Shown here piece after piece: positions 1 to 24,000 of a stretch of DNA of 24,000 nt. Below the pieces are notes generated by a model. It made no database searches. It saw only the letters and a program-made list of their open reading frames with translations, and was not told where the DNA came from. This DNA is from Akkermansiaceae bacterium (GTDB lineage Bacteria; Verrucomicrobiota; Verrucomicrobiia; Verrucomicrobiales; Akkermansiaceae), in assembly GCA_023301765.1 (NCBI GenBank), contig JALZUC010000051.1, forward strand, positions 5,315 through 29,314, in the 5' to 3' direction. A program made the translations under genes and the position numbers. How positions within the stretch are numbered: position 1 is the first letter of the stretch; each line of letters begins with the position of its first letter.

Positions 1-402
1 TCATGGGCTACCTATACACTTCTCGGCAAAGGCTCCACTGCTCCACTACACGATACAGCACAGAATTTTTTACGAACCCTGCCCTTTACTACATTACTTA
101 TTCTCGTCGTTCTAAACCAAGCCAGCATAACCACAGAGGGAGTTATCATAGCTGTTGCCTCTGGAGCGTTAGCATCTGGAGTTGGCTATGCCATCTGGTA
201 TTCTGCGCTATCTGGACTTAGTACCACCAGAGCTGCTGTGCTACAACTTCTCGTACCTATACTCGCAGCTGCAGGGGGCGTCATTTACTCACACGAGGTT
301 ATTTCTCAACGCCTCCTCATCTCATCATTCATGGTACTAGGAGGAATTATGGCCGTTTTTCTGACCAAACATGAAAACAAAAAAGAACTACTAACTAGAT
401 AA
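1..402 (+). CDS. 3' portion of an EamA/DMT-family permease gene (5' end lies outside the window)
   Basis: Frame 1 is open from position 1 to TAA at 400-402. It is missing from the ORF track because it has no Met start. The translation (...IAVASGALASGVGYAIWYSALSGLSTTRAAVLQLLVPILAAAGGVIYSHEVISQRLLISSFMVLGGIMAVFLTKHENKK*) is a series of hydrophobic helices typical of the C-terminal EamA repeat. Confidence 0.65.
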   Translation, partial: SWATYTLLGKGSTAPLHDTAQNFLRTLPFTTLLILVVLNQASITTEGVIIAVASGALASGVGYAIWYSALSGLSTTRAAVLQLLVPILAAAGGVIYSHEVISQRLLISSFMVLGGIMAVFLTKHENKKELLTR

Positions 403-457
403 GGGAACTACACCATTATCCACTTGTTTCTTACTCGCCTCGTTTTAAACTATCGCC

Positions 458-1396
458 ATGGCAACTACTTCTCTTGATCTTCGTGCAGACATATTACGTT
501 TAAAAAAAGAACGTAACGCCGTCATTCTTGCTCATAATTACCAAACTGGAGACATCCAAGACATCGCCGATTATGTGGGTGATTCACTAGGCCTTGCTTA
601 TAAAGCACAAGAAACAGATGCTGATGTAATTGCCTTCTGCGGCGTTCACTTCATGGCGGAAACTGCCAAAATCGTAAATCCTAATAAAACAGTAGTCCTA
701 CCAGATAGAGACGCTGGCTGCTCGTTGGAGGAATCCTGCCCAGCTGATGAACTAGAAAAATACATCACCGACAACGCAGATAAAAATTACTACGTCATCG
801 CCTACATCAACTGCTCAGCTGGAGTAAAAGCACTCTGTGACGTTATCTGCACCTCCGGTAACGCTGTTAAAATCGTAAATCAAGCACCTGCAGACCGTCC
901 TATCCTCTTTGTCCCAGACGCTAACCTAGGCGCATGGGTAATGGAGCAGACTGGCCGTAAAATGGATCTCTGGCAGGGTGCATGCTACGTCCACGTAGAG
1001 TTCACACAGAACTCCATTAACAAAATTAAAGAGGAGCACCCAGATGCCCTCGTAGTCGCCCATCCAGAATGCACCACCGCAGTTAGGCTTCTTGCTGATG
1101 AAGTATGCTCAACCGAAAAAATGGTAGATTACTGTAAAAGCGTAACAGCCAAAAACATCATCGTGGTCACCGAGAGCGGTATGCTGCACCGGCTACAAAA
1201 AGAAGCTCCGGAAAAGAACCTCATCCCTGGCCCTACCGATCACTGCGCTTGTAACGACTGTAAATTCATGAAAATGAATACACTCCAGAAGCTCCACGAC
1301 TGCCTAGACACCCTTGAGCCACAAGTTATCATGCCGGAAGACATCCGCAAACGCGCTGAAGCGCCACTATTCAAAATGCTGGAGCAATCTAAGTAA
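458..1396 (+). CDS. nadA: quinolinate synthase NadA
   Basis: 312-aa ORF. Recognisable NadA blocks include ILAHNYQ..DIQDIADYVGDSL, GVHFMAETAKI, YINCSA.VKA..D..CTSGNA and VAHPEC. Confidence 0.93.
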   Translation: MATTSLDLRADILRLKKERNAVILAHNYQTGDIQDIADYVGDSLGLAYKAQETDADVIAFCGVHFMAETAKIVNPNKTVVLPDRDAGCSLEESCPADELEKYITDNADKNYYVIAYINCSAGVKALCDVICTSGNAVKIVNQAPADRPILFVPDANLGAWVMEQTGRKMDLWQGACYVHVEFTQNSINKIKEEHPDALVVAHPECTTAVRLLADEVCSTEKMVDYCKSVTAKNIIVVTESGMLHRLQKEAPEKNLIPGPTDHCACNDCKFMKMNTLQKLHDCLDTLEPQVIMPEDIRKRAEAPLFKMLEQSK

Positions 1397-1407
1397 AACG
1401 CTATCCA

Positions 1408-2379
1408 GTGTCGGCCAAATCTAAAAAAAACTATTTCAAATACGGCCTTTTGACCACAGGGCTAGTGTCTCTAGCTGGATTGGGCACTATCTACTATTAC
1501 GGCAAAGAACTCGCTCAGCCGGCTCGTAAAAGCCTAGAGCCCTATCACCATGAATGGTTAGATGATCCTAAGGCTCATGGTATATCCATCGCCAAATCAA
1601 CATTTTTGGAGGGCTCAGTCCCCTGCCTCATTGTCACTCCAGACAAGACATCACATCTTGGCAAGCGCGGCAAAATTGTCAGAAAACAATTAATCGACCG
1701 TGGGCTCAAGCTACCTGAACTAGGTAGTATAGTGAGCAATATTGTGCTCCTACACGGTCGTAACGGGAGGAAGGAAGACCTCCTCCCTGTCGCAGAGAGA
1801 TATTGCGCTGCAGGCTTCCGCTGTATTATCCCTGATCTGCCTGCTCATGGTGAAAGCCCTATAAAAACAGTTCAATTTGGCGGTAGCCAATGGGAGCAAG
1901 AGTTCCCCCACGCACTATTACTCGAGTGCGCCTCTACCTACCAATTTTCAGCCACACCCTCAGCAATATGGGGTATGTCCATGGGCGGGAGTTTTGCCAC
2001 ACACTCAGCCTCTAGCGGCGCTCCATGGAGCAGTATCGTCATCGTAAGCTCCTTTGATCGACTAATTACTGTCATCGAGAATAAATGCAGTATTGGAGTC
2101 ATTACCCAAGCTGTTGCATGGACTTGCAAACAGTCTGGGGGTGCTGATATTACTCAGATCATCCCCTGTAAAAGAGCCCAAGAAATCACCACGCCTGTTA
2201 TGATAGCCCACGGAACTGAAGATTCTCTGATTACTTTAGCACAGGGTAAAACACTCTATAACAGCTTTGCATCCCCTAATAAAAAATGGATAGAGGTCAA
2301 AGGCGGAACTCACAGCAACGTTCTTACTACGCCCATGCCTCTCTATGCCACGATGATCGAATGGGCGCTGACTCACTAA
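1408..2379 (+). CDS. membrane-anchored alpha/beta-fold serine hydrolase
   Basis: 323-aa ORF with a GTG start 11 nt after the nadA stop. It has an N-terminal hydrophobic anchor (YGLLTTGLVSLAGLGTIYYY), a nucleophile elbow GMSMGG, LLHGRNG near the oxyanion region, and late AHGTEDSLI and GGTHSN motifs consistent with the Asp and His of a catalytic triad. Confidence 0.75.
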   Translation: MSAKSKKNYFKYGLLTTGLVSLAGLGTIYYYGKELAQPARKSLEPYHHEWLDDPKAHGISIAKSTFLEGSVPCLIVTPDKTSHLGKRGKIVRKQLIDRGLKLPELGSIVSNIVLLHGRNGRKEDLLPVAERYCAAGFRCIIPDLPAHGESPIKTVQFGGSQWEQEFPHALLLECASTYQFSATPSAIWGMSMGGSFATHSASSGAPWSSIVIVSSFDRLITVIENKCSIGVITQAVAWTCKQSGGADITQIIPCKRAQEITTPVMIAHGTEDSLITLAQGKTLYNSFASPNKKWIEVKGGTHSNVLTTPMPLYATMIEWALTH

Positions 2380-2441
2380 AGTTTTGCACTCAGCCTAAAC
2401 TTACACTTTAAAAATCCCTCCTTCTAATCCACTCTTCACCC

Positions 2442-3518
2442 ATGCCTACTATCCACGTTGACCTCGCAGACCGTTCATACGATATCCTCGTTGAAGATGG
2501 TCTGTTATCAAAAGTAGGAGACCTTATTTCTGAGGTCGGGCTATCTGGTAAATGCGCGATCATCACAGACTCTAATGTAGCCCCGCACTACGCGGATTCC
2601 ATACTGAAGCAAATCCCAAATGCTAGCCTGCATACAGTAAAAGCAGGAGAGGCCAGTAAGTCCATGCACCAAGTGGCGGAACTATGTGGCGAGCTCAATA
2701 GAGCTGGGCATGACCGCGGCTCATACATCATCGCACTTGGTGGTGGTGTGGTGGGAGATCTTGCCGGCTTTGTGGCCGCCATCTTTTTCAGAGGCATCCC
2801 CTTCGTTCAAATCCCCACTACCATCGTCTCACAGGTAGACAGCTCTGCTGGTGGAAAAACTGGCGTAAATGCCTCTGAGGGGAAAAACCTTATCGGCAGT
2901 TTTCATCAGCCCCGCCTAGTCATCGTAGACCCTCTCACCTTAGACACCCTACCGGGCCGCGAATATCGTGAAGGCTATGCAGAGGTAATTAAACACGCCG
3001 CCATTCGTGACGCCACCATGATTGATGATCTTGCGGCTTTAAACCCACTAGATCAGCACCCAACAGCTAGCCTCTTAGCCAGAAACTTAGCGATCAAAGC
3101 ACGCATTGTAGAAGAGGATGAAAAGGAAACTGCTGGCGTGCGTGCACTACTTAACTTTGGTCACACCATTGGTCACGGTATCGAAGCCTCCCTCCCATAT
3201 GGAGCTATGCTTCACGGTGAAGCTATCTCTCTCGGTATCCGTGCTGCACTATTCCTATCTGAGAAAATCAATGGCCTCACCACAGACGCTAGTGACCGCA
3301 TTCTCGATTTGTTAGAAAACTTTCAGCTCCCACTCGTTCTCCCTGATGACATCTCCACGGAGAGCATCATGACCAAGCTCAGCAGAGATAAAAAATTTAC
3401 TGGAGGGCAAATTAACTTTGTTCTACTCACAGCACTTGGCTCAGCAGAAGTTTCTAATAAAGTTTCCCTCAGTGACATTGAAGAGGCCGTAGCACACCTC
3501 CGTATGGAGCGAGGCTAA
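2442..3518 (+). CDS. aroB: 3-dehydroquinate synthase AroB
   Basis: 358-aa ORF with typical AroB motifs: GGGVVGDLAGF.AA.F.RGI.F.QIPTT...QVDSS.GGKTG.N, NFGHT.GH..E, and HGEA...G. Confidence 0.93.
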   Translation: MPTIHVDLADRSYDILVEDGLLSKVGDLISEVGLSGKCAIITDSNVAPHYADSILKQIPNASLHTVKAGEASKSMHQVAELCGELNRAGHDRGSYIIALGGGVVGDLAGFVAAIFFRGIPFVQIPTTIVSQVDSSAGGKTGVNASEGKNLIGSFHQPRLVIVDPLTLDTLPGREYREGYAEVIKHAAIRDATMIDDLAALNPLDQHPTASLLARNLAIKARIVEEDEKETAGVRALLNFGHTIGHGIEASLPYGAMLHGEAISLGIRAALFLSEKINGLTTDASDRILDLLENFQLPLVLPDDISTESIMTKLSRDKKFTGGQINFVLLTALGSAEVSNKVSLSDIEEAVAHLRMERG

Positions 3519-3542
3519 TTCATAATACAGCCCTGCTAGTAA

Positions 3543-4559
3543 TTAGGCAAACTGCTGGAGAAACCTCACATCATTCTCAATAAGTAGGCGGATGTCTTTA
3601 ATCCCCCACTTGATCATAGCGAGACGATCAATCCCCATGCCAAAGGCAAAGCCTGTGACCTTCTCTGGGCTAAATACATCATCACCACGTGTCTTGCAGA
3701 GAGACTCAAAGACCGCAGGGTCCACCATACCACAGCCAGCGATCTCTATCCACTTAGGCTCCTGCCCCTTGGCATGAAGCTTAATATCGATCTCAAAGCT
3801 TGGCTCCGTGAAAGGGAAAAAATGAGGACGGAAGCGCACCTCAGTATCTTTACCAAACATGGACTGAAGGAAAAACTCGAGCGTTCCCTTAAGATCACCC
3901 AAGTTCACATCAGTATCCACATAGAGGCCTTCTAATTGATTAAAAACAGAGAGGTGTGTGGCATCGATCTCGTCTCTACGGTAGGCTGATCCAGGAGCGA
4001 TGATTCTCACAGGAGGTGTGGCCTTTTCCATTGTGCGGATCTGCACACTTGAAGTGTGAGTGCGGAGAAGCTTACCGCTATCGAAGTAGAAAGTATCCTT
4101 CTCATTACGTGCTGGATGATCCTCTGGTGTGTTTAAAGCATCAAAACAGTGAAACTCAGTTTCTATCTCCGGCCCTTCTGCAAGAGCGAAGCCCATGCGG
4201 CGTAAAGTCTGGATAGCAGCATCCTTCACCTGAGTAATAGGGTGCATACCACCTTGTGACAAAGCTCGTGATGGTAATGTTAGATCAATACCCTCCACTA
4301 ATTTTTTATCAGCCTCAGCTTCCAGCACAGCTTGTTTCTCATCAATGGCAGAAGTAATCGCCTGACGAGCCACATTGAGTAACTGCCCAACTACAGGTTT
4401 ATCCTCCTTGGACAGGTCTCTCATCCCTGCAGAAGCCACAGTGAGCTGCCCCTTTTTACCTAAAAAGGCTACACGGGCATCATCAAGGGATTTCTCATCG
4501 CCTGCTGCCGTGATGGCGGCGAGGGCGTCGGCTTGGATAGTTTCAATTTCCTGCTTCAT
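3543..4559 (-). CDS. pheS: phenylalanine--tRNA ligase alpha subunit PheS
   Basis: 338-aa ORF with class II aaRS motifs (HPARNEKDTFYF, LLRTHTSSVQIRTM, GRVYRRD-like SAYRRDEIDATH, FFPFTEPS, GCGMVDP, GFAFGMGIDRLAM). Confidence 0.95.
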   Translation of the reverse strand: MKQEIETIQADALAAITAAGDEKSLDDARVAFLGKKGQLTVASAGMRDLSKEDKPVVGQLLNVARQAITSAIDEKQAVLEAEADKKLVEGIDLTLPSRALSQGGMHPITQVKDAAIQTLRRMGFALAEGPEIETEFHCFDALNTPEDHPARNEKDTFYFDSGKLLRTHTSSVQIRTMEKATPPVRIIAPGSAYRRDEIDATHLSVFNQLEGLYVDTDVNLGDLKGTLEFFLQSMFGKDTEVRFRPHFFPFTEPSFEIDIKLHAKGQEPKWIEIAGCGMVDPAVFESLCKTRGDDVFSPEKVTGFAFGMGIDRLAMIKWGIKDIRLLIENDVRFLQQFA

Positions 4560-4630
4560 GGGCGGGTTTTGTTTATGCTTTTTAGCGCGTATGTAAATAG
4601 TGAAGTGTCTGAGCTAGGCTATCAGCTCTG

Positions 4631-5410
4631 CTAGAGATCCTCCTTTCGGACCTCATAACCTGCACCACAGCGGGGGCAATTCACCTTAATCACCTCATCC
4701 CCCTGAAAGAGCTCATCTTTACGGTCTTTCCAAGAACTCAGTGTAGGTAATATCCTATCAAGACTACAGCCACAGTTAAAACGGAACTTACGCGTCTCTA
4801 ACACCTTAGTCTGCTCCACCTCAGTGATAGTAGCCACCTTCTCCGCATCCAGCTCATCGAACCACTCCTCGTCATAGCCTGGCTGGGCCGCGATAAGTGC
4901 ATAGTTTTCATCATCCAGACGGAAACACTTCGCTGGGCGCTGCTCACTCTGTTTATAATAATGCTCTATCCACTCAATAGCATCATTACACTCCAGCTCC
5001 ACAGTAGTCATCCGTGGTTTTTCACCTGAGATACTCGTCTGGCTATAAAGCAGATTACGGTCCGGCTCCCTCACATCCTTAGTGAAGAGCCTCCCTGTGA
5101 TATTCTCAAAAGTGCTACTCCCTGTAGCAAAGTAGTTTACCCTCGGGGCTCTTAAGTTGACCGTCCAAGCAATCGTCTCCGCCCACGGCCGTGCTGTAAG
5201 ATGCAGAGTAAGAACTGCCAGCAAATCCTTCATCGTAGCATCTAGCTCATTTTCATAGCGCTGCTTAGTCTCTAATAAGTGAATATAATAATCCGTATAA
5301 ATAGGAGTAAACTGCGCACGGACGAGGAGGCAATTCCGGTGACGTACAAATATAGACTCCACCTTAGTGAACTCCTCAACGGGCTGCATGGACTGTTCAG
5401 ACATCTGCAA
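4631..5410 (-). CDS. hslO: Hsp33-family redox-regulated chaperone
   Basis: 259-aa ORF. The C-terminus carries the Hsp33 zinc centre C-x-C...C-x-x-C (FRFNCGCSLDRIL....VIKVNCPRCGAGYEV). The YYKQSEQRPAKCF block matches the Hsp33 YF.RSEQLP..LF block. The N-terminal domain is divergent, and the start codon (5410, or one of the next two Met) is uncertain. Confidence 0.78.
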   Translation of the reverse strand: MQMSEQSMQPVEEFTKVESIFVRHRNCLLVRAQFTPIYTDYYIHLLETKQRYENELDATMKDLLAVLTLHLTARPWAETIAWTVNLRAPRVNYFATGSSTFENITGRLFTKDVREPDRNLLYSQTSISGEKPRMTTVELECNDAIEWIEHYYKQSEQRPAKCFRLDDENYALIAAQPGYDEEWFDELDAEKVATITEVEQTKVLETRKFRFNCGCSLDRILPTLSSWKDRKDELFQGDEVIKVNCPRCGAGYEVRKEDL

Positions 5411-5443
5411 GAGTTCTTAGCCCCACTTTACCAAACTTCAATC

Positions 5444-5484
5444 TGAAAACAATCAGACTCGCCAACCGAAGTCGGCGAATCTGA
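5444..5484 (-). terminator. rho-independent terminator downstream of hsp20
   Basis: The minus-strand RNA UCAGAUUCGCCGAC-UUCG-GUUGGCGAGUCUGA forms a 14-bp stem (two G.U pairs) with a UUCG tetraloop, followed by UUGUUUUC. The G.U pairs become C/A mismatches on the plus strand, so the structure is specific to the minus strand. Confidence 0.7.
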
Positions 5485-5556
5485 CTTACCTACACAATAA
5501 AAAGCTGCAGCAAATACTAGCTATAAAATAGGCGCGCTAATCTAGCCGCTATATCA

Positions 5557-5961
5557 TCAGCTAATGCTAATAGCCTTAGGCTCCTCCTTAGCACGGCGTG
5601 GAATTTCCAGATAAAGTAAGCCATCCTCTAAACGAGCCTGAATATTATCAGTATCCACCTCCTCAGAAAGCCTAACTCGCCGCTCTACATTCTTGAGAAA
5701 TGCCCGAGATTCATCCGCAGTCTCAGCGGTGACTGTCAGGAACTCCCCATCCGCATTAAGCGAGACTTCACCTTTTTTAAAGCCAGGTAGCTCAAGCCGG
5801 AGATTCCAGCCCTTAGCATCTGCATCACTGGCCTCTACACTCTCCGCAGCGGCACACGCATCACGCTCACAGCTAGCTCGGTTAGATTGGCCAAATGCCT
5901 GTGTAACAAAGCGATCGAGTTCAGAGAAAATGCGATTATTAATTGGGTAATGATTGATCAT
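5557..5961 (-). CDS. small heat-shock protein, Hsp20/alpha-crystallin family
   Basis: Alpha-crystallin domain (WNLRLELPGFKKGEVSLNADGEFLTVTAE......RRVRLSEEVDTDNIQARLEDGLLYLEIPR). I prefer the ATG at 5961 (MINHYPINN...) over the ORF-track start at 6021, whose 20-aa extension looks non-coding. Confidence 0.85.
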   Translation of the reverse strand: MINHYPINNRIFSELDRFVTQAFGQSNRASCERDACAAAESVEASDADAKGWNLRLELPGFKKGEVSLNADGEFLTVTAETADESRAFLKNVERRVRLSEEVDTDNIQARLEDGLLYLEIPRRAKEEPKAISIS

Positions 5962-6144
5962 AGTATTTATTAGTTTGATTTCACCATGATCATTGCAGCC
6001 TTCATGCCACACCCGCCACAAAAGACCCTACCAACTTACTGTAAGACAGTTATGAAAACACCAAGTCAAACCCGATCACCATTCGAGCAATCCTTCAGAC
6101 AGAATGACACGCCATTTTGTCCCACCTCAGCCAATATTACCCAC

Positions 6145-6178
6145 AAAAAAACGGCCACCGGGGATTACCCAGTGGCCG
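6145..6178 (-). terminator. rho-independent terminator downstream of rplT
   Basis: The minus-strand RNA CGGCCAC-UGGGUAAUCCCCG-GUGGCCG forms a GC-rich stem with an inner GGG/CCC extension, followed directly by UUUUUUU. It starts about 26 nt after the rplT stop. Confidence 0.8.
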
Positions 6179-6203
6179 CTGTAATTATGTTGCTTAATAT
6201 CCG

Positions 6204-6581
6204 CTACGCATTGGCTGGAGCCTTCTTATCGAGGGCTGCCTTCGCCTGATCAACGATGCTATTGAAAGCAGCGATGTCATGCACAACGAGGTCTGCAAGA
6301 ATCTTGCGGTCCACCTCGATGCTTGCGGCCTTAAGGCCTTCAATGAAGCGTGAGTAAGTAAGATCCTGTGCACGGACACCAGCGCTGATACGCTGAATCC
6401 AGAGACGGCGGAACTGTCCTTTACGCTTCTTACGGTCACGATACTCATAAGTCTGCGCTTTACGGACTGCGTCCTTGGCATACTTGTAGAGTTTCGAGCG
6501 GAAGCCACGGAAACCTTTGGCACGTTTAAGAACGCGCTTCCGGCGCTTGCGGCTGGCTGGGCTATTGGTTGCTCTTGGCAT
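6204..6581 (-). CDS. rplT: 50S ribosomal protein L20
   Basis: 125-aa basic ORF: MPRATNSPASRKRRKRVLKRAKGFRG.RSKLY..AK.AV.KA..Y.YRDRK.RKG.FRRLWI.RI.A, which is canonical L20. Confidence 0.95.
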   Translation of the reverse strand: MPRATNSPASRKRRKRVLKRAKGFRGFRSKLYKYAKDAVRKAQTYEYRDRKKRKGQFRRLWIQRISAGVRAQDLTYSRFIEGLKAASIEVDRKILADLVVHDIAAFNSIVDQAKAALDKKAPANA

Positions 6582-6731
6582 GTTTCTTTTTTCTAGAACG
6601 GACGGTTATTTTCACACCTCCCGCAGTCTCGTCCATTCGGTCTCGGTTTTCTAGTTATAGATAGCCGAGAAGGCTGCGTAGAGGCCGCTCGTGATGCGAG
6701 CGGTTGGCGTGGGCGACGCCGATTCTTGCTG
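6582..6731 (-). promoter_or_regulatory. structured 150-nt rpmI-rplT intercistronic spacer (candidate ribosomal-protein leader or attenuator)
   Basis: In minus-strand sense it contains hairpins GGCGU-CGCCC-ACGCC and CCGCUCG-CAUCA-CGAGCGG. A long-range CUAGAA...UUCUAG helix then encloses GGACG...CGUCC and a GGGAGGUG element, ending about 12 nt before the rplT AUG. The function is inferred, not shown. Confidence 0.3.
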
Positions 6732-6941
6732 TTAGGCAAAAGGAAGATTTGCTTTGACATTTTTAATGTCAGCGTCGGATACGAGAGCTGCCTTACCCAG
6801 ATTGCGTTTCCGCTTCTGGTTCTTCTTTGTAAGAATGTGGCGTTTGCCCTGCTTCCGGCGCAGAATCTTCCCTGTGCCCGTCACCTTGAATCTCTTGGCG
6901 ACGGCCTTCCGGGTTTTTGCTGTACCTTTCGATTTGGCCAT
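6732..6941 (-). CDS. rpmI: 50S ribosomal protein L35
   Basis: 69-aa highly basic ORF ([48 protein letters not shown]), which is canonical L35. It sits upstream of rplT as in the conserved rpmI-rplT unit. Confidence 0.93.
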
Positions 6942-7071
6942 GGGGCGCGCAACCTACCGATAGACCATCGAATTGCAAGGGTATTTTTGGCTTTTCCTTT
7001 CATTAGGAACAATTAATTTAAAAAACTCATTGAATAGGGAATATCCCCACAGCTAATAGCTCTTACATATT

Positions 7072-7575
7072 ATGAAGTTAGTTATATATTCCCTATATGC
7101 TCTCGCTGTAGTTGGTTTACCCATTCTACTAGTATCTTCCAACAGTGAGCCCTCATCTTACCCTGTGGAGGCTGGCCCAGCCAAGTTCCTCCGTGATCAC
7201 GATCAAGCTATGGCTCAGGCAAAAAAAACTGGGAAACCTGTTTTTGCCTTCTTTCAGGAAATCCCCGGATGAGGCGGCTGTAAAGACTTTGGTCGTCAGG
7301 TGATGACCGATCCCACTATCATCTTAGCTGTAGAGAACTCCTTCACACCGCTTCTTATCATCAATAATAAAGCAGGTGCTGATGCCAAGATCCTCAGAAA
7401 ATACAAAGAACCTGCATGGAACTACCAAGTCATCCGCTTTTTAGATAGTAATGGTAAGGACGTCATACCGCGTAAGGGGCAAGTCTATACTAAAAAGGAA
7501 CTCGCTAGCCGTATGGTCAAAGCTTTGGAAAAAGCACAGCGCCCCGTCCCTGAGGCTCTAAAAAAGCTACAGTAA
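7072..7575 (+). CDS. exported thioredoxin-fold oxidoreductase, predicted selenoprotein (UGA 7270-7272 read as Sec; redox motif U-G-G-C)
   Basis: ORFs 7072-7272 and 7300-7575 share one frame and are separated only by TGA 7270-7272. Read-through gives 167 codons: a signal peptide or anchor, then KTGKPVFAFFQEIPG-U-GGCKDFGRQVMTDP...EPAWNYQVIRFLD. The UGA occupies the first Cys position of CxxC, and a hairpin lies 18 nt downstream. Confidence 0.7.
7291..7308 (+). promoter_or_regulatory. candidate bacterial SECIS hairpin
   Basis: GGUCGUC-AGGU-GAUGACC forms a 7-bp stem (one G.U pair) with a 4-nt G-containing apical loop. The loop starts 25 nt after the UGA, within the spacing usually described for bacterial SECIS elements. 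Confidence 0.55.
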
Positions 7576-7634
7576 CTGCATATTTCACCTATATTGTGAC
7601 TTGTTAATTAGGGCTGCTGTTTTACAACGCCTGC

Positions 7635-9014
7635 ATGCGAACACTGATTAAGCGAGCTCTAGCGAGCGACACTGCTAAAGACACTATCACCATCAGCGGC
7701 TGGGTGCGGACACGCCGTGACTCTAAAGAGTTTTCTTTTCTGGAAATGAATGACGGCTCATGTCTGGCCAACATTCAGTGTATAGCGGATGCTGGCATCC
7801 CCGGTTACGAAGATGCACCAAAGATGAGCACTGGCGCATCTGTAACCATCGAGGGCAAACTTGTAGAATCCCCTGGCAAAGGCCAAAAATGGGAAATCCA
7901 CGCCACCTCCATCAAACTTATAGGAGAAGCACCTGCGGACTACCCACTGCAGAAAAAAGGCCACACCCCTGAATTCCTCCGCTCCATCGCCCATCTACGC
8001 CCACGAGCTAATCTCTACGGCGCAGTATTCCGCATGAGAAGCCGCATGTCACAAGCAGTGCACCGCTTTTTCTCAGAGCGTGATTTTACCAACGTTCACA
8101 CCCCTATCATCACTGACTCAGACTGCGAGGGCGCTGGTGAAATGTTCCGCGTCAGCACGCTAGATCCGGCTAAGGCAGAGGCGCAGCAGTTCGAGAATGA
8201 TTTCTTTGGTAAACCCACCTACCTAACCGTGAGTGGACAGTTAGAAGGTGAGGCATTTGCCACCGCCCTCTCTAACATCTACACCTTTGGCCCTACATTC
8301 CGTGCAGAAAACTCAAACACCACGCGGCACGCATCTGAATTCTGGATGATCGAGCCAGAGATGGCCTTCTGTGACCTTGAAGGTGATATGGATCTTGCCG
8401 AGGAATTCACCAAATATCTCGTCGATGACGCACTGCAGAACAATGAAGGCGACCTCGATATTTTTGCCCGCTTTGTAGATAAAGGACTACTTGAGCGACT
8501 CAAATTTGTCTCAGAAAAACCCTTCCAGCGCGTCTCCTACACAGAGGCTGTGGAGATCCTTGAGAAGAGTGGCAAGAAGTTCGACTACAAAGTGGAGTGG
8601 GGCGTAAACCTCCAGTCCGAGCACGAGCGCTACCTCACCGAGGAGCACTTTAACAGCCCAGTCACCGTCTACAACTATCCCAAAAGTGTAAAACCCTTCT
8701 ACATGCGCACCAATGAACCTGACAGCGAAGGCCGTGAGACCGTCACCGCCATGGACGTGCTCGTCCCAGGCATCGGCGAAATAATCGGGGGTGCTCAGCG
8801 TGAAGAACGGATCGATGTGCTTATGGCGAACATGGCCGCACACAACCTATCAGAAGACGACTACGGCTGGTATCTAGACCTCCGGAAATACGGCACCTGC
8901 CCGCACGCCGGCTTTGGTATGGGCTTCGAGCGCATGCTCATGTTTGTCACCGGCATGAAAAACATCCGCGACGTCATCCCCTTCGCCAGAACTCCCGGTT
9001 CTTGCGAGTTTTGA
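7635..9014 (+). CDS. asnS: asparagine--tRNA ligase AsnS
   Basis: 459-aa ORF with an N-terminal OB fold and a class IIb core ([55 protein letters not shown]). Confidence 0.95.
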
Positions 9015-9047
9015 GTTTTTAATGACAAGTGTTTAATTGCTTTTGCT

Positions 9048-9419
9048 ATGGAACCACCAGACATTAGAAAATGATCATTCCAGTTCTCTATCAGGGTAAT
9101 AGTCCTATGTAAGGTGCTTGATCAGAGCCCTGGATTATCAAGAACATTGGCCAACCAGTTACTCAGATCAGGAACATTCGTTGGAGCTAATGTCGCTAAA
9201 ACTCAGGCGGCACTGAGCAAAAAAGACTTCATTGCTAAAATGTCAATTGCCAGTAAAGAGTATCACTACACATCTTACTGGCTAGAACTCTTAATCGCCT
9301 CTAATATACTCCCCGAAGCTTAGCTTGCACCTCTCACAGATGAATCAAACGAAATCATCACTATCCTAATATCAATTGTAAAAACATCTCAACTCAACAC
9401 TCAAAACTTCACCCCATGA
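9048..9419 (+). pseudogene. four-helix-bundle protein (23S rRNA intervening-sequence protein family), disrupted by two in-frame stops
   Basis: One frame runs from ATG 9048 to TGA 9417-9419, 124 codons, which is the normal family length. It is interrupted by TGA 9072-9074 and TAG 9321-9323. Family blocks span both stops (SFQFSIRVIVLCKVL, NQLLRSGTFVGANV, LSKKDFIAKMSIASKE, YWLELL, ESNEIITILISIVKT). The terminal TGA overlaps the fabV ATG (ATGA). Confidence 0.65.
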
Positions 9420-10606
9420 TTGTAAAACCTAAAATCCGCGGCTTCATCTGTATCACCTCTCACCCAGACGGCTGTGCCGCTAATGTGCAGGAGCAGATTG
9501 ATTATGTAAAATCTCAACCTAAGGTCGAAGATGGCCCTAAGAACGTGCTCGTGATCGGTTCATCGGCTGGCTATGGCCTCGCCTCACGCATCGTTCCGGC
9601 ATTTTCATCCGGAGCTAATACTCTCGGCCTTTTCTTTGAGAAGCCAGGCACTGAGAAACGCACTGGCTCTGCTGGCTGGTATAATACCGCCGCCTTTGAA
9701 AAAGCGGCTGCTGCTGAAGGTCTATTTGCTAAGTCACTCAATGGTGATGCCTTTTCACACGACCTTAAAAAACAGGCAATCGACATTATCCAAAATGAAA
9801 TGGGGAAAATCGATCTCGTAGTCTACTCCCTCGCCTCCCCTCGCCGTACAGATCCTGATAGCGGTGAAGCATACTCTTCTGTGCTCAAAACCACCGGCGG
9901 AGATTACACAAACAAAACTCTTAATACCGATAAAGGTGAGGTCTCTGAAGTCACCATCGGTGCTGCCACTGACGAGGAAATTGAGAATACTATCAAAGTC
10001 ATGGGCGGTGAAGACTGGGAGCTGTGGATAAACGCTCTAGCAGATGCCGACGTACTTGCTGAAGGTGTAAAAACAGTAGCTTACTCCTACATCGGGCCTG
10101 AGCTTACATGGCCTATTTATACTGATGGCACCATTGGCCAGGCAAAGAAAGATCTAGAGAAATCATGCACTCAGCTTAATGAAAAACTCTCCTCACTAGA
10201 CGGCACCGCATTTGTTTCAGTAAATAAAGCACTCGTTACACAGGCCTCCTCTGCCATCCCAGTAGTGCCACTTTACATCTCCATTCTCTACAAAGAGATG
10301 AAGGCTAAGGGGCTGCATGAAGGCTGTATTGAGCAAATCCAACGCCTCTTCGCAGACCGTCTCTACTCTGATGACCCTCAGTTAGACGAGGCTGGCCGCA
10401 TCCGCATAGACGATTGGGAAATGCGCGATGAGATCCAAGCCGCTGTCGCTGAGTCATGGAAGAAAATCTCTAACGAGAACTTCACAGACCTCGCAGACTT
10501 CCAAGGCTATCAAGATGAATTCCTTCGCCTCTTCGGCTTTGGCATCGATGGCGTAGACTACAGCGCTGAGACTGATCCTGAGACGGCACCAGCCTCACTC
10601 TCCTAG
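9416..10606 (+). CDS. fabV: enoyl-[acyl-carrier-protein] reductase FabV (trans-2-enoyl-CoA reductase family)
   Basis: 396-aa ORF. The N-terminus MIVKPKIRGFICITSHPDGC..NV..QI.YV and the blocks VLVIGSSAGYGLASRI, DLVVYSLASPRR and YSYIGPE.T...Y..GTIG.AK.DLE are characteristic of FabV. Confidence 0.9.
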   Translation: MIVKPKIRGFICITSHPDGCAANVQEQIDYVKSQPKVEDGPKNVLVIGSSAGYGLASRIVPAFSSGANTLGLFFEKPGTEKRTGSAGWYNTAAFEKAAAAEGLFAKSLNGDAFSHDLKKQAIDIIQNEMGKIDLVVYSLASPRRTDPDSGEAYSSVLKTTGGDYTNKTLNTDKGEVSEVTIGAATDEEIENTIKVMGGEDWELWINALADADVLAEGVKTVAYSYIGPELTWPIYTDGTIGQAKKDLEKSCTQLNEKLSSLDGTAFVSVNKALVTQASSAIPVVPLYISILYKEMKAKGLHEGCIEQIQRLFADRLYSDDPQLDEAGRIRIDDWEMRDEIQAAVAESWKKISNENFTDLADFQGYQDEFLRLFGFGIDGVDYSAETDPETAPASLS

Positions 10607-10627
10607 ATAAAGGAACTATCTTTCAAA

Positions 10628-10664
10628 GGGGGGCATTTCACTACGAAATGCCTCCTTTTTTTTT
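10628..10664 (+). terminator. rho-independent terminator downstream of fabV
   Basis: GGGGGCAUUUC-ACUAC-GAAAUGCCUCC forms an 11-bp stem with one G.U pair, followed by nine U residues. It starts about 20 nt after the fabV stop. Confidence 0.85.
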
Positions 10665-10759
10665 ACCCTCACGCCTATACGGATACTATTTCCACCCGTG
10701 TAAAATGATCTCTTTAAGCAAAAGAGTTTACCCCTGCATACATCCATAGAAATTCAGGA

Positions 10760-12547
10760 TTACTCACTCAGACCAAGAAATCGTTTTTGATAACGTCTGG
10801 GAATATCCTTAATACTTACACTCAGTAGGCAGTATATCGCGTTATTAAATGACGGCTCTACATGGAAGGATAAGAACTTAGCACCTAGTGATACATAATA
10901 TCTAATTAAAGGGGGAATTGACTGACCATTACCTTCGAGTTCCTCGATATAGCTATTAAGTCGGTTTAAGCCATCCTCTCTCCAAGCATCTGAAACTAAG
11001 GGGTGATACTTCGTGCTAGACTGAAATGGCACGCGAGCTTGCACCAGCTTCCTTACTTCATGATCATCACCGTAGAATCTATCCAGCGTATCAACTAAGA
11101 TTCCTTGGCTAAGCGCACTAAAGCTTGCTGATATAGTTACAGAGCCAAACAAGGTCTCACAGTCCATCTTACGAGCCGCTAGCCCAAGCCCCTTCCAGAG
11201 CAGGTCTAACATCTGTGGGTTTTTCTGAAACTCTGGTAAGATAAATGATCTACTCAGCTCCATCGCGGCGCCTATGTGGTTATAAAATTTAGAGTCGATA
11301 TCAAAAACGTTGTTAAGATATAAACCATCCACTCCATGCTTAGCAATGACATCTTGGGTGTAGCCAATCCGGTATGCACCGATGAGTGAACACTCCTCTT
11401 GATTCCAGAGCACCAGGTGGTGGTAGTATTGATCTTCAGGAGAGAGATCTATTTCCTTACCTGTACCTGCACCAATAGCCGCAAAGGTAACGGCTCTACC
11501 GCGCCCTACCTGATTCAGTAATAATGGAGCCTGATCACCACGTACTAGGAGGAGTATAAGTCTATCGTTAGACCAGAGTTTATCATCCTCAGGCAGCTTA
11601 TTAATTTCTTCTGTAAGCTCATTGACTGGCCCCCGCTCCATGGCTGGTAATTTATCTGTTAGGCTTGGGGCCAAAGCCGCGGCTGTGCCACCACTCTCTC
11701 TTTCAGATGCCGCATAGCAGCGGGCATGTAACTGCGTAACCTTTCCACCTTTTCTGGTTAATCTCACTACCTCATCAGGTGCAAGAGTTCCGCCGTAGCT
11801 CATCCTTACCGTTTCACCTTTTTGCTTAGGTATTTCACGCGCCAGCATCATAGCTCGGCGCGTAGGATTTTCAGTAGGTAAGGCTAGAAAATCTTCACTA
11901 TTCTGACCACTAATGTGAGCCACTACTACATGCGCACCGGATGCCTTGGCTAACTTCAGGGCATGGTCAGTCCATGGGAGGTCACATACCGCACCGACTT
12001 TATCCGATTTAGCTGAGACACGGCCAGCCGGAAACAGGCCTAACATCCCTCCTGATTTAAGAAATCTAATCGACTCCTTCATCACAGAAACATTACTAGC
12101 ATCTTTACTAAAAGGATTAACGGCAAAGCTCGATCCCTTAAGAGCATCGATAGAACGGAGTAGCTTATTCGCCATAAGCTTCCATGCTCCTTCATCAGGT
12201 CTGGCCTCATGCATACAGCGCATCAGTGCCATAGCATCTATACAGCCGTATGGATGGTTTGCAGCCACGACTACAGGCCCATCTATAGCACTTAACGCCT
12301 CTGATAGTGCAGGATCAATGATCACCTCAGACTCCATAAATTCTAGGCAGCCTTCAAAAAATCCGGCAGCACCTAGAGTCTGGTCACGCTCCATAATCTT
12401 GACTGATTCATCATGAACTTCAGTAATTTTATGAAACATCAAGCAGCGCTCTACTAATGGCTGTACGCTACGGTACATGCCTCGTATAAAGGGCGATTTA
12501 ATCATCTCGGCCGTATTAATCCCCTGCCATGACTTATTCTGACTCAT
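10760..12547 (-). CDS. bifunctional acyltransferase of OlsF-like architecture: N-terminal PlsC/OlsA-like O-acyltransferase plus C-terminal OlsB-like GNAT N-acyltransferase (putative aminolipid synthase)
   Basis: 595-aa ORF. The N-terminal half has VVVAANHPYGCIDAMAL (His/Asp catalytic block) and GLFPAGRVS (FPEG-like block). The C-terminal half has YYHHLVLWNQEECSLIGAYRIG and SRSFILPEFQ, typical of the hemolysin-like/OlsB N-acyltransferase family. Confidence 0.72.
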   Translation of the reverse strand: MSQNKSWQGINTAEMIKSPFIRGMYRSVQPLVERCLMFHKITEVHDESVKIMERDQTLGAAGFFEGCLEFMESEVIIDPALSEALSAIDGPVVVAANHPYGCIDAMALMRCMHEARPDEGAWKLMANKLLRSIDALKGSSFAVNPFSKDASNVSVMKESIRFLKSGGMLGLFPAGRVSAKSDKVGAVCDLPWTDHALKLAKASGAHVVVAHISGQNSEDFLALPTENPTRRAMMLAREIPKQKGETVRMSYGGTLAPDEVVRLTRKGGKVTQLHARCYAASERESGGTAAALAPSLTDKLPAMERGPVNELTEEINKLPEDDKLWSNDRLILLLVRGDQAPLLLNQVGRGRAVTFAAIGAGTGKEIDLSPEDQYYHHLVLWNQEECSLIGAYRIGYTQDVIAKHGVDGLYLNNVFDIDSKFYNHIGAAMELSRSFILPEFQKNPQMLDLLWKGLGLAARKMDCETLFGSVTISASFSALSQGILVDTLDRFYGDDHEVRKLVQARVPFQSSTKYHPLVSDAWREDGLNRLNSYIEELEGNGQSIPPLIRYYVSLGAKFLSFHVEPSFNNAIYCLLSVSIKDIPRRYQKRFLGLSE

Positions 12548-12552
12548 CGTTA

Positions 12553-13296
12553 CTAACTATTTAAACTTAATTTCGCGCCATGCTCCATGCTAAAGCCTGA
12601 TTCGCCGCCTCCCTCACCCTGCCGAGTCCCGTAGCGGATGCTGGCTACACCAGAGCTATTATCTACGCGGATATGTGAAAGGCTCACTGTTTGAGTAAGC
12701 TCACGTGACATACACACAGATGACTCAGCATCACCTTCGATCTGATGCCTGTGATAGTCCTCCAGCGGATATCCACCTTCCGCTACCAGTTTCTGAAACA
12801 TGTCTTTGCGACCATCTTCTACCCTCTCAGACTCCCAAGACGAGCTCGTCACGGGGCACTGCACATCTTTAATCTCTGTGAGTTCTACACCATTCCAACA
12901 CCAGCAAACGGCTTCGCCCGAAGCGAATATAACTAGCCGAAATGGTGCGTAATCGGACTTTGCTACTATCGATCTCACCAGCTGACTCGCAGACTGAAGT
13001 TCTGAGATTTCACCCAAAGCATCCGTCACTAATAGACCTCTACTCCGATAGATACCACCGGATTCATAATCAAATGGTATGCGGTAATCATTTAGTAAAC
13101 AAACTACCACACCGTGCGTATTTACCCCTATCCAGGTACCACCACCCGCAGGATCACGAGGAAATAGACACTCTACTCCGTGGACTTCGCGGAGTTCAGG
13201 AGGCTCTGCCTTTACCCGCTTCCGTTGTTCATCTCTACTGAAGTAGATCTCATAGACACGCTGATCCTCTGAGACTTCCCATGACAAGGTACACAT
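12553..13296 (-). CDS. TANGO2/NRDE-family protein
   Basis: 247-aa ORF starting with MCTLSW (the conserved Met-Cys N-terminus). It also has FSRDEQRKR (an NRDE-motif variant), RDPAGGGTWIGVNTHGVVVCLLN, RSRGLLV and YAPFRLVIF. Its stop is 5 nt from the downstream acyltransferase start. Confidence 0.78.
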   Translation of the reverse strand: MCTLSWEVSEDQRVYEIYFSRDEQRKRVKAEPPELREVHGVECLFPRDPAGGGTWIGVNTHGVVVCLLNDYRIPFDYESGGIYRSRGLLVTDALGEISELQSASQLVRSIVAKSDYAPFRLVIFASGEAVCWCWNGVELTEIKDVQCPVTSSSWESERVEDGRKDMFQKLVAEGGYPLEDYHRHQIEGDAESSVCMSRELTQTVSLSHIRVDNSSGVASIRYGTRQGEGGGESGFSMEHGAKLSLNS

Positions 13297-13312
13297 TGGC
13301 TATTAAAAATAG

Positions 13313-13813
13313 TTATTTCTTCTGATAGGCGACGGTAGCTGGAGCCACACCAAAGGCATTCTCCATCTTTAAGCCTCTGAGCTGACACATTACCTTAATT
13401 AAGGCAAAGTGATGCACCCCATGAATGGAGGCAAACATCGCCTCTCTCCCCACAGATGAACTTACCTTAGGAGACTCCGTCTCATCGTAGCAGACCTTAG
13501 ATACTACATCTACAGTATCTACCATCTGACCACTATCGAGTGCGTCCCACTGAGCCAGTAGACTATTCGTCTTTTCCTTAGCTGTCTGCAAACATGTTTC
13601 CACCGCTACATCGCGGCACCGTGCATCATAGTTTACACACCCACTCTGCATCCCATCGATCAATATTTCTACATGATCCAGAATGTGGCGGTAGTGCGCA
13701 CCTATCGACGAAGTAAAATGTGGTGTATTCACATATACGTAATCATCAGAGCTTAACTCCCCTAATAATAACAGCCCTTGCTCGAGCATCTGGTTCACTG
13801 ATCTCTCTACCAT
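13313..13813 (-). CDS. DinB-superfamily (four-helix, His-rich metal-binding) protein
   Basis: 166-aa ORF with spaced His motifs (GAHYRHILDHVE ... SIHGVHHFALIK), as in DinB_2-type proteins. It ends 16 nt upstream of the NRDE gene. The family assignment comes from motif recognition only. Confidence 0.55.
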   Translation of the reverse strand: MVERSVNQMLEQGLLLLGELSSDDYVYVNTPHFTSSIGAHYRHILDHVEILIDGMQSGCVNYDARCRDVAVETCLQTAKEKTNSLLAQWDALDSGQMVDTVDVVSKVCYDETESPKVSSSVGREAMFASIHGVHHFALIKVMCQLRGLKMENAFGVAPATVAYQKK

Positions 13814-13931
13814 GTGTATTCTTTAGCAAATAAGAGCCAACTACCAAGGTTCAATTCCCTACTATTTCCATTTATTTCATCTCAGCAAAAAAAGGACTAC
13901 CGCCTAGTGGTCTCACCTTGTAAGATCAGGC

Positions 13932-14666
13932 ATGCCTACCAAGGAAAGAGCTGATGCCTTACTCGTCTCACGAGAGCTATGTGACTCCCGTGAGCAAGCC
14001 AAACGCTTGATCCTAGCTGGAGAGGTTATGTGTGGCACTAATGTAGTGGCTAAACCCAGCACAAAAATCCCCTCAGATGCAGAAATCACCGTGAAGGAGC
14101 GCCCTAAGTTCGTGGGCCGTGGCGGGCTGAAGATGGAGGGAGCCCTAGATGCATTCCAGTTTGACCCCTCGGGTATGACTTGCCTCGATGTTGGCGCATC
14201 TACTGGAGGTTTTACTGATTGTCTACTCCAGCGGGGAGCCTTGAAGGTACATGCCGTGGACGTAGGTACTAATCAGCTAGTCTGGAAACTACGTAGTGAT
14301 CCACGAGTGGTAGTAAAGGAGAAGTTTAACGCCCGCCACATGACCCCTGAGGATATTGGTGAGCCCATAGACCTCGCCGTCACGGACGTTTCCTTTATTT
14401 CCCTGACAAAAATTCTCCCCCCCATGTTCGCCACCTTAAAAGATAGCGGACAGATTATCTGCCTTATTAAACCTCAGTTCGAACTTGAGCGTGAGGATAT
14501 TAGTAAAGGGGGCATCGTCAGAGACCCTGAGCTACATCAGCGCGCTGTGGATAAAATTCACCGCTTTGTTACAGAGGAACTAGGACACACATGGATAAAG
14601 TGTATCGACTCCCCCATCACAGGCACAGACGGTAATCGGGAGTTTCTTGCGTGGCTCCGCCCCTAA
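13932..14666 (+). CDS. tlyA: TlyA-family rRNA (cytidine-2'-O)-methyltransferase
   Basis: 244-aa ORF with an N-terminal S4-like segment (RADALLVSREL..SREQAKRLILAGEV) and an FtsJ-like SAM fold (CLDVGASTGGFTDCLLQRGA..V.AVDVG..QL, DVSFISL, KPQFE, GNREFL). Confidence 0.9.
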   Translation: MPTKERADALLVSRELCDSREQAKRLILAGEVMCGTNVVAKPSTKIPSDAEITVKERPKFVGRGGLKMEGALDAFQFDPSGMTCLDVGASTGGFTDCLLQRGALKVHAVDVGTNQLVWKLRSDPRVVVKEKFNARHMTPEDIGEPIDLAVTDVSFISLTKILPPMFATLKDSGQIICLIKPQFELEREDISKGGIVRDPELHQRAVDKIHRFVTEELGHTWIKCIDSPITGTDGNREFLAWLRP

Positions 14667-15518
14667 CTAGTTAGCCACAGGATCTAGCCCTAGGGCTTTT
14701 CTTTTTACCGCATCCGCTGGACGGCTCTGATTCCAGTATGGCACGTTCATTTGGCGTTTTTTAAGCGTTGCTGTAGTGGTGCCAGTGCCTGTTTCCTCCG
14801 TCCACTTTCTAATGACGTGGGGGAATGCGGTGTCGAAGTGGATGGTCAGATTACGCTTATAAGTATGGTAAGCTAGCGTGTAGGTAGACTTCTCCCCTAA
14901 CTTCTTCAGGCTAGCTGTGGCTGTGGGCAGAGTGCTTTGCTGTGTGTAGTTCATCCGTGTAGCGACGGCTCCAGGCAGAATTTTAATTTTACCGGTAGGA
15001 AGTTTATTAGGATCTAGACGCAGCGTCACCCACAGTCCATCCTCCGAGTGCGCGGATGGTAAAGTGAGGTTCTGATCACCTGGGTTTTCAAAGTAGGAGC
15101 GCAGTTCTAATTTCCAGTGATTATTTCGATAATTTATCTGCTGAAAGACCTGTCCACACCAGTCTTGCATCGTACTCACAGACTTCAATGCGTAGGGGAA
15201 TCTCTCCACATCCACCGGCCTAAAGGTAGAGGTCATCAGACGGTATGAATAGATACCTGTGTTAAATGTGCTCAGGCTATTTAACTTTAATACCGTAGCG
15301 GAGTTTACCTTCCCTCTCTCGTTTTTCACCTGCTTATCTAGCAAAAACGGCTCAGTGACATAGATGAGCTCTGCGTGTCCGGGGTGGATCTCACCATACT
15401 TTGACTGCTCTAGCTTGAAGGAGCTTATTTCCGCACCATTATACCAGTATTTTTTCACCTGATCACTTTGAGCGTAACTAAGGGTTGGGATAGCTAGTAA
15501 TGGCAATAGCAATTTCAT
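14667..15518 (-). CDS. exported protein of unknown function (cleavable signal peptide)
   Basis: 283-aa ORF with N-terminus MKLLLPLLAIPTLSYAQ. I recognise no enzymatic motif. Its stop codon abuts the tlyA stop with no spacer. Confidence 0.6.
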   Translation of the reverse strand: MKLLLPLLAIPTLSYAQSDQVKKYWYNGAEISSFKLEQSKYGEIHPGHAELIYVTEPFLLDKQVKNERGKVNSATVLKLNSLSTFNTGIYSYRLMTSTFRPVDVERFPYALKSVSTMQDWCGQVFQQINYRNNHWKLELRSYFENPGDQNLTLPSAHSEDGLWVTLRLDPNKLPTGKIKILPGAVATRMNYTQQSTLPTATASLKKLGEKSTYTLAYHTYKRNLTIHFDTAFPHVIRKWTEETGTGTTTATLKKRQMNVPYWNQSRPADAVKRKALGLDPVAN

Positions 15519-15603
15519 AGGCGTAGCTTAGCACCTTTCTAAAAAGATGCATCAACTACGGAATAGTAATTGCGCTCTTCGTTTACTGTGAAAAACTTCC
15601 CCT

Positions 15604-16395
15604 ATGAAACCCCTCACCCTATTTGCGCTGGCTGGCCTCGGATTTCTAGCCGCCAGCTGCACTAAAAAAGAATCCGTAGAAGAAACCAACAACGCCGGAC
15701 ATGACCTCATCATGGACTCCATCACGGCACACGGCGGTGCAGACACATGGCACGGTAATGGCCAGCTACAGTTCCGCTGGACTTATCACATGACTGATAA
15801 AGGCGCTATTGTGGATACCACTCAGACCGTAGACACAGCGAGCCTCGCCGTAGTTCATCAAGTAGAAGGTAAGGACATCCGCTTTGGCTCGAATGCAGGG
15901 GAAACATGGGTCACTCCAGAGGGTAGTAAGGTCATACCTCCAGCTAAGTTCTGGTCACTCACCCCCTACTACTTCATCGGCATCCCATTTGTTTTTAATG
16001 ATCCTAATGCAAAGTTTGAGAAGCTCGGTGAAATGAAGTCCTTCGAGGGCAAAGAATACCAACAGGTAAAAATCACCTACAATCAAGACGCTGGTGATAC
16101 GCCAGAAGATTACTACGTGCTCTTAATTGACCCTGAAACTAAACTGACAAAAGGCGCTTACTACATCGTCACCAGTAAACTAGTGGCTCCAAATGGCCCT
16201 ACCCCACCTAAGTTTATCACCTTGGATAACCTCAAGGAGGTCAATGGAGTGAAGATAGCATCCGGACACCGCACATTCAAAATGACGGATGGTGTCATAG
16301 GTGATCAAATGCGCTACACTGACGTATCCGGTGTAAAGTTCCTACCACGCGGCACTGTGGACCTATCTATCCCTGAGGGGGTAAAGACCCACTAA
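15604..16395 (+). CDS. lipoprotein of unknown function
   Basis: 263-aa ORF with N-terminus MKPLTLFALAGLGFLAASC, giving a lipobox L-A-A-S-C. It is divergent from the exported protein gene across an 85-nt spacer. Confidence 0.6.
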   Translation: MKPLTLFALAGLGFLAASCTKKESVEETNNAGHDLIMDSITAHGGADTWHGNGQLQFRWTYHMTDKGAIVDTTQTVDTASLAVVHQVEGKDIRFGSNAGETWVTPEGSKVIPPAKFWSLTPYYFIGIPFVFNDPNAKFEKLGEMKSFEGKEYQQVKITYNQDAGDTPEDYYVLLIDPETKLTKGAYYIVTSKLVAPNGPTPPKFITLDNLKEVNGVKIASGHRTFKMTDGVIGDQMRYTDVSGVKFLPRGTVDLSIPEGVKTH

Positions 16396-16399
16396 GCCA

Positions 16400-16948
16400 T
16401 CAAGCTAGACGCTTAAGAAGCTCATCAAGGGGGAGGCCTACAACGTTATTGTAGTCTCCCCTTACTTCTTTCACGATCATCTCTCCATGATCTTGCACCG
16501 CATAAGAGCCCGCCTTATCCATAACATTGACCTCACTCATGTAGTCTGTGATCAGCTCAGATGTTAGGCTTTTAAACTCCACCTCCGTGATGACGTAAAA
16601 GCACTCGGAGACACCCCCTTTCACCAAACATACACCGGTACAGACCTGGTGCACTCGCCCAGAAAGCCGCATCAGCGTATCATGTGCCTCTTGCTGGCTC
16701 TTCGGCTTACCCAAAGGTGTCTCATCAATATAGACCAGCGTATCTGCCCCCACCACTAGGGCATCCGGGTGATCTTCAGAAACAGCCTCAGCCTTCAGCC
16801 TAGCATTCTCCTCGCAGAGTAAGTGCAGAGGCATATCCACATCATGAATTTCCTCCGCAGGAGATGGTATCACGGTGAACTCCACCCCTGCTCCAGCAAG
16901 CATTTCACGCCTCCTCGGTGAGCCAGATGCTAAGATAATCCTAGGCAT
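16400..16948 (-). CDS. maf: Maf-family nucleoside triphosphate pyrophosphatase
   Basis: 182-aa ORF: IILASGSPRRRE.L...G..F.V.PS..EE, VVGADT.V......LGKP....EA...L..LSG..H.V.TGV.L, AG.YA.Q, GDY.NVVGLP. Confidence 0.9.
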   Translation of the reverse strand: MPRIILASGSPRRREMLAGAGVEFTVIPSPAEEIHDVDMPLHLLCEENARLKAEAVSEDHPDALVVGADTLVYIDETPLGKPKSQQEAHDTLMRLSGRVHQVCTGVCLVKGGVSECFYVITEVEFKSLTSELITDYMSEVNVMDKAGSYAVQDHGEMIVKEVRGDYNNVVGLPLDELLKRLA

Positions 16949-16954
16949 AATAGA

Positions 16955-17770
16955 CTACGGCACGCGTGGGAACTTAGAGAAATCAGGCTGGCGCTTTTCT
17001 ACAAAAGCATTCTTACCTTCCTTACCCTCTTCGCTCATGTAATATAGCATGGTAGCATTACCAGCTAGATCTAACAGACCCATCTGACCATCACAGTCCG
17101 CATTCAGTGCTGACTTTAAACAGCGCAGAGCTATCGGCGAATGCTGGAGCATTTCACGGCACCACTGCACAGTTTCTTTTTCCAAATCTGCCAGAGGCAC
17201 TACGGTATTTACTAGTCCCATTTCCAATGCCTGCTGAGCATCATACTGACGGCACAGATACCAGATCTCACGTGCCTTTTTCTGCCCTACAATACGAGCA
17301 AGGTAACTGGAACCTAACCCACCATCAAAGGAGCCCACCTTAGGACCAGTCTGCCCAAAAATCGCATTATCAGCCGCAATACTAAGATCACAGACTACAT
17401 GAAGAACATGCCCACCACCAATCGCGTAGCCGGCCACCATCGCCACTACAGGCTTAGGCAAGTTTCTGATTTTACGTTGCACATCGAGGATATTCAAACG
17501 CGGCACACCATCACCCCCAATATACCCTGCGTGGCCACGCACTTTTTGATCTCCTCCAGAACAGAATGCCTTATCACCAGCTCCTGTGAGAATAATCACC
17601 CCCACTTCCGGATCCTCGTGAGCGAGATCTAGTGATATAAGAAGCTCTTTGGTAGTTTCAGGGCGAAATGCATTTCGGACTTCTGGACGATTGATCGTAA
17701 TCTTAGCGATATGTCCATCCTCGGTTTTCTCATAGAGAATATCTTCAAATTCGTGTGCTGATTTCCACAT
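16955..17770 (-). CDS. menB: 1,4-dihydroxy-2-naphthoyl-CoA synthase MenB
   Basis: 271-aa crotonase-fold ORF with MenB blocks ([92 protein letters not shown]). Confidence 0.93.
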
Positions 17771-17801
17771 AGCAAAAGTTTTAAGTTTTAGGTTTTAAGT
17801 T

Positions 17802-18512
17802 TCAAGTTGTTTCGAGAAAAGCACGCACTTCTTGGGAAAATTCATCTGGTTTCTCCCATGGCACGCGATGCCCGCATTCGGGCAGCGAAAGGTGCCTACC
17901 ATTTTGTAAATGAGGCACCGACTGTTTGGCAAGCGATGTGAATTTTCGATCTCTCTCACCGGTAACCCAGAGTACCGGAGCTGTGATTTCTGAGAGTCTC
18001 GGCGTGAGATCTTTCTGAACTCCTAGTGACCAGTCTACAAATGAACGCGCAACAGATGCCCGCCGATCTTTGAGCAGGCTCCTATCAGGCATACTCCCCC
18101 CATTTAACACAGCCTGCTCTTCCCACCCTGTGAGGAATTCCGCCCACGCCCCCTTTAACGCCTGTGCAGACCACTCAGCATCCCTCTTCCTACGTTCACT
18201 ACGGTCAGACTCACTACTAAGCCCCACGTGCGCTGAAATAATAATGGCAGCCTTCCACATATCAGGCTTCGCTAATAACGCATGCAGCGCAAGCCGCCCA
18301 CCCATGGAGTATCCTATGATCACAGGCTCCGGGTCAATACGTGCAATCTCGGTGGATAGAGTAACGCCAAATTTCTCCAACGGCATAGGGCAGCAGTCAA
18401 GAAATCGCCATAGATCTAGACGGCGAATTTCTTCACCGCTAGACCTGACAGATTCAGCAAATACTCGCCAATCCGCAGCACTGCCAACTGCACCGTGCAG
18501 GGCCCAGATCAT
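17802..18512 (-). CDS. menH: alpha/beta hydrolase, probable SHCHC synthase MenH
   Basis: 236-aa ORF with HG near the N-terminus (ALHGAVGSAADW), a nucleophile elbow GYSMGGRLAL, late GERD and CGH. It lies immediately upstream of menB. The function is assigned from fold plus context. Confidence 0.7.
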   Translation of the reverse strand: MIWALHGAVGSAADWRVFAESVRSSGEEIRRLDLWRFLDCCPMPLEKFGVTLSTEIARIDPEPVIIGYSMGGRLALHALLAKPDMWKAAIIISAHVGLSSESDRSERRKRDAEWSAQALKGAWAEFLTGWEEQAVLNGGSMPDRSLLKDRRASVARSFVDWSLGVQKDLTPRLSEITAPVLWVTGERDRKFTSLAKQSVPHLQNGRHLSLPECGHRVPWEKPDEFSQEVRAFLETT

Positions 18513-18530
18513 ATTTTTATTTTATGGTTG

Positions 18531-19022
18531 TTAGAGAGATTTCAAGCAGGCTTGAATCGCATCAAAATCAGGTAAATCCTTGGGATGATCTTGCACCTCA
18601 GCGTATTTCACAATGCCAGCCTTATCGATGACAAAGGCAGAGCGCTTAGGCACACCACCCATGATAAGATTTGCCTCAGGGAGAAAGGACTCATAAGCCA
18701 CTCCGTAGGCCTTAGCCACATCATGTTCATAATCACTAAGGAGAGTAATACCAATACCCTCTTTCTGAGCCCATGCCTCTTGTGCAAATGGGTTATCACC
18801 AGAGATACCTATCACCTTAGCATCCAGTGCATCATAAGCACTAATACCCTTAGTAATATCACAGAACTCCTCCGTGCATACACCCGTGAATGCCATAGGC
18901 ACAAAGAGAAGAACCAGGTTAGCCTCCCCTACAAGGCCGGATAGAGAGACGGTCTCTGGACCTTCTGCTGTTTTAGTAACGAGAGTGAAATCGGGGGCTT
19001 GATCGCCTACTTGAATGCTCAT
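18531..19022 (-). CDS. peroxiredoxin (AhpC/TSA-redoxin family, C-x4-C active site)
   Basis: 163-aa ORF with LLFVPMAFTGVCTEEFC (peroxidatic Cys plus a second Cys five residues on, as in BCP/AhpE-like Prx) and a following ISGDNPFAQEAWA block. Confidence 0.85.
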   Translation of the reverse strand: MSIQVGDQAPDFTLVTKTAEGPETVSLSGLVGEANLVLLFVPMAFTGVCTEEFCDITKGISAYDALDAKVIGISGDNPFAQEAWAQKEGIGITLLSDYEHDVAKAYGVAYESFLPEANLIMGGVPKRSAFVIDKAGIVKYAEVQDHPKDLPDFDAIQACLKSL

Positions 19023-19100
19023 AATCTAATATTGTTTTGTTGGTTAAGTAATTGTCGGGTGACGCGATTAATAAAGACCAGAATTACTTGATGGCAAGTA

Positions 19101-19943
19101 TCAACATCCATCATCTGCCTCTATCATAGCTTCACGTTTCGCCCGCATTCTTTGGAGGTGTTCAAGGCTTGGCACAGACGTCAACACACTTCTCCCTATT
19201 AACAACCCTGCTATAGCACCACCAAAGTGACATGCATGACTAAGCTTAAAAATATCAGCCACGCCATAATCCACCATGCTCTGACCAAGTCCAGAAAGCA
19301 CAGGGACACAGAGCTCCGGCTGCATCAGCCACAGTAACAACTCACAAAAAATCAGCCCCATGCCTAAGTTTTTCCCACTGACTGGTATAGGCCACATTTT
19401 CGACTCTGGTGAAAGTGTTGTAAGAGTAAGAAGCAGTGCATAACAAGCACCCGAGACCCCCACTAAACGAAGCTCCTGAAAACCATTCCTTATAAGAAAA
19501 AATGACGTCGCTGTATGTAACGCTCCTCCGGCTAGCAACCCCCAAAAAACAATCTTTACCCACTCACGGCATCCTAGAATACGTATCACCCTTCCACCCA
19601 GCAGCCACAGTATCAGCATATTCGCAATAAGGTGAAACCAGCCTCCATGTAGAAACCCATAACTAATTAACTGCCAAATTTTACCATCCTTCACACCGGA
19701 CCAGCTCAAACCAAAATGAATATAAAGTCCCCACACCCTCTCTACTCCGCCAAACATTTCCACCGTGCAATGAATGGTCACCATAAGTAAAACCAGCATC
19801 GTAACTATGCTCATCCCATAGTCCTTTACCCCCCCCTTGCCTGACCAAGGAAGTTTTTTGGCTAATTGAGGTATTTCCGAGGAAAGCATAATCGAGAGAG
19901 GAAAATAACTACTGCTACCATTCGGTACCCCCACCGATGACAA
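19101..19943 (-). CDS. rhomboid-family intramembrane serine protease
   Basis: 280-aa polytopic ORF with rhomboid signatures: FLHGGWFHLIANMLILW (the H.....N region), GVSGACYALL (GxSG catalytic Ser) and HFGGAIAGLL (catalytic His). The true start may be an internal Met. Confidence 0.8.
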   Translation of the reverse strand: MSSVGVPNGSSSYFPLSIMLSSEIPQLAKKLPWSGKGGVKDYGMSIVTMLVLLMVTIHCTVEMFGGVERVWGLYIHFGLSWSGVKDGKIWQLISYGFLHGGWFHLIANMLILWLLGGRVIRILGCREWVKIVFWGLLAGGALHTATSFFLIRNGFQELRLVGVSGACYALLLTLTTLSPESKMWPIPVSGKNLGMGLIFCELLLWLMQPELCVPVLSGLGQSMVDYGVADIFKLSHACHFGGAIAGLLIGRSVLTSVPSLEHLQRMRAKREAMIEADDGC

Positions 19944-20003
19944 CCCAAAGAATATTAATGCTTAATAATGAGCTTTCTTCTCATTACCGTTTCCAAAGAA
20001 AAA

Positions 20004-20564
20004 CTAGCGTGCACGCGGCTCTGCCTTCACCCTAGAGCCTGCCCCAGGTGACGTTACAAATGGCCCACCCTCAAGAGGGGCTGTTCCTGTAAATGCAACA
20101 TCAGGCATGTCACTTGGCTTTCCAGCTAGAGGAAATTCCTTACGCAATGGGTGAAATGGATAACCCTCCCACATAAGAATACGGCGTAAATCTGGATGAC
20201 CTGAAAAGCGGATCCCCATCATATCATAAACTTCGCGTTCATGCCAATCAGCCGTAGCCCATAAATCAGAAACAGTTGGAACCTCAACCCCTTCATCAAT
20301 AGCCAGCTTCACACGGAGATGTATAGAATCCTCCACAGTAGCTAGCTCATAGACCATTAAGAAACGAGGATCTTCACCCATATTATCAACGCTAGACGCA
20401 TCAACCATAAAGTTAAGTGCTAGATCTTCATGGCAAAACTCCATTACCTGTCGAAAGTCATCCAAGCTCACGGTAACGCTCTGTTCACCGCGAAACTCAA
20501 CACATGTTGCTGAGCTAAATTTTTCTAAGACTTTTTCTGCTGCTTGTTGAGCGGTCATAAACAT
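20004..20564 (-). CDS. nuoC: NADH-quinone oxidoreductase subunit C (NuoC/30-kDa family)
   Basis: 186-aa ORF with VPTVSDLWATADWHEREVYDMMGIRFSGHPDLRRILMWEGYPFHPLRKEFP, the canonical NuoC core. Confidence 0.9.
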   Translation of the reverse strand: MFMTAQQAAEKVLEKFSSATCVEFRGEQSVTVSLDDFRQVMEFCHEDLALNFMVDASSVDNMGEDPRFLMVYELATVEDSIHLRVKLAIDEGVEVPTVSDLWATADWHEREVYDMMGIRFSGHPDLRRILMWEGYPFHPLRKEFPLAGKPSDMPDVAFTGTAPLEGGPFVTSPGAGSRVKAEPRAR

Positions 20565-20584
20565 GATTATTCGAAACTTAAAAA

Positions 20585-21154
20585 TTAAACGACTGCAGTT
20601 TCCTCCTTCTGAGTCTGTGTCGGCCTCTCCATTTCCACCTTTTTCTGAAGCTTCAACAAACCCTCAATGAGAGCCTCAGGACGCGGCGGACAACCAGAAA
20701 TATAGACATCCACAGGGATAAGTTGATCAATACCCTGTAAAACTGCGTAACTTCGATACATACCACCACTAGAAGCACAAGCACCCATGGCGATACACCA
20801 CTTAGGCTCCGGCATCTGATCCCAGACACGCTTTACAGCCAGTGCCATTTTATAAGTCACTGTACCAGCGACAATCATCACATCACTCTGCCGTGGAGAA
20901 AAACGCATCACTTCTGCACCAAAACGTGAAATATCAAACCTAGATGAAGCTGTAGCCATCAGCTCAATCGCACAGCAAGCAAGCCCCATAGGCATTGGCC
21001 AAAGAGAGTTTTTTCTCATCCAATTAATCGCAGCATCCACTTGGGTGAATATAATATTACCCTCAACCTTGGAATCATAAGCAGCGTGGGTAAGCTCCGG
21101 CGTGGCTGTCTCCGCAGCATTCTGCGGACTCGTGTTATCTGTGGCAGTAACCAT
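20585..21154 (-). CDS. nuoB: NADH-quinone oxidoreductase subunit B (NuoB/PSST family)
   Basis: Ligands of the N2 Fe-S cluster are present ([24 protein letters not shown]). I prefer the ATG at 21154 (MVTATDN...) over the ORF-track GTG at 21193. Either start leaves a long non-conserved N-terminus. Confidence 0.9.
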
Positions 21155-21351
21155 GGCTAAATTGTGAAATGGTAAGCATTTCTCTACCCGCACCTTAACT
21201 AGCTAAATCACCTTCACAAGTCCTTTTCCCAGCATTTTCATCATTTCAAACACTCAAGCTACATAGCACCCACTCCATAAGCAGGTGTATTTTTTTGATT
21301 TTAGGCTTACCACGGCCTAGAATACTGTTTATATACACCTCATTAAATCCC

Positions 21352-23838
21352 ATGGATAAATTGAGTCTTTCATACCGTAGGCAGATCACATGCACAGGCC
21401 TTGCCTGCGCACTAGGCTTCTGCATGCCCCATATCACCGCACCACTAGCAGCACAAGAGTCCATCATTCAGAAGGAAATCAAACGCCGTGCTGCCAATGC
21501 TGTAAAAGCACATGAACTACTCAAAACTGGTGACACAGCTTATGAAAAACAAGATTACAAAGCTGCGGTAAAAGACTACTCACAAGCTTTCAGCCTACTG
21601 CCCACAAGTTCAAAAACTGAAGAGATCCGCGTCATCGCCGGTGTTCGCTATGCCACAGCAGCCACAGAGCTCGCTCGCAAACTTGCAAAAAATGGTGACT
21701 ATGAGGCAGCCCGCAATCTTCTAGACGCAGTAACCAAACCAGAAGTTGCCCCCACTCACCTTGGAGCACTTAAGCTCAGAGGCGAGATCGAAGATCCCAC
21801 GCGCTACAACCACGCTCTTACACCAGAACACGTCCGTGACATAACTAAAGTAGCTAGACATCTACGCGAGGCAGAAGGCTTTTTAAGCCTTGGCCAATAT
21901 GACCGTGCCACCACCCTCTACAGATCCGTTCTTAGTATTGATCCATACAACACAGCAGCCCGCCGCGGCATGGAAAAAGTCAGCACTGCTAAATCAGACT
22001 ACGCCAGAAGCGCACAAGATCAAACACGTGCTGAACTACTTGGCCGTGTAGATCAACAATGGGAACTCTCAGCTCACTCAGCTAGTAGCAACACTCCAGC
22101 CCTACCTCTAACTACCACTAATGACTTTGCCCCTGACATCCGCGATCGCCTTGCTGGAATCACCATAGATGTCGTTGACTTTCAAAACATCAGTATATCT
22201 GAAGCCATAGACTTCATCCGTATACAAAGCCGCCTCGGCGACACCCCCGGACCCGATGGTGAGCAGACAGGCATAAACATCATCCTCAATACTGGTGATG
22301 AGACCACCGATACAGCCAAGCGCATAGCCAATGCCAGAATTACGCTAAAACTCAGCAATGTCCCCCTATCAAAACTCATTGATTATGTTACAGATCAAAC
22401 TCACACCCAGTGGCGCACAGACGGTGTAGGAATCCTCATCACACCACTAGGTGCTACCGATGGTCTACTCGTTTCACGTTCATTCCGTGTGCCTCCCAAC
22501 TTTATCACAAGTGCATCTACTCAGCAGTCAGCAGACGCAGGTAATATTTTTGACTCTGCCTCTAACGACGGTGGCGGAGGTAAACTGCCTAGTAAAATAT
22601 CTATCACAGACTTCCTAACACAAAATGGCATCACCTTCCCAGATGGCGCAGCCGCTAACTATACACCATCAAATAACACTCTATTTGTTCGTAACACCGC
22701 TACGAATATTGATCTAGTGGATCAACTTGTTAGCCTCTCAGCTGATACAGAGCCTGTTCTAGTAAAGGTTCAGACTACTATTATGAGAGTCGCCGAGTCA
22801 AAAATCAAGGAGCTAGGTTTTGACTGGGCTATCAGCCCTATAAGCCTCAGTGGTAGCACACTACTCAGTGGCGGCACTCTAGGAAACGGACTAGGCATTG
22901 GACTAGACACCACTGGAGGTATAGGCTCTACAGAAACTGTAGACCCAGTAACCTCAGGTAACAGGAGCGGCTCCAGTACCAACAATGGCAATAATATAGA
23001 CGCCTTAATCAATGCCAGAAATACTGGGCAGGTCACCTCATCAACAGCAAGAGCACCCGGTATCCTTGCACTAACATATGTCGGTAGTGGCGTTCAGGTT
23101 CAGATGTTGATGCGAGGACTAAATCAGCAAACAGGCAGCGATGTCTTAGTGAATCCATCTGTTATCATGAGAAGTGGTGAACGCTCCAAGATAGATATCA
23201 TTCGTGAATTCACCTACCCTACAGAATACGAACCACCTGAACTGCCAAACACCACCACCACCACTACTTTTATAGATTTCACCACAGGTGAAACTGCGGT
23301 CTCTTCGCCCGGCACTGTAGTGACACCTGCCACACCCACCGCTTTCGAAACACGTAACGTAGGTGTAAGCCTGGAAGTAGAGCCTACTGTAGGCCCAAAT
23401 AAAAACTACATCGAGCTTTCCCTTAGCCCTGAATTTGTAGAATTCGATGGGTTTATTAACTACGGTAGCCCCATCAATGGAGCCTCTGCCACTAACGTAG
23501 CCGTTAACTTCGCCCTATTAGGCACAGGTAATGCATTTACTACAACAGGTGGAACATTTGGTGAAGTTACTGAAAATGCTATTCTAATGCCTGTGTTCAG
23601 CACCATTCGGATACCAAACTCCTCCCTCACCATTCAAGACGGTCACACAATCGTTCTCGGGGGAGTCACCACCACTAGCAAAAGAAAAGTAGAAGACAAA
23701 ATTCCTTTATTAGGTGACATCCCTTACCTAGGTCGTCTATTTCGCACTGAGGCCGAAGACACCTTTAGAGAGGCTATTATCATCTCTGTCAGTGTAGAAT
23801 TGATAGACCCTTCAGGCAAACCATGGCGTGACCGCTAA
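21352..23838 (+). CDS. outer-membrane secretin (type II/III secretion / PilQ-GspD family) with an N-terminal TPR-like region
   Basis: The C-terminal secretin signature is KIPLLGDIPYLGRLFRTEAEDTFREAIIISVSVELIDP. The N-terminus after ATG 21352 has a signal-like segment (TGLACALGFC...APLAAQE) followed by TPR-like helices (GDYEAARNLLDAV, GQYDRATTLYRSVLSIDPYNTAARRG). The ORF-track start at 21295 adds 19 unlikely residues. Confidence 0.8.
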   Translation: MDKLSLSYRRQITCTGLACALGFCMPHITAPLAAQESIIQKEIKRRAANAVKAHELLKTGDTAYEKQDYKAAVKDYSQAFSLLPTSSKTEEIRVIAGVRYATAATELARKLAKNGDYEAARNLLDAVTKPEVAPTHLGALKLRGEIEDPTRYNHALTPEHVRDITKVARHLREAEGFLSLGQYDRATTLYRSVLSIDPYNTAARRGMEKVSTAKSDYARSAQDQTRAELLGRVDQQWELSAHSASSNTPALPLTTTNDFAPDIRDRLAGITIDVVDFQNISISEAIDFIRIQSRLGDTPGPDGEQTGINIILNTGDETTDTAKRIANARITLKLSNVPLSKLIDYVTDQTHTQWRTDGVGILITPLGATDGLLVSRSFRVPPNFITSASTQQSADAGNIFDSASNDGGGGKLPSKISITDFLTQNGITFPDGAAANYTPSNNTLFVRNTATNIDLVDQLVSLSADTEPVLVKVQTTIMRVAESKIKELGFDWAISPISLSGSTLLSGGTLGNGLGIGLDTTGGIGSTETVDPVTSGNRSGSSTNNGNNIDALINARNTGQVTSSTARAPGILALTYVGSGVQVQMLMRGLNQQTGSDVLVNPSVIMRSGERSKIDIIREFTYPTEYEPPELPNTTTTTTFIDFTTGETAVSSPGTVVTPATPTAFETRNVGVSLEVEPTVGPNKNYIELSLSPEFVEFDGFINYGSPINGASATNVAVNFALLGTGNAFTTTGGTFGEVTENAILMPVFSTIRIPNSSLTIQDGHTIVLGGVTTTSKRKVEDKIPLLGDIPYLGRLFRTEAEDTFREAIIISVSVELIDPSGKPWRDR

Positions 23839-23906
23839 AGTAACCTTTATTAGGTTAGGCGAATGGTTAAAAATAAGGCAATAGTTGACATTAACAACCA
23901 AGTTAA

Positions 23907-24000
23907 ATGGCTACCGAACCTAAGAAATATAAACAAGACGGTCAAAACTACTCATTGGACGAAATGATGGACCGTCTCAGGTCTGATGAGCAAGAAAAGC
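23907..24000 (+). CDS. 5' end of a hypothetical gene downstream of the secretin (runs off the window)
   Basis: ATG at 23907 opens a frame (MATEPKKYKQDGQNYSLDEMMDRLRSDEQEK...) that is still open at 24000. It is too short to classify. Confidence 0.3.
   Translation, partial: MATEPKKYKQDGQNYSLDEMMDRLRSDEQEK

Follow-up and report, generated by a model that had tools for sequence, protein, structure and literature searches.

Two open reading frames that are listed separately on the forward strand of the 24-kb window (the whole stretch of DNA analysed here), 7072-7272 (66 aa) and 7300-7575 (91 aa, with a GTG start), very probably constitute a single gene. This gene would encode a small exported thioredoxin-fold oxidoreductase that uses selenocysteine (Sec, U), specified by UGA, as the nucleophilic active-site residue in the motif IPG-U-G-G-C. 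As the earlier note had proposed, one reading frame of 167 codons runs from ATG 7072 to TAA 7573-7575 with TGA 7270-7272 as its sole internal stop. The predicted selenoprotein coding sequence (7072-7575, + strand) corresponds to 166 aa with Sec at residue 67, and the read-through product is MKLVIYSLYALAVVGLPILLVSSNSEPSS...KPVFAFFQEIPG-U-GGCKDFGRQVMTDP...KKLQ, apparently a short, thioredoxin-only form of the VPGU thioredoxin-like (seleno)protein family. The putative Sec codon (7270-7272, + strand) is at the nucleophilic position of the redox motif and is aligned with Cys in homologues. The U-G-G-C motif (7270-7281, + strand) would provide a selenol and a resolving thiol, and is the equivalent of the CxxC of thioredoxin.

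Export of the encoded protein is likely, judging from its N-terminus. A signal peptide or membrane anchor is predicted from sequence and hydropathy at positions 7072-7140 (+ strand; MKLVIYSLYALAVVGLPILLVSS). Over the first ~20 residues, Kyte-Doolittle hydropathy averages 1.75-2.4, after which it drops below 0. The N-termini of homologues are comparable, many of them carrying lipobox-like motifs (...AGC or ...SC), and this segment has low pLDDT in the AF2 model of a homologue.

Throughout the 24-kb window, TGA 7270-7272 is the sole in-frame TGA that lies between two long open segments in credible coding sequence, and it is the only in-frame TGA among the 25 confident genes of the window. A pair of abutting, same-frame tblastx segments further upstream (6731/6732), considered as a possible second selenoprotein, was rejected, as these are rpmI (L35) and rplT (L20) with a TAA between them.

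When U was replaced by C, the read-through protein matched the Pfam family Thioredoxin_7 (E=1e-7), and the match extends over the position of the stop. Among 5.8 billion proteins searched, 180 relatives were found, and the best 120 of the 180 were examined at the U position. All 120 carry Cys exactly there, in the context (V/I)PG-C-xx-C in 40 and C-xx-V in 80. The nearest solved structures by sequence are 3f9u and DsbD-gamma, the redox CxxC motifs of which align on U-G-G-C. Both observations agree with the earlier proposal that the UGA occupies the position of the redox-active Cys.

A thioredoxin fold, as anticipated in the earlier note, with a beta-alpha-beta core and a CxxC-type motif at the start of helix alpha-1, is predicted from modelling of a homologue rather than of the window protein itself. 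This homologue is the closest among the short Cys forms (52% identity); in its AF2 model (pLDDT 87), a strand at residues 51-56 precedes Cys61, which is followed by a helix at residues 62-70, so that the active-site Cys lies at the N-terminal end of helix alpha-1. The Foldseek neighbours of this model, 3f9u, Chlamydia DsbH and DsbD-gamma, are all exported reductase-type thioredoxin folds.

These alignments bear on whether the two ORFs could be independent small genes of 66 aa and ~90 aa. Public pipelines call exactly both ORFs in relatives: the gene calls in four syntenic loci (L136-L138 and L140) consist of a 66-aa ORF plus a 90-95-aa ORF, both without a Pfam match, which bears out the expectation that gene callers would miss or split the gene. 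Likewise, the part after the UGA has as its nearest relatives in databases fragments of 69-96 aa, one of them a "hypothetical protein" in an NCBI Verrucomicrobiae MAG. However, while the fragments have no Pfam match of their own, the joined sequence matches the thioredoxin family over the junction. In addition, the first fragment stops one residue before the active site, the second begins inside the fold, and the full-length Cys homologues are continuous. Two separate genes are thus extremely unlikely, and the claim that neither half makes sense alone holds. We therefore treat the two ORFs as one gene in what follows.

The relatives fall into two length classes, one of ~166 aa, like the window protein, and the other of ~285 aa. 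The longer class adds a C-terminal domain of ~150 residues with the invariant pattern CFW-x-GE...DGV...TEAG...EV..V.YDP. Pfam PMSR matches this domain partially (positions 1-34 of 153), and its predicted structure matches the MsrA structures 4lwm, 1ff3 and 3pim (E ~4e-4). With U replaced by C, the window protein matched the NCBIfam model NF041383 (VPGUxxT family thioredoxin-like (seleno)protein, type 2) with E=2.8e-57 over profile positions 1-134 of 287, and this match, too, runs through the stop position. Its score of 194.6 bits is below the whole-protein cutoff of 275 because the MsrA-like half is missing. Against NF041382 (type 1), it scored 130.7 bits, under the cutoff of 350. Long forms score 318-375 bits on NF041383, above the cutoff, while short forms always fall below it (195-217 bits). 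The defining motif of NF041383, (V/I)PG-U/C in a Thioredoxin_7-type domain, is present as IPG-U-GGC. The C-terminal MsrA-like domain (CFW/UFW-x-GE) is absent from the window protein; only 7 codons follow TAA 7573-7575 before the next stop, and no MsrA-like sequence was found anywhere in the 24-kb window. Judged by its sequence, the window protein is a thioredoxin-only short form and a domain-level relative of NF041383, not a full member.

The window gene resembles NF041383 members in its homologous N-terminal thioredoxin-like domain with the (V/I)PG-U motif, in Sec/Cys interchange, in its N-terminal export signal and in a SECIS-type hairpin after the UGA. It differs in that the protein ends after the thioredoxin domain, without the MsrA-like domain of ~150 residues. 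It also differs in its motif, U-G-G-C: among the Sec forms listed, U+3 is occupied by C or V but in no case by T, so that the name VPGUxxT does not describe the Sec forms collected here. In Oceaniferula spumae, the orthologue at the syntenic position has Cys and carries the MsrA-like domain, and therefore both a Sec/Cys switch and a gain or loss of this domain separate close relatives. A scan of viral contigs for Cys forms gave no match.

The TGA is conserved. Among genome relatives, it is kept at the homologous codon in two MAGs, L001 from Akkermansiaceae (70% identity) and L004 from Roseibacillus, with TGT or TGC at the equivalent codon in the others. A metagenome scan with the pattern F-Q-E-x-P-G-TGA-x5-F-G returned upwards of 120 loci, at least 122 of which encode genuine members of the family, the protein being conserved both before and after the TGA. 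The gene order pheS-hsp33-hsp20-rplT-rpmI, selenoprotein gene, asnS-fabV is common to the window and to loci L136-138 (87% nucleotide identity to the window), L139, L140/L001 and L097. The TGA is retained in five such syntenic Verrucomicrobial (Akkermansiaceae-like) lineages, which differ at 13-29% of nucleotides, without any further stop or frameshift; L136, L139, L140/L001 and L097 keep both the TGA and the short architecture. Relative to L001, synonymous and nonsynonymous codon changes number 13 and 1 in the part before the UGA, and 33 and 22 in the part after it, which indicates that both parts of the gene are under purifying selection.

These data weigh on the possibility that a Cys codon (TGT or TGC) has mutated to TGA, leaving a dead gene that resembles a selenoprotein gene. 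Such a change needs only one base, Cys forms are common in the family (the syntenic O. spumae orthologue has TGT), and the Sec machinery was not seen in the 24-kb window. A pseudogene is nevertheless very unlikely in view of the five syntenic lineages with TGA and intact frames despite their nucleotide divergence, the excess of synonymous over nonsynonymous changes on either side of the UGA, the at least 120 independent loci with TGA at the same codon, and the synonymously constrained hairpin 3' of the TGA that is described below. The earlier note had singled out relatives carrying TGC or TGT, together with disabling mutations at this locus, as the pattern that would speak against a selenoprotein; the close relatives retain TGA and the frame is undamaged. 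This appears to be a genuine selenoprotein gene, which the earlier note recognised correctly.

A bacterial SECIS-type hairpin is predicted within the coding sequence at 7289-7310 (+ strand). Positions 7289-7297 pair with 7302-7310 (9 bp, 2 of them G-U), and the apical loop AGGU (7298-7301) begins 25 nt after the UGA in the centroid fold. The bSECIS model specifies a loop of 3-9 nt with a G in its first two positions, a stem of 4-16 bp, a distance of 16-37 nt from the UGA and an MFE of at most -7.5 kcal/mol (PMC13188914, Fig. 2 legend). With its 4-nt AGGU loop, 9 bp, 25-nt distance and -11.2 to -12 kcal/mol, the hairpin at 7289-7310 falls within all four constraints.

The total MFE of the post-UGA segment is unremarkable compared with dinucleotide shuffles (z=-0.31), and no significant difference was found when total MFE was compared with synonymous-codon permutations (z=-1.28 for the window gene; family mean z=-0.44). 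A statistic specified in advance took the place of total MFE, namely the best simple hairpin that conforms to SECIS geometry. By this measure, the window hairpin has -11.2 kcal/mol as compared to -2.15+/-2.1 kcal/mol in synonymous-codon permutations, of which 1 in 200 matched it. For 80 Sec-form genes, the native mean was -6.0 kcal/mol versus -2.7 kcal/mol when permuted, and mock anchors elsewhere in the genes showed no effect. Nine Cys-form genes anchored at TGY had a mean of -2.3 kcal/mol, equal to the permuted background and different from the Sec forms (Mann-Whitney p=5.5e-4).

Comparison of the syntenic lineages points to selection on the hairpin itself. Its 22 nt are nucleotide-invariant in four syntenic lineages that differ at 13-29% of positions, and degenerate codons for invariant amino acids are frozen in 7 of 7 cases within the hairpin versus 9 of 80 in the rest of the gene (Fisher p=2e-6). 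The fifth lineage (L097) has a Q-to-E change (CAG to GAG) in one arm and a synonymous Val change (GTG to GTC) in the other, which together amount to a compensatory swap of a C-G pair for G-C.

Covariation was seen in a subgroup of ten Sec forms picked by peptide motif alone (UxxC plus F-G-[RKQH]-[QE]-[VL]-[LM]). In this subgroup, the register of the window hairpin is 90% paired as compared to 74+/-2.6% in shuffled alignments, with 0 of 500 shuffles reaching the covariation score, and sliding the partner columns lowered pairing to 25-60%. Double-sided changes occur at four pairs, and RNAalifold independently gave the same stem. The check suggested in the earlier note thus turned out in its favour, with a hairpin after the UGA that is constrained at synonymous sites and covaries within a motif-defined subgroup. 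A single SECIS consensus for the whole family was rejected. Over 104 distinct Sec forms, the window register (H1) was 51.8% paired, equal to shuffles, and H2 was marginal; the register varies by subfamily. In most subfamilies, the loop coincides with the codon for Gly in the F-G motif (GGUC, +18 to +21), while that of the window's group is 7 nt further downstream, at +25 in the window gene, which is another difference from most NF041383 members. Scans of the whole window at Rfam gathering thresholds, and of the region around the UGA at permissive E-values, gave no relevant match. To our knowledge, bacterial SECIS elements are not covered by curated models. The window element, a predicted SelB target, resembles the SECIS of the E. 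coli fdhF type (bSECISearch consensus) as a coding-region hairpin after the UGA with a small loop containing G and then G/U. It differs from this type in having no sequence similarity past the loop motif, and in that the hairpin register shifts between subfamilies of its family.

Hairpins downstream of stop codons can stimulate read-through in other systems. One of the standard amino acids might accordingly be inserted at the UGA (such as Trp or Cys through a near-cognate tRNA, or else under a reassigned code), perhaps with stimulation by the hairpin, all the more so as Sec is a residue that we infer here. The genetic code, however, is not reassigned, because UGA is a normal stop in the window, ending 5 of the 25 confident genes, including asnS directly downstream. 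Moreover, the UGA falls exactly on the redox-active Cys, the classic position of Cys/Sec interchange, the hairpin, with G-G-U in its apical loop, fits the bSECIS geometry of the SelB type, and at a second site in relatives the hairpin statistic likewise tells UGA and Cys forms apart (see below). Read-through with a standard amino acid is thus disfavoured by the Cys/Sec position and the SelB-type geometry of the hairpin, and we consider it quite improbable; the sequence points to Sec as the inserted residue.

The second site was encountered among seemingly short metagenomic relatives. In 26 of them, the reading frame contains a second UGA, exactly where the MsrA-like domain has its catalytic Cys (F-[AG]-M-x-U-[YF]-W-x-G-E), and the protein runs on beyond it. 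Three of these double-UGA relatives were tested with both U residues restored, and they proved to be full-length NF041383 members (353-375 bits). The second UGA is followed by a strong hairpin of SECIS geometry, with a mean of -11.1 kcal/mol (n=23) as compared to -3.5 kcal/mol when Cys is present (n=28; p=1.8e-7). The table of a 2026 review gives one Sec for NF041383, and a second Sec at the MsrA-like catalytic site is not recorded there.

Neither selA, selB, selC and selD nor a tRNA-Sec was found in the 24-kb window, and a tRNA-Sec was not found in 40 related loci either. The conserved TGA and hairpin in several related lineages nevertheless suggest that the organism is capable of decoding Sec. 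For a Sec trait in Verrucomicrobia, nothing direct was found in the literature.

We propose that, during translation, the hairpin at 7289-7310 would recruit SelB together with GTP and Sec-tRNA(Sec), so that UGA 7270-7272 would be decoded as Sec instead of causing termination. The hydrophobic N-terminal segment would direct the protein out of the cytoplasm, where its U-x-x-C centre may alternate between a selenol/thiol pair and a selenenylsulfide, with Sec serving as the more reactive nucleophile. The protein would be a reductant of the DsbD-gamma/DsbH type. Similarity to these proteins and the MsrA-like fusions of relatives both suggest that it acts in the direction of reduction. The most likely clients would be enzymes of the methionine-sulfoxide-reductase (Msr) type, because full-length members fuse the same domain to an MsrA-like domain. 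That the protein is an exported reductant regenerating Msr-type enzymes seems to us about evenly balanced between true and false. In one case, an msrB-msrA gene is followed after 14 nt by a short Cys form. A search of the 24-kb window for a partner gene encoding Msr, CcdA or DsbD found none, and the gene neighbourhoods of relatives vary, with no conserved operon partner.

The homologue model resembles DsbD-gamma (1uc7/2fwe), Chlamydia DsbH (2ju5) and 3f9u, an exported "cytochrome c biogenesis-related" thioredoxin domain from Bacteroides, with Foldseek E values of 1e-5 to 1e-3 and TM scores of 0.6-0.7 on the target. These are exported or periplasmic reductase-type thioredoxin folds whose CxxC falls on U-G-G-C; however, identity is 16-22% and they carry Cys, not Sec. 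DsbD-gamma is furthermore part of a three-domain membrane protein, while the window gene has no such context. A different parallel is offered by PilB/MsrAB of Neisseria, in which an N-terminal thioredoxin-like domain recycles the Msr domains. Full-length relatives similarly join the thioredoxin domain to an MsrA-fold domain that keeps its catalytic Cys or Sec, and the short Cys form mentioned above directly follows its msrB-msrA gene. The window gene differs from PilB/MsrAB in having no fused or adjacent Msr, the MsrA-like domain of its relatives is shortened, and the coupling is in this case inferred.

Part of the description "hidden selenoprotein" given in the earlier note has to be revised. 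The gene is hidden from gene callers in that its ORFs are split, but it is not new to the literature, as the family has been catalogued as NF041383/OS_HP5. The review PMC13188914 maps NF041383 to the "hypothetical protein OS_HP5" of Zhang & Gladyshev 2007. OS_HP5 is listed in a 2022 review without a domain or motif, and no mention of "HP5" was found in the main text of its cited source, the 2007 paper. No experimental characterisation of any family member was found in the literature. The family is thus already catalogued as predicted bacterial selenoproteins, to which the window gene adds a short form. The mechanism is an ordinary one, bacterial SECIS/SelB recoding in a known family, and it does not represent a new kind of system.

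The main value of the finding is an annotation lesson and a lead on the function of the family. A well-supported selenoprotein gene has been cut by automated annotation into two "hypothetical" ORFs, as have its relatives in public records, and the curated NCBIfam model overlooks the thioredoxin-only architecture, as its cutoff presumes a fused MsrA-like domain. A broader scenario, which we put forward tentatively and regard as somewhat more likely to be wrong than right, is that a marine Akkermansiaceae-like clade possesses a distinct thioredoxin-only selenoprotein subfamily missed by models and gene callers. Such a subfamily would have arisen when a thioredoxin-MsrA-like fusion lost its Msr domain and underwent a Cys/Sec switch, within a plastic family that has several non-homologous SECIS registers and members with a second Sec. 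If this is true, the present role of the protein would be that of an exported selenol reductant working in trans. The finding also implies a capacity for Sec decoding in a marine Verrucomicrobial lineage, and the domain fusions of the relatives lead to a testable hypothesis of function, namely that these proteins may serve as exported selenol reductants for Msr-type enzymes.

The syntenic orthologue of the selenoprotein gene (7072-7575) in a cultured relative, Oceaniferula spumae, lies on the NT6N chromosome (L002:2929-3918), where it is a Cys form (TGT) that carries the MsrA-like C-terminal domain and scores 338 bits against NF041383, the NCBIfam model for this thioredoxin-like family. The window's clade has a Sec form consisting of the Trx domain only, whereas the O. 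spumae orthologue combines Cys with the MsrA-like domain. Close relatives are thus separated both by a Cys/Sec switch and by the gain or loss of a domain.

The slot between the selenoprotein gene and asnS also differs among the window and its syntenic relatives. It is empty in the window (7576-7634, 59 nt), and it is occupied by a class-3 fructose-1,6-bisphosphatase gene in the Akkermansiaceae MAG L001 and in L140 (3500-5790), by a gene for a beta-lactamase-family protein in L139 (3281-4642), and by a gene for a large VWA-domain protein in O. spumae (3925-5949). At another relative's locus (L129:1944-3552), a short Cys form of the family begins 14 nt after an msrB-msrA fusion gene (SelR plus PMSR); no other functional neighbour among the loci examined looked conserved.

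The highest DNA conservation of the neighbourhood was found at 6144-7000, with 85% identity to L001 versus 72-77% in the flanking genes. This region includes rplT (ribosomal protein L20; 6204-6581, minus strand) and rpmI (ribosomal protein L35; 6732-6941, minus strand), and conservation extends to the 150-nt spacer between them (6582-6731) and to about 60 nt (6942-7000) on the upstream side of rpmI. Neither non-coding stretch had a match in Rfam; their conservation could be due to a regulatory leader of the L35-L20 operon. Over the whole window (1-24000), the GC content is 47.6%, and the confident genes end in TAA (13), TAG (7) or TGA (5). No obvious Shine-Dalgarno motifs were seen upstream of these genes, and ribosome-binding-site arguments therefore cannot be used to judge a start at the internal GTG (7300).

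Among the matches listed, the residue at U+3 in genuine family members was C (at least 93) or V (at least 29), and T in none, while T is frequent at U+2 (U-S-T-C) in the collected Sec forms. The name "VPGUxxT", used for NF041383 and NF041382, thus does not suit the collected sequences. The loci with V form a large Sec subgroup, U-P/S/A-G-V (L008, L009, L018, L022, L027 and others), in which the resolving Cys is absent at +3, paralleling the C-x-x-V Cys forms. For this subgroup a single-selenol mechanism would be needed, unlike for the U-x-x-C of the window.

A second in-frame UGA, placed exactly where the MsrA-like domain has its catalytic Cys, was observed in at least 26 distinct genes among the matches listed from the metagenome scan (L007-L126), namely in L011, L012, L023, L041, L047, L056, L081, L102, L109 and others, all of which look short at first sight. 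The surrounding peptide is F-[AG]-M-x-U-[YF]-W-x-G-E, and some 150-190 further MsrA-like codons lie 3' of this UGA. When both U residues were restored in the three examples tested (L047, L081 and L109), scores of 353-375 bits marked them as full-length NF041383 members. The second UGA is followed by a strong SECIS-like hairpin of its own, with a mean folding energy of -11.1 kcal/mol, versus -3.5 in Cys forms (p=1.8e-7). A 2026 review table (PMC13188914) gives one Sec only for this family.

When the first 54 nt from the UGA were compared in an alignment of 104 distinct Sec forms, no single SECIS hairpin register was common to the NF041383-type family. In most subfamilies the loop (GGUC, +18 to +21) is centred on the codon for the Gly of the F-G motif, and in the window's group it is AGGU at +25 (hairpin 7289-7310); a third register occurs in the FGAQVL group, and in the UxxV group a mismatch breaks the stem. 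The SECIS element seems to have been repeatedly rebuilt or shifted inside one protein family.

Follow-up and report, generated by a model that had tools for sequence, protein, structure and literature searches.

A candidate bacterial SECIS hairpin within a thioredoxin-like selenoprotein gene of the Akkermansiaceae, compared among selenocysteine- and cysteine-encoding homologues

Bacterial SECIS (bSECIS) elements follow a consensus model from Zhang and Gladyshev (bSECISearch), in which an apical loop of 3 to 9 nt sits on an upper stem of 4 to 16 bp, at least one G occupies the first two loop positions and is usually followed by G or U, the UGA-to-loop spacing is 16 to 37 nt, and the minimum free energy (MFE) is -7.5 kcal/mol or lower (summarized in PMC13188914). 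In the E. coli fdhF SECIS, the most thoroughly studied of the hairpins that bind SelB, the upper stem-loop begins 11 nt after the UGA and contains a bulged U17 that SelB requires (PMC8659212), and G and U nucleotides of the loop are reported as SelB recognition determinants (PMC8659212, PMC13188914). Among the known prokaryotic selenoproteins is the family NF041383, listed as "hypothetical protein OS_HP5" (Zhang and Gladyshev 2007; PMC13188914).

Here, we analyze a 24,000-nt stretch of DNA (the window) from an Akkermansiaceae bacterium whose genome of 2.46 Mb is assembled in 68 contigs and whose relatives are named Akkermansiaceae, Oceaniferula, and Rubritalea. An earlier note on this DNA had pointed to a SECIS-like hairpin downstream of an in-frame UGA. 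We consider it highly probable that this hairpin is a bSECIS directing the incorporation of selenocysteine (Sec) at that UGA. The stem is conserved and covaries in Sec orthologues and is complete in none of the cysteine (Cys) homologues, the genome carries the Sec machinery, and the hairpin has the features of the bSECIS model. The locus adds a clean, comparatively validated example from Verrucomicrobiota. The mechanism belongs to textbook biology and the family has been catalogued before, so a specialist will find little surprise in either.

The UGA-containing gene and its hairpin

The selenoprotein gene is divergent from rpmI-rplT and lies 59 nt upstream of asnS (Table 1). Its frame is open but for one TGA, the sole stop within it, and encodes a protein with the motif IPG-U-GG-C and a hydrophobic N terminus (signal peptide or anchor). 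The protein matches Pfam PF13899 (Thioredoxin_7) at 32.3 bits and NCBIfam NF041383 at 194.6 bits (E = 2.8e-57), the latter over profile positions 1-134 of 287. This score falls below the family cutoff of 275 because the gene is a short form: the C-terminal MsrA-like domain (profile positions about 135-287) carried by its orthologues is missing here. Orthologues of about 64 to 68% identity are about 319 to 329 aa long, with the extra MsrA-like domain and a weak PF01625 match, and two of these long forms (L023 and L039) reach 334.9 and 338 bits, above the cutoff. In common with NF041383 (VPGUxxT type 2; OS_HP5 of the Olavius symbiont), the present protein has an N-terminal thioredoxin-like domain with the PGU motif and Sec at the same site. 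It differs in its length, in lacking the MsrA-like "CFWTGE" domain, and in its motif, which has C in the fourth position (U-x-x-C) where the family name has T (VPG-U-x-x-T).

Table 1. Positions of the selenoprotein gene, the putative SECIS hairpin, and neighboring genes in the window.
Feature	Positions	Strand	Basis
Thioredoxin-like selenoprotein gene, short form of VPGUxxT type 2 family, 167 residues	7072-7575	+	Single internal TGA, Pfam and NCBIfam matches, co-linear homologues
UGA predicted to be read as Sec (residue 67), first position of redox motif U-G-G-C	7270-7272	+	Aligns with Cys codons in homologues; Sec machinery in genome
UGU, resolving Cys of U-x-x-C motif	7279-7281	+	Invariant C70 in alignment A1
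Putative SECIS hairpin, 5' arm	7289-7297; core GGUCGUC 7291-7297, optional extension 7289-7290	+	MFE fold, RNAalifold consensus, pair counts
Apical loop AGGU, presumed SelB contact via its G and U	7298-7301	+	Columns 29-32 invariant in alignment A2
Putative SECIS hairpin, 3' arm	7302-7310; core GAUGACC 7302-7308, optional extension 7309-7310	+	MFE fold, RNAalifold consensus, pair counts
Hsp33-like fragment	4631-5410	-	
Hsp20-family protein	5557-6021	-	
rplT	6204-6581	-	
rpmI	6732-6941	-	
asnS	7635-9014	+	
fabV	9416-10606	+	

The core stem, which lies 18 nt from the UGA, consists of 7 bp: four G-C or C-G pairs, two A-U pairs, and one G.U pair. It can be extended to 9 bp (7289-7310) through U7290.G7309 and U7289-A7310, and 25 nt (7273-7297) separate the UGA from the loop. 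The stem arms fall within the codons G-R-Q-V-M-T of the frame. The earlier note had given the coordinates, pair counts, extension, and UGA distances of the hairpin and had placed it inside coding sequence, and all of this holds when checked against the sequence. It had also proposed folding 7270-7330; the MFE structure predicted by RNAfold is the described hairpin, at -12 kcal/mol, both for this segment and for each of the others folded.

The hairpin agrees with the bSECIS consensus on all four counts, with a 4-nt loop on a 7-bp core (9 bp when extended), the loop sequence A-G-G-U, a UGA-to-loop distance of 25 nt, which lies within the described range (16 to 37 nt; PMC13188914) as had been suggested, and an MFE of -12.0 kcal/mol. 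Like the elements covered by the model, it is a stem-loop in coding sequence 3' of a Sec-UGA, and its loop has G in the second position, then G and U; there is no structural difference from the model, and the hairpin constitutes a new sequence instance. A search of Rfam gave no match in the window at gathering thresholds, and only chance-level matches (E ≥ 0.5) for 7200-7400 at E ≤ 10. What the hairpin shares with the E. coli fdhF SECIS is a small apical loop whose G and U are the presumed SelB determinants, a position inside the open reading frame, and presumably the same tethering of SelB. E. coli-type elements (fdhF/fdnG) have a U bulging from the 5' arm and start at 11 nt; the present stem has no such bulge and begins farther from the UGA, and no sequence similarity extends beyond the loop G and U.

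How far the hairpin exceeds chance stability depends on the segment that is folded. Against dinucleotide shuffles, z is -0.35 for the 46 nt of 7270-7315 and -0.71 for the 61 nt of 7270-7330, no better than the shuffled controls against which the earlier note had proposed to judge it. We do not take these values as a refutation because the GC-rich 5' flank inflates the energies of the shuffles and the hairpin-centered segment of 36 nt (7282-7317) gives z = -2.20, with 6 of 200 shuffles as stable; a second implementation of the dinucleotide shuffle gives z = -2.07. When synonymous codons are resampled from the codon usage of the source genome with the protein held fixed, 2.1% of the samples retain the complete set of seven pairs, and an energy of -12 kcal/mol is reached by 2.7% (P of about 0.02 to 0.03). 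Single-sequence stability is modest, window-dependent evidence and speaks only moderately against chance. The evidence that we regard as decisive for a hairpin beyond chance is comparative and is given below.

Selenocysteine machinery and recognition by SelB

The genome encodes SelB (301 bits), SelD (376 bits), and SelA (509 bits), all above curated cutoffs, and a tRNA-Sec (57.6 bits) for which ARAGORN assigns the anticodon tca. A reassignment of TGA (code 4 or 25) was rejected: other genes are without internal TGA, and the dedicated tRNA-Sec is present together with selA, selB, and selD. A genome-wide scan that combined TGA codons, a hairpin, and a coding score produced 251 raw candidates and much noise; family searches upheld only selD, miaB, a redoxin gene, and the present gene, and candidates on contigs C21, C28, C55, C61, C2, and C1 were discarded after these searches.

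The other three genes that were upheld have hairpins of a similar kind, 24 to 33 nt after the UGA. In selD (G000:C29:15991-16917, + strand; locus L009), an in-frame TGA ("CAG-U-ASK") precedes a 9-bp hairpin whose GUU loop lies 33 nt downstream, and SelD is therefore read as a selenoprotein in this organism. The miaB gene (G000:C38:45392-46765, - strand; locus L262/L265) matches TIGR01574 at 451 bits, above the cutoff, and has an in-frame TGA at codon 11 ("KTYG-U-QMN"), the first Cys position of the N-terminal Fe-S cluster motif, with a GGU-loop hairpin about 26 nt downstream. Among 30 genomes of the same genus, 25 have a single TGA in miaB, and all 10 of the loci that were inspected place it at this codon; a 2026 selenoprotein review (PMC13188914) makes no mention of MiaB. 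The third gene (G000:C60:29897-31168, - strand; locus L263) encodes a Redoxin/ResA-like protein of 424 aa with TPR repeats, in which an in-frame TGA lies in "SW-U-AGC" and the GGC loop of a 7-bp hairpin follows at a distance of 24 nt. With a Pfam Redoxin match and a weak match to NF041054 ("WAxxUGC"), it is probably another selenoprotein.

In the mechanism that we propose for the present gene, the hairpin would form in the mRNA just downstream as the ribosome nears the UGA, and the SelB encoded by the genome, carrying Sec-tRNA(Sec), would bind the AGGU loop through its C-terminal winged-helix domains. Tethering of SelB would put the ternary complex at the A site, where the UGA would be decoded as Sec and not as a stop. 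The predicted product is a thioredoxin-like oxidoreductase, secreted or periplasmic, whose active site reads U-G-G-C.

A hairpin that is functional and linked to Sec could also act by a route other than SelB binding, for example, by slowing the ribosome or by blocking release factor 2 at the UGA. The missing bulged U would fit such a route. The predicted complex of SelB residues 500-639 with the RNA of 7286-7313 scores 0.36 against 0.35 for the best shuffled RNA, a difference that favors neither route. A mere roadblock, however, would need no conserved loop sequence, and the invariant G-G-U of the loop fits the reported SelB determinants (PMC8659212, PMC13188914). The G[G/U] signature is shared, moreover, by the loops of the genome's other Sec genes and by the GGUC loops of homologues with a differently placed hairpin (described below). 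We therefore judge a route that bypasses SelB to be very unlikely and retain SelB binding as the preferred reading.

Conservation and covariation among homologues

Homologous loci were collected from species-representative genomes, metagenome contigs, and a set of 400 genomes from the same family; in that set, exactly one in-frame TGA was present in 44 of the 71 matches. Removal of duplicates left 47 Sec-type (TGA) sequences, including the window's gene, and 141 Cys-type (TGT/TGC) sequences; one regular-expression match with CTG at the site (L204) was false and was left out. Sec and Cys homologues align without gaps around the active site and are co-linear on both sides of the TGA. The UGA of the window's gene aligns with TGA in the 46 other distinct Sec homologues and with the first Cys of CxxC in the 141 Cys homologues. 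One homologue of 48% identity (L025, G043:C60) has Tyr (TAC) at the Sec/Cys site ("VPG-Y-QGC"), and its active site may be inactivated or repurposed.

Eleven Sec sequences share the hairpin described here (class A): the window's gene, its nearest relatives, and Rubritalea tangerina. The earlier note had called for conservation and covariation in Sec-containing orthologues, and both are found. Across the class, 97.4% of the cells of the stem pair, the stem is kept in all 10 close Sec orthologues, and the AGGU loop is identical in 11 of 11 sequences. Both partners have changed in three of the seven pairs, namely 24/37 (U-A to C-G via U.G), 27/34, and 28/33 (C-G to G-C). In two others (G.U to A-U and G-C to G.U), variation on a single side leaves the pairing intact. 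With a value of 0.304, the covariation score is above those of all slid registers and is reached by none of 500 shuffles, a statistic that overstates independence, as the class-A sequences share ancestry. RNAalifold, with no structure supplied, predicts the identical 7-pair helix.

Alternatively, conservation of the protein and codon bias within a close clade might produce the hairpin incidentally, without RNA function, and any recoding of the UGA would then depend on something else. The shared ancestry of the class is compatible with this, as are the weak single-sequence z values on 46- and 61-nt segments and the position of the stem in a conserved helix motif of the thioredoxin fold (FGRxVM). 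The codons themselves argue against it. Synonymous diversity of four- and six-fold degenerate codons in class A is 0.225 inside the hairpin, whereas such codons outside it are well randomized (0.65; Mann-Whitney P = 0.0017). The Arg codon of the hairpin is CGU in 8 of 8 sequences, compared with just 4 of the 96 Arg codons that Cys homologues have there, and other conserved Arg codons of the gene vary freely (0.52 to 0.81). For amino acid replacements on one arm (Q/E, T/A, and R/H), the opposite arm shows matching synonymous changes. The joint constraint on RNA and protein that the earlier note had expected of a hairpin inside coding sequence is thus visible both in suppressed synonymous variation and in compensation across the stem.

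The Cys homologues provide a second comparison, one that the earlier note had also proposed, and its outcome is as predicted for a SECIS. None of the 141 has the full stem of seven pairs at the class-A position or at that of the alternative hairpin described below (class B), including those with similar residues, compared with 25 of the 47 Sec sequences; at least six pairs are present at one or the other position in 36 of the 47. Over +13 to +48, the folding z averages -1.16 among Sec and +0.03 among Cys sequences, with the Sec sequences being less GC-rich (Mann-Whitney P of about 1e-10, a significance inflated by relatedness). The closest Cys homologue, from Oceaniferula spumae, belongs to the same genus-level group and falls, with weak support, in the class-A Sec clade on the tree. 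It has only 5 of 7 pairs left because the Arg codon CGU has been replaced by Lys AAG, likely a case of stem decay after reversion from Sec to Cys.

Together with the double changes in three pairs, the rarity of the stem among synonymous samples encoding the same protein (about 2%), and a second, differently placed hairpin with covariation of its own in other Sec clades, these observations make a by-product without RNA function highly improbable. On the preferred reading of the hairpin as a bSECIS, the RNA constraint on a coding sequence can be read here directly, from suppressed synonymous change, cross-stem compensation, and stem decay after a likely Sec-to-Cys reversion.

That the TGA is a true stop, with the locus made up of two short genes, a pseudogene, or the result of an error in sequencing, and with the hairpin irrelevant or a terminator or attenuator, is scarcely credible. 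Standard open reading frame calling does give 7072-7272 and 7300-7575, but 47 distinct homologues, drawn from numerous genomes and metagenomes, have TGA at exactly this codon, and the protein is conserved in frame on either side of it. The TGA also aligns with the catalytic Cys of 141 others, the full Sec machinery is present, and inspection of the sequence 3' of the hairpin found no U-run. Gene callers appear to split a real selenoprotein gene here, which should be annotated as one Sec-containing thioredoxin-like oxidoreductase.

Alternative hairpin registers in the family

Most of the other Sec members, which are without the class-A stem, form their hairpin some 6 nt nearer the UGA, at +16 to +22 and +27 to +33, with a GGUC loop (class B, alignment A3). 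This hairpin of other Akkermansiaceae occurs in the same gene family, follows the same UGA, has a loop containing G-G-U, and is supported by covariation, as in class A; it differs from the class-A hairpin in its spacing, its loop, and the codons from which the stem is built (D-F-G-S-E/K-V). In the 28 class-B sequences, 92% of cells pair, and pair 21/28 is C-G or U-A at a ratio of 14:12. Synonymous diversity is suppressed here as well (0.11 versus 0.61). A third variant has a GGUC(A) loop on Gly-Gln codons. The registers can be set out as +22 to +39 with loop AGGU (class A), +16 to +33 with loop GGUC (class B1), and +16 to +31/32 with loop GGUC(A) (class B2).

Class-B Sec genes invariably encode Ser (UCC) after the FG motif, the third variant encodes Gln (CAR) there, and Cys homologues vary freely (R, K, Q, S, or H). 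On these alignments, the SECIS appears to dictate the amino acid after the FG motif. With slightly less than even confidence, we propose that the SECIS of this one orthologous family may occupy at least two, perhaps three, non-superimposable registers, each with its own covariation and its own imposed amino acid after FG (R/H, S, or Q). Such registers could have arisen by migration of the SECIS along the mRNA with Sec retained, or by several Cys-to-Sec conversions that each invented a hairpin. An AU test placing all Sec sequences in one clade gives P = 0.173 on a poorly resolved tree of 130 columns, and a single origin of Sec is neither rejected nor demonstrated by it. If the proposal is true, the registers would form a natural series for the tolerance of SelB spacing and for protein constraint imposed by RNA; they are the only mildly new aspect of the system.

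Short (167 aa) and long (about 314 to 329 aa; L023, L024, L039, L076, and L201, with "CFWTGE") forms of the protein are interleaved on the tree, which suggests repeated loss or gain of the C-terminal domain.

Follow-up and report, generated by a model that had tools for sequence, protein, structure and literature searches.

A DinB-like gene, a TANGO2/NRDE-family gene, and an OlsF-like gene, adjacent on the minus strand of an Akkermansiaceae genome, form in our fairly probable reading one inherited and probably co-transcribed unit, which represents in its smallest version a module that is widespread, associated with aminolipids, and as yet undescribed. We hold it likely, with good confidence, that the unit serves the synthesis, tailoring, or turnover of an aminolipid. 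The arrangement of the trio exceeds chance, as it recurs in many genomes.

The locus was analysed within a stretch of 24,000 nucleotides (the window), and its features are listed in Table 1. A sequence-only reading had proposed three closely spaced minus-strand open reading frames (ORFs), and the ORF call reproduced their exact coordinates, with gaps of 16 nt between the DinB-like and TANGO2 genes (13312-13297) and 5 nt between the TANGO2 and OlsF genes (12552-12548). That reading had also seen no terminator between the genes. In a pattern scan of positions 10400-14100, no terminator-like site was found between the trio genes and no promoter-like site in either gap; the scans for promoters and terminators were based on pattern only, and their consensus rules may not fit the host phylum. 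The only terminator-like match in this range was the hairpin downstream of olsF, with a 15-pair stem and a T-run on the plus strand, and the trio transcript likely ends there. No consensus sigma-70 site was matched in the region upstream of the trio (13814-13931) by rules that may not fit the phylum. Among the window, the congener G021, and one 79%-identical relative, this region had a mean column identity of 92% and was better conserved than the proteins of the genes downstream of it. The spacing and the pattern scans suggest that the trio is probably a single transcript, and equally tight or overlapping gene spacing was observed at other trio loci. The PADLOC defence models gave no match, and the Rfam and tRNA scans of the window returned nothing.

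Table 1. Features of the three-gene locus and its borders (coordinates of the whole window)
Feature	Coordinates	Strand	Length or remark	Basis
DinB-fold protein gene, first of trio	13313..13813	-	166 aa	ORF call
TANGO2/NRDE-family gene, second of trio	12553..13296	-	247 aa, Met-Cys start	ORF call and PF05742
OlsF-like bifunctional aminolipid synthase gene, third of trio	10760..12547	-	595 aa	Pfam and NCBIfam matches
Intergenic region between trio and divergent tlyA	13814..13931	.	118 nt, presumed trio promoter region	
Hairpin between convergent olsF and fabV	10625..10659	.		Pattern scan
fabV, left border of insert, outside unit	9416..10606	+		NF043048 at 650 bits
tlyA-type rRNA methyltransferase gene, right border of insert, outside unit	13932..14666	+		TIGR00478 at 246 bits

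The synthase is the member of the trio whose chemistry is best indicated by its family. Its N-terminal half matched PF19576 (E 5.6e-9) and PF01553 (E 5.6e-5) over residues 89-223, and its C-terminal half matched PF13444 (E 9.4e-15) over residues 352-451. The blocks of the lyso-lipid O-acyltransferase in the N-terminal half read NHPYGCID and FPAGRV, and both are conserved across 11 OlsFs as NHPxGxx[DE] and F[PS]A[GA]RV; the GAYR and ELSRSF blocks of the OlsB-type N-acyltransferase GNAT domain are conserved in the same alignment. The two-domain architecture and both motif sets are thus those of OlsF from Serratia proteamaculans and of VC0489 and VCA0646 from Vibrio cholerae, although the window protein shares only 26-31% identity with OlsFs from congeners and from gammaproteobacteria. 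It aligned with positions 29-569 of the 570 positions of NF052615 at 280.9 bits, and because this score is below the equivalog cut-off of 620 bits, we kept the name OlsF-like and named no head group. The gene is the only one of the OlsB/OlsF type in its genome. In the tree, the trio-linked OlsFs formed one long-branch clade (support 100/100), apart from the OlsF and OlsB proteins of congeners.

OlsF enzymes, including VCA0646, make ornithine lipid unaided in E. coli (PMC12186959), and the two small proteins are therefore dispensable for basic synthesis. VCA0646 is the last gene of a putative four-gene operon, a position that OlsF also takes in the trio, and has its own salinity-responsive promoter inside that operon (PMC12186959); by analogy, an internal promoter may lie inside the TANGO2 gene of the trio. 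A 2026 review of ornithine lipids gives functional evidence for none of the Verrucomicrobiota OlsFs, and the DinB-like, TANGO2, and ligase partner genes are absent from its text (PMC12971839).

The TANGO2 protein, encoded by the sole copy in the genome, matched PF05742 at 53.6 bits (E 4.8e-14; gathering cut-off, 22.6). Its Met-Cys start, which the sequence-only reading had likened to an N-terminal nucleophile (Ntn), was found in 81 of 81 aligned TANGO2 homologues of the module. Its NRDE motif reads S20-R21-D22-E23, of which R21, D22, and E23 are invariant, and the first position is Asn in 92% of the relatives. N69, R86, S152, R163, and R198 are also invariant in this subfamily. The family profile matched human TANGO2 (8sv7; E 1.2e-6) with NRDE, R32, N75, and R88 aligned. 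A structural model of the window protein (pLDDT 91, pTM 0.90) had human TANGO2 as its best fold match (E 3e-10) and acyl-CoA:isopenicillin N acyltransferase as the second, followed among the top matches by CV2077, bile-salt hydrolases, and penicillin V acylases. [quoted passage not shown] The likeness to an Ntn nucleophile is thus supported by the fold, by the invariant residues, and by a 2026 crystal study of human TANGO2, which proposed, from structure only, that the protein is a Cys-Ntn hydrolase with fatty-acid derivatives as its substrates (PMC13044924).

The window protein and human TANGO2 share the Met-Cys start, the RDE motif, and the counterparts of R32, N75, and R88, but they are only about 17% identical, and the window protein has Ser in place of the Asn of NRDE. 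The bacterial subfamily further differs in its invariant S152 and R163 in the C-terminal half; from spacing, we guess that R163 and S152 may be equivalent to human K166 and N157. Eukaryotic TANGO2 proteins are without a DinB-like partner, whereas the module TANGO2 is paired with a DinB-like gene.

Two other readings of TANGO2 bear on this protein. It could be a thioesterase or transacylase on acyl-CoA or acyl-ACP, with the DinB-like protein activating a thiol, so that the chains reaching OlsF are channelled or edited. Acyl-CoA binding by human TANGO2 has been reported (PMC11867700), and the trio protein has an acyl-CoA-dependent acyltransferase as its second-best fold match and invariant counterparts of human R32 and R88, which are anion-binding (PMC13044924). 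In addition, several DinB-fold enzymes are thiol transferases. However, none of these points is specific to the trio TANGO2 subfamily, and OlsF-type enzymes are thought to take acyl-ACP directly and work unaided in E. coli (PMC12186959). This reading overlaps with the one that we prefer, from which it differs only in the bond attacked, and we rate it as quite improbable.

In the second reading, TANGO2 would be a heme chaperone resembling HtpA (SO0126) of Shewanella oneidensis, and its tie to OlsF would reflect co-regulation or hitch-hiking only. HtpA belongs to the same Pfam family, its proposed role concerns heme and not lipid, and it reportedly increases the amount of cytochrome c (PMC10470608). 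However, the htpA gene is transcribed alone and adjoins a metal transporter gene, with no DinB or OlsF genes beside it, and no heme or cytochrome-maturation genes were found near the trio among the ORFs and Pfam matches of the window. The heme role of TANGO2 is contested (PMC12782551), and heme binding was non-specific in the crystal study (PMC13044924). As the invariant residues of catalytic type and the strict pairing with the DinB-like gene also argue for an enzyme, we regard a heme chaperone as very unlikely.

The first gene of the trio encodes a protein that matched no Pfam or NCBIfam model, with Pfam tested to E 1; six of eight members of its family, the window protein not among them, matched PF12867 (best E 6.5e-6). 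Its AlphaFold model (pLDDT 85, pTM 0.83) is a four-helix bundle, and in a fold search against the PDB, the first 29 matches were all of the DinB/YfiT type, at TM up to 0.78 (for the top matches, which include 2f22, 3dka, 2qe9, and 1rxq, TM 0.5-0.78), with mycothiol and bacillithiol transferases among them. When the sequence profile of the family was searched against the PDB, nothing but noise was matched (TRIM25 and tropomyosin), leaving the fold comparison as the informative one. In the family alignment, the invariant residues were H40, R42, H43, H47, Y62, D63, R65, R67, E72, H131, H134, and H135, and H43, H47, H131, and H135 were present in eight of eight sequences. H131-x3-H135 and either H43 or H47 match the canonical DinB metal triad and form a predicted metal site. 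The earlier proposal of a His-rich DinB fold therefore holds for the modelled bundle, its fold matches, and the invariant His triad. The four-helix bundle and the H...HxxxH metal-type triad are common to the DinB/YfiT superfamily (YfiT, the bacillithiol transferase BstA, mycothiol S-transferase, and the DinB domain of EgtB), but the window protein, in addition to lacking a significant match to any Pfam or NCBIfam DinB model, belongs to a family of its own, distinguished by several arginines and by the invariant loop Y-D-x-R-x-R-x4-E. We know of no characterised member of this family.

Two enzymes of ergothioneine synthesis, EgtB with its DinB domain and EgtC, an Ntn amidohydrolase, provide the analogy for a further reading. 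In it, the two small proteins of the trio would supply OlsF with an unusual head-group precursor, an amino acid or amine that they make or trim, and its acylation by OlsF would give a product other than ornithine lipid. The separate long-branch clade of the trio OlsFs and their score (281 vs. 620 bits) make a changed head-group specificity possible, and the many invariant arginines of the DinB-like protein would suit a small anionic substrate. Nevertheless, in other phyla the OlsB/OlsA and OlsF neighbours of the pair look ordinary, the Vibrio OlsF VCA0646 alone gave ornithine lipid in E. coli (PMC12186959), and the proteins nearest to TANGO2 in structure all have fatty or bulky acyl amides, rather than small amino-acid amides, as their substrates. 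We consider a supply of head groups improbable.

In at least nine congeners, fabV is followed by tlyA within 12-154 bp. Synteny and the trees identify the trio as a 3.3-kb insert at this junction, which is variable in the genus and carries different cargo in different congeners; the insert had no sign of foreign base composition. The same trio was found in the congener G021, the 79%-identical relative, Rubritalea-like contigs, and seven Opitutales/Opitutaceae metagenome-assembled genomes. The Rubritalea-like trio lies in a genomic context different from that of the window, and identities to its proteins are 45-48% (DinB-like), 43-46% (TANGO2), and 46-47% (OlsF); judging by these identities, the three proteins diverge in parallel.

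A sample of 151 genomes, unbiased within Verrucomicrobiota, was surveyed for the two small genes; since related genomes are non-independent, its co-occurrence counts overstate significance. The DinB-like and TANGO2 genes were present in the same 14 genomes and were adjacent in 13 of them. An OlsB-type GNAT gene occurred in all 14 pair-bearing genomes compared with 81 of the 137 others. Only two of the 14 had an OlsB/OlsF gene directly beside the pair, and the linkage to the synthase is thus recurrent and not universal. In a survey centred on the DinB-like gene, 64 of 80 loci had a same-strand TANGO2 gene no more than 3 kb away, and a contig end truncates 10 of the 16 loci without such a gene. 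An OlsB/OlsF gene was present in 23 of the 80 in varied geometries. The DinB-like and TANGO2 genes are therefore near-obligate neighbours. The pair occurs beside OlsF or OlsB/OlsA in differing gene orders in Verrucomicrobiota, Planctomycetota, and Gammaproteobacteria. Single clusters in Marinomonas-like, Aliivibrio sifiae, and Planctomycetes contigs combine OlsF, or OlsB and OlsA, with DinB-like, TANGO2, VTT, and ATP-grasp genes. The question raised by the sequence-only reading, namely, whether NRDE and DinB genes recurrently flank OlsF/OlsB-type genes, is thus answered by a linkage that recurs in several phyla and is not confined to this lineage. Its remark that the trio was not known as a functional unit agrees with our literature searches, in which no publication on the partnership and no published link of TANGO2 with ATP-grasp, of TANGO2 with DinB, or of NRDE with ornithine lipid was found.

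Two further genes, encoding a 355-aa protein with a weak PIN match and a 4HBT thioesterase, lie among the OlsA, DinB-like, and OlsB genes in congeners and were considered as members of the system. They were dropped as housekeeping neighbours because in G000 they are a highly conserved pair located on another contig, away from any Ols genes.

The recurrence data argue strongly against chance adjacency, in which three functionally unrelated genes would have landed together at a variable insertion spot. The varying cargo of the fabV-tlyA junction among congeners is what such hitch-hiking would give, but gene order and close spacing are maintained, and the proteins diverge in parallel, in unrelated genomic contexts and orders, and the linkage recurs with other gene orders in other phyla; we judge coincidence to be extremely unlikely.

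Elsewhere, the pair with OlsF or OlsB/OlsA is usually accompanied by a DedA/VTT-ATP-grasp ligase. This wider module shares with the trio its DinB-like and TANGO2 families as well as their linkage to OlsF or OlsB/OlsA, but the window has OlsF in the third operon position and neither a VTT nor an ATP-grasp partner genome-wide. The ligase was not found in any of the six trio genomes searched (G000, which is 97.8% complete, and five others). The start of TANGO2 also differs, being MCT[VIL][ST]W in the trio type and having F at position 6 in most ligase-linked proteins; one ligase-linked locus (L104) has W at this position, as in the trio. The window trio is a minimal, reduced form of the wider module, a point that the sequence-only reading had not made. 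As the ligase is missing from the trio genomes, the pair would have to act at the OlsF reaction or on its product and not downstream of the ligase.

A mechanism consistent with these observations can be outlined. From its family membership, OlsF would attach a 3-hydroxyacyl chain to an amino acid by N-acylation and next O-acylate the product, giving an acyloxyacyl aminolipid of the ornithine-lipid type. Removal of the initiator Met of TANGO2 would expose Cys2 as the N-terminal nucleophile, which may attack the fatty-acyl amide of the aminolipid or its lyso form, or an acyl-thioester donor. TANGO2 would then have amidase or N-acyl transferase activity comparable to that of isopenicillin-N acyltransferase, bile-salt hydrolase, and acid ceramidase; these three, together with penicillin V acylase and NAAA, are TANGO2-like cysteine-Ntn hydrolases. 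The DinB-fold partner would bring its His-triad metal site and invariant arginine cluster to bear on the same substrate. The specific assignment of TANGO2 as an amidase or transacylase on an N-acyl amino-acid lipid is tentative, and we think it somewhat doubtful. The earlier suggestion of a lipid or acyl-thioester role is favoured by the context survey, and the roles that it gave to the two small proteins stay putative.

What TANGO2 does is disputed, a question of medical importance given the severity of TANGO2 deficiency disorder in humans; proposals include that it traffics heme, binds acyl-CoA, or is an active Ntn hydrolase. Bacterial gene context provides independent evidence on this function: across phyla and rearrangements, a TANGO2 homologue is tied to synthases of N-acyl amino-acid lipids, and such lipids are the class of substrate that a protein related to bile-salt hydrolase, ceramidase, and isopenicillin-N acyltransferase would be expected to use. 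The trio is the simplest version of this association, with three genes and neither a ligase nor a flippase partner genome-wide, and is portable to E. coli with lipidomics as the readout. In a bolder and, in our estimate, rather unlikely proposal, TANGO2-family proteins would be true cysteine-Ntn enzymes that ancestrally acted on membrane lipids of the N-acyl amino-acid type or on the acyl-thioesters supplying them, and whose dedicated bacterial partner is a DinB-fold metalloprotein; the trio would then be self-contained, making and remodelling an undescribed aminolipid, for example, by exchange of the head group or N-acyl chain through a Cys-thioester intermediate. If this is true, the chemistry of the trio would reveal the long-sought substrate class of human TANGO2. 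The trio also suggests that aminolipid biology has a layer that has so far gone unrecognised.

The sequence-only reading had placed three minus-strand genes here, encoding DinB-like, TANGO2/NRDE and OlsF-like proteins, and all three reading frames were found exactly at the positions claimed, with gaps of 16 nt (DinB-like/TANGO2) and 5 nt (TANGO2/OlsF-like). Its claim that no terminator lies within the trio agreed with a consensus scan of 10400-14100, by rules that may misfit the phylum: neither gap contained a terminator-like or a promoter-like site. Rfam and tRNA scans of the whole window were empty.

Features of the window, with positions in the whole stretch
Feature	Position	Strand	Remark
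DinB-like gene	13813-13313	-	166-aa ORF
TANGO2/NRDE gene	13296-12553	-	247-aa ORF
OlsF-like gene	12547-10760	-	595-aa ORF
Terminator-like hairpin	10625-10659		between convergent olsF and fabV; the sole one in the 10400-14100 scan
Protein of unknown function, 283 aa	14667-15518	-	signal-peptide-like start; no Pfam match
Lipoprotein-like protein of unknown function, 263 aa	15604-16395	+	DUF6503 match below threshold

The 118-nt spacer between tlyA and the DinB-like gene (13814-13931) was 92% identical across three relatives, whereas the trio proteins of these relatives were only 65-92% identical, a difference suggesting that the spacer is a conserved regulatory sequence, although it matched no promoter or known motif.

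The OlsF-like protein contains an LPLAT-type domain and an OlsB-type GNAT domain, and it retains the acyltransferase, GAYR and ELSRSF blocks. It matched the NCBIfam OlsF model from end to end; as its score of 281 bits was under the cut-off of 620 bits, the protein was named OlsF-like and assigned no head group. OlsF homologues of Verrucomicrobiales and Puniceicoccales are without functional evidence, according to a 2026 review of ornithine lipids (PMC12971839).

The 247-aa protein, encoded by the single PF05742 gene of the genome, matched the Pfam TANGO2 family above its gathering score (E 4.8e-14). Its AlphaFold model (pLDDT 91) was nearest to human TANGO2 (8sv7, E 3e-10), followed by acyl-CoA:isopenicillin-N acyltransferase, the bacterial NRDE protein CV2077, bile-salt hydrolases and penicillin V acylases. 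Among 81 TANGO2 homologues from the clusters, M1-C2, R21-D22-E23, R27, W55, N69, R86, S152, R163, R198 and S205 were invariant or nearly so, the first position of the NRDE motif being Ser in the window and Asn in 92% of relatives. A 2026 crystal structure paper on human TANGO2 (PMC13044924) assigns Cys2, Asn25, Arg26, Asp27, Asn75, Asn157 and Lys166 to a cysteine-Ntn-hydrolase active site and R32, K56 and R88 to an anion site. When a profile of the homologues was compared with the human protein, its NRDE motif corresponded to the bacterial one, and R32, N75 and R88 corresponded to R27, N69 and R86. The window protein carries the hallmarks of a cysteine-Ntn enzyme. TANGO2 proteins of trios without the VTT/DedA-ATP-grasp gene of the wider module (hereafter, the ligase) begin with MCT[VIL][ST]W, and most of those adjoining an ATP-grasp gene with MCxVxF; position 6, adjacent to the nucleophile, is a subfamily signature and possibly tracks the substrate.

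The 166-aa protein had no family match of its own in Pfam or NCBIfam. The top of the PDB list for its model (pLDDT 85) held only DinB/YfiT proteins, and six of eight relatives matched PF12867. H43, H47, H131-x3-H135, Y62-D63-x-R65-x-R67 and E72 were invariant in the family.

Recurrence was assessed around the DinB-like gene and around TANGO2. Among 40 relatives, the exact trio was conserved only in G021 (protein identity 65-80%). The DinB-like gene adjoined OlsB or OlsF genes in five relatives (G001, G005, G017, G020 and, in decayed form, G008), and in four (G005, G012, G017 and G020) the neighbour of TANGO2 was an ATP-grasp gene of RimK-like type, in many cases as a fusion with a VTT/DedA domain. 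A survey of 570 DinB-like relatives, one genome per species, was evaluated at the best 80 loci, almost all from Verrucomicrobiota; many loci came from MAGs, and some taxonomic labels (e.g., Bifidobacteriaceae) resemble binning errors. In 64 of these 80, a same-strand TANGO2 gene lay within 3 kb, and 10 of the other 16 loci ended at a contig edge. The ligase gene stood between the two in 55 of the best 80 loci, and the order DinB-like, TANGO2, OlsF, as in the window, was found in seven, all from Opitutales/Opitutaceae MAGs. An OlsB or OlsF gene lay inside 23 of the 80, in divergent, convergent or same-strand geometry. Each surveyed genome holds one or two such genes, and we estimate that far fewer than 2% of loci would have one within 10 kb by chance. 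Adjacency of the trio by chance is strongly opposed by the recurrence data.

Partner genes were incomplete around the DinB-like gene at five loci (L031, L066 and, from Puniceicoccaceae MAGs, L034, L091 and L097), some lacking TANGO2, ATP-grasp and OlsB genes alike over the surrounding 5-10 kb and others having ATP-grasp and no TANGO2. A Chthoniobacteraceae MAG (L044, 9920-12106) showed an apparent single ORF joining DinB-like, VTT and ATP-grasp. At L134 (6720-9332), an 870-aa form carried an N-terminal alpha/beta-hydrolase domain ahead of VTT-ATP-grasp; ORFs similar to it, compared by length alone, were present in L111, L112, L114, L116-L118 and L120.

Across 151 Verrucomicrobiota genomes sampled without bias, each at least 90% complete, TANGO2 was present in 14 and the DinB-like gene in the identical 14, the pair being adjacent in 13. 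An OlsB-type GNAT gene was present in all 14 pair-carrying genomes versus 81 of the 137 others; these counts are descriptive, as related genomes are not independent. One member (G149) had an overlapping row of DinB-like, TANGO2, VTT-ATP-grasp and OlsB genes. Same-strand clusters were also found in a Marinomonas-like contig (VTT, ATP-grasp, OlsF, DinB-like, TANGO2), Aliivibrio sifiae (VTT, ATP-grasp, DinB-like, TANGO2, YHS, OlsF) and a Planctomycetes MAG (OlsB, OlsA, DinB-like, TANGO2, hydrolase-VTT-ATP-grasp), with assignments confirmed by profiles built here; a Balneolia contig included in this TANGO2-centred check of other phyla was uninformative. From these surveys, including the clusters in other phyla, the adjacency is therefore not confined to one lineage; such confinement was the outcome that the sequence-only reading had named as refuting its idea.

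The window holds the minimal form of the module. No VTT-ATP-grasp homologue was found in its genome, which is 97.8% complete, or in five other trio genomes. Where a ligase-containing cassette had no OlsB gene nearby, an OlsB-type gene was present elsewhere in all five such genomes examined. On Rubritalea-like contigs, the trio is flanked by trpC and an M48 peptidase gene, with gaps of about 3 nt or overlaps, and its proteins are 45-48% (DinB-like), 43-46% (TANGO2) and 46-47% (OlsF) identical to those of the window; the three have therefore diverged in parallel. In trees, the OlsB domains of the trio OlsFs formed a single clade (100/100 support) apart from the OlsF/OlsB genes of congeners, and the window DinB-like protein fell outside the DinB-like group of congeners.

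The insertion site was located by comparing 10607-13931 with 24 relatives (G001-G024) and two loci (L128 and L137). In at least nine congeners, tlyA follows fabV after 12-154 bp; the gap is 0.7-2 kb in eight species, and in the closest complete genome (G015) some twelve genes fill a 14-kb block at this place. In the window's genome and in G021, a 3.3-kb gap carries the trio on the opposite strand, and in a 79%-identical relative the trio is accompanied there by an extra GH81 glycoside hydrolase gene. What lies between fabV and tlyA varies within the genus, and from the parallel divergence, the tree placement and this synteny, it follows that the trio is a cassette gained, or kept, as a unit. 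No base-composition anomaly was found at the trio.

Three congeners (G017, G020 and G005; L013, L015 and L016) had a row of OlsA-like, conserved 355-aa PIN-like housekeeping, DinB-like and OlsB-like genes, with TANGO2 and a VTT-ATP-grasp fusion as a separate pair elsewhere (75 kb off in G020). L017 (G008:C69, ~6950-9700) carries a decayed version of the aminolipid cluster, in which a TAA stop splits the DinB-like gene, a TAG stop interrupts the OlsA-like one and only a truncated OlsB-like gene is left; no TANGO2 match was found in that genome, and the entire set looks like it is being lost together.

From the folds, residues, linkage and co-inheritance observed, we infer the rest of the mechanism. 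OlsF presumably produces an acyloxyacyl aminolipid. Each of the nearest structural relatives of TANGO2 either cleaves or transfers an acyl group, fatty or otherwise bulky, that is carried by an amide nitrogen, in some cases with acyl-CoA, and an N-(3-hydroxyacyl) amino acid is a substrate of that kind; we therefore favor TANGO2 as a putative amidase or N-acyl transferase whose substrate would be the aminolipid, either complete or as the lyso form. In a close variant, it would act on the acyl-thioester donor, and handling of the acyl donor by the pair overlaps this model. Its near-obligate partner, the DinB-like protein, has a triad of metal-binding type and is rich in invariant arginines. As no ligase was found in the six trio genomes searched, the pair should act independently of a ligase product. 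Because OlsF enzymes are active by themselves in E. coli (PMC12186959), tailoring, remodelling, editing or turnover of the lipid is more likely for the pair than a requirement in synthesis. One such gene, VCA0646, is reported to be uncoupled from its operon by an internal start. In the wider module, the ATP-grasp ligase is a plausible candidate for an ATP-dependent addition to the lipid carboxyl group, which has no bearing on the window; in cerilipin formation, taurine transfer is an ATP-dependent step with no known gene (PMC12971839).

Alternatively, on the model of EgtB and EgtC, the pair might synthesize a head-group precursor; this agrees with the divergent OlsF clade but is at odds with the linkage to ordinary OlsB/OlsA genes. 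Against an HtpA-like heme role for the TANGO2 homologue, the gene context of HtpA differs from that of the trio, and the heme role is itself contested. A role of the trio in defence found no support.

No paper turned up in full-text searches that combined TANGO2 with either ATP-grasp or DinB, or NRDE with ornithine lipid, and the ornithine-lipid review (PMC12971839) does not mention DinB, ATP-grasp, TANGO2, NRDE or DedA. We rate the trio as an aminolipid pathway of the OlsF kind, extended by two putative accessory enzymes that are so far undescribed; the window adds a ligase-free minimal trio, evidence of its co-inheritance as a unit, and its insertion site.
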